This document shows, in pieces, positions 1 through 64,000 of a DNA stretch of 64,000 bases. Below the pieces are notes generated by a model. That model was given only the letters and a program-made list of their open reading frames with translations. It was not told the DNA's origin and did not search any database. Numbering within the stretch: position 1 is the stretch's first letter; each line of letters begins with the position of its first letter. The stretch is from Centroscyllium fabricii. Taxonomy: Eukaryota. Both the position numbers and the translations under genes were made by a program. The stretch is from NCBI GenBank assembly GCA_051313645.2, contig JBNRSN020000025.1:86428001-86492000 (forward strand). The letters run 5' to 3'.

Positions 1-157
1 AAGAAGCATTCAGATGAGAACTTGAAATGTCATAGCATACAAGGCTACGGACCAAATGCTGGAAAATGGAATTAGAATAGACAGGGCTTGATGACCGGTG
101 CGGACGCGATGGGCTGAAGTGCCTCTTTCTGTGCTGTATAACTCTATGACTCTATGA
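1..157 (+). mobile_element. CR1 LINE 3' end fragment
   Basis: Ends in GATGGGCTGAAGTGCCTCTTTCTGTGCTGTATAACTCTATGACTCTATGA, a CR1-type 3' stem-loop with an (ACTCTATG)n tail. Confidence 0.7.
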
Positions 158-1002
158 CCTGCAGCACTGGTTACAATCCTGGGCACAGGTATCCCACACC
201 TGGAGCACTGGAACAATCCTGTACACTGGTTGGAGCACTGGGAACAATCCTGGGTACTGGTACCCCCACAACTGGAGCACTGGGTACAATACAGGGTGGC
301 ACGGTGGCATAGTGGTTAGCACTGTTGCCTCACAGCGCTAGGGGCCCGGGTTCAAATCCGGCCTCGGGTGACTATCTGTGTGGAGTTTGCACATTCTCCC
401 CGTGTCTGCGTGGGTTTCCTCCGGGTGCTCCGGTTTCCTCCCACAGTCCAAAGATGTGCGAGTTAGGTTGATTGGCCAGGATAAATTGACCCTTAGCGTT
501 AGGGGGATTAAATATGTGGGGTTACGGGGATAGGGTGGGATATGTGTCGGGGCAGGCTCGATGGGCCGGAATGGCCTCTATCTGCACTGTAGGGATTCTA
601 TGATTCTATTCTATGAATTCTGGCACAGGTACCCACACCTCGAGCTCTGGAAACAATCCTGGGCACAGGTACCCACACCTGGTGCACTGGGTACAGCCCT
701 GGGCCCTGATACCCCCCACCTGCAGCACTGGGAACAATGCTGGTCACTGGTACCCACACCTGGAGCACTGGGCACACGTTTCCCACACCTGGCGCACTGG
801 GTACAATCGTGGGCACAAATACCCCACACCTGCAGCACTGGGTACAATCCTGGGTGCAGGTACCCCACACCTGCAGCACTGTGTACTTTCCTGTGCACAG
901 GTACCGCACACCTGGAGCAGTGGGTACTTTCCTGTGCACAGGTACCGCACACCTGGAGCAGTGGGTACTTTCCTGTGTACTGGTACCCACACCTGGAGCA
1001 CT
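158..1002. repeat. ~41-bp minisatellite (ACACCTGGAGCACTGGGTACAATCCTGGGCACAGGTACCC-like), interrupted by a SINE
   Basis: Direct tandem units visible at 158-292 and 620-1002; explains the short repetitive ORFs at 561-1139. Confidence 0.85.
293..615 (+). mobile_element. HE1-like V-SINE (tRNA-derived, CR1-type tail)
   Basis: A box TGGCATAGTGG, B box GGTTCAAATCC, V-domain TGTGTGGAGTTTGCACATTCTCCCCGTGTCTGCGTGGGTTTCCTCCGGGTGCTCCGGTTTCCTCCCACAGTCCAAAGA, and (ATTCTATG)n tail. Confidence 0.9.
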
Positions 1003-1164
1003 TGATCGCTTGATTTACTTAATATCCAGAAATCATTAAAAGCTAGTAGACAGGTAAAAACATAATTGAAAAGGCTAATGGAATGTTGGTGTTTAACTCG
1101 AGGATGCTTCAGCTGTACCGAGCTCTGGTTAGACCCCATCTGGAGTGACTTTTTAAAATTATTT

Positions 1165-1592
1165 ATTCATTGATGGGATGTGGGCGTCGCTGGCTGGCTA
1201 GGCCTGCATTTAGTGCCCATCCCTAATTGCCCTTGAGAAGATGGTGGTGAGCCGCCTTCTTATTGCAGTCTTATTGTTTTTCGTAGCGGTTGTTTACAAC
1301 TGAGTGGCTTGCTGGGCCATTTCAGAGGGCATTAAGAGTCAACCACATTGCTGTGGGTCTGGAGTCACGTGTAGGCCAGACCAGGTAAGGACGGCAGATT
1401 TCCTTCCCTAAAGGACGTTAGTGAACCAGATGGGTTTTTGCAACAATCGACAATGGTATCATGGTCGCCATTACTAAGACTAACATTTAATTCCAGAATT
1501 AAATTGAATTGAATTTAAATTCCACCAGCTGCTGTGGTGGGATTTGAACCCATATCCTCTGAGCATTTGACTGAGCCTCTGGCTTACTAGTC
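1165..1592 (-). mobile_element. tRNA-derived shark SINE; its 5' head continues at ~5366-5396
   Basis: Minus-strand B box GGTTCAAATCCC at ~1540-1551. The A box TGGCGTAGTGG lies beyond the CR1 insertion (CCACTACGCCA, 5376-5386). Confidence 0.75.
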
Positions 1593-1693
1593 TTTTTTTT
1601 TTTTTTTTTACATAGATGATAGGAGCAGGAGTAGGCCATTCGGCCCTTCGAGCCTGCTCCGCCATTCAATGAGATCATGGCTGATCCTTCAGT

Positions 1694-4589
1694 TCAGTAT
1701 CCCGTCCCTGCCTTCTCTCCGTAACCTTTAACCCCTTTTGCCTGCAGAAATATATCTAATTCCCTCTTAAATATATTTAATGAGCTGGCGTCCACTGCCC
1801 TCTGTGGCAGTGAGTTCCACAGGTTCACCACTCTCTGGGTGAAGAAATTCCTCCTCATCTCTGTCCTAAATGGTTTAGCCCTTATCCTTAAACTGTGTCC
1901 CCTAGTTCTGTACTCTCCTGCCATCGGAAACATTCCTTCTGCATCTAGTCTGTCCAGGCCTGTCAGAATTTTATATGTTTCTATGAGATCCCCTCTCAAT
2001 CTTCTAAACTCCAGTGTGTACATCCCCAAACTACATAGTCTCTCCTCATAGGTCATTCCTGCCATTCCTGGTATCAGCCTGGTGAATCGCCGCTGCACTC
2101 CTTCCATGGCAAGAACATCCTTCCTCAGATGAGGCGACCAAAACTGCACACAGTACTCGAGGTGTGGTCTCACCAGTGCCCCGTACAGCTGTAGTAAGGT
2201 GTCCTTGTTCCTGTATTCTAACCCTTTTGATATGAAGGCCAGCATACCATTTGCCTTCCTGACCGCCTGTTGCACCTGCATGCTCGCCTTCAATGACTGG
2301 TGCACAAGAACACCCAGGTCTCTCTGTACTTCCCCATCTCCCAATCTATTGCCATTTAAATAATAATTTGCCCTCCCGTTTTTGCCCCCAAGGTGGATAA
2401 CTTCACACTTATCCACATTATAGTGCATTTGCCATGTATCTGCCCAGTCCCCCAATTTGTCCAAATCGCTCTGGAGCTTCCTGATCTCTTCTTCTGAGCC
2501 TACCCCCCCTCCTAGTTTAGTGTCGTCTGCGAATTTGGAGATGCTGCATCCGATTCCCTGATCTAGGTCGTTAATATAAATTGTGAACAGCTGGGGACCC
2601 AGGACAGATCCCTGAGGTACCCCACTTGTTACTGCCTGCCATTCAGAAAATGAGCCGTTTATTCCAACTCTCTGTTTTCTATCTGCCAGCCAGTTCTCTA
2701 TCCACGTCAATACTTTTCCCCTTATCCCATGAGCCTTGATTTTACATGCTAATCTTTTATGTGGGACCTTATCGAAGGCTTTTTGGAAGTCCAGGTACAC
2801 CACATCTACTGGCTCTCCCCCATCTATTTTACCAGTTACTTCCTCAAAGAATTCCAATAGATTCGTCAAGCACGATTTACCTTTTGTAAATCCATGTTGA
2901 CTCTGTCCTATCCTGTCCCCATTTGCCAAGTGCTCTGCTATTACATCCTTAATGATGGACTCTAGTATTTTGCCCACCACCGATGTAAGGCTTACAGGTC
3001 TGTAATTACCCGCTTTTTCCCTACCCCCCTTTTTAAATAGTGGGGTAACGTTAGCAACCCTCCAATCCATGGGCACTGTTCCCGAGTCTATCGAATTCTG
3101 GAAAATTATCCTTAAAGCATCTGCTATCTCTAGGGCCACCTCCTTGAGTACCCTAGGATGCATGTTATCAGGCCCTGGGGATTTGTCAGCCTTCAGTCCC
3201 TTTAGCTTCCCCAACACCATATCCTTAGAGATATTGATTTTTGTCAGTTCCTCCCTTGCAATTGTCCCTATGGTTCCCGATATCTCAGGGAGGTTTTTTG
3301 TGTCTTCCTTTGTGAAGACAGACCCAAAATATGCATTTAATTGGTCTGCCATTTCCTTATTTCCCATTATATATTCCCCAGAATCTGACTGTAATGGACC
3401 GACTTTGGATTTCACCAGTCTTTTCCTCTTAATATACTTGTAAAAGCTTTTGGAGTTAGTTTTTATGTTTGCCGCAAGCTTACTTTCGTACGCTATTTTT
3501 CCCCTCCTGATTAATCCCTTTGCCCTCCTTTGTTGTATCCTAAACTGTTCCCAATCTTCAGGTCTGGTGCTTTTTTTGGCTATTTTATATGCTCTTTCTT
3601 TGGATTTTATGCTGTCCCTAATTTCCCCTGTTATCCACGGTTGAGTCACCTTTTTAGATTTCTTTTTATGCCAGATTGGTATAAACAATTTCTGCAATTC
3701 TGTCTTTAAATGCTTGCCATTGTTTATCCACCGCCAGTCCCCCCAGAAACGCTGCCCAATCAGACTTACTTAATTCCCGTCTCATGGCATCATAATTCCC
3801 CTTATTTAAATTCAGGACCTTAGTCTCTGAGTCAGTTTCTTCGCTTTCCATTTCGAGTGAGAATTCGATCATGTTATGATCGCTCTGACCCAAGGGTCCC
3901 CGTACAACAAGATTACTAATTAGTCCCTTCTCATTGCACAGTACCCAGTCCAAGATAGCCTGATCCCGAGTTGGTTCCTCGACATATTGATCCAGATAAC
4001 CATCCCTTAAACACTCAAGGAATTCCTCCTCCTCATTATTTTTACTAATTTGGCTAGTCCAATCTATATGCAAGTTAAAGTCACCTATGATGACAGCTGA
4101 GCTCTTATTGCACGCTTCTCTAATTTCCCTTTTGATGCCCTCCCCTACCTCCATATTACTATTTGGAGGCCTATATACCACTCCTATTAACGTTTTCCGC
4201 CCCTTGCTATTTCTTAGTTCTACCCATATAGATTCCGTATTAACCGAGTTAATATCCTTCCTTTCAATTGCATTTATCCCCTCTTTTACCAGCAATGCTA
4301 CCCCTCCTCCCTTTCTTTTTTGTCGATCCTTCCTAAATATTGAATACCCCTGTATGTTAAGTTCCCAGCCTTGCCCATCCTGCAGCCATGTTTCCGTAAT
4401 CCCAATTAGATCATATTTGTTTACCTCTATTTCTACTGCTAATTCATCCACCTTGTTCCTAATGCTTCTTGCATTAAGGTATAAAGCCTTCAGGCTTGTT
4501 TTTTGCTCACACTTTTTATGAATTACTTTGGCCCTTTGTATATTTTGTTTTTTGTTTCTCACCCTTTTACCATTTATTTCTGGCTGCAT
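1694..4589 (-). pseudogene. CR1 ORF2 (AP endonuclease plus reverse transcriptase) with one frameshift near 3690
   Basis: APE motifs YLNARS, GITETW, GDFN, SDH in ORF 3666-4589. RT motifs NYRPVSLTS, LDFQKAFDKV, GVPQGSVLGP, FADD in ORF 1694-3697. Confidence 0.95.
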
Positions 4590-4636
4590 TTTGCTTTCCT
4601 CTTTTTCACTACATAGGTTCCTAGCCCCCTGCCATA

Positions 4637-5332
4637 CTAGTTTAAATGCTCCCGAACTGCTTTAGCAAATATTACCCCGAGAACATCAGTTCCATCTCTG
4701 CATAGGTGTAGACCGTCCCTTTTGTATAGGTCACACCTCCCACAGAACTGGTTCCAATGCCTCAAAAATTTAAAACCCTCCCTCTTACACCACTGCTCAA
4801 GCCACGTATTCAGCCTCTCTATCCTGCTCTCTGTATTCTGACTAGCACGTGGCACTGGTAGTAATCCAGAGATTACTACCTTCGAGGTCCTACTTTTCAA
4901 CTTAGCTCCTAGCTCCCTAAATTCTGCTTGTAGGACCTCCTCCCTTTTTTTAGCTACATCGTTGGTACCAACATGTACCATGACAACTGTCTGTTCCCCC
5001 TCCCCCTCCAGAATGTTCTGTACCCGCTCCGAGACATCCTTGACCCTTGCACCAGGGAGGCAACATACCATCCTGGAGTCTCGGTCGCGGCCACAGAAAC
5101 TCCTATCTATTCCCCTTACGATTGAGTCCCCTATCACTATAGCCCTGCCACTCTTTTTCCCGCCCTTCTTTGCAGCAGAGCCAGTCATGGTGCCATGAGT
5201 CTGGCTGCTGGTGCCTTCCCCTGATGAGTCATCTCCCCCAACAGTACCTAAAACGGTGAACCTGTTTCGAAGGGAGATAACCGCAGGGGATTCCTGCACT
5301 ACCTTCCTGCCCTTGTTCTGCCTTTTGGTCAT
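4637..5332 (-). CDS. CR1 ORF1 C-terminal part, SGNH/GDSL esterase domain
   Basis: GDSIVR, CLPGA, HVGTND and DGLH blocks. Confidence 0.9.
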   Translation of the reverse strand: MTKRQNKGRKVVQESPAVISLRNRFTVLGTVGGDDSSGEGTSSQTHGTMTGSAAKKGGKKSGRAIVIGDSIVRGIDRSFCGRDRDSRMVCCLPGARVKDVSERVQNILEGEGEQTVVMVHVGTNDVAKKREEVLQAEFRELGAKLKSRTSKVVISGLLPVPRASQNTESRIERLNTWLEQWCKREGFKFLRHWNQFCGRCDLYKRDGLHLCRDGTDVLGVIFAKAVREHLN

Positions 5333-5751
5333 CCATGCCCTGTCTACGCTGGCCTTTACCTGCGGTGTGACATAACCACTACGCCACCGCCTCTCCTAAC
5401 CGACTGAGTTCAGTTCTGGGCCCTGCCCCTCAAGAGTGATATGCTGGCCTTGCATAGACTAGTTTTATATTCCCTTGAATATAGAAGATTAAGTGGTGAT
5501 CTAATTGAGGTGTTTAAGATGATTAAAGGATTTGATAGTTTAGAGAACGAGAGACTATTTCCTCTGGTGGGGGAGTCCAGGACAAAAGGGCAGAACCTTC
5601 AAATTAGAGACAGGCTGTTGAGGGGTGATGTCAGGAAGCACCTCTTCACACACACGGGAGTGGACATCTGGAATTCTCTCCCCCAAAAAGCTGGGAGTCA
5701 ATTGAAATTTTCAAAATTGAGATTGCGGGATGTTTGTTGGGTATGGGTATT

Positions 5752-7189
5752 CAATTCAATTCAAGTTTTATTGTCATTGCAGAGTACTAGTACAATACAA
5801 CGAGACGAAGACTCGACTCTCCCGAGAGTAGTGTAGACAAAAGAAATAAATTACATAAATAAATTGCATACAGTAAAGTTCATTATCAGGCGTGCAGGTA
5901 CCGGAGTTTCTTTTTAGAGTTCAGGAGGCTGACAGCCCTGGGGAAGAAGCTGTTCTGAAATCTAGTCGTGCGGGTGCAAATTGCTCTGTAGCGTCTCCCG
6001 GAGGGCAGAGGGGCGAACAGACTGTGGCTGGGGTGTGTGGGGTCTTTTATGATGTTCATAGACCTCCGTAAGCAGCGTTTGAGGTAGATGCTTTCCACTG
6101 ACGGTAGCTGTGTACCGGTAATTCGTTGGGCAGTTTTGACTACCCGCTGCAGGGTTTTCCGGTCCGAGATAGTGCAATTACCATACCAGACAGTGATGCA
6201 GCTTGTCAGTATGCTTTCTATTGTGCAGCGGTAGAAGTTGGAGAGGATGCCGGATGACAGCCTGGCTTTCTTCAGCTTCCTAAGGAAGTACAGGCGCTGT
6301 TGGGCCTTCTTAACCAGAGAGGAGGTGTTTAGTGACCAGGAGAGATCTTCCGAGATGTGGACCCCGAGGAACTTGAAGCTGGACACCCTTTCCACCTCAG
6401 CCCCTTGGATGAAGATGGGTGTGTGTCTTCTGCTTCCAGTCCTCCGGAAGTCCACTATGATCTCCTTCGTTTTCTTGGTGTTCAGTGCCAGGTTGTTGTC
6501 GGCACACCAACCCACAAGGTGCTGGATCTCATCCCTGTAGGCTGACTCGTCGTTGTTGGTGATCTGGCCAACCACCGTGGTGTCATCCGCGAACTTGATG
6601 ATCGTGTTGGAGCCATGGACAGCCGCACAGTCGTGAGTGAAGAGGGAGTAGAGGAGGGGGCTGAGCACACAACCTTGTGGGGCCCCCGTGTTCAGGGTAA
6701 GGGAGGGGGGGAGGTGAGGTTGCCTAACTTCACAGACTGTGGTCTGTTGGTTAGGAAGTCCAGGGTCCAGTTGCAGAGGGAGGTGTTCAGGCCGAGGGTG
6801 AGGAGTTTGGTAGACAATTTGCTGGGGACGATGGTGTTGAATGCTGAGCTGTAGTCAATAAACAGCATTCTGATATATGTATTTTTGCTATCCAGGTGGT
6901 TTAGTGCAGAGTGAAGAGCCGTAGTGATAGCATCCTCTGTAGATCTGTTCCCCCGGTAGGCAAACTGGTATTGGTCCAGGGTGGCGGGGATGCTGGCTTT
7001 GATGTGGGCCAGGACTAGCCGCTCGAAACACTTCATGACAATGGGTGTAAGTGCAACAGGGCGGTAGTCGTTCAGGCACGTCACGGCCGTTTTCTTGGGC
7101 ACAGGGATGATGGTGGCAGTTTTGAAGCCGGTAGGGACAGCTGCCTTCGCCAGTGACAGGTTGAAAATGTCAGTGAAGACTTCAATTGA
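5752..7189 (-). mobile_element. Rex1/Babar LINE, 5'-truncated, RT frameshifted at the G-run near 6700
   Basis: [59 protein letters not shown] motifs; (TTGAA)n tail; 7-bp TSD GGGTATT at 5745-5751 and 7190-7196. Confidence 0.92.
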
Positions 7190-7701
7190 GGGTATTGAGG
7201 GATATGGAACCAAGGCGGGTGGATGGAGTTCCGATACTGATGAGACATGATCTCTGTGAATGGCGGAACAGGCACGAGGGCCTGAATGGACTCCTCTTGG
7301 TCCTATATGTCCACACACACACACTTGCATATTTAAACCCCTGTCTACGTGCCCTGTAATCTCGGTGCTGCCTGTGAATGAACTGGGTACCTGGACTGTA
7401 CATGTCTATTCAGAGTGAGGCACTGACAGGCTGTGGTTGATTGGAACACTCCTGTAGCGATATGAAATATTAAACTGCAGCAAAACTGTACCAGAGTGAC
7501 ATTCCAATCAATTTTACCATCATCAAAAAAGTACAGGCCATTTGTTTTTCACCTAATGTTCAGCCATGAACGTATTGAATGGCGGTGCAGGCTCGATGGG
7601 CCGATTGGTCTACTCCTGCACCTATTTCCTATGTTTCTATCTGCATTTGTCTTTCCTGAGGCTGTCCATGCTCTGTCTGTCCATGCTCTGTCTGTTTACA
7701 G

Positions 7702-7800
7702 GAAGGTGAGACTGCGTTGCATTTAGCAGCTGGAGGGGGTCATTCTGACTGTGTGAAAGTCCTGTTCAATGGCGCCTGTGATGTAAACGCTCAAACAAAT
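7702..7800 (+). CDS. ANKDD1A: Internal coding exon, one ankyrin repeat (EGETALHLAAGGGHSDCVKVLFNGACDVNAQTN)
   Basis: TCTGTTTACAG acceptor, GTGAGT donor, 99 bp phase 0-0, G-x-TALHLAA ankyrin consensus. Resembles the ANKDD1A repeat EGLTALHSAAGGSHPDCV as I recall it. Not in the ORF track. Confidence 0.82.
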
Positions 7801-7865
7801 GTGAGTGAAACTTCCTGATTTAAAGCAATAATGTTTCTCTGAAATGTGAGGCATAGGAGGCAGAG

Positions 7866-8262
7866 ACCGGCGATGCCAAGTCCGCTCCCCTCTCACTGTG
7901 TCCTGGGTCACCAGTGATGCCAAGTCCGCTCCCCTCTCACTGTGCCTTGGGTCACTGGCGATGCCAAGTCCGCTCCTCTCTCTGTGCCCTGGGTCACCAG
8001 TGATGCCAAGTCCGCTCCCCTCTCACTGTGCCCTGGGTCACCAGTGATGCCAAGTCCGCTCCTCTCTCACTGTGCCCTGGGTCACCGGTGATGCCAAGTC
8101 CACTCCCCTCTCACTGTGCCCTGGGTCACCGGTGATGCCAATTCCGCTCCCCTCTCACTGTGCCCTGGGTCACCAGTGATGCCAAGTCCGCTCCTCTCTC
8201 ACCGTGCCCTGGGTCACCGGCGATGCCAAGTCTGCTCCTTTCCCGCTGTGCCCTGGGTCACT
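7866..8262. repeat. 44-bp minisatellite, ~9 copies (GTGATGCCAAGTCCGCTCCCCTCTCACTGTGCCCTGGGTCACCA)
   Basis: Direct tandem units; GATGCC at 7872, 7916 and onward. Confidence 0.92.
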
Positions 8263-8559
8263 GGGGTTTCCTGGCCCCACATTTCGCAGGGTAAAGCCTG
8301 GAATCCTTGGGATGGGAGGGTTCTGCTGCAGCTTTTGGACAGGCCGGCAGCCCTTGCAGCTGCTACAGGAGCAGCTGGTTTGGCATCAGTTCTGGGTACA
8401 GGGCTCAGCCAAGCGGGAGGGCTATGCTGGGGAATGTCATCCATGCCACTGACCTGAATCTACAAATCCAGGCAGGTTCACTCAGGCTTCGAGCATTTCA
8501 CAGGGGCTCTACCAGCTGCAGGTTTGGGGGGGGGGGGGATATTGGAACCTTAATATTAG

Positions 8560-8870
8560 TAAACGTGCTGATCTCATCTACACGCTGCCCCTTGACGACA
8601 TCATCCAAAAACACACCATCAGGTTCCACCTGTACACTGATGACACTCAGACCTCCCTCACCACCCCCTCTCTCGACCCCTCCACTGTCTCTGATTTATC
8701 ACGCTTTTATCCGACATCCGGTTTTGGATGAGCAGAAATTTCCTCCGATTAATTATTGGGAAGTCCAAAGGCATTGCCTTCGGGCCCCGCCACAAACTCC
8801 ATTCCCCAGCACTGACTCCATCCCTCTCCCTGATCACTGTGAGGCTGAACCAGACCATCACAACCTATTT
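8560..8870 (+). mobile_element. Degenerate L2 RT fragment
   Basis: Decayed YADDTQLYLTT..CLSDI..WMSRNFL..IGK-like segment, homologous to 10860-11040 (-) and 13110-13395 (+). Confidence 0.65.
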
Positions 8871-9825
8871 GGCACAGACAAGATGGGCTGAATGACCTCC
8901 TTCTGTGCTGTGCTGTAGGTGTTTTGTTCCATTGGGCCCACAGAGCACTGAGGTGAGTGAATCAAAACGTGAATACTGTTTCTGTCATGAAGAGGATTCC
9001 ACCACCCCCAGCCCAGTTGTTTTAACCATTGGTTAAGTCACCCGTACTCCTTTCTAAACTTCTACAAATTTCAAAGATGACTGGGTACCTGGGTAACTCG
9101 GTCTGTGGGAACTGAAGTAAAACAACAGGCTGTGCTGCTAAGAGTCACAAAGTCCTCACACAATCCCCTCAGTCACCAGGCCATCTAATGCAGATACATG
9201 TAGTGATGCACAGCAGTAAGCCCAGGAAGCAGCCACTGCAGACTACAATATGACCAGCCTTGTGGAGCCATGCATTGTGGAGCCAACTCCCCTGTACCCA
9301 ACACCTGGGGCCACTAAACCCAAAGAAGAAGAGTTCCTCTTTGTTTGGTGACAACACCTGCTCTTGTTTGTAGTGAACGGTATTTGTCTGAAAACTAACA
9401 GCGGGAATGCAAAACTATACTGTGCTGTATAGAAAGCTGCCTCATCATGGCTCGAGAGTTAATCAGCTTTCAAAAGAATCCTTGTGCTGTTTGATTTTAT
9501 CTTAGTTTGCCTCATCCACAGTGCACAAGGGAAATGTTTGGTCCTGGGCTGCCAATGATGTTACTGCATCCAGCACATTTTAGCAGTTAGTTAACCCAAT
9601 AACTGTTCAGTAGTCTCAGAGGATTCTACGTGAGTGGTCAGAACTAGCTTCCTGTAGAGAGCAATTGCAGTTACATCCCTTATCAGCGTTAAAAACCCGT
9701 CTCCAGGAATTAAGTGCAGAACTCAAACCATTCTCTGCACTCTGGACGTTGCCCTCTCAAACGTTAAACATTACAACAATCTTTGCATTTGCAGATTTTA
9801 ACTCCATTTTGTGTTTTGCCAACAG

Positions 9826-9924
9826 AAGGACATGAGTGCTCTACATTACGCAGCTCTGCATGGCCGGGCAAAAGTGGCACAGATGCTGGTTGAAGCAGAA
9901 ATAAATGTGGACGCACTTAACCAT
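9826..9924 (+). CDS. ANKDD1A: Internal coding exon, one ankyrin repeat (KDMSALHYAALHGRAKVAQMLVEAEINVDALNH)
   Basis: TTTTGTGTTTTGCCAACAG acceptor, GTGAGT donor, 99 bp phase 0-0, in frame with 7702-7800. Resembles the next ANKDD1A repeat (KNLSCLHYAALSG...DH) as I recall it. Confidence 0.82.
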
Positions 9925-10084
9925 GTGAGTGTGGAAAGTTATGTCTGTGGAGGAGTGAGCTTCTGACTGAGGTTCATCACAGTCAAATTCCAGTGGAGGG
10001 GGGAAATGAGGTTGTTCTTCAGCCCCCGACCTTAGTATGGGGCCATATCTCGGACCTTTCCCAGATACACCGCTGTGTTAACAT

Positions 10085-10205
10085 GAGACTCTTAAGGAAT
10101 ATGGAGCAAAGGCAGGTAAAGAGAGTTGAGGTACAGATCAGCAATGATCTCATTGCATGGAGAAGCAGGCTCAAGGGGCTAAATGGCCTCCTCCTGTTCT
10201 TCTGT
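10085..10205 (+). mobile_element. CR1 3' UTR fragment
   Basis: GAGGTACAGATCAGCAATGATCTCATTG...AGCAGGCTCAAGGGGCTAAATGGCCTCCTCCTG resembles the CR1 tail at 50510-50575. Confidence 0.7.
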
Positions 10206-10224
10206 GAGCCCCGGGGGTACTTTA

Positions 10225-11270
10225 CGACAACAACAACAACTTGCATTTATATAGCGCCTTTAACATAGTAAAACGTCCCAAGGCGCTTCACAGGTGTATT
10301 ATAAGACGAAATAATTTGACACCGAGCGACATGAGAAATTAGGGCAGGTGACCAAAAGCTTGGTCAAAGAGATAGGTTTTAAGGAGTGTCTTAAAGGAGG
10401 AAAGAGAGGTAGTGAGGCGGAGAGGTTTAGGCAAGGAATTCGAGAGCTTAGGGCCCAGGCAACAGAAGGCACGGCCACCAATAGTTGAGCGATTATAATC
10501 AGGGATGCTCGAGGGTAGAATTAGAGAAGCGCCAATATTTTGGCGGGGGTAGGGGGTGTTGTGGGGCTGAAGGAGATTACAGAGATAGGAAGGGGCGAGG
10601 CCATGGAGGGATTTGAAAACGAGAGAATTTTGAAATCAAGGCGTTGCTTAAGCCAATGTAGGTCAGCGAGCACAGCGATGTTGGGTGAATGGGACTTGAT
10701 GCGAGTTAGCACATAGGCAGCTGAGTTTTTGATCACTGCAAGTTTACGTAGGGTGGAACGTGGGAAGCCAGCCAGGAGTGCGTTGAAATAGTCACCTCTA
10801 GAGGTAAAAAAGGCACGGATGAGGGTTTCAGCAGCGGATGTTTGTGGCAGGGACTGAAAACAATGGCTTCGGTCTTCCCAATATTTTATCGGAGAAAATT
10901 TCTGCTCATCTCGGACAAACAGTCTGACAATTTAGAGACTCTAGAGGGGTCGGGAGAAGTGGTGGTGGGATAGAGCTGGGTGTCGTCGGCGCACGTGTGC
11001 AAACTGATGCTGACTGATGATGTCACCGAGCTGCAACATGTAAATGAGAAATAGGAGGGGCCAGGGATAGACCCTTGGGGGGTCACCAGCGGTAACGATG
11101 CGGGAGCGGGAAGAGAAGCCATTGCAGGTGATTCTCTGGCTACGATTAGATAGACAAGAATGGAACCAAGCGAGTGTAGTCCCACCCAGCTGGATGATGG
11201 TGGAGAGGCGTTGGAGGAGGATGGAGTGGTCAACCGTGTCAAAGGCTGCAGACACGTCAAGAAGGCCGAG
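10225..11270 (-). mobile_element. L2 LINE 3' portion, degenerate
   Basis: SAAFDTVDH and ADDTQLY motifs; 3' end AAAGGCGCTATATAAATGCAAG(TTG)n on the minus strand. Confidence 0.85.
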
Positions 11271-12480
11271 GACTGGGGCTGAACTACACTGTTTGCAACC
11301 TTGGTGTCATATTTGGCCCTGAAATGAGTTTCTGACCACATATCCGAGCCATCACGAAGACCGCCTCTTTCCACCTCCATGACATCGCCCGACTCCGTCT
11401 CTGCCTCAGCTCATCTGCTGCTGAAACTCTTGTCCGTTACCTCGAGACTCGACTATTCCAGTGCTCTCCTGGCCGGCGTCCCACATTCTACCCTCCTTAA
11501 ACTTGAGGTCATCCAAAACCCATGTCCTAACTCGCGCCAAGTCCCATTCACACTTCACCCCCTGTGCTCACTGCCCCGTGTCCTAACTCACACCAAGTCC
11601 CGTTCACCCATCACCCCCTGTGCTCACTGCCCCATGTCCTAACTCGCACCAAGTCCCGGTCACCCATAACCCCCTGTGCTCACTGCCCCGTGTCCTAACT
11701 CGCTCCGAGTCCCGTTCACCCATCACCCTGTGCTCACTGCCCCGTGTCCTAACTCGCTCCGAGTCCCGTTCACCCATCACCCTGTGCTCACTGCCCCGTG
11801 TCCTAACTCGCACCAAGTCCCGTTTACCCATCACCCTGTGCTCACTGCCCCGTGTCCTAACTCGCACCAAGTCCCGTTCACCCATCACCCTGTGCTCACT
11901 GCCCCGTGTCCTAACTCGCACCAAGTCCCGTTCACCCATCACCCTGTGCTCACTGCCCCGTGTCCTAACTCACACCAAGTCCCGTTCACCCATCACCCCC
12001 TGTGCTCACTGCCCCGTGTCCTAACTCACAGAGTCCCGTTCACCCATAACCCCCTGTGCTCACTGCCCCGTGTCCTAACTCGCACCCAGTCCCGTTCACC
12101 CATCACCCCGTGCTCACTGCCCCGTGTCCTAACTCGCACCAAGTCCCGGTCACCCATAACCCCCTGTGCTCACTGCCCCGTGTCCTAACTCGCACCAAGT
12201 CCCGGTCACCCATAACCCCCTGTGCTCACTGCCCCGTGTCCTAACTCACACCCAGTCCCATTCACCCATCACCCCCTGTGCTCACTGCCCCGTGTCCTAA
12301 CTCGCTCCGAGTCCCGTTCACCCATCACCCCCTGTGCTCATTGCCCCGTGTCCTAACTCGCACCCAGTCCCGTTCACCCATCACCCCCTGTGCTCAGTGC
12401 CCCATGTCCTAACTCACACCAAGTCCCGTTCACCCATCATGCCTGTGCTTGCTGTCCTACATCGGCTCCTGGTTTAGCAA
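11270..12480 (+). mobile_element. L2 fragment containing an internal tandem amplification
   Basis: VTSRLDYSSALLAG..KLEVIQN, then tandem copies, then the element resumes at CCTACATCGGCTCCTGG. Confidence 0.8.
11520..12445. repeat. 55-57-bp minisatellite, ~16 copies, derived from L2 ORF2 (CCCGTGTCCTAACTCGCACCAAGTCCCGTTCACCCATCACCCTGTGCTCACTG)
   Basis: Direct tandem units; the single-copy homologue is in the minus-strand L2 at ~10665-10720. Confidence 0.92.
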
Positions 12481-12545
12481 TGCCACCGGCATAGATAAGT
12501 TGGGCCAAATGACTTGTTTTTGTGCTGTAAATTCTATGTATTCCC

Positions 12546-13395
12546 TTGTCTTCTAGTTTCTCTTCCATCCCCCTTCATGCCCTCTCCAAACTCCTCTTGT
12601 CTATGAGACCCCCCTCCTGCTCTCACAATCCTTTTCCCACTAAAGTGCTAACTACCCAACCTCCCTTCACGGTTCCCCATGCTAGCTGCCATTGTAAATG
12701 GTTCCCTCTCCTCAAGAATTGCTCCTGCCCTTTCAAACCCACAGTCATCCCCCCTCTCTATAACACTCTCGACCCCTCTGGGCTTGCAAATAACCACCCC
12801 ATCAGCCCTGTTTTCCTTTCCGAAATCCTTGAATGCATTGTTACCTCCCAAATCCATGCAAATGTTTCCTGCAACTCCTCCAGCAATGGCTTCTCTGATG
12901 CTGGTATATCCAGCAATGGCTTCTCTGAAGCTGGTATATCCAGCAATGGATTCTCTGAAGCTGGTATATCCAGCAATGGATTCTCTGAAGCTGGTATATC
13001 CAGCAATGGATTCTCTGAAGCTGGTATATCCAGCAATGGCTTGTCTTCCTGCCCCCACAATGTTACCTATGATGTCCACCATGGATCTATCTTTGGCCCC
13101 CTCCTCCTCCTCTTCATCTACATGCTGCTTCTTAATTCCATCATCCACAGACATGGAATCAGCTTCTACATGTACACGAATGAAACCCAGCTCTACCTCA
13201 GCACCACCTCTCTCAACCCCTCTGCTGCCTCTGTCTTCTCAGGGTCTTGTCCACCATCCAGTTCTGGCTGAGCTGCAATTTCCTCTGATTAAACATTGGG
13301 AAGACTAAAGCCGTAGTCTTCAGGCCCCGCCACCAACTCTGTATCCGTGCAATTGATTCCATCCCCCTCCCACTGTCTCCAGCTGAAGCAGACTG
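12546..13395 (+). mobile_element. Degenerate L2 RT fragment
   Basis: LDPSGLANNHPIS, HGSIFGPLLLLFIYML and YTNETQLYLS are decayed RT motifs. Confidence 0.7.
12879..13042. repeat. 30-bp tandem repeat, ~5.4 copies (TCCAGCAATGGATTCTCTGAAGCTGGTATA)
   Basis: Near-perfect direct copies. Confidence 0.95.
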
Positions 13396-14185
13396 CAGCA
13401 TTTTCAGGACCTTGAATTTATTGAACTTATTTATAAATGTTAGAAGTATGTATGAATCTTAACAAATTTAGCGTTTATAAAATATGTATGGCCACTGTAA
13501 TTTAAATGTTGAGGATTGTACCTGTAAATTTTGTACTAATTTAACAATCTGAAATCTTTCTGCATTTATTTTTTTACCACAAACATGTATTTACTTTCCC
13601 CAAATTGAATTTTTTAAGCAATAGATAAAAGACGTTACTCTTCAAAACATCTAATAGTTATTTTCTGCAAGACAGCTGAGCTCATCCCCCTTTCATATCC
13701 CTCAAGGCCCTGTCACACCTAGACGTTTTAGCCAGCCTATGCAAATGAGGCTAAAACGCTGAACTTTTGACACTTTTTTCAATTTTCGGCGTATAGTAGC
13801 GTATTCATAGCGTATTGGACGTATGCAGAACGTATGCATAACGTATTAGTAACGTACACAGAACGTTTCTATAAGTTACAGATAACTTATACCAACGAAT
13901 GCTTAGCGTGTTGTCGGCGTTCACAACTTATGCCCAACGATAGTCTAACTTATGCATTTCGCCGACGATCAAGTTGAGCAAACTCTTGATGTTTGTTGAT
14001 GTTATTGTTTAATAATTTAAATCATAAACAATAATTAACAATAATAAATTCAAACACTTTGAAAAAAGTATAATTAAATAATGTACATGTATATTGAAAA
14101 GTGGATAATTGAAAAAAAGGCTTTAAGATGTTCATTTCAGGAGGAAAGTCTCTTTATTGCCTGAACAATGCAGTAATACAAATAT

Positions 14186-14402
14186 CTAAATCATCCTATC
14201 TTGCCACGGAACTGCGCCAGCTGGGGAGTTAACCCAGTGCTTGAGGAGATTCCTCTGTTTCCTTCCGTCCTTGGAGGCAGTGTTGGGGCCAGTAGCTGTC
14301 TGTGTATCCTCCAACTGATGTCCCTGTCGCCATGCTCCTGGAACAAGGTCGCGGTTCTCATTCTCTGCCTGGTCAAGCTGCTGGTTCTGTAGTCCTGGGT
14401 AC
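14186..14402 (-). CDS. Harbinger transposase, second segment (YPGLQNQQLDQ...HWVNSPAGAVPWQDRMI*); joined product 429 aa
   Basis: In frame after removing 14403-14599; typical Harbinger C-terminal G(A/S)VPWQ motif; AATAAA on the minus strand at 14153-14158. Confidence 0.85.
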
Positions 14403-14599
14403 CTGGAATTTGAATTTGATTTTATTTACTTATAAAGCGCACCTATAATGAAAACATATATTCTAATGCGCTGTACATTAAAAAGTAATATAATGATACA
14501 TGTAAAATTTAAGGTAAATCATATAATGTTTATAAGCATAGGCTAAAAGTTAAATTTCATTGTATAATGTATAATATATGCTATGTAAACATGAATTAC
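14403..14599 (-). other. 197-bp GT-AG intron-like insert resembling a LINE 3' tail
   Basis: GTAATT...TTCCAG boundaries; CCAGGTA direct repeat at both junctions; ends TGTACAGCGCATT...GTGCGCTTTATAAGTAAATAAAATCAAATTCAAATT. Confidence 0.75.
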
Positions 14600-15672
14600 C
14601 TGGTCCTCATGAGGTTGTGCAGGATCAAGCATGCTTTGAGAATGAGCTTGACAGTGGAGGGGTGATGCTGCATGGTACTTAGCAGAACCTGGAATCTGTT
14701 AGCCAGGATGCCGAATGCATTTTCTACTACCCTTCTTGCTCGGCTAAGCCTGTAGTTGAAGATGCGTTGTTCATTCGTCAGACCACGGAGGCTGTATGGC
14801 TTCATCATGGTTGGTCGTAAGGCGAAGGCATCATCACCGATAAAGAAGTAAGGCACGTCCTGGTTGTCGTTGGGAAGAGGCTCAGGGTCAGTGAAACCAA
14901 GGGTACCGTCTTCAGTGCATTCCTTCAGCTCAGAGTCATTGTATATCTGCGCATCTGATGCAGATCCAGTACCGCCGACATCTGCCCAAATGAATTTGTA
15001 GTCAGCATCCACAAGCGCCATCAGAACAATGGAGTCGAATCCTTTGTAGTTGTAGTATTGTGACCCAGTCTTTGGAGGACAGCGGCAGGCCACATGCTTC
15101 CCGTCAAGTGCCCCACATGTATGGGGAAAGTTCCATCGTTGGAAGAACTTGTCAGCTATGGCGCGCCAACCATCAGGAGTACTTGGGCAAACCACCACCT
15201 CATCCACGTATTCGGCAATAATGGCTTGACAGACTTCTCTGACCACTAGGGACTGGGTGTTGTGAGGGACCCTCCATGCGAACTTCATCGAGGCATACTT
15301 GTTTCCAGAGGCAAGGTGACGCAAAGTCAGTGCCAGCTTCATGCCAGGCTCAAGCGGATCCCTGTAGAAGGTGTACTGCTTGGTTATCCTTGGACCCACT
15401 CTGGCTAGCAGCTCATCGAACATCACTGGGGGCATACGCAGGAAGTTGGTGAAGGATGCATGGTCCTCGTTACGGAGTTCCACCATGAGCTGGTCATACA
15501 TGCCAAACTGCCGTCGCCTCACGATCCATGGTCTCACCCAGTTCCTTCTCCTCCGTTCACCTAATCTTCTCTTGGCTCTTTTGGCACGCCTCTGGTACAG
15601 TGTAAAATCGATGAGTGCATGTTGATGTTGGAGGACAGCTAGTAGTAATTCTCGTCTTGCCGGATCCTCCAT
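14600..15672 (-). CDS. Harbinger DDE transposase, first segment
   Basis: FLRM, LALTLRHLASG, GALDGKH (D), NYKG, GDDAF (D), FNYRLSRARRVVENAFGIL (E) and LHN; ends at AG|GTAATT. Confidence 0.93.
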
Positions 15673-16289
15673 CTCTTGGATGACATGGACATCTGCTCAC
15701 CATGGAGTCTGGAACACTGACTGGTTCCTCCTGTGAACCCCATTTTTATATACCAAATTCCCTAAACGCTGCCAATACGCCATTATACGTTAGCTGTAAG
15801 TTAGAAACACGTTCAGTAAGTTCTGTGGTCGTCCGGAAGACGTCAAATACGTCTACATACGTCAATATGCGTTGGAGATACGTTACACAAGTTCAAAGCA
15901 CGTTACTCATAGGTTAGACATAAGTTCCGGGTACGCTAGTCATTATCTCGACGTATTTTGACGTATGACTAACTTACAAGTAGCGTGTGTCAACGATCGC
16001 CTAACGTGCCTACAACGTATGGCCAGCGTATGCGGAACGTATAAATCGTAACATTGATACGTCGTGATTTTTTGTCCATGCACAAAAAATCTCGACTTAC
16101 TCGAAATTCAACGACGTATACAACGTATGTCCAGCGTATGCCAACGTGCTCTTAACGTATGCATAACGTACCCATAACGTATCCGACGTAAACCGCCATT
16201 TTAGCCAAATTTGCATACGCTGGCTAAATCGTCTAGGTGTGACAGGGCCTTCAGTAGTTTTCAAATTAGTATGAAAGAATTCTGCCATT

Positions 16290-16779
16290 TTGTTGCAAAT
16301 TTTAACATTCTCAGCCTTGTTTTCAGCTCCCTCCATGGCTTCACCCTTCCCTATCTCTGTAATCTCCTCCAGCCCTAAAACTCTCCCAGATCTCTGCACT
16401 TCTCCAATTCTGGCCGCTTCAGCATCCCCGATTTTAATCGTTCCACCGTTGGCAGCCGTGCCTTCAGCTGCTAAAGCCCTAAGCTCTGGAATTCCCTCTC
16501 TAAACCTCTCTACCAATGTTCCCTGTAAGCTGCGAGGCCGCATAGTGTTCCAGGCACCCCACGCAACCAGCTTTTCAATGAGAAAAACCCCAAATGCGGG
16601 GTATTTTGAATGGCCCGCACAACCCCTTAAAATGGGTCATGTGGCGCCAAACAACATTACAGGGAACATTGCTCTCTACCTCTCCTCCTTTAAGACTTTT
16701 CTGTCTGACCAAGCTTTTGGTCACCTGTCCTAATATCTCATGTGGCTCGGTGTCAAATTTTGTCTATTATTGGTCCTGT
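16290..16779 (+). mobile_element. L2 3' end; continues at 19220-19278 after the Vingi insertion
   Basis: Homologous to 10225-10640 (-); the terminal AAAGGCGCTATATAAATACAAGTTGTTG is found at 19248-19275. Confidence 0.85.
16514..16671. mobile_element. 158-bp hAT-type MITE
   Basis: Perfect 15-bp TIR CAATGTTCCCTGTAA/TTACAGGGAACATTG and 8-bp TSD CTCTCTAC at 16506-16513 and 16672-16679. Confidence 0.88.
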
Positions 16780-19213
16780 TCTTCTTCTTCTTCTTCGTGT
16801 CCATATACAAAGCTATTCAGCTTATATAACGTCCAACCAGTGCTTGGTACATTGCTGTCCCTTGATGTTGTAGAGTGCTAGGTCCTTTGCTGTGCAGGGT
16901 CCACCTAACAGAGGACATCGAAGGAGGTGCTCCATGGTCTGGGGTTCTGTGCCACAGTCACATGTGGTTGGGCCACTAAGATAACCCCATCTGCTTAGGG
17001 CTTCCCTGGAACGGCCAACACCTGAGCGGAGTCGGTTCAAGCACTTCCATTTTGCCCAGTTGTTATCTCCTGGTGGGAGGGTTTCGGCAGGGGGGATGAG
17101 CATAGTCGAGCTGTGTGGGTGTTTGGACAGCTTTTCCTTCCACATTTTAAGGCGGGCTTCAGATGGTGTTGTCTCCAGTGGAGCAGTGCTGGTCAGGAAA
17201 CTTCTCCGTGATTTTAGTCGGCTGGGGGCAGGTACATGGCCATGTAGGGGGTGCCTCTCATCTGTGGTTTGCCTGCGCCGCTCTGTCCTGCTGGCTACCG
17301 CTCTTCTGATGTCTGGAGGGGCGATACCTGCCAGGATGTACAGGTCGTTGGTGTTAGTGGGCTTCAGGCACCCAGTGATACATCTGCAGCTCTCGTTAAG
17401 AGCGGGGTCCAGTTTTTTAGCATGGGTGGATCTTTCCCACGCTGGGCTGGCATATTCTGCAGTAGAGAAGCTGAGGGCAAGGGCTGTGGCACGTAGTGTC
17501 TTGGGACATGCACCCCATCTGGTGTTGGCGAGTTTGCGCAGGATGTTGTTGCGGGTGCTCACTTTTGCCTTTGTCTTCATGATGTGGGTTTTGAATGTAA
17601 GGCATCTGTCGAGTGTGACTCCGAGGTAGACAGGGTGCTCAGAGTGTGACAGTGGTATTCCACACCAAGACACATTCAGTTGGCGCTTAGCTTCCTTGTT
17701 TCTCAGGTGAAAAGCGCATACTTGTGTTTTTGCTGGGTTGGCACGTAGATGGTTCTCTTCATAGTAGGTTGTTAATCCTGAGAGGGCATCGTTGAGCGTT
17801 TCCTCAATACTAATGAAGTCTGTTCCTTGGGCGGTGATGCACAGGTCATCTGCATATGCAAAACGACGGGTGACATCATCTCTGGGTTGGTCGTTTGTAT
17901 AGATGTTGTACTGAAGTGGGGCAAGCACGCTGCCTTGTGGGAGGCCATGCTTCTGGTTGCGCCATCTGCTACGTTTTCCGCCTAATTCGACGTAGAATCT
18001 GCGGTTCTGGAGCATGGCTTCCATTAGCTCTGTTAGGTCGGTGTCTTTTGTGATCTCCAGGATCTTACATAGGAGTCGTCTGTGGTTGACGACCTAACAA
18101 GTCCACGAAAACAGCACCGGTAATCTGTCCTCTCTCAAATCCATCCTCAATGTGTTGAGTGAGGTTGACGAGTTGGCTGGTTGTCGATTTGCCTGGACGG
18201 AACCCTGTTTGCTCTGGGATGATCTTCTCGTCTATGGATGGTGCAATCCTGTTCAGTATCAGGCGCTCAAACAGCTTGTATGTGTGACATAGAAGTGAGA
18301 TTGGCCGGAAACTTTTAGGATCAGACGGGTCCTTCCCAGGTTTCAGGAGTGCTAGTACATGTGCCTTGAGCCAGATGTTTGGAAGCTTATGTGTAGCCAT
18401 ACAGTTATTGAATAGGTTGAGGAGCCATACCTTTGTTTGTTCTCCAAAGTACTTGATCTGCTCTGTTGCGATGTTATCCAGACCAACTGCTTTCCCTGGT
18501 TTCAAACTATGTATTCCTGTTTCCAGTTCAGTCATAGTGAAAGGTCTTGTGAAGCCTGGGTTTGCATGGTACGTTTTTCGGTCTAGTTTGGCTTTTTGTT
18601 GTCGTTTCTTAGGGCCTTTTCCATTCAGCAGCAGTTGGTGGGCAACTTGTTCAGCAGTGGTGTTGCAGTGTTCTTTGGTTGTCTTCGGATCTCCTCCGAG
18701 TTTGTGAATGAGAGCCCATGCTTTCTTGCTGTTCTTTGACATGTCCGTTGTCTCTATCAGAGTATTCCAGGTGTTTTGGCGCTCTTGGGAGATACTGATC
18801 ATCAGCTGTTCTCCTGTTGTTATTGTTTCTTCGGAGAAGGGATCAGATTCGAACATGGTGATGTAGTCATTATAAAGTTCAGCATTCTCAGGGGTTAGGC
18901 CAGGGATGTAATTCATCCTACATCCTCGGGGGATTTTCCTTCTAGCTGTTTTCTGAACTGCTTTGATGAACAGGCAGTAATTCTCTGGGAGTGGTTTGAT
19001 GTATCTGGCCTTATGATCCAGTTCTTGTGTGAATTCTTCCCAGTTTGCCTTTTTAAAATTGAAGCGTCTTCTAAATGGGACAGTGGTTGGTACCACTGCA
19101 GCTTGTATCTGGACACCAATGGGGCGGTGTTGCGTTCTTGGTATTACATCCAAAACAAGTTTCTTACTGGAGCCAGCGATGTTATTGCTTGTTAATACGA
19201 GGTCTGGGTTGGA
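16780..19213 (-). mobile_element. Vingi/Ingi-clade non-LTR retrotransposon, 5'-truncated in the endonuclease, one frameshift near 18090
   Basis: NPDL..PRTQHRPI, FRPISLL, GLPQGSVLAP, YADD, YLGVTLDR and C-terminal CDCG..QTMEHLLRC, with no RNase H evident; (GAA)n tail; TSD TCCTGT at 16774-16779 and 19214-19219. Confidence 0.8.
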
Positions 19214-22200
19214 TCCTGTGAAGTGCCTTGATATATTTTATTACGTTAAAGGCGCTATATAAATACAAGTTGTTGTTTGCAGCCTCGCGGTCATACTCCA
19301 TCCTGAGCTGAGCTGAGCTTCCAGCAACTAGGTTGCCGACTTCCAACACCGGTAAAACAGTAACCGGATCCGGTATCGTCACACGGTAAAACAGTAACCA
19401 GACCAGTTATCGACACACGGTAAAACAGTAACCGAACCCGGTATCGTCACACAGTAAAACAGTAACCAGACCAGTTATCGACACACGGTAAAACAGTAAC
19501 CGGACCCGGTATCGATACACGGTAAAACAGTAACCGAACCCAATATCGACACACGGTAAAACAGTAACCAGACCTGGTATCGACACGGTAAAACAGAAAC
19601 GGGTATCGACCCATGGTAAAATAGTAATGGGACTGGGTATCGACACGCGGCAAAACTGTAACCGGACCCGGTATCGACACATGGTAAAACAGTAACCAGA
19701 CCCGGTAGCGACACGCAATAAAACAGTAACTGGACCCGGTATCGACACGCGGTAAAACAGTAACGGGTATCAACACACGGCAAAACAATAACCGGACCCG
19801 TATCGACTCACGGTAAAACAGTAACCAGACCCGGTATCGACACGCGGTAAAACAGTAACCGGACCCAGAATCGACACACGGTAAAACAGTAACCACACCC
19901 GGTATTGACACGCGGTAAAACACTAACCGGACCCGGAATCGACACACAGTAAAACAGCAACCAGACCCGGTATCGACATACGGTAAAACAGTAACCGGAC
20001 CGGATATCCACACACGGTAAAACGGTTCCCGGACCCAGTATCGACACTCGGTAAAACAGTAACCGGACCCGGTATCGACACAGAGTAAAGCAGTAACCGG
20101 ACCGGTTATTGACACACGGTAAAACAGTAACCGGATCCGGTATCGACACACAGTAAAGCAGTAACCGGACCCGGTATCGACACACGGTAAAACAATAACC
20201 ATACCCAGTATCGCCACACAGTAAAGCAGTAACTGGACCTGGCATCTACACACGGTAAAACGGTTACCGGACCCGGTATTGACATGAGGTGAAACAGTAA
20301 CCAGACCCGGTATCGACACGCGGTAAAACAGTAACCGGACCCAATATCGACACATGGTAAAACAGTAACCAGACCCGGTATCGACACATGGTAAAACAGA
20401 AACCGGTATCGACACATGGTAAAATAGTAATGGGACCGGGTATTGACACGCGGTAAAACAGTAACCGGACCCGGTATCGACACGTGGTAAAACAGTAACG
20501 GGTATCGACACACGGAAAAACAATAACCGGACCTGTATCAACACACGGTGAAACAGGAACCGGAACCGGAACCGACACGCGGTAAAACAGTAACTACATG
20601 ATAAAACAGTAACATGACCTGATATCGACACATGGTAAAACAGTAACCGGACCCGGTATCGACACATAGTAACGACACATGGTAAAACATTAACCAGACC
20701 CGGTATCGATACACGGTAAAACAGTTACCGGACCTGGTATTGATACACAGTAAAACAGTAACCGGACCCGGTATCGATACACGGTAAAACAATAACGGGA
20801 TCCAGTATCGACACACGATAAAACAGTAATTGGACCCGGCATCGACACGCAGGTAAAACAGTAACCCGACCCGGTATCAACACACGGTAAAACAGTAACC
20901 AGACCCGGTATCGACACACAGTAACCAGACCTGGTATCGACACGCGGTAAAATAGTAAATAGACCCGGTATTGACACACGGTAAAACAGTAACCAGACCC
21001 AGCATCCGCACACGGTAAAACAGTAACCGGACCCAGTATCCACACACAGTAAAACAGCTACCGTACCCGGTATCGACACACGGTAAAACGTTTCCCGGAC
21101 CCAGTATCGACACGCGGTAAAACAGTAACTGGACCCGGTATCGACACAGAGTAAAGCAGTAACTGGACCCGGTATCAACACGCGGTAAAACAGTAACCGG
21201 ACCCGGTATCCACACACGGTAAAATAGTAACCAGACCCGGTATCGACACACGGTCAAACAGTAACCAGACCCGGTATCGACACACGGTAAAACAGTAACC
21301 GGACCCAGTATCGACACACGATAAAACAGTAACTGGACCCGGCATCGTCACACAGGTAAAACAGTAACCAGACCCGCTATCCACACACGGTAAAACAGTA
21401 ACCGGACCCGGTATCCACACACGGTAAAATAGTAACCAGACCCGGTATCGACACACGGTAAAACAGTAACCAGACCCAGCATCCGCACACGGTAAAATAG
21501 TAACCGGACCCAGCATCCACACACAGTAAAACAGCTACCGTACCCGGTATCGACACACGGTAAAGCTGTTACCAGACCCGGTATCGTCACACAGTAAAAC
21601 AGTAACCGGACCCGGTATCCACACACGGTAAAATAGTAACCAGACCCGCTATCGACACACAGTAAAACAGTAACCGGACCCGGTATCGACACATGGTAAA
21701 ACAGGAACCAAAGTCATAATCGACACGCGGTAAAACTGTAACCGGACCTGGCAAAAGAGTATCCACACGGTAAAACAGTAACAGGACCTGTATCGACATA
21801 CGGTAAAACAGTAACCGGACCCAGTATCGACACGATAAAACAGTAACTGGACCCGGCGTCCACACACAGGTAAAACAGTAACCAGACCCGCTATCCACAC
21901 ACGGTAAAACAGTAACCGGACCCAGTATCGACACACGATAAAACAGTAACTGGACCCGGCATTGTCACACAGGTAAAACAGTAACCGGACCCGGTATCCA
22001 CACACGGTAAAATAGTAACCAGACCCGCTATCGACACACAGTAAAACAGTAACCAGACCCGGTATCGACACGCGGTAAAACTAACCGGACCCGGTATCGA
22101 CACATGGTAAAACAGGAACCAAAGTCATAATCGACACGTGGTAAAACTGTAACCAGACCTGGCAAAAGAGTATCCACACGGTAAAACAGTAACCGGACCC

Positions 22201-25200
22201 GGTATCCACACACGGTAAAATAGTAACCACACCTGGTATCGACACACAGTAACCAGACCCGGTATCGACACGCGGTAAAATAGTAAATAGACCCGGTATT
22301 GACACACGGTAAAACAGTAACCAGGCCCAGCATCCGCACACGGTAAAACAGTAACCGGACCCAGCTCCACACACAGTAAAACAGCTACCGTACCCGGTAT
22401 CGACACACGGTAAAACAGTAACACGACTCAGTATTGACACACGATAATACAGTAACTGGACCCGGCATCGTCACACAGGTAAAATAGTAACCCGACCCGG
22501 TATCAACATGCGGTAATACAGTAACCAGACCCGCTATCCACACATGGTAAAACAGTAACCGGACCCGGTATCCACACACGGTAAAAGAGTAACCAGACCC
22601 GGTATCGACACAGTAAAACAGTAACCAGACCCGGTATCGACACGCGGTAAAATAGTAACCAGACCCGGTATTGACACAAGGTAAAACAGTAACCAGACCC
22701 GGCATCCGCACACAGTAAAACAGCTACCATACCCGGTATTGACACATGGTAAAACTTACCAAACCCGGTATCGACACATGGTAAAACAGTAACCGGACCC
22801 GGTAACTGGTCCTGGCATCGTCACACAGGTAAAACAGTAACCCAATCCCACCCGGTATCAACATACGGTAATAAAGTAACGGGCCCCAGTATCGACACAC
22901 GGTAAAACAGTAAGCAGACCCGCTATCCACACACGGTAAAACAGTAACCGGACCCGGTAGCCACACACGGTAAAATAATGACCAGACCTGGAATCGACAC
23001 GTGGTAAAACTGTAACCGGACCTGGCAAAACAGTATCCACATGGTAAAACAGTAACCGGACCTGTATTGACACGGTAAAACAGTAACCGGACCCGGTATC
23101 GACACGCAGTAAAACAGTAACTGACCCGGTATCGACACGCAGTAAAACAGTAACCAGACCCGGTATCGACACGCGGTAAAAGAGAAACTGGTATCAACAC
23201 ACGGTAAAACAGTAACCGGATCCGGAATCAACACACGGTAAAACAATAACCAGACCCGGTATCGACACGTTAAACAATAACCGGTCCCGGTATCTACACA
23301 CGTACAAACAGTAACCAGACCCAGCATCCGCACACGGTAAAACAGTAACCGGACCCAGCATCCACACACAGTAAAACAGCTACCGTACCCGGTATCGACA
23401 CACGGTAAAGCTGTTACCAGACCCGGTATCGACACACGGTAAAACAGTAACTGGACCCGGTATCGACACACGGTAAAACAGTAACCGGACCCAGTATCGA
23501 CACACGATAAAACAGTAACTGGACCCGGCATCATCACACAGGTAAAACAGTAACCAGACCCGCTATCCACACACGGTAAAACAGTAACCGGACCCGGTAT
23601 CCACACACGGTAAAACAGTAACCAGACCCGGTATCGACACGCGGTAAAACTAACTGGACCCGGTATCGACACATGGTAAAACAGGAACCAAAGTCATAAT
23701 CGACACGCGGTAAAACTGTAACCGGACCCGGTATCCACACACGGTAAAATAGTAACCAGACCCGCTATCGACACACAGTAAAACAGTACCCAGACCCGCT
23801 ATCCACACATGGTAAAACTTACCAAACCCGGTATCGACACACGGTAAAACAGTAACCGGACCTGGCATCCAGACAACGGTAAAACAGTAACCCGACCCGG
23901 TATCAACACACGGTAAAACAGTAACTGGACCCGGTATCGACACACGGTAAAACAGTAACCAGACCCGGTATCAACACGCAGTAAAACAGTAACCGGAGCC
24001 GGTTTTGACATGCAGTAAAACAGTAATCAGACCCAGCATCCGCACACGGTAAAACAGTAACCAGACCCGGTATCGACACACGGTAAAACAGTAACAGGAC
24101 CCAGTATCGACACACGATAATACAGTAACTGGACCCGGCATCGTCACACAGGTAAAATAGTAACCAGACCCGGTATCGACACACGGTAATACAGTAACCG
24201 GACCCGATATCGACACACGGTAAAACAGTAACCGGACCCGGTATCCACACACGGTAATACAGTAACCAGACCCGCTATCGACACACAGTAAAACAGTAAC
24301 CAGACCCGCTATCGACACACAGTAAAACAGTAACTGGACCCGGCATCGTCACACAGGTAAAATAGTAACCAGACCCGCTATCCACACACGGTAAAACAGT
24401 AACCGGACCCGGTATCCACACACGGTAAAATAGTAACCAGACCCGCTATCGACACACAGTAAAACAGTAACTGGACCCGGCATCGTCACACACGGTAAAA
24501 CAGTAACCGGACCCGGTATCCACACATGGTAAAATAGTAACCAGACCCGGTATCGACACACGGTCAAACAGTAACCAGACCCGGTATCGACACATGGTAA
24601 AACAGGAACCAAAGTCATAATCGACACGCGGTAAAACTGTAACCGGACCTGGCAAAAGAGTATCCACACGGTAAAACAGTAACAGGACCTGTATCGACAT
24701 ACGGTAAAACAGTAACCGGACCCAGTATCGACACGATAAAACAGTAACTGGACCCGGCGTCCACACACAGGTAAAACAGTAACCGGACCCGGGATCGACA
24801 CACGGTAAAACAGTAACCGGACCCGGTATCCACACACGGTAAAATAGTAACCAGACCCGGTATCGACACACAGGTAAAACAGTAACCAGACCCAGCATCC
24901 GCACACGGTAAAACAGTAACCGGACCCAGCATCCACACACAGTAAAACAGCTACCGTACCCGGTATCGACACACGGTAAAGCTGTTACCAGACCCGGTAT
25001 CGTCACACAGGTAAAACAGTAACCAGACCCGCTATCCACACACGGTAAAACAGTAACCGGACCCGGTATCCACACACGGTAAAATAGTAACCAGACCCGC
25101 TATCGACACACAGTAAAACAGTAACTGGACCCGGCATCGTCACACAGGTAAAACAGCAACCAGACCCGCTATCCACACACGGTAAAACAGTAACCGGACC

Positions 25201-28200
25201 CGGTATCCACACACGGTAAAATAGTAACCAGACCTGGTATCGACACACGGTAAAATAGTAAATAGACCCGGTATTGACACACGGTAAAACAGTAACCGGA
25301 CCCGGTATCGACACACGGTAAAACAGTAACAGGACCCAGTATTGACACACGATAATACAGTAACTGGACCCGGCATCGTCACACAGGTAAAATAGTAACC
25401 CGACCCGGTATCAACATGCGGTAATACAGTAACCGGACCCGGTATCGACACACGGTAAAACAGTAACCAGACCCGGTATCGACACAGTAACACAGTAACG
25501 AGACCCGGCATCCGCACACAGTAAAACAGCTACCATACCCGGTATCGACACATGGTAAAACTTACCAAACCCGGTATCGACACACGGTAAAACAGTAACC
25601 GGACCCGGTATCCACACACGGTAAAATAATGACCAGACCTGGTATCGACACACGGTAAAACAGGTACCGGAGTCGGAATCGACACGCGGTAAAACTGTAA
25701 CCGGACCTGGCATAACAGTACCCACACGGTAAAACAGTAACCGGACCCGTATTGACACGGTAAAACAGTAACCGGACCCGGTATCGACACGCAGTAAAAC
25801 AGTAACCAGACCCGGTATCGACACGCGGTAAAAGAGAAACTGGTATCAACACACGGTAAAACAGTAACCGGATCCGAAATCAACACACGGTAAAACAATA
25901 ACCAGACCCGGTATCGACACGTTAAACAATAACCGGTCCCGGTATCTACACACGGTAACACAGTAACCAGACCCGGTATCGACTCATGGTAAAACAGTAA
26001 CCGGACCCGGTATCGATACATGGTAAAACAGTAACCGGATCCGGTATCGACACATGGTAAAACAGTAATCAGACCCGGTAGCAATACACGGTAAAACAGT
26101 TACCTGACTTGGTATTGATACACGGTAAAACAGTAACCGGACCCAGTATCGATACGTGGTAAAACCGAAACCGCTATCGACACACAGTAACCAGATCCGG
26201 TATCGACACACGGTAAAATAGTAACCCCACTCGGTATCAACATACGGTAATACAGTAACCGGACCCGGTATCGACACACGGTAAAACAATAACCGGACCC
26301 AGTATCGACACACGATAAAACAGTAACTGGACCCGGCATCGTCACACAGGTAAAACAGTAACCAGACCCGCTATCCACACACGGTAAAACAGTAACCGGA
26401 CCCGGTATCCACACACGGTAAAACAGTAACCGGACCGGGTATCCACACACGGTAAAATAGTAACCAGACCCGCTATCGACACACGGTAAAACAGTAACCA
26501 GACCCGGTATCGACACGCGGTAAAACTAACCGGACCCGGTATCGACACATGGTAAAACAGGAACCGAAGTCATAATCGACACGCGGTAAAACTGTAACCG
26601 GACCTGGCAAAAGAGTATCCACACGGTAAAACAGTAACAGGACCTGTATCGACATACGGTAAAACAGTAACCAGACCCGGTATCGACACACGGTAAAACA
26701 GTAACCGGACCCGGGATCGACACACAGTAAAACAGTAACCAGACCCGCTATCCGCACACGGTAAAACAGTAACCAGACCCGGTATTGACACGTGGTAAAA
26801 TAGTAACCAGACCCGGTATCGACACAAGGTAAAACAGTAACCAGACCCGGCATCCGCACACAGTAAAACAGCTACCATACCCGGTATCGACACATGGTAA
26901 AACTTACCAAACCCGGTATCGACACACGGTAAAACAGTAACCCGACCCGGTATCAACACACGGTAAAACAGTAACTGGACCCGGTATTGACACACAGTAA
27001 AACAGTAATCAGACCCGGTATTGACACACTAAAACAGTACCCGGACCCGATATCGACACACGGTAAAACGGTTACCAGACCCGGTATCAACACGCAGTAA
27101 AACAGTAACCGGAGCCGGTTTTGACATGCAGTAAAACAGTAATCAGACCCAGCATCCGCACACGGTAAAACAGTAACCGGACCCGGTATCCACACACGGT
27201 AAAATAGTAACCAGACCTGGTATCGACACACAGTAACCAGACCCGGTATCGACACGCGGTAAAATAGTAAATAGACCCGGTATTGACACACGGTAAAACA
27301 GTAACCAGACCCAGCATCCGCACACGGTAAAACAGTAACCGGACCCAGCATCCACACACAGTAAAACAGCTACCGTACCCGGTATCGACACACGGTAAAG
27401 CTGTTACCAGACCCGGTATCGACACACGGTAAAACAGTAACGGGACCCGGTATCGACACACGGTAAAACAGTAACAGGACCCAGTATTGACACACGATAA
27501 TACAGTAACCGGACCCGGTATCGACACACGGTAAAACAATAACCGGACCCGGTATCGACACACGGTAAAACAGTAACAGGACCCAGTATTGACACACGAT
27601 AATACAGTAACTGGACCCGGCATCGTCACACAGGTAAAATAGTAACCCCACCCGGTATCAACATACGGTAATACAGTAACCGGACCCGGTATCGACACAC
27701 GGTAAAACAATAACCGGACCCGGTATCCACACATGGTAAAATAGTAACCAGACCCGGTATCGACACACGGTCAAACAGTAACCAGACCCGCTATCCACAC
27801 ATGGTAAAACAGTAACCGGACCCGGTATCCACACGCGGTAAAATAGTAACCAGACCCGGTATTGACACAGTAAAACAGTAACCAGACCCGGCATCCGCAC
27901 ACAGTAAAACAGCTACCATACCCGGTATCGACACATGGTAAAACTTACCAAACCCGGTATCGACACACGGTAAAACAGTAACCGGACCCGGTATCGACAC
28001 ACGGTAAAACAGTAACTGGTCCTGGCATCGTCACACAGGTATCAACATACGGTAATAAAGTAACGGGCCCCGGTATCGACACACGGTAAAACAGTAGCCA
28101 GACCCGGTAGTGACACACAGTAAAACAGTAAGCAGACCCGCTATCCACACACGGTAAAACAGTAACCGGACCCGGTATCCACACACGGTAAAATAATGAC

Positions 28201-31200
28201 CAGACCTGGTATCGACACACGGTAAAACAGGTACCGGAGTCGGAATCGACACGCGGTAAAACTGTAACCGGACCTGGCAAAACAGTATCCACACGGTAAA
28301 ACAGTAACCGGACCTGTATTGACACGGTAAAACAGTAACCGGACCCGGTATCGACACGCAGTAAAACAGTAACTGACCCGGTATCGAAATGCAGTAAAAC
28401 AGTAACCAGACCCGGTATCGACACGCGGTAAAACAGAAACTGGTATCAACACACGGTAAAACAGTAACCAGACCCGGTATCGACACGTTAAACAATAACC
28501 GGTCCCGGTATCTACACACGGTAAAACAGTAACCGGACCCGGTCTCAACACAGTAAAACAGTAACCGGACCCGGTATCGACACACAGTGAAACAGTAACC
28601 GGATCCGGTATCGACACATGGTAAAACAGTAATCAGACCCGGTAGCAATAGAGGGTAAAACAGTTACCTGACTTGGTATTGATACACGGTAAAACAGTAA
28701 CCGGACCCAGTATCGATACGTGGTAAAACCGTAACCAGACCCGGTATCGACACACGGTAAAACCGAAACCGCTATCGACACACAGTAAAACAGTAACCAG
28801 ATCCGGTATCGACACACGGTAAAATAGTAACCCCACCCGGTATCAACATGCGGTAATACAGTAACCGGACCCGGTATCGACACACGGTAAAACAATAACC
28901 GGACCCGGTATCCACACATGGTAAAATAGTAACCAGACCCGGTATCGACACACGGTCAAACAGTAACCAGACCCGGTATCGACACACGGTAAAACAGTAA
29001 CCGGACCCAGTATCGACACACGATAAAACAGTAACTGGACCCGGCAAAAGAGTATCCACATGGTAAAACAGTAACAGGACCTGTATCGACATACGGTAAA
29101 ACAGTAACCGGACCCAGTATCGACACGATAAAACAGTAACTGGACCCGGCGTCCACACACAGGTAAAACAGTAACCGGACCCGGGATCGACACACGGTAA
29201 AACAGTAACTGGACCTGGTATCCACACACGGTAAAATAGTAACCAGACCCGGTATCGACACACAGTAAAACAGTAACCAGACCCGCTATCCACACATGGT
29301 AAAACAGTAACCGGACCCGGTATCCACACACGGTAAAAGAGTAACCAGACCCGGTATTGACACAAGGTAAAACAGTAACCAGACCCGGTATCGACACGCG
29401 GTAAAATAGTAACCAGACCCGGTATCGACACGCGGTAAAACTAACCGCACCTGGTATCGACACATGGTAAAACAGGTACCGGACCCGGTATCGACACGCA
29501 GTAAAACAGTAACTGACCCGGTATCGACACGCAGTAAAACAGTAACCAGACCCGGTATCGACACGCGGTAAAAGAGAAACTGGTATCAACACACGGTAAA
29601 ACAGTAACCGGATCCGGAATCAACACACGGTAAAACAATAACCAGACCCGGTATCGACACGTTAAACAATAACCGGTCCCGGTATCTACACACGGTCAAA
29701 CAGTAACCAGACCCAGCATCCGCACACGGTAAAACAGTAACCGGACCCAGCATCCACACACAGTAAAACAGCTACCGTACCCGGTATCGACACACGGTAA
29801 AGCTGTTACCAGACCCGGTATCGACACACGGTAAAACAGTAACTGGACCCGGTATCGACACACGGTAAAACAGTAACCGGACCCAGTATCGACACACGAT
29901 AAAACAGTAACTGGACCCGGCATCGTCACACAGGTAAAACAGTAACCAGACCCGCTATCCACACACGGTAAAACAGTAACCGGACCCGGTATCCACACAC
30001 GGTAAAACAGTAACCAGACCCGGTATCGACACGCGGTAAAACTAACCGGACCCGGTATCGACACATGGTAAAACAGGAACCAAAGTCATAATCGACACGC
30101 GGTAAAACTGTAACCGGACCCGGTATCCACACACGGTAAAATAGTAACCAGACCCGCTATCGACACACAGTAAAACAGTACCCAGACCCGCTATCCACAC
30201 ATGGTAAAACTTACCAAACCCGGTATCGACACACGGTAAAACAGTAACCGGACCCGGCATCCAGACAACGGTAAAACAGTAACCCGACCCGGTATCAACA
30301 CACGGTAAAACAGTAACTGGACCCGGTATCGACACACGGTAAAACAGTAACCAGACCCGGTATCAACACGCAGTAAAACAGTAACCGGAGCCGGTTTTGA
30401 CATGCAGTAAAACAGTAATCAGACCCAGCATCCGCACACGGTAAAACAGTAACCAGACCCGGTATCGACACACGGTAAAACAGTAACAGGACCCAGTATC
30501 GACACACGATAATACAGTAACTGGACCCGGCATCGTCACACAGGTAAAATAGTAACCAGACCCGGTATCGACACACGGTAATACAGTAACCGGACCCGGT
30601 ATCGACAGACGGTAAAACAGTAACCGGACCCGGTATCCACACACGGTAAAATAGTAACCAGACCCGCTATCGACACACAGTAAAACAGTAACCAGACCCG
30701 GTATCGACACGCGGTAAAACTAACCGGACCCGGTATCGACACATGGTAAAACAGGAACCAAAGTCATAATCGACACGCGGTAAAACTGTAACAGGACCTG
30801 GCAAAAGAGTATCCACACGGTAAAACAGTAACAGGACCTGTATCGACATACGGTAAAACAGTAACCGGACCCAGTATCGACACGATAAAACAGTAACTGG
30901 ACCCGGCGTCCACACACAGGTAAAACAGTAACCGGACCCGGGATCGACACACGGTAAAACAGTAACCGGACCCGGTATCCACACACGGTAAAATAGTAAC
31001 CAGACCCGGTATCGACACACAGGTAAAACAGTAACCAGACCCAGCATCCGCACACGGTAAAACAGTAACCGGACCCAGCATCCACACACAGTAAAACAGC
31101 TACCGTACCCGGTATCGACACACGGTAAAGCTGTTACCAGACCCGGTATCGTCACACAGGTAAAACAGTAACCAGACCCGCTATCCACACACGGTAAAAC

Positions 31201-34200
31201 AGTAACCGGACCCGGTATCCACACACGGTAAAATAGTAACCAGACCCGCTATCGACACACAGTAAAACAGTAACTGGACCCGGCATCGTCACACAGGTAA
31301 AACAGTAACCAGACCCGCTATCCACACACGGTAAAACAGTAACCGGACCCGGTATCCACACACGGTAAAATAGTAACCAGACCTGGTATCGACACACGGT
31401 AAAATAGTAAATAGACCCGGTATTGACACACGGTAAAACAGTAACCGGAGCCGGTATCGACACACGGTAAAACAGTAACAGGACCCAGTATCGACACGAT
31501 AAAACAGTAACTGGACCCGGCGTCCACACACAGGTAAAACAGTAACCGGACCCGGGATCGACACACGGTAAAACAGTAACTGGACCTGGTATCCACACAC
31601 GGTAAAATAGTAACCAGACCCGGTATCGACACACAGTAAAACAGTAACCAGACCCGCTATCCACACATGGTAAAACAGTAACCGGACCCGGTATCCACAC
31701 ACGGTAAAAGAGTAACCAGACCCGGTATTGACACAAGGTAAAACAGTAACCAGACCCGGTATCGACACGCGGTAAAATAGTAACCAGACCCGGTATCGAC
31801 ACGCGGTAAAACTAACCGCACCTGGTATCGACACATGGTAAAACAGGTACCGGACCCGGTATCGACACGCAGTAAAACAGTAACTGACCCGGTATCGACA
31901 CGCAGTAAAACAGTAACCAGACCCGGTATCGACACGCGGTAAAAGAGAAACTGGTATCAACACACGGTAAAACAGTAACCGGATCCGGAATCAACACACG
32001 GTAAAACAATAACCAGACCCGGTATCGACACGTTAAACAATAACCGGTCCCGGTATCTACACACGGTCAAACAGTAACCAGACCCAGCATCCGCACACGG
32101 TAAAACAGTAACCGGACCCAGCATCCACACACAGTAAAACAGCTACCGTACCCGGTATCGACACACGGTAAAGCTGTTACCAGACCCGGTATCGACACAC
32201 GGTAAAACAGTAACTGGACCCGGTATCGACACACGGTAAAACAGTAACCGGACCCAGTATCGACACACGATAAAACAGTAACTGGACCCGGCATCGTCAC
32301 ACAGGTAAAACAGTAACCAGACCCGCTATCCACACACGGTAAAACAGTAACCGGACCCGGTATCCACACACGGTAAAACAGTAACCAGACCCGGTATCGA
32401 CACGCGGTAAAACTAACCGGACCCGGTATCGACACATGGTAAAACAGGAACCAAAGTCATAATCGACACGCGGTAAAACTGTAACCGGACCCGGTATCCA
32501 CACACGGTAAAATAGTAACCAGACCCGCTATCGACACACAGTAAAACAGTACCCAGACCCGCTATCCACACATGGTAAAACTTACCAAACCCGGTATCGA
32601 CACACGGTAAAACAGTAACCGGACCCGGCATCCAGACAACGGTAAAACAGTAACCCGACCTGGTATCGACACACAGTGAAACAGTAACCGGATCCGGTAT
32701 CGACACATGGTAAAACAGTAATCAGACCCGGTAGCAATAGAGGGTAAAACAGTTACCTGACTTGGTATTGATACACGGTAAAACAGTAACCGGACCCAGT
32801 ATCGATACGTGGTAAAACCGTAACCAGACCCGGTATCGACACACGGTAAAACCGAAACCGCTATCGACACACAGTAAAACAGTAACCAGATCCGGTATCG
32901 ACACACGGTAAAATAGTAACCCCACCCGGTATCAACATGCGGTAATACAGTAACCGGACCCGGTATCGACACACGGTAAAACAATAACCGGACCCGGTAT
33001 CCACACATGGTAAAATAGTAACCAGACCCGGTATCGACACACGGTCAAACAGTAACCAGACCCGGTATCGACACACGGTAAAACAGTAACCGGACCCAGT
33101 ATCGACACACGATAAAACAGTAACTGGACCCGGCAAAAGAGTATCCACATGGTAAAACAGTAACAGGACCTGTATCGACATACGGTAAAACAGTAACCGG
33201 ACCCAGTATCGACACGATAAAACAGTAACTGGACCCGGCGTCCACACACAGGTAAAACAGTAACCGGACCCGGGATCGACACACGGTAAAACAGTAACTG
33301 GACCTGGTATCCACACACGGTAAAATAGTAACCAGACCCGGTATCGACACACAGTAAAACAGTAACCAGACCCGCTATCCACACATGGTAAAACAGTAAC
33401 CGGACCCGGTATCCACACACGGTAAAAGAGTAACCAGACCCGGTATTGACACAAGGTAAAACAGTAACCAGACCCGGTATCGACACGCGGTAAAATAGTA
33501 ACCAGACCCGGTATCGACACGCGGTAAAACTAACCGCACCTGGTATCGACACATGGTAAAACAGGTACCGGACCCGGTATCGACACGCAGTAAAACAGTA
33601 ACTGACCCGGTATCGACACGCAGTAAAACAGTAACCAGACCCGGTATCGACACGCGGTAAAAGAGAAACTGGTATCAACACACGGTAAAACAGTAACCGG
33701 ATCCGGAATCAACACACGGTAAAACAATAACCAGACCCGGTATCGACACGTTAAACAATAACCGGTCCCGGTATCTACACACGGTCAAACAGTAACCAGA
33801 CCCAGCATCCGCACACGGTAAAACAGTAACCGGACCCAGCATCCACACACAGTAAAACAGCTACCGTACCCGGTATCGACACACGGTAAAGCTGTTACCA
33901 GACCCGGTATCGACACACGGTAAAACAGTAACTGGACCCGGTATCGACACACGGTAAAACAGTAACCGGACCCAGTATCGACACACGATAAAACAGTAAC
34001 TGGACCCGGCATCGTCACACAGGTAAAACAGTAACCAGACCCGCTATCCACACACGGTAAAACAGTAACCGGACCCGGTATCCACACACGGTAAAACAGT
34101 AACCAGACCCGGTATCGACACGCGGTAAAACTAACCGGACCCGGTATCGACACATGGTAAAACAGGAACCAAAGTCATAATCGACACGCGGTAAAACTGT

Positions 34201-37200
34201 AACCGGACCCGGTATCCACACACGGTAAAATAGTAACCAGACCCGCTATCGACACACAGTAAAACAGTACCCAGACCCGCTATCCACACATGGTAAAACT
34301 TACCAAACCCGGTATCGACACACGGTAAAACAGTAACCGGACCCGGCATCCAGACAACGGTAAAACAGTAACCCGACCCGGTATCAACACACGGTAAAAC
34401 AGTAACTGGACCCGGTATCGACACACGGTAAAACAGTAACCAGACCCGGTATCAACACGCAGTAAAACAGTAACCGGAGCCGGTTTTGACATGCAGTAAA
34501 ACAGTAATCAGACCCAGCATCCGCACACGGTAAAACAGTAACCAGACCCGGTATCGACACACGGTAAAACAGTAACAGGACCCAGTATCGACACACGATA
34601 ATACAGTAACTGGACCCGGCATCGTCACACAGGTAAAATAGTAACCAGACCCGGTATCGACACACGGTAATACAGTAACCGGACCCGGTATCGACAGACG
34701 GTAAAACAGTAACCGGACCCGGTATCCACACACGGTAAAATAGTAACCAGACCCGCTATCGACACACAGTAAAACAGTAACCAGACCCGGTATCGACACG
34801 CGGTAAAACTAACCGGACCCGGTATCGACACATGGTAAAACAGGAACCAAAGTCATAATCGACACGCGGTAAAACTGTAACAGGACCTGGCAAAAGAGTA
34901 TCCACACGGTAAAACAGTAACAGGACCTGTATCGACATACGGTAAAACAGTAACCGGACCCAGTATCGACACGATAAAACAGTAACTGGACCCGGCGTCC
35001 ACACACAGGTAAAACAGTAACCGGACCCGGGATCGACACACGGTAAAACAGTAACCGGACCCGGTATCCACACACGGTAAAATAGTAACCAGACCCGGTA
35101 TCGACACACAGGTAAAACAGTAACCAGACCCAGCATCCGCACACGGTAAAACAGTAACCGGACCCAGCATCCACACACAGTAAAACAGCTACCGTACCCG
35201 GTATCGACACACGGTAAAGCTGTTACCAGACCCGGTATCGTCACACAGGTAAAACAGTAACCAGACCCGCTATCCACACACGGTAAAACAGTAACCGGAC
35301 CCGGTATCCACACACGGTAAAATAGTAACCAGACCCGCTATCGACACACAGTAAAACAGTAACTGGACCCGGCATCGTCACACAGGTAAAACAGTAACCA
35401 GACCCGCTATCCACACACGGTAAAACAGTAACCGGACCCGGTATCCACACACGGTAAAATAGTAACCAGACCTGGTATCGACACACGGTAAAATAGTAAA
35501 TAGACCCGGTATTGACACACGGTAAAACAGTAACCGGAGCCGGTATCGACACACGGTAAAACAGTAACAGGACCCAGTATCGACACGATAAAACAGTAAC
35601 TGGACCCGGCGTCCACACACAGGTAAAACAGTAACCGGATCCGGGATCGACACACGGTAAAACAGTAACTGGACCTGGTATCCACACACGGTAAAATAGT
35701 AACCAGACCCGGTATCGACACACAGTAAAACAGTAACCAGACCCGCTATCCACACATGGTAAAACAGTAACCGGACCCGGTATCCACACACGGTAAAAGA
35801 GTAACCAGACCCGGTATTGACACAAGGTAAAACAGTAACCAGACCCGGTATCGACACGCGGTAAAATAGTAACCAGACCCGGTATCGACACGCGGTAAAA
35901 CTAACCGCACCTGGTATCGACACATGGTAAAACAGGTACCGGACCCGGTATCGACACGCAGTAAAACAGTAACTGACCCGGTATCGACACGCAGTAAAAC
36001 AGTAACCAGACCCGGTATCGACACACGGTAAAAGAGAAACTGGTATCAACACACGGTAAAACAGTAACCGGATCCGGAATCAACACACGGTAAAACAATA
36101 ACCAGACCCGGTATCGACACGTTAAACAATAACCGGTCCCGGTATCTACACACGGTCAAACAGTAACCAGACCCAGCATCCGCACACGGTAAAACAGTAA
36201 CCGGACCCAGCATCCACACACAGTAAAACAGCTACCGTACCCGGTATCGACACACGGTAAAGCTGTTACCAGACCCGGTATCGACACACGGTAAAACAGT
36301 AACTGGACCCGGTATCGACACACGGTAAAACAGTAACCGGACCCAGTATCGACACACGATAAAACAGTAACTGGACCCGGCATCGTCACACAGGTAAAAC
36401 AGTAACCAGACCCGCTATCCACACACGGTAAAACAGTAACCGGACCCGGTATCCACACACGGTAAAACAGTAACCAGACCCGGTATCGACACGCGGTAAA
36501 ACTAACCGGACTCGGTATCGACACATGGTAAAACAGGAACCAAAGTCATAATCGACACGCGGTAAAACTGTAACCGGACCCGGTATCCACACACGGTAAA
36601 ATAGTAACCAGACCCGCTATCGACACACAGTAAAACAGTACCCAGACCCGCTATCCACACATGGTAAAACTTACCAAACCCGGTATCGACACACGGTAAA
36701 ACAGTAACCGGACCCGGCATCCAGACAACGGTAAAACAGTAACCCGACCCGGTATCAACACACGGTAAAACAGTAACTGGACCCGGTATCGACACACGGT
36801 AAAACAGTAACCAGACCCGGTATCAACACGCAGTAAAACAGTAACCGGAGCCGGTTTTGACATGCAGTAAAACAGTAATCAGACCCAGCATCCGCACACG
36901 GTAAAACAGTAACCAGACCCGGTATCGACACACGGTAAAACAGTAACAGGACCCAGTATCGACACACGATAATACAGTAACTGGACCCGGCATCGTCACA
37001 CAGGTAAAATAGTAACCAGACCCGGTATCGACACACGGTAATACAGTAACCGGACCCGGTATCGACAGACGGTAAAACAGTAACCGGACCCGGTATCCAC
37101 ACACGGTAAAATAGTAACCAGACCCGCTATCGACACACAGTAAAACAGTAACCAGACCCGGTATCGACACGCGGTAAAACTAACCGGACCCGGTATCGAC

Positions 37201-40200
37201 ACATGGTAAAACAGGAACCAAAGTCATAATCGACACGCGGTAAAACTGTAACAGGACCTGGCAAAAGAGTATCCACACGGTAAAACAGTAACAGGACCTG
37301 TATCGACATACGGTAAAACAGTAACCGGACCCAGTATCGACACGATAAAACAGTAACTGGACCCGGCGTCCACACACAGGTAAAACAGTAACCGGACCCG
37401 GGATCGACACACGGTAAAACAGTAACCGGACCCGGTATCCACACACGGTAAAATAGTAACCAGACCCGGTATCGACACACAGGTAAAACAGTAACCAGAC
37501 CCAGCATCCGCACACGGTAAAACAGTAACCGGACCCAGCATCCACACACAGTAAAACAGCTACCGTACCCGGTATCGACACACGGTAAAGCTGTTACCAG
37601 ACCCGGTATCGTCACACAGGTAAAACAGTAACCAGACCCGCTATCCACACACGGTAAAACAGTAACCGGACCCGGTATCCACACACGGTAAAATAGTAAC
37701 CAGACCCGCTATCGACACACAGTAAAACAGTAACTGGACCCGGCATCGTCACACAGGTAAAACAGTAACCAGACCCGCTATCCACACACGGTAAAACAGT
37801 AACCGGACCCGGTATCCACACACGGTAAAATAGTAACCAGACCTGGTATCGACACACGGTAAAATAGTAAATAGACCCGGTATTGACACACGGTAAAACA
37901 GTAACCGGAGCCGGTATCGACACACGGTAAAACAGTAACAGGACCCAGTATCGACACGATAAAACAGTAACTGGACCCGGCGTCCACACACAGGTAAAAC
38001 AGTAACCGGACCCGGGATCGACACACGGTAAAACAGTAACTGGACCTGGTATCCACACACGGTAAAATAGTAACCAGACCCGGTATTGACACACGGTAAA
38101 ACAGTAACCGGAGCCGGTATCGACACACGGTAAAACAGTAACAGGACCCAGTATTGACACACGATAATACAGTAACTGGACCCGGCATCGTCACACAGGT
38201 AAAATAGTAACCCGACCCGGTATCAACATGCGGTAATACAGTAACCGGACCCGGTATCGACACACGGTAAAACAATAACCGGACCCGGTATCCACACATG
38301 GTAAAATAGTAACCAGACCCGGTATCGACACACGGTCAAACAGTAACCAGACCCGGTATCGACACACAGTAAAACAGTAACCAGACCCGGTATCGACACA
38401 GTAAAACAGTAACGAGACCCGGCATCCGCACACAGTAAAACAGCTACCATACCCGGTATCGACACATGGTAAAACTTACCAAACCCGGTATCGACACACG
38501 GTAAAACAGTAACCGGACCCGGTATCGACACACGGTAAAACAGTAACCGGACCCAGTATCAACACACGATAAAACAGTAACTGGTCCTGGCATCGTCACA
38601 CAGGTAAAACAGTAACCCAATCCCACCCGGTATCAACATACGGTAATAAAGTAACGGGCCCCGCTATCCACACACGGTAAAACAGCAACCGGACCCGGTA
38701 TCCACACACGGTAAAATAATGACCAGACCTGGTATCGACACACGGTAAAACAGGTACCGGAGTCGGAATCGACACGCGGTAAAACTGTAACCGGACCTGG
38801 CATAACAGTATCCACACGGTAAAACAGTAACCGGACCCGTATTGACACGGTAAAACAGTAACCGGACCCGGTATCGACACGCAGTAAAACAGTAACCAGA
38901 CCCGGTATCGACACGCGGTAAAAGAGAAACTGGTATCAACACACGGTAAAACAGTAACCGGATCCAGAATCAACACACGGTAAAACAATAACCAGACCCG
39001 GTATCGACACGTTAAACAATAACCGGTCCCGGTATCTACACACGGTAAAACAGTAACCAGACCCGGTATCGACTCATGGTAAAACAGTAACCGGACCCGG
39101 TATCGATACATGGTAAAACAGTAACCGGATCCGGTATCGACACATGGTAAAACAGTAATCAGACCCGGTAGCAATACACGGTAAAACAGTTACCTGACTT
39201 GGTATTGATACACGGTAAAACAGTAACCGGACCCAGTATCGATACGTGGTAAAACCGAAACCGCTATCGACACACAGTAACCAGATCCGGTATCGACACA
39301 CGGTAAAATAGTAACCCCACCCGGTATCAACATACGGTAATACAGTAACCGGACCCGGTATCGACACACGGTAAAACAATAACCGGACCCAGTATCGACA
39401 CACAGGTAAAACAGTAACCAGACCCGCTATCCACACACGGTAAAACAGTAACCGGACCCGGTATCCACACACGGTAAAACAGTAACCGGACCGGGTATCC
39501 ACACACGGTAAAATAGTAACCAGACCCGCTATCGACACACGGTAAAACAGTAACCAGACCCGGTATCGACACGCGGTAAAACTAACCGGACCCGGTATCG
39601 ACACATGGTAAAACAGGAACCGAAGTCGTAATCGACACGCGGTAAAACTGTAACCGGACCTGGCAAAAGAGTATCCACACGGTAAAACAGTAACAGGACC
39701 TGTATCGACATACGATAAAACAGTAACCAGACCCGGTATCGACACACGGTAAAACAGTAACCGGACCCGGGATCGACACACAGTAAAATAGTAACCAGAC
39801 CCGCTATCCGCACACGGTAAAACAGTAACCAGACCCGGTATTGACACGTGGTAAAATAGTAACCAGACCCGGTATCGACACAAGGTAAAACAGTAACCAG
39901 ACCCGGCATCCGCACACAGTAAAACAGCTACCATACCCGGTATCGACACATGGTAAAACTTACCAAACCCGGTATCGACACACGGTAAAACAGTAACCCG
40001 ACCCGGTATCAACACACGGTAAAACAGTAACTGGACCCGGTATTGACACACAGTAAAACAGTAATCAGACCCGGTATTGACACACTAAAACAGTACCCGG
40101 ACCCGATATCGACACACGGTAAAACGGTTACCAGACCCGGTATCAACACGCAGTAAAACAGTAACCAGAGCCGGTTTTGACATGCAGTAAAACAGTAATC

Positions 40201-42785
40201 AGACCCAGCATCCGCACACGGTAAAACAGTAACCGGACCCGGTATCCACACACGGTAAAATAGTAACCAGACCTGGTATCGACACACAGTAACCAGACCC
40301 GGTATCGACACGCGGTAAAATAGTAAATAGACCAGGTATTGACACACGGTAAAACAGTAACCAGACCCAGCATCCGCACACGGTAAAACAGTAACCGGAC
40401 CCAGCATCCACACACAGTAAAACAGCTACCATACCCGGTATCGACACACGGTAAAGCTGTTACCAGACCCGGTATCGACACACGGTAAAACAGTAACAGG
40501 ACCCAGTATTGACACACGATAATACAGTAACTGGACCCGGCATCGTCACACAGGTAAAATAGTAACCCCACTCGGTATCAACATACGGTAATACAGTAAC
40601 CGGACCCGGTATCGACACACGGTAAAACAATAACCGGACCCGGTATCCACACATGGTAAAATAGTAACCAGACCCGGTATCGACACACGGTCAAACAGTA
40701 ACCAGACCCGCTATCCACACATGGTAAAACAGTAACCGGACCCGGTATCCACACACGGTAAAAGAGTAACCAGACCCGGTATCGACACAGTAAAACAGTA
40801 ACCAGACCCGGTATCGACACGCGGTAAAATAGTAACCAGACCCGGTATTGACAAGGTAAAACAGTAACCAGACCCGGCATCCGCACACAGTAAAACAGCT
40901 ACCATACCCGGTATTGACACATGGTAAAACTTACCAAACCCGGTATCGACACATGGTAAAACAGTAACCGGACCCGGTATCGACACACGGTAAAACAGTA
41001 ACTGGTCCTGGCATCGTCACACAGGTAAAACAGTAACCCAATCCCACCCGGTATCAACATACGGTAATAAAGTAACGGGCCCCGGTATCGACACATGGTA
41101 AAACAGTAGCCAGACCCGGTAGTGACACACAGTAAAACAGTAAGCAGACCCGCTATCCACACACGGTAAAACAGTAACCGGACCCGGTATCCACACACGG
41201 TAAAATAATGACCAGACCTGGTATCGACACACGGTAAAACAGGTACCGGAGTCGGAATCGACACGCGGTAAAACTGTAACCGGACCTGGCAAAACAGTAT
41301 CCACACGGTAAAACAGTAACCGGACCCGTATTGACACGGTAAAACAGTAACCGGACCCGGTATCGACACGCAGTAAAACAGTAACTGACCCGGTATCGAC
41401 ATGCAGTAAAACAGTAACCAGACCCGGTATCGACACGCGGTAAAACAGAAACTGGTATCAACACACGGTAAAACAGTAACCAGACCCGGTATCGACACGT
41501 TAAACAATAACCGGTCCCGGTATCTACACACGGTAAAACAGTAACCGGACCCGGTCTCAACACAGTAAAACAGTAACCGGACCCGGTATCGACACACAGT
41601 GAAACAGTAACCGGATCCGGTATCGACACATGGTAAAACAGTAATCAGACCCGGTAGCAATAGAGGGTAAAACAGTTACCTGACTTGGTATTGATACACG
41701 GTAAAACAGTAACCGGACCCAGTATCGATACGTGGTAAAACCGTAACCAGACCCGGTATCGACACACGGTAAAACCGAAACCGCTATCGACACACAGTAA
41801 AACAGTAACCAGATCCGGTATCGACACACGGTAAAATAGTAACCCCACCCGGTATCAACATACGGTAATAGAGTAACCGGACCCGGTATCGACACACGGT
41901 AAAACAATAACCGGACCCGGTATCCACACATGGTAAAATAGTAACCAGACCCGGTATCGACACACGGTCAAACAGTAACCAGACCCGGTATCGACACACG
42001 GTAAAACAGTAACCGGACCCAGTATCGACACACGATAAAACAGTAACTGGACCCGGCAAAAGAGTATCCACATGGTAAAACAGTAACAGGACCTGTATCG
42101 ACATACGGTAAAACAGTAACCGGACCCAGTATCGACACGATAAAACAGTAACTGGACCCGGCGTCCACACACAGGTAAAACAGTAACCGGACCCGGGATC
42201 GACACACGGTAAAATAGTAACCGGATCCAGCATCCACACACAGTAAAACAGCTACCGTACCCGGTATCGACACGGTAAAACAGTTATCAGACCCGGTATC
42301 GACACACGGTAAAACTAACCGGACACAGTATCGACACACGATAAAACAGTAACTGGACCCGGCATCCAGACACAGGTAAAACAGCAACCCGACCCGGTAT
42401 CAACACACGGTAAAACAGTAACCAGACCCGGTATCCACACACGGTAAAATATTAACCAGACCCAGTATCCACACACGGTAAAACAGTAACTAGACCCGGT
42501 ATCCACACATGGTAAAACAGTAACCGAATCCGGTATTGACATGCGGTAAAACGGTTACCAGACCCATTATCGACAAGCGATAAAACAGTAACCGGACCCG
42601 GTATCGACACGCGGTAAGAGTAACCGGACCCGCTAGCGACACGCGGTTTATCAGTAACCGGACCCGGTATCCACACATGGTAAAACAGTAACCGGATCCG
42701 GTATCGACACGCAGTAAAACCGTAACCAGACCCGGTATTGACACACAATAAAGCAGTAACCGGACCTGGCATGCACACACGGTAA

Positions 42786-43367
42786 AGGCCCTGTCACACC
42801 TAGACGATTTAGCCAGCGTATGCAAATTTGGCTAAAACGCTGGTTTACGTCGGATACGTTATGGGTACGTTATGCATACGTTAAGAGCACGTTGCCATAC
42901 GCTGGACATACGTTGTATACGTCGTTGAATTTCGAGTAAGTCGAGATTTTTTGTGCATGCACAAAAAATCACGACGTATCAATGTTACGATTTATACGTT
43001 ACGCATATGCTGGCCATACGTTGTAGGCACGTTAGGCGATCGTTGAACACACATTACCTTGCCCCTGTCATGCCCTGTCACACCTTGACGATTTAAGCTA
43101 GCGTTTTCCAATTTATCAACATTTATCTAAAACGTCGGCGATATGCATACGTTAGACTATCGTTGGGCATAAGTTGTGAACGCTAAGCATTCGTTGGTAT
43201 AAGTTATCTGTAAGTTATTGATACGCTCTGTGTACGTTACTAATACGTACGTCCAATACGTTATGAATACGCTATTATACGCCCAAAACTGAAAAAAAAG
43301 GTCAAAAGTTCAGCGTTTTAGCCAAATTTGCATACGCTGGCTAAAACGTCTAGGTGTGACAGGGCCT
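42786..43367 (+). mobile_element. 582-bp Harbinger MITE, same family as 13705-16250, opposite orientation
   Basis: Same TIR, TSD TAA at 42783-42785 and 43368-43370, and both subterminal arms match the long element. Confidence 0.95.
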
Positions 43368-45256
43368 TAAAACGGTTACCGGACCCGATATCGACCCGTG
43401 GTAAAGCAGTAACCGGACCCAATATCGACACACGGTAAAACAGTAACCGCACCCAATATCGACACATGGTAAAACAGTAACCAGACCCGGTATCGACACA
43501 CGGTAAAACCGAAACCGGTATCGACACATGGTAAAATAGTAATGGGACCGGGTATCGACACACGGTAAAACAGTAACCAGACCCGGTAGCGACACAATAA
43601 AACAGTAACTGGACCCGGTTTCGACGCGCAGTAATACAGTAATGGGTATCGACACACGGCAAAACAATAACCGGACCCGTATTGACACACGGTGAAACAG
43701 GAACTGGAACCGGAATCGACACGCGGTAAAACAGTAACCATGTGGTAAAACAGTAACATGACCCAATATCGACACACGGTAAAACAGTAACAGGACCCGT
43801 ATCGACACACGGTAAAACAGTAACCGGACCCGGTATCGACACAGTAAAGCAGTAACTGACCCGGTATCGACACGCGGTAAAACAGTAACAGGTATCGACA
43901 CACGATAAAACAGTAACCAGCCCCGGTATCCACACATGGTGAAACAGTAACTAGACCCGGTATCCACACATGGTAAAACAGTAACCGAACCCGGTATTGA
44001 CACGCGGTTAAACGGTTACCAGACCCGTTATCGCCACGCGGTAAAACAGTAACCGGACCCGGTTTTGACATGCAGTAAAACAGTAACCAGACCCGGTATC
44101 GACACACACGGTAAAACAGTAACCAGACCCGAAAACCACAGACGGTAAAACAGTATCCAGACCCGGTATCGACACACGGTAAAACAGCCACCAGACCCGA
44201 TAACCACAGACGGTAAAACAGTAACCAGTCTCGGTATCGATACACGGTAAAACAGTTACCAGACCCGGTATCGACACGCAGTAAAACAGTAACTGGACCC
44301 AGTATCGACACGCAGTAAAACAGTAACCAGACCCGGTATCGCCACGCAGTAAACCAGTAAATGACCCGGTATCGACACACAGTAAAACAGTAACCAGACC
44401 CGGTATCGGCATGCGGTAAAACAGTAACGGGTATCGACACGCGACAAAACAGTAACCGGGCCCGGTATCGATGCACGGTAAAACAGTAACCGGACCCGTT
44501 ATCGATACACGGTAAAACAGTAACCGGACCCGGTATCGACATGCGGTAAAACAGTAACCAGACCCAGTATCAACACGCGGTAAAACAGTAACCAGGCACG
44601 GTATCGATACACGGTAAAACAGTTACCAGACCCGGTATCGACACACGGTAAAACAGTAATCAGACCCGATAACCACAGACAGTAAAACAGTATCCAGACC
44701 CGATATCGACACACAGTAAAACAGTTACCATACCCGGTATCGACACACAGTAAAACAGCAACCATAACCGGTATCGACACATGGTAAAACAGTAACTGGA
44801 CCCAGTATCGACACCTGGTAAAACAGTAATCGGACCCGGTATCCACACACGGTGAAACAGTAACCGGATCCGGTATCAACACGCAGTAAAACCGTAACCA
44901 GACCCGGTATTGACACACAGTAAAGCAGTAACCGGACCCGGCATGCACACACGGTAAAACGGTTACCGGACCCGATATCGACCCGTGGTAAAGCAGTAAC
45001 CGGACCCAATATCGACACACGGTAAAACAGTAACCGCACCCAATATCGACACACGGTAAAACAGAAACCGGTATCGACACATGGTAAAATAGTAATGGGA
45101 CCGGGTATCGACACACGGTAAAACAGTAACCAGACCCGGTAACGACACAATAAAACAGTAACTGGACCCGGTTTCGAGGCGCAGTAAAACAGTAATGGGT
45201 ATCGACACACGGCAAAACAATAACCGGACCCGTATTGACACACGGTGAAACAGGAA

Positions 45257-45436
45257 CACAAGGGGTCAAATGCTGCAAAACACACAGACGGTCGCAACCG
45301 TGATATTGGCTTCATGTCACGCTGCATGTGACCCTGCCTGACGTAGAGTCATCCAGACTAGAGACATCTTTGTCTTGTAAGGAAATTCCTTTTTTTTAAA
45401 TCATTCTGTGTGTTTTGCAGCATTTGACCCCTTGTG
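45257..45436. mobile_element. 180-bp MITE with 32-bp CAC-initiated TIRs (possibly Chapaev/CMC or Transib group), copy 1
   Basis: CACAAGGGGTCAAATGCTGCAAAACACACAGA...TCTGTGTGTTTTGCAGCATTTGACCCCTTGTG; no TSD visible. Confidence 0.8.
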
Positions 45437-45668
45437 ACTGTGCCTCATTGATCTCAGACTGATGTGTTAAAATATGTTAATACGCCTTTGTGTGCTCTGT
45501 CTATCTCTGCTAAGGTGAGATGTGGGAGATCAGATTTCTCTCTTCCTCCCATATGTGCGTTCTTTAAGTCAGCTTCTCTTTCACCTGACAAAGGGGCAGA
45601 AACTCCGAAAGCTTGTGATTTAAAATAAAAAAGTTGGACTATAACCTGGTGTTGCGTGACTTCTTGCA
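45437..45668 (+). mobile_element. Penelope-like element pseudo-LTR fragment, copy 1
   Basis: Hammerhead-like CTGACAA...CGAAAGCTT followed by AATAAA...GTTGGACTATAACCTGGTGTTG. Confidence 0.7.
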
Positions 45669-47364
45669 TGGACCCATATCAACAGATGGTGAAACAGTAA
45701 CCAGACCCGTATCGACATGTAAAACAATAACCGGACCCGGTATCGACACGCGGTAAAACAGTAACCGGACTCTGAATCAAAACGCGATAAAACAGTAACT
45801 GGAGCCATACTGACTCGCAGTAGAACAGTAACCCGACCCGGTATCGACACGCGGTGAAACAGTAATCGGACCCAGTATTGATACGCGGTAAAACAGTAAC
45901 CGGACCCGGTATCGACACAAGGTAAATAGTAACCGGACCCGACATCGATTCACGGTACAACAGTAACCGGACCCGGTATCGACTCATGGTAAAACAGTAA
46001 CCGGACATGGTACCGCACACGGTAAATCGGTTACCGGACCCAGTATCGACACACAGTAAAGCAGTAACCGGACACGGTATCGACACACGATAAAACTAAC
46101 CGGACCCGGTATCGACACACAGTAAAGCAGTAACCGGACCCGGTATCGCTGCACAGTAAAGCAGTAACTGGACCCAGCATCCACACACAGTGATACAGTA
46201 ACCGGACCCGGTATCGACACGCGGTAAAACAGTAACCGGACCCGGTATCGACAAGCAGTAAAGCAGTAACCGGACGCAGCATCCACACACGGTAAAACGG
46301 TTACCGGACCCGGTATCGACACACAGTAAAACCGTAACCAGACCCGGTATTGACAGACAGTACAGCAGTAACCGGACCCGGCATCCACACACGGTAAAAC
46401 GGTTACCGGACCCGGTATCGACCCGCAGTAAAGCAGTATCCATACCTGTATCGCCACACGCTAAAGCAGTAACTGAAGCCGGTATCGACGTGGTAAAACA
46501 GTAACCGGACCCAATATCGATGTGGTAAAACAGTAACCGGACCCAATATCGACACATAGTAAAACAGTAACCGGACCCAATATCGACACATAGTAAAACA
46601 GTAACCGGACCCAATATCGACACGGTAAAACAGTAACCGGACCCAATATCGACACGGTAAAACAGTAACCGGACCCAATATCGACACATAGTAAAACAGT
46701 AACCGGACCCAATATCGGCACATGGTAAAACAGTAACCCGACCCAGTATTGATACGCGGTAAAACAGTAACCGGACCCAATATCGACACATGGTAAAACA
46801 GTAACCGGACCCAGTATCGACACACGATAAAACAGTAACTGGACCCGGCATCGTCACACAGGTAAAACAGTAACCACACCCGCTATCCACACACGGTAAA
46901 ACAGTAACCGGACCCGGTATCCACACACGGTAAAATAGTAACCAGACCTGGTATCGACACACGGTAAAATAGTAAATAGACCCGGTATTGACACACGGTA
47001 AAACAGTAACCAGACCCAGCATCCGCACACGGTAAAACAGTAACCGGACCCAGCATCCACACACAGTAAAACAGCTACCGTACCCGGTATCAACATACGG
47101 TAATACAGTAACCGGACCCGGTATCGACACACGGTAAAACAATAACCGGACCCGGTATCGACACACGGTAAAACAGTAACAGGACCCAGTATTGACACAC
47201 GATAATACAGTAACTGGACCCGGCATCGTCACACAGGTAAAATAGTAACCCCACCCGGTATCAACATACGGTAATACAGTAACCGGACCCGGTATCGACA
47301 CACGGTAAAACAATAACCGGACCCGGTATCCACACATGGTAAAATAGTAACCAGACCCGGTATC

Positions 47365-48264
47365 ATAGAACATAGAACATAGAACATACAGCACTGTACA
47401 GGCCCTTGGGCCCTCAATGTAGTGCCGCCCTTAGTCCATCTCTGATTTTTCCTATCCCCCCTACTGTTCCTTCCCCTCCATGTACCTGTCTATCATCCTT
47501 TTAAAAGCACCCAGACTGTCCGCATCCACTATTTCAGATGGTAGCCTATTCCATTCCCCGACCACTCTCTGTGTAAAGAACCTACCCCTGCCATCCCTTC
47601 TGAATCTTCCTCCTTGAATCTTGTGCTCGTGTCCTCTTGTTGACGTTCTTCCCGCCCGGGGAAACAGTCTTTGCACGTTTACTCTATCGATCCCCTTCAT
47701 CATTTTAAACATCTCTATCAAGTCCCCCCTCTTCCTTCTCCGTTCCAGGGAGAAGAGTCCCAGCTCCCTCAACCTCTCCTCGTATGACTTTCCTCCCATT
47801 CCCGGCAGCATCCTGGTGAATCTCCTCTGCACCCTCTCCAGCGCCTCCACATCTCTCCTGTAGTACGGTGCCCAGAACTGCACACAGTACTCCACGTGTG
47901 GCCTCACCAGTGACCTGTACAGCTGCAGCATGACCTCCCGGTTCTTAAACTCTATTCCCCTGTTGATGAAGGCCAATACACCATAGGCCTTTTTCACTGC
48001 TTTGTCCACCTGGGTGGCAGCCTTCAGTGATCTGTGTACATATACTCCCAGATCCCTTTGCTCCTCTGCTTCACTCAGGATCCTGCCATTGACCCTATAT
48101 TCCCTCTTCCTATTTGCCCTGCCGAAGTGCATCACCTCGCATTTCCCCGTGTTAAACTCCATTTGCCATTCTTCAGCCCAGCTCTGCATCCTGTCTATAT
48201 CCCTCTGAATCTTTCTACCTCCTTCCTCCTCATCCACTTCTCCCCCTATCTTTGTGTCATCCGC
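47365..48264 (-). mobile_element. 5'-truncated CR1 (second subfamily) inserted in the satellite
   Basis: Open frame from ADDTKIGG to the stop at 47461; (TTCTATG)n tail; flanked by AGTAACCAGACCCGGTATC on both sides (possible 19-bp TSD, ambiguous inside a satellite). Confidence 0.93.
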
Positions 48265-49750
48265 AGTAACCAGACCCGGTATCGACACACGGTAAAACAG
48301 TAACCGGACCCAGTATCGACACATGGTAAAACAGTAACCGGACCCAGTATCGACACACGATAAAACAGTAACTGGACCCGGCATCGTCACACAGGTAAAA
48401 CAGTAACCAGACCCGCTATCCACACACGGTAAAACAGTAACCGGACCGGGTATCCACACACGGTAAAATAGTAACCAGACCCGCTATCGACACACGGTAA
48501 AACAGTAACCAGACCCGGTATCGACACGCGGTAAAACTAACCGGACCCGGTATCGACACATGGTAAAACAGGAACCGAAGTCGTAATCGACACGCGGTAA
48601 AACTGTAACCGGACCTGGCAAAAGAGTATCCACATGGTAAAACAGTAACAGGACCTGTATCGACATACGGTAAAACAGTAACCGGACCCAGTATCGACAC
48701 GATAAAACAGTAACTGGACCCGGCGTCCACACACAGGTAAAACAGTAACCGGACCTGGTATCCACACACGGTAAAATAGTAACCAGACCCGGTATCGACA
48801 CACAGTAAAACAGTAACCAGACCCGCTATCCACACATGGTAAAACAGTAACCGGACCCGGTATCCACACACGGTAAAAGAGTAACCAGACCCGGTATCGA
48901 CACGTGGTAAAATAGTAACCAGACCCGGTATTGACACAAGGTAAAACAGTAACCAGACTCGGCATCCGCACACAGTAAAACAGCTACCATACCCGGTATC
49001 GACACATGGTAAAACTTACCAAACCCGGTATCGACACACGGTAAAACAGTAACCGGACCCGGTATCGACACACGGTAAAACAGTAACCGGACCCAGTATC
49101 AACACACAATAAAACAGTAACTGGTCCTGGCATCGTCACACAGGTAAAACAGTAACCCAATCCCACCCAGTATCAACATACGGTAATAAAGTAACGGGCC
49201 CCGGTATCGACACACGGTAAAACAGTAGCCAGACCCAGTAGTGACACACAGTGAAACAGTAAGCAGACCCGCTATCCACACACGGTAAAACAGTAACCGG
49301 ACCTGGTATCCACACACGGTAAAATAATGACCAGACCTGGTATCGACACACGGTAAAACAGTACCCAGACCCGGTATCGACACGCGGTAAAACTAACCGC
49401 ACCTGGTATCGACACATGGTAAAACAGGTACCGGAGTCGGAATCGACACACGGTAAAACTGTAACCGGACCTGGCAAAACAGTATCCACACGGTAAAACA
49501 GTAACCGGACCCGTAGACACGGTAAAACAGTAACCGGACCCGGTATCGACACGCAGTAAAACAGTACCTGACCCGGTATCGACATGCAGTAAAACAGTAA
49601 CCAGACCCGGTATCGACACGCGGTAAAACAGAAACTGGTATCAACACACGGTAAAACAGTAACCGGATCCGGAATCAACACACGGTAAAACAATAACCAG
49701 ACCCGGTATCGACACGTTAAACAATAACCGGTCCCGGTATCCACACACGG

Positions 49751-50594
49751 GCAGATAGATGGCAGATGCACTATAATGTGGATAAATGTGAGGTTATCCA
49801 CTTTGGGGGCAAAAACAGGAGGGTAGATTACTACTTAAATGGCAATAGATTGGGAGATGGGGAGGTGCAGAGAGACCTATGTGTTCTTGTGCACCAGTCG
49901 CTGAAGGCGAGCACGCAGGTGCAGCAGGCGGTTGGGAAGGCAAATGGTATGTTGGCCTTCATATCAAGAGGGTTCGAGTATAGGAATAAGGATACCTTAC
50001 TGCAGCTGTACAAGGCACTGGTGAGACCACACCTCGAGTATTGTGTACAGTTCTGGTCACCTCGCCTGAGGAAGGATGTTCTTGCCATGGAAGGAGTGCA
50101 GCGGCGTTTCACCAGGCTGATTCCTGGAATGGCAGGAATGACCTACGAAGAGAGATTGTGTAGTCTGGGCTTGTACTCGTTGGAGTTTAGAAGATTGAGA
50201 GGCGATCTCATTGAGACGTATAAAATTCTGAAAGGTCTGGACAGGTTAGATTCAGAGAGAATGTTTCCAATGGCGGGGGAGTCCAGAACCAGGGGCCACA
50301 GTCTAAGGATAAGGGGTAAACCATTTAGGACAGACATGAGGAAGAATTTCTTCACTCAGAGAGTGGTGGGCCTGTGGAATTCCCTGCCACAGAGGGCGGT
50401 GGAGGCCAGTTCATTAAACATATTCAAGAGGGAATTGGATATATTTCTTCAAGCTAAAGGGATTAAAGGTTATGGAGAAAAGACGGGGACGGGGTACTAG
50501 CTTGCTAAAGATCAGCCATGATCTCATTGAATGGCGGAGCAGGCTCGAAGGGCTGAATGGCCTACTCCTGCTCCTATCTTCTATGATTCGATGA
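49751..50594 (+). mobile_element. 5'-truncated CR1 closely related to the 1593-5368 element
   Basis: ORF 49766-50500 nearly matches the C-terminus of ORF 1694-3697; CR1 3' UTR; inserted at CACGG|TAAAAC with no TSD. Confidence 0.95.
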
Positions 50595-53500
50595 TAAAAC
50601 AGTAACCAGACCCGGTATCGACTCATGGTAAAACAGTAACCGGACCCGGTGTCGATACATAGTAAAACAGTAACTGGACCCGGTATCGATACACGGTAAA
50701 ACAGTAACCGGACCCGGTATCGATACATGGTAAAACAGTAACCGGACCCGGTCTCGACACAGTAAAACAGTAACTGGACCCCGTATCGACACACAGTGAA
50801 ACAGTAATCAGACCCGGTAGCAATACACGGTAAAACAGTTACCGGACCCAGTATCGATACGTGGTAAAACCGTAACCAGACCCGGTATCGACACACGGTA
50901 AAACCGAAACCGGTATCGACACACAGTAAAACAGTAACCAGATCTGGTATCGACACACGGTAAAACAGTAACCAGACCCGGTATCGACACACGGTAAAAC
51001 AGTAACCAGACGCGCTATCCACACATGGTAAAGCAGTAACCAGACCCGGTATCCACACACGGTAAAATAGTAACCAGACCCGGTATTGACACACGGTAAA
51101 ACAGTAACCGGATCCAGCATCCACACACAGTAAAACAGCTACCGTACCCGGTATCGACACGGTAAAACAGTTATCAGACCCGGTATCGACACACGGTAAA
51201 ACTAACCGGACACAGTATCGACACATGATAAAACAGTAACTGGACCCGGCATCCAGACACAGGTAAAACAGCAACCCGACCCGGTATCAACACACGGTAA
51301 AACAGTAACCAGACCCGCTATCCACACACGGTTAAACAGTAACCGGACCCGGTATCCACACACGGTAAAATAGTAACCAGACCCGGTATCGACACACGGT
51401 AAAACAGTAACCAGACCCAGTATCGACACGCGGTAAAACTAACCGGACCCGGTATCGACACATGGTAAAAAAGAAACCGGAGTCGGAATCGACACGTGGT
51501 AAAACTGTACCCGGACCTGGTAAAACAGTAACCACACGGTGAAACAGTAACAGGACCCGTATCGACACGCAGTAAAAGAGTAACCAGACCCGGTATTGAC
51601 ACACGGTAAAACAATAACCAGACCCGGTATCGATACACAGTAAAACATTAACTGGACCTGGTATCGATACACAGTAAAGCAGTAACCGGACCCGGTATCA
51701 ATACACGGTAAAACAGTAACCGGACCTGGTATCGACACAGTAAAACAGTAACCGGACCCGGTATCGACACACAGTAAAACAGTAACTGGACCCGGTATCG
51801 ACACGTGGTAAAACAGTAACCAGACCCGGTATCGATACACGGTAAAACAGTAACCAGACCCGGTATTGATACACGGTAAAACAGTTACCGGACCCGTTAT
51901 CGATACACGGTAAAACAGTAACCGGACCCGGTATCGATACGCGGTAAAACAGTACCCAGACCCGGCATCCAGACAACGGTAAAACAGTAACTGGACCCGG
52001 TATCGACACACGGTAAAACAGTAACCAGACCCGATATTGACACACTAAAACAGTAACCGGACCCGATATCGACACACGGTAAAACGGTTACCAGACCCGG
52101 TATCAACATGCAGTAAAACAGTAACCGGAGCCGGTTTTGACATGCAGTAAAACAATAACCAGACCCGGTATCGACACACAGTAAAACGGTTAACAGACCC
52201 GGTATCGACACGCGGTAAATCAGTAACCGGACCCAATATCGACACACGGTGTAACAGTAACCGGACCCAATATCGACACACGGTAAAACAGTAACTGGAC
52301 CCGGTATCGACACACGGTAAAACAGAAATCGGTATCGACACATGGTAAAATAGTAATGGGACCAGGTATCGACACGCGGTAAAACTGTAACCGGACCCAG
52401 TATCGACACATGGTAAAACAGGAAGCAGAGTCGGAATCGACACGCGGTAGAACTGTAACCGGACCTGGTAAAACAGTAACCACATGGTAAAAGAGTAACG
52501 GGACCCGTATCGACACACGGTAAAACAGTAACCGGACCCGGTATTGACACGCAGTAAAACAGTAACCAGACGCAGTATTGACACTCAGTGAAACAGTAAA
52601 CGACTGGGTATCGACACGCAGTAAAACAGTAACCAGACCTGGTATCGACACGCGGTAAAACAGAAGCCGGTATCGACACACGGTAAAACAGTAACCGGAC
52701 CCGGAATCGACACATGGTAAAACAATAACGAGGCCTGGTATCGACACATGTTAAACGATAACCGGACCCGGTCATGGTATCCACATACGGTAAAACAGTA
52801 ACTGGACTCGGTATCGAAACAAGGTAAAACAGTAACTGGAACCGGTATCGACATGGTCAAACAGTAACTGGACCCGTATTGACAGATGGTGACACAGTAA
52901 CTGGACCCGTATCGACACACGGTGAATCAGTAACCGGACCGTATCGACATGTAAAACGATAACCGGACCTGGTATCGACACGCGGTAAAACAGTAACCGG
53001 AATCGCTATTGAAACATGGTAAAACAGTAACCGGACCCGTATCGACGCACGGTAAAACAGTAACCCAACCCGGTATTGTCACGCGGTGAAACAGTAATCG
53101 GACCCGGAATTGATACGCGGTAAAACAGTAACCGGATCCGGTATCGACACATGGTAAAATAGTAACCGGTCCCAGCATCAACTCATGGTACAACATGGTA
53201 CACCCGGTATTGACTCACGGTAAAACAGTAACCGGACCCGGAATCGACACACGGTAAAACAGTAACCAGACCCGGTATCGACACACGGTAAAACAGTAAC
53301 AGCACCCAGAATCGACACACGGACAACCAGTAATCAAACCAGGTATCGACATACGGTAAAACAGTAACCGGACCCGGTATTGACACATGGTATAACAGTA
53401 ACCGGATCCGGTATCGACACGTGGTAAAACAGTTACCGGACCCGGTATCGACATGCGGTAAAACAGTAACTGGATCCGGTATCGACACGCAGTAAAACCG

Positions 53501-56500
53501 TAACCAGACCCGGTATTGACACACAGTAAAGCAGTAACCAGACCCGGCATCCACACACGGGAAAATGGTTACCGGACCCGGTATTGACCCGCGGTAAAAC
53601 AGTAACCGGACCCAATATCGACACACGGTAAAACAGTCACCAGACCCGGTATCGACACATGGTAAAACAGAAACCGGTATCGACACATGGTAAAATAGTA
53701 ATGGGACTGGGTATTCACACATGGTAAAACAGTAACCAGACCCGGTAGCGACACACAATAAAACAGTAACTGGACCCGGTATTGCCACGCGGTAAAACAG
53801 TAACGGGTATCGACACACGGCAAAACAATAACCGGATCCGTATCGACACACGGTAAAACAGTAACCACGTGGTAAAACAGTAACATGACCCAATATCGAC
53901 ACACGGTAAAACAGTAACCGGACCCGGTATCGACACGCAGTGAAACAGTAACCAGACCCGGTATCGACACACAGTAAAGCAGTAACTGACCCGGTATCGG
54001 CATGCGGTAAAACACTAACGGGTATCGACACACGGTAAAACAGTAACCGGACCCGGTATCGACACACGGTAAAACAGTAACCGGACCCGGTATCGACACA
54101 CGGTAAAACAGTAACCAGACCCGGCAGCGACACGCAATAAATCAGTAACTGGACCGGGTATCGACACGCGGTAAAACAGTAACGGGTATCGACACACGGC
54201 AAAACAATAACCGGACCCGTATCGACACATGGTGAAACCGGAACCGGAATCGACATGCAGTAAAACAGTAACCACGTGATAAAACAGTAACATGATCCGA
54301 TATCGACACACGGTAAAACAGCATCAGGACCTATATTGACACACGGTAAAACAGTAACCAGACCAGGTATCGACACGCAGTTTAGCAGTAACTGACCCGG
54401 TATCGACACGCAGTAAAACAGTACCAGACGCGGTATTGGCACGCGGTAAAACAGTAACGGGTATCGACCCACGGTAAAACAGTAACCAGAACCGTTATCG
54501 ATACACGGTGAAACAGTTACTGGACCCGTTATCGATGCACGGTCAAACAGTAACCGGACCCAGTATCGACACACAGTGAAACAGTAACCAGACCCGGTAT
54601 CCACACACGGTAAAACAGTAACTAGACCCGGTATCCACACATGGTAAAACAGTAACCGAACCTGGTATTGACTCGCGGTAAAACGGTTACCAGACCCGTT
54701 ATCGACACGCGGTAAAACAGTAACCGGACCCGGTTTTGACATGCAGTAAAACAGTAACCAGACCCGGTATCGACACGCGGTAAAACAGTAACCGGTCCCA
54801 ATATGGACACACGGTAAAACAGTAACTGGACCCTGTATCAACACACAGTAAAACATAAACCGGTATAGACACATGTAAAAATAGTAATGGGACCAGGAAT
54901 TGACACGCGGTAAAACTGTAACCGGACCCAGTATCGACACATGGTAAAACAGGAACCGGAGTCGGAATTGACACGCGGTAAAACTGTAACCGGACCTGGT
55001 AAAACAGTAACCACATGGTAAAACAGTAACAGGACCCGTAGCGACACACAGTAAAAGAGTAACTGGACCCGGTATCGACACGCGATAAAACAGTAACCGG
55101 ACCCGAGATTGACAAGCGCTAAAACAGTAACTGGACCCGGTATCGACACGTGGTAATAGAGTAGCCGGACCCGCTAGCGACACGCGGTTTAACAGTGATC
55201 GGACCCGGTATCCTCACGTGGTAAAACAGTAACCGGATCCGGTATCGACACGCAGTAAAACCGTAACAGACCCGGTATTGACACAGTAAAGCAGTAACCG
55301 GACCCGGCATCCACACACGGTATAACGGTTACCGGACCCGGTATCGACACACAGTACAACACTAACCGGATCCGGTATCGACACGCAGTAAAACCGTAAC
55401 CAGACCCGGTATTGACACACAGTAAAGCAGTAACCGGACCTGGCATCCACACACGGGAAAACGGTTACCGGACCCGGTATCGACCCGCAGTAAAGCAGTA
55501 ACCGGACCCAATATCGACACACGGTAAAACAGTAACCGCACCCAATATCGACACACGGTAAAACAGTAATCAGACCCGTTATCGACACACGGTAAAACAG
55601 AAATCGGTATCGACACAGTGTAAAATAGTAATGGGACCGGGTATCGACACGCGGTAAAACAGTAACGGGTATCGACACACGGCAAAACAATAACCGGACC
55701 CGTATTGACACACGGTGAAACAGGAACTGGAACCGGAATCGACACGCGGTAAAACAGTAACCACGTGGTAAAACAGTAACATGACCCAATATCGACACAC
55801 GGTGAAACAGTAACAGGACCCATATCGACACATGGTAAAACAGTAACCGGACCCGGTTTTGACATGCAGTAAAACAGTAACCAGACCCGGTATCGACACG
55901 GTAAAATAGTAACCAGACCCGGTATTGGCACACGGTAAAACAGTATCCAGACCCGGTATCGACACACAGTAAATCAGTTACCATACCCGGTATCGACACA
56001 TGGTAAAACAGCCACCAGACCCGGTATCGACACATGGTAAAACAGTAACTGGACCCGGTATCGACACGCAGTAAAACAGTACCCAGACCCGGTATCGACA
56101 CGCAGTAAAGCAGTAAATGACCCGGTATCGACACACAGTAAAAGAGTAACCAGACCCGGTATCGGCACGCGGTAAAACAGTAACGGGTATTGACACACGG
56201 TAAAACAGTAACCGGGCCCGGTATCGATGCACGGTAAAACAGTAACTGGACCTGGTATCGATACACGGTGAAACAGTTACCGGACCCGTTATCGATACAC
56301 GGTAAAACAGTAACCGGACCCGATAACCACAGACGGTAAAACAGTATCCAGACCCGGTATCGACACACAGTGAAACAGTTACCATACCTGGTATCGACAC
56401 ACGGTAAAACAGCAACCAGACCCGATATCGACACATGGTAAAACAGTAACTGGACCCGGTATCAACACCTGGTAAAACAGTAACCGGACCCAGTATCAAC

Positions 56501-59275
56501 ACACGGTAAAACAGTAATCGGACCCGGTATCCACACACGGTGAAACAGTAACCAGACCCGGTATCCACACATGGTGAAACAGTAACCGGACCCGGTATTG
56601 ACACGCGGTTAAACGGTTACCAGACCCGTTATCGTCACGAGGTAAAACAGTTACCGGACCCGGTTTTGACATGCAGTAAAACAGTAACCAGACCCGGTAT
56701 CGACACATGGTAAAACAGTAACCAGACCCGATAACCACAGACGGTAAAACAGTATCCAGACCCGGTATCGACACACAGTAAAACAGTTACCATACCCGAT
56801 ATTGACACACGGTAAAACAGCCACCAGACCCGATAACCACAAACGGTAAAACAGTAACCGGACCCTGTATCCACACACAGTAAAACAGCCACCAGACCCG
56901 GTATCGACACATGGTCAAACAGTAACCAGACCCGGTATCGACACACAGTAAAACAGTAACCAGACCCGGTATCGACACGCAGTAAACCAGTAAATGACCC
57001 GGTATCGACACACAGTAAAACAGTAACCAGACCCGGTATCGGCACGCGGTAAAACAGTAACGGGTATCGACACACGGTAAAACAGTAACCGGGCCCGGTA
57101 TCGATGCACGGTAAAACAGTAACCGGACCCGGTATCAATACACGGTGAAACAGTTACCGGACCCGTTATCGATACACGGTAAAACAGTAACCGGACCCGG
57201 TATCGACATGCGGTAAAACAGTAACCAGACCCAGTATCAACACGCGGTAAAACAGTAACCAGGCTCAGTATTGATACATGGTAGAACAGTAACCAGACCC
57301 GGTATCGACACGCAGTAAAGCAGTAACCAGAACCGGTATCGACACGCGGTAAAACAGTAACCAGTCTCGGTATCGATACACGGTAAAACAGTTACCAGAC
57401 CCGGTATCGACACACGGTAAAACAGTAATCAGACCCGATAACCACAGACAGTAAAACAGTATCCAGACCCGGTATCGACACACAGTAAAACAGCAACCAT
57501 AACCGGTATCGACACATGGTAAAACAGTAACTGGACCCAGTATCGACACCTGGTAAAACAGTAATCGGACCCGGTATCCACACACGGTGAAACAGTAACC
57601 AGACCCGGTATCCACACACGGTAAAACAGTAACTAGACCCGGTATCCACACATGGTAAAACAGTAACCGAATCCGGTATTGACATGCGGTAAAACGGTTA
57701 CCAGACCCATTATCGACAAGCGATAAAACAGTAACCGGACCCGGTATTGACACGCGGTAAGAGTAACCGGACCCGCTAGCGACACGCGGTTTATCAGTAA
57801 CCGGACCCGGTATCCACACATGGTAAAACAGTAACCGGATCCGGTATCGACACGCAGTAAAACCGTAACCAGACCCGGTATTGACACACAGTAAAGCAGT
57901 AACCGGACCCGGCATGCACACACGGTAAAACGGTTACCGGACCCGATATCGACCCGTGGTAAAGCAGTAACCGGACCCAATATCGACACGCGGTAAAACA
58001 GTAACCGCACCCAATATCGACACATGGTAAAACAGTAACCAGACCCGGTATCGACACACGGTAAAACCGAAACCGGTATCGACACATGGTAAAATAGTAA
58101 TGGGACCGGGTATCGACACACGGTAAAACAGTAACCAGACCCGGTAGCGACACAATAAAACAGTAACTGGACCCGGTTTCGACGCGCAGTAAAACAGTAA
58201 TGGGTATCGACACACGGCAAAACAATAACCGGACCCGTATTGACACACGGTGAAACAGGAACTGGAACCGGAATCGACACGCGGTAAAACAGTAACCATG
58301 TGGTAAAACAGTAACATGACCCAATATCGACACACGGTAAAACAGTAACAGGACCCGTATCGACACACGGTAAAACAGTAACCGGACCCGGTATCGACAC
58401 AGTAAAGCAGTAACTGACCCGGTATCGACACGCGGTAAAACAGTAACGGGTATCGACACACGATAAAACAGTAACCAGACCCGGTATCCACACATGGTGA
58501 AACAGTAACTAGACCCGGTATCCACACATGGTAAAACAGTACCCGAACCCGGTATTGACACGCGGTTAAACGGTTACCAGACCCGTTATCGCCACGTGGT
58601 AAAACAGTAACCGGACCCAGTTTTGACATGCAGTAAAACAGTAACCAGACCCGGTATCGACACACGGTAAAACAGTAACCAGACCCGATAACCACAGACG
58701 GTAAAACAGTAACCGGACCCTGTATCCACACACGGTAAAACAGCCACCAGACCCGGTCTCGACACGCAGTAAAACAGTAACTGGACCCGGTATCGACACG
58801 CAGTAAAACAGTAACCAGACCCGGTATCGACACATGGTAAAACAGTAACCGGATCCGGTATCAACACGCAGTAAAACCGTAACCAGACCCGGTATTGACA
58901 CACAGTAAAGCAGTAACCGGACCCGGCATGCACACACGGTAAAACGGTTACCGGACCCGATATCGACCTGTGGTCAAGCAGTAACCGGACCCAATATCGA
59001 CACACGGTAAAACAGTAACCGCACCCAATATCGACACATGGTAAAACAGTAACCAGACCCGGTATCGACACACGGTAAAACAGAAACCGGTATCGACACA
59101 TGGTAAAATAGTAATGGGACCGGGTATCGACACACGGTAAAACAGTAACCAGACCTGGTAACGACACAATAAAACAGTAACTGGACCCGGTTTCGACGCG
59201 CAGTAAAACAGTAATGGGTATCGACACACGGCAAAACAATAACCGGACCCGTATTGACACACGGTGAAACAGGAA

Positions 59276-59455
59276 CACAAGGGGTCAAATGCTGCAAAAC
59301 ACACAGACGGTCGCAACCGTGATATTGGCTTCATGTCACGCTGCATGTGACCCTGCCTGACGTAGAGTCATCCAGACTAGAGACATCTTTGTCTTGTAAG
59401 GAAATTCCTTTTTTTTAAATCATTCTGTGTGTTTTGCAGCATTTGACCCCTTGTG
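59276..59455. mobile_element. 180-bp CAC-TIR MITE, copy 2
   Basis: Duplicate of 45257-45436 with the same flanks, offset 14019. Confidence 0.8.
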
Positions 59456-59687
59456 ACTGTGCCTCATTGATCTCAGACTGATGTGTTAAAATATGTTAAT
59501 ACGCCTTTGTGTGCTCTGTCTATCTCTGCTAAGGTGAGATGTGGGAGATCAGATTTCTCTCTTCCTCCCATATGTGCGTTCTTTAAGTCAGCTTCTCTTT
59601 CACCTGACGAAGGGGCAGAAACTCCGAAAGCTTGTGATTTAAAATAAAAAAGTTGGACTATAACCTGGTGTTGCGTGACTTCTTGCA
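59456..59687 (+). mobile_element. Penelope-like pseudo-LTR fragment, copy 2
   Basis: Duplicate of 45437-45668. Confidence 0.7.
59600..59637 (+). ncRNA. Minimal hammerhead ribozyme motif (Penelope type)
   Basis: UCAC-CUGACGA-A-GGGG(CAGAAA)CUCC-GAAA-GCUU-GUGA: stem I UCAC/GUGA, conserved core, palindromic AGCU stem III. Confidence 0.65.
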
Positions 59688-62366
59688 TGGACCCATATCA
59701 ACAGATGGTGAAACAGTAACCAGACCCGTATCGACATGTAAAACGATAACCGGACCCCCGGTATCGACACGCGGTAAAACAGTAACCGGACTCTGAATCA
59801 AAACGCGATAAAACAGTAACTGGAGCCATACTGACTCGCAGTAGAACAGTAACCCGACCCGGTATCGACACGCGGTGAAACAGTAATCGGACCCAGTATT
59901 GATACGCGGTAAAACAGTAACCGGACCCGGTATCGACACAAGGTAAATAGTAACCGGACCCGACATCGACTCACGGTACAACAGTAACCGGACCCGGTAT
60001 CGACTCACGGTAAAACAGTAACCGGACATGGTACCGCACACGGTAAATCGGTTACCGGACCCAGTATCAACACGCGGTAAAAGAGTAACCGGACCCGGTA
60101 TCGACACACAGTAAAGCAGTAACCGGACCCGGTATCGACACACGATAAAACTAACCGGACCCGGTATCGACACACAGTAAAGCAGTAACCGGACCCGGTA
60201 TCGACACACGGTTAAACAGTAACCATACCCGGTATCGCCGCACAGTAAAGCAGTAACTGGACCCAGCATCCCCACACAGTGATACAGTAACCGGACCCGG
60301 TATCGACAAGCAGTAAAGCAGTAACCGGACGCAGCATCCACACACGGTAAAACGGTTACCGGACCCGGTATCGACACACAGTAAAACCGTAACCAGACCC
60401 GGTATTGACAGACAGTACAGCAGTAACCGGACCCGGCATCCACACACGGTAAAACGGTTACCAGACCCGGTATCGACCCGCAGTAAAGCAGTATCCATAC
60501 CTGTATCGCCACACACTAAAGCAGTAACTGAAGCCGGTATTGACACACGGTAAAACAGTAACCCGACCCAATATCGACGTGGTAAAACAGTAACCGGACC
60601 CAATATCGACACATAGTAAAACAGTAACCGGACCCAATATCGACACATAGTAAAACAGTAACCGGACCCAATATCGACACGGTAAAACAGTAACCGGACC
60701 CAATATCGACACGGTAAAACAGTAACCGGACCCAATATCGACACATGGTAAAACAGTAACCCGACCCAGTATTGATACGTGGTAAAACAGTAACCGGACC
60801 CAATATCGACACATGGTAAAACAGTAACCAGACCCGGTATCGACACACGGTAAAACAGAAACCGGTATCGACACATGGTAAAATAGTAATGGGACCGGGT
60901 ATCGACACGCGGTAAAACTGTAACCGGACCCGGTATCGACACACAGTAAAGCAGTAACCGGACATGGTATCGACACATGGTAAAACAATAACCATACCCG
61001 GTATCGCCACACAGTAATGCAGTAACTGGACCTGGCCTCCACACACGATAAAACAGTTACCGGGCCCGGTATCGACACGCGGTGAAACAGTAACCGGACC
61101 CGGTTTCGGCACACGGTTAAACAGTAACCGGACCCGGTATCGACATGCAGTAAAGCAGTAACCGGACCTGGCATCCACACATGGTAAAACGGTTACTGGA
61201 CCCAATTTCGACACGCGGTAAAACAGTAACCGGATCCGGTATCGGCACGCAGTAAAACCGTAACCAGACCCAGTATTGACACGCAGTAAAACAGTAACCG
61301 GACCCGGAATCGACACATGGTAAAACAATAACCAGGCCCGGTATCGACACATGTTAAATGATAACCGGACCCGGTCCCGGTATCCACACACTTTAAAACA
61401 GTAACCGGACTCGGTATCGAAACAAGGTAAAACAGTAACTGGAACCGGTATCGACACGGTAAAACAGTAACTGGACCCATATCGACAGATGGTGAAACAG
61501 TAACCAGACCTGTATCGACATGTAAAACAATAACCGGACCCGGTATCGACACACGGTAAAACAGTAACCGGACTCGGAATCAAAACGCGGTAAAACAGTA
61601 ACCGGACCCATACTGACTCGCAGTAGAACAGTAACCCGACCCGGTATCGACACAAAGTAAATAGTAACCGGTCCCGGCATCGACTCACGGTACAACAGTA
61701 ACCGGACCCGGTATCGACACACGGTAAAACAGTAACCGGACCCGGTATCCGCACACGGTAAATCGGTTACCGGACCCAGTATCGACACACAGTAAAGCAG
61801 TAACCGGACCCGGTATCGACACACGGTAAAATAGTAATGGGACCGGGTATCGACACACGGTAAAACTGTAACCGGACCCGGTCTTGACACACGGTAAAAC
61901 AGTAACCAGACCTGGTAGCGACACGCAATAAAACAGTAACCAGACCCGGTATCGAAACGCGGTGAAACAGTAACGGGTATCGACACACGGCAAAACAATA
62001 ACTGGACCCGTATCGACTCACGGTAAAACAGGGACCGGAACCGGAATCAACAGTAACCACGTAAAATAGTAACATGACCCGATATCGACACATGGTAAAA
62101 CAGTAACAGGACCCGATATTGACACACGGTAAAACAGTAACCGGACCCAGTATCGACACACAGTAAAACAGTAACCAGACCCGGTATCGACACGCAGTAA
62201 AGCAGTAACTGACCCGGTATCGACACACAGTAAAACAGTAACCAGACCCGGTATCGGCACACGGTAAAACAGAAACCGCTATCGACACACGGTAAAACAG
62301 TAACCGGACCCGGAATCGACACATGGTAAAACAGTAACCGGACCCGGTATCAATTCACAATAAAAC

Positions 62367-63293
62367 TGTAATGTTTGGGGGGTGGGGCCCAAATGCAAGA
62401 CACTGAGACAACAGTCTAGAGCTACGATTCCTTTATTTCCCAACAAATGCAATAACAGATATATATACATACATACAAATATTAACATATAGAACAAGTT
62501 TTCATCTGAACTGGAACAAGCTTTCCTCTGTGTGTGGAACCTTTTATAACGACCACTACCAACAGAGTGGAACAAGCCTTATTCTGAACCGGATATAGTT
62601 TTCTTCTGAACTGGAAACAAGCTTTCTTCTGTGCGTGGAACCTTTTATAACGACCACTACCAACAGAGTGGAACAAGCCTTATTCTGAACCGGATATAGT
62701 TTTCCTCTGAACTGGAAACAAGCTTTCTTCTGTGCGTGGAACCTTTTATAACGACCACTACCAACAGAGTGGAACAAGCTTTATTCTGAACCCCCAGGAC
62801 ACTCAGCCAAGAGCATCCTCATAACAGAAGGGGCATCCTAGTCATAAGAATGAAATGTCCAAACCTGAGTTCAGGTGCTAGAGAGCAATGTCCAGAATGT
62901 AGACACAGGAATTCTCCAGAGTCCGCTCCACCGTGGGGACTCAACCCAACGGAGTTTACAGAAGGAGAATCCATCATCTACAAGCAGGGGAACGCCCCAC
63001 ATACACTGCCTCCCACGGAGCTAGGACAGCAACATCTGTTCCTAGTATTTGGTAATGATCCGGCAACTTGCTGGTCTCAGCTCTAAGCTTATAAGCAGAT
63101 CAAGCTAACTAGATTGATTAGAGCTATCCAATCAAGTGCATGTAATAGTGAACGAGGTACACTCAGGTATGTGCACAGGTAAATGAGGTACAACAAGCTG
63201 TATAAACAGGAAAACAAGGTACAATGAACAAAACAAAGAACAAAACATAGAATTCAAAGATGGATTCTTTAAAGAAGAATTCCATCTATGACA
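62367..63293 (-). mobile_element. 927-bp solo LTR
   Basis: TG...CA termini (TGTAATG...ATGACA), 5-bp TSD AAAAC at 62362-62366 and 63294-63298, minus-strand TATAAAA boxes and AATAAA near 62432. Confidence 0.85.
62490..62791. repeat. 101-bp tandem repeat (~3 copies) inside the LTR
   Basis: Identical ORF starts at 62575, 62676 and 62777; unit contains GGAACCTTTTATAACGACCACTACCAACAGAGTGGAACAAG. Confidence 0.92.
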
Positions 63294-64000
63294 AAAACAA
63301 TAACCAGGCCCGGTATCAACACATGTTAAGCGATAACCAGACCCGCTCCCGGTATCCACACACGGTAAAACAGTAACCGGACTTTGTATTGAAACACGGT
63401 AAAACAGTAACCCGACCCAGTATCGACACGCGTTGAAACTGTAATCTGTCCTGGTATTGATACACGGTAAAACAGGAACCGGACCCGATGTCGACCCGCG
63501 GTAAAGCAGTAACCATACCCGGTATCGCCACACAGCAAAGCAGTAACTGGAGCCGGTATCGACACATGGTAAAATAGTAACCTGACCCAATATCAACGCG
63601 GTAAAACAGTAACCAGACCCGGTATCGACACACGGTAAAACAGTAACCGGTATCGACACATGGTAAAATAGTAATGGGACCGGGTATCAACACGCGGCAA
63701 AACTGTAACCGGACCCGGTATTGACACATGGTAAAACAGTAACCAGACCCGGTAGTGACACGCAATAAAACAGTAAGCGGACCCGGTATCGAAACACAGT
63801 AAAACAGTAACGGGTATCGACACACGGCAAAACAATAACCGGACCCGTATCGACACACGGTAAAACAGGAACTGGAACTGGAATGGACACGCGGTAAAAC
63901 AGTAACCACGTAAAACAGTAACATGACCCGATATCCACACGTGGTAAAACAGTAACCGGACCCCTATTTGCACACGGTAAACCAGTAACCGGACCCGGTA

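Follow-up and report, generated by a model that had tools for sequence, protein, structure and literature searches.

A Harbinger transposase intron in Centroscyllium fabricii, probably derived from an L2-type retro-insertion

The element and its interrupted transposase gene

The window analyzed here is a stretch of 64,000 nucleotides (64 kb) of the Centroscyllium fabricii genome, and positions refer to it unless stated otherwise. It contains a Harbinger DNA transposon whose transposase gene is interrupted by 197 bp with GT-AG ends (GT at 14599, AG ending at 14403, minus strand; Table 1). The 7-mer CCAGGTA is found at both junctions (14603–14597 and 14406–14400, minus strand). The repeat is exactly 7 bp, with 4 bp to the left of the splice junction and 3 bp to the right, written here as CCAG/GTA with the slash at the junction. 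Removal of the GT-AG interval restores a conserved frame, as in a U2-type spliceosomal intron. The spliced frame has 429 codons between an ATG at 15672 and a stop ending at 14186; the unspliced frame stops after residue 358. The duplicated 7-mer, the restored 429-residue frame and the immediate stop without splicing had been described in a first-pass annotation of this DNA, and all three were borne out. Homologous proteins run uninterrupted through the junction (LHNLMRTR-YPGLQNQ), so the spliced reading is taken to be the ancestral protein. The intron is in phase 2, and its GC content is 22%, compared to 51% and 55% in the coding parts on either side.

Table 1. Features of the Harbinger element and its intron (window positions)
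Feature	Position	Strand	Description
Transposase-only Harbinger DNA transposon	13705..16250	minus	2,546 bp, without a Myb/MADF gene
Harbinger target duplication TGA, 3 bp	upstream copy 16251..16253; other copy 13704-13702	minus	flanking 3-mers
5' terminal inverted repeat	16199..16250	minus	pair I1, 56 nt, 91%
3' terminal inverted repeat	13705..13756	minus	pair I1
Transposase coding exon 1	14600..15672	minus	357 codons plus AG; entire DDE domain, residues 189-353
GT-AG phase-2 intron	14403..14599	minus	197 bp = 190 unique bases + one repeat copy
CCAG/GTA, upstream copy (putative donor source)	14597..14603	minus	sequence
AT-rich 5' part of intron	14478..14596	minus	no notable fold; no match outside family
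Two-arm stem-loop, putatively L2-type	14430..14477	minus	4 bp, 1x1 internal loop, 8 bp
AATAAA, then ca. 3 AAATTC-like units up to second repeat copy	14407..14426	minus	sequence
CCAG/GTA, downstream copy (putative acceptor source), adjoins tail	14400..14406	minus	sequence; foreign exon-like joins in two runs
Transposase coding exon 2	14186..14402	minus	71 codons, C-terminal end GAVPWQDRMI

The stem-loop at the intron's 3' end (14477–14430) has a folding energy of −12.4 kcal/mol (z −2.44 over 78 nt and −1.67 over 61 nt) and is followed by AATAAA at 14426–14421 (minus strand). Both had been noted before, along with an (AAATTC)n-like tail; all are there, the tail amounting to just three or so AAATTC-like units. 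The AT-rich 5' part (14478..14596) may be the 3' UTR of a retroelement. The acceptor has 10 pyrimidines in 20 bases, compared to 12–15 in four Harbinger introns from another site that served as controls, in which the junction can slip by just 2–3 bp. It had been said to lack a polypyrimidine tract, and is better described as pyrimidine-poor than as pyrimidine-free. A cryptic AG at 14444, within the stem-loop, has a better pyrimidine tract, and its use would cause a frameshift; no joint to it is among the joints listed for the sequencing runs examined. An ordinary intron, also of phase 2, is found near residue 101 in another Harbinger lineage (L121–L124, L131, L132, L166, L167); it is 122–583 bp long in the four measured, with normal pyrimidine tracts.

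About four AGGT sites are all that the transposase gene offers. A canonical intron at an exonic site like this one would show the 7-mer by chance with odds of ca. 10%, as estimated from splice-site frequencies. Because it is mostly splice consensus and expected about one time in ten, the 7-mer alone is weak evidence.

The host element is a solo-ORF derivative of PIF/Harbinger. The Pfam domain DDE_Tnp_4 is found in the transposase with an E-value of 1.7e-29, 40 full-length copies at 97–100% identity were returned by the first genome search, and 24 of 30 Harbinger copies have a matching TNA 3-bp target duplication. The Myb/MADF gene missing from the 2.55-kb element is represented by MADF genes on sister elements with the same ends (MADF-only elements L202, L210–L212 and L215). 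The family is split between elements with the transposase alone and elements with MADF alone; both kinds have the same ends and are young, and there are miniatures besides. Among 20 stretches retrieved, none was a canonical two-gene element. The miniatures are about 600 bp long (L203–L209 and others), one element is composite (L200), and there are 2,387 exact matches to the ends of the family in the genome. An AlphaFold model of the family had a mean pLDDT of 37.6 and was discarded.

Several other repeats are present in the window. A decayed element with a reverse transcriptase (RT) fragment and an intact tail (10229 to about 11450, minus strand) is L2-like, judging from motifs of the clade; a second short L2-like tail fragment lies at 19206–19280 (plus strand), and both served as comparators. 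An RT-bearing LINE at about 16780–19237 (minus strand), with a frameshift near 18065–18093 and a (GAA)n tail, is presumably RTE-like, judging from its features. Tandem repeats include a 43-kb satellite (19346–62351; 1,277 copies of ca. 34-bp units) and arrays of 56-bp units (11519–12439) and 30-bp units (12879–13046).

Splicing and fixation of the intron

Eight of 24 listed sequencing runs were examined, as contigs, with their RNA status being a program's guess. A joint from 14399 to 14597, with GT-AG ends and spanning 197 bases, was found in contigs of all four probable RNA runs (X15–X18, from four organisms and three studies). These contigs skip exactly 14400–14596, which is equal to GT-AG removal. 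The first-pass annotation had proposed RNA reads across this junction as a check, and the exact skip bears on it at the level of contigs from runs that are probably RNA. The short sides of the joint in X15 and X16 are 23 and 25 letters. The joined contigs of X17 and X18 are ca. 90% identical to the element and may be from intron-less relatives. No near-identical joined form was found in the four DNA-like runs (two of them marked '?'). One run, X10, has an intron-bearing contig (11 differences in 426 bases) and a separate joined contig of 89% identity (23 differences in 205 bases).

Depths of the skipped contigs were 32, 36, 8 and 17, versus ca. 38, 37–53, 3 and 47 for intron-covering ones, so that in X15, X16 and X18 the intron-retaining contigs are as deep as the skipped ones. 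Taken together, the 197-base stretch appears to be spliced as an intron, and splicing is probably partial, since the acceptor is weak and retained and skipped forms are about equally deep. On the protein side, the 86% identity of exon 2 to the shrimp-type lineage would argue for splicing over a long period.

In X17 and X18 the acceptor (14402) has a join to unrelated, exon-like sequence, and host transcripts may receive exon 2 and a poly(A) site from copies of the element. Protein P0276, a fish gene model, likewise has foreign sequence joined to exon 2 at the acceptor. Two further rearrangements belong to related families: internal deletion derivatives in X15 and X16, with 8 bases standing in for 662 between 14654 and 15317, and, within the intron, a skip of 91 bases in run X1 (14430–14522).

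The intron was present in all 50 gene copies examined, with GT-AG kept in 49 and an open spliced frame in 44. Of these copies, the first 30 came from a ranking by similarity to the window copy and the remaining 20 were located via the stem-loop, a sample that could not reveal empty copies; pattern counts over the genome could. The genome contains 1,058 exact donor junctions and the stem-loop in at least 1,836 places, and the empty junction occurs nowhere in it, at up to one mismatch or by a degenerate pattern. The alternative once allowed for, an insert confined to this one copy, is thereby refuted. Eight of the 50 copies, forming one subfamily, have a 14-bp deletion in the intron's AT-rich 5' part. 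In a further subfamily the differences amount to 3–4% in the intron and 3–5% in the exons, and the differences between subfamilies in exon 1 look near neutral (9 synonymous to 15 replacement codons). All copies of the intron that were examined are at one site in one family; introners, by definition, are the same intron at many unrelated gene sites. No other intron was found at this site in Harbinger relatives of this genome, where the single match (L135) is a distant, intron-less Harbinger. In one copy (L222; C1044, about 193.127–193.131 Mb), the start of the intron has received an insertion of a 3.5-kb host LINE whose ORF end is open. The first bases of the intron are duplicated over 8 bp, and the LINE tail abuts the second duplicate copy, just as the tail of the intron itself adjoins the second CCAGGTA.

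Relatives of the element and origin of the intron

Near relatives are annotated in shrimp and hagfish, XP_068231978.1 and XP_068235815.1 of Palaemon and models of Myxine among them, with amino acid identities of 89–91% and 93–97% in exon 1, and of 86–94% to both sets of models in exon 2 (86% for the shrimp type). Such near relatives in these animals suggest horizontal transfer.

The intron is absent in L055–L060 and in every locus reaching the site. In 83 loci, 68 junctions are uninterrupted, 11 of these with AGG/T, and none of 80 metagenome locus layouts is split at this residue. The metagenome scan ordered loci by their score against a query of full length, a ranking in which intron-less loci have an advantage among distant relatives. 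Those DNA-backed relatives that are nearest, namely L059, P0150 and the joined contig of X10, all lack the intron. L059 has 87–89% DNA identity, contains TCAG/GTAC once, and extends upstream of the TATA box into an unrelated flank; on the tree it is sister to P0010 (support 95/96). It differs from the window element at 33 of 140 fourfold sites, a shallow divergence, and a tail is therefore expected to be still recognizable. No relative of the transposase was found in viral contigs. Prokaryotic collections contain four loci (L166–L169) without this intron. These are animal-type Harbingers in contigs of bacterial MAGs, two of them with spliceosomal introns, and are probably host contamination.

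A search with exon 2 alone found P0271, which begins with MNSNSR and continues with exon 2 at 97–99% identity to the shrimp models. In the same frame the end of the window intron reads SNSNSR, and this match suggests that the state with the tail at the acceptor predates the split from the shrimp-type lineage. Judging from these sequences, the birth of the intron would be neither local nor very recent, and older than that split.

The likeness of the intron's 3' end to an L2-type tail was evaluated with a profile of two stem arms, built from 12 independent tails from this genome and from metagenome flanks. The intron scores 25.9 bits with 12 of 12 pairs kept, inside the leave-one-out range of 19–45, and none of 1,500 shuffles or 278 AT-rich natural tiles scored as high. 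The training tails were picked with motifs taken as typical of such tails or modelled on the intron, which makes this test partly circular, and of the 12 just one, situated 3' of RT fragments in this window, is linked to an RT gene. That tail (10229–10303) has the same plan as the intron – a 4-bp stem, a 1x1 loop, an 8-bp stem and a tail of short units – and matches 21 of the 29 arm bases of the intron stem. Covariance models gave less. A sequence-only model did not match the intron with default filters, and otherwise matched one arm weakly (E 0.009 in 2.5 kb). A structure model gave 11.5 bits (E 4.1 in 40 kb), the top match outside the training set and covering the whole stem. RNAalifold returned no consensus pair across the 12 training tails, covariation among them was no better than in shuffles, and the one Rfam match (E 4.4) was at chance level.

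No free parent of the insert was found. All 20 sampled extra matches to the stem-loop were this Harbinger, as were those of 4 of 4 tail variants, 2 of 2 variants of the 5' end, and the first 100 of 1,572 loose tail matches. A parent LINE or SINE was not found in this genome, viral contigs or prokaryotic genome contigs. The L2-like 3' end proposed in the first pass therefore stands in so far as the profile match exceeds chance and the tail units adjoin the 7-bp repeat; it is weakened by the covariance models and the missing parent.

We consider it probable that this is a spliced intron that arose from a 5'-truncated L2-type retro-insertion, with both splice sites supplied by the duplicated target, and that it then spread with the transposon. 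The retroelement would have inserted at a CCAG/GTA site in the transposase, and target-primed reverse transcription would have set ca. 190 bases, made up of 3' UTR, stem-loop and tail, in place with a copy of the target on each side. Of these two copies, the upstream one would be read as an AG/GT donor and the downstream one as a CAG/ acceptor, and splicing would restore the original frame base for base. A single event is envisaged, in an ancestor common to the shrimp-type and hagfish-type elements. The element would then have reached several lineages of aquatic animals, probably by horizontal transfer, and have multiplied in this genome to some 2,000 copies, with MADF provided in trans. The earlier idea of a retro-insertion rescued as an intron is thus favoured by the spliced-like contigs and intron-less relatives, and tempered by the missing parent and by other lineages that stop at the same place.

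Ten of 225 homologous proteins end exactly at this residue, compared to 21 ends over the next 59 positions. Two of the ten are in the window lineage and eight in four other lineages (ca. 65–81% identity). A phase-2 intron beginning GTAA or GTGA yields a stop at this point, and these protein ends indicate that introns probably stand at the site in other lineages as well. The first pass had named a conserved intron in distant Harbingers, with no homology to LINEs, as an argument against its reading; four lineages do stop there, as seen in protein sequences. The label "continuous on DNA" for ENA proteins was judged solely from the size of their contigs. On a tree of 52 rows, stopping at the site requires four to five changes. 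All nine stop-at-site rows as a single clade were rejected (p 0.007), and the nearer six or seven as one clade with the window element were not (p 0.19 and 0.09). Recurrence of the stop means that either the site gains introns repeatedly or an old intron has often been lost. Repeated gain is what the duplication route predicts, since the gene has so few AGGT sites. It may be, as a tentative extension, that one post-catalytic AG/GT site of aquatic Harbinger transposases gained introns two to five times, and that the newborn intron with the L2 tail, carried by its host transposon, crossed between crustaceans, hagfish, bony fish and this genome.

Loss of an old intron is the core of the best surviving alternative, in which a 70-base L2-type tail was inserted before the acceptor of an older intron without a duplication, relatives lost the intron through recombination with cDNA, and the 7-mer is splice consensus plus one lucky base. 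The eight proteins in four other lineages fit this history, one gain and about five losses cost about as much as four to five gains, and the nearer stop-at-site rows may form one clade. P0273, in which exon 2 stands behind an unrelated AT-coded start, and a T-rich tract ahead of the stem-loop also agree with it. From the literature, intron loss prevails in CACTA transposases (PMC4158355) and 20% of ZfL2-2 insertions have no duplication (PMC2666801). Against it are the rejection of the nine rows as one clade, the three intron-less nearest relatives with L059 as sister to P0010, and the lack of any internal copy of the repeat in the intron; the introns of the other lineages, moreover, are read from stops, and a Tyr codon can mutate to a stop. 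We regard an older intron as unlikely, and the retro-insertion as probable, because under the former the tail must have come down no more than one base from the acceptor and without a duplication, and the 10% chance match must be accepted as well.

A new intron could also come from a double-strand break that was repaired with AT-rich filler, or the intron could be an ordinary one, the L2-like hairpin being in either case a matter of chance. In Daphnia pulex, 33 new introns have border repeats of 4–12 bp that are attributed to staggered breaks (PMC4202315), and here no parent was found and the covariance scores were not significant genome-wide. The two arms, their spacing and pairing, the AATAAA and the short-unit tail co-occur in the right order and up to the repeat, and 21 of 29 arm bases are shared with the L2-like tail of the window, which makes this origin improbable.

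That the insertion inactivates the gene and is not usefully spliced, with the family being a passenger of another transposase or using the 358-residue protein, could explain the deep intron-retaining contigs, an exon 1 containing the entire DDE domain and the near-neutral differences in exon 1, and is very improbable given the exact GT-AG skip in four of four runs, an exon 2 that is still open and 86% identical to that of the insert-sharing shrimp-type lineage, and a genome with no close intron-less relative to provide the enzyme.

Comparison with known systems

The origins of animal introns are mostly inferred, as donors decay before being seen, and the birth of an intron from a target duplication is rarely caught. 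In this case an empty site, a filled site, a retroelement-type tail, apparent splicing and an unchanged protein are visible together. The host is a multi-copy transposon in distant animals, so comparisons of this one young intron between spliceosomes are possible, and its weak acceptor would throttle the output of transposase. If the reading with repeated gain and transfer is true, one intron birth is represented by filled and empty alleles that form a natural series. Mechanisms of this class have been described before, from introners and from Doc in Drosophila, which limits the surprise. The literature searched, with Repbase, most subscription papers and supplements lying outside it, contains no report of this intron or of an intron with an L2 tail in a transposase. 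Dataset S2 of PMC12130899 catalogues non-LTR introners and may contain similar cases. Five further sources have, in their available parts, little bearing on this intron (PMC11282704, PMC9179366, PMC4758252, 10.1101/2022.06.16.496473, 10.1101/656579).

The split of transposase and MADF between elements with the same ends resembles two known systems. In Harbinger-Snek of sea kraits the two genes are on separate elements with shared ends, and horizontal transfer among aquatic animals has been described (PMC8437027). Harbinger-1M_cIno of C. inopinata is a solo-ORF element with the same division (PMC13668399). The available parts of these two descriptions mention no such intron in the transposase.

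Tails of the L2 clade (ZfL2-1, ZfL2-2, UnaL2) consist of a stem-loop and then short tandem units, with short target duplications (PMC4176376, PMC2666801), which are found in 80% of ZfL2-2 insertions (PMC2666801). The intron has a stem-loop and short units as well, a likeness of plan, the comparison itself being with tails of this genome and of metagenome flanks.

New introns of Daphnia pulex are AT-rich, and parallel gains at one site are common there (PMC4202315). The intron described here shares the AT-richness and the border repeat; those of Daphnia, as far as the available text goes, are without the hallmarks of a retroelement.

A close precedent is an intron made by the non-LTR retrotransposon Doc1053, with a target duplication, in GM26034 of Drosophila sechellia; the match to the element is 98.4%, and five residues were added to the protein (PMC3296678). 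In the same study, 26% of conserved Drosophila introns have border repeats of 5 bp or longer. Here too, an insertion with a target duplication would have become an intron in a coding gene. Unlike Doc1053, no parent was found, the duplication would account for both splice sites, no residue of the protein is altered, and it is a transposase gene that hosts the insert.

Introners recruit splice sites from target duplications, in some families both of them (PMC9860276); about 5% of classified introners are non-LTR retrotransposons (PMC12130899), and they are enriched in aquatic organisms (PMC9860276, PMC12130899). Unlike introners, which occupy many gene sites, the Harbinger intron would be one insertion at one site, multiplied by the copying of its host transposon.
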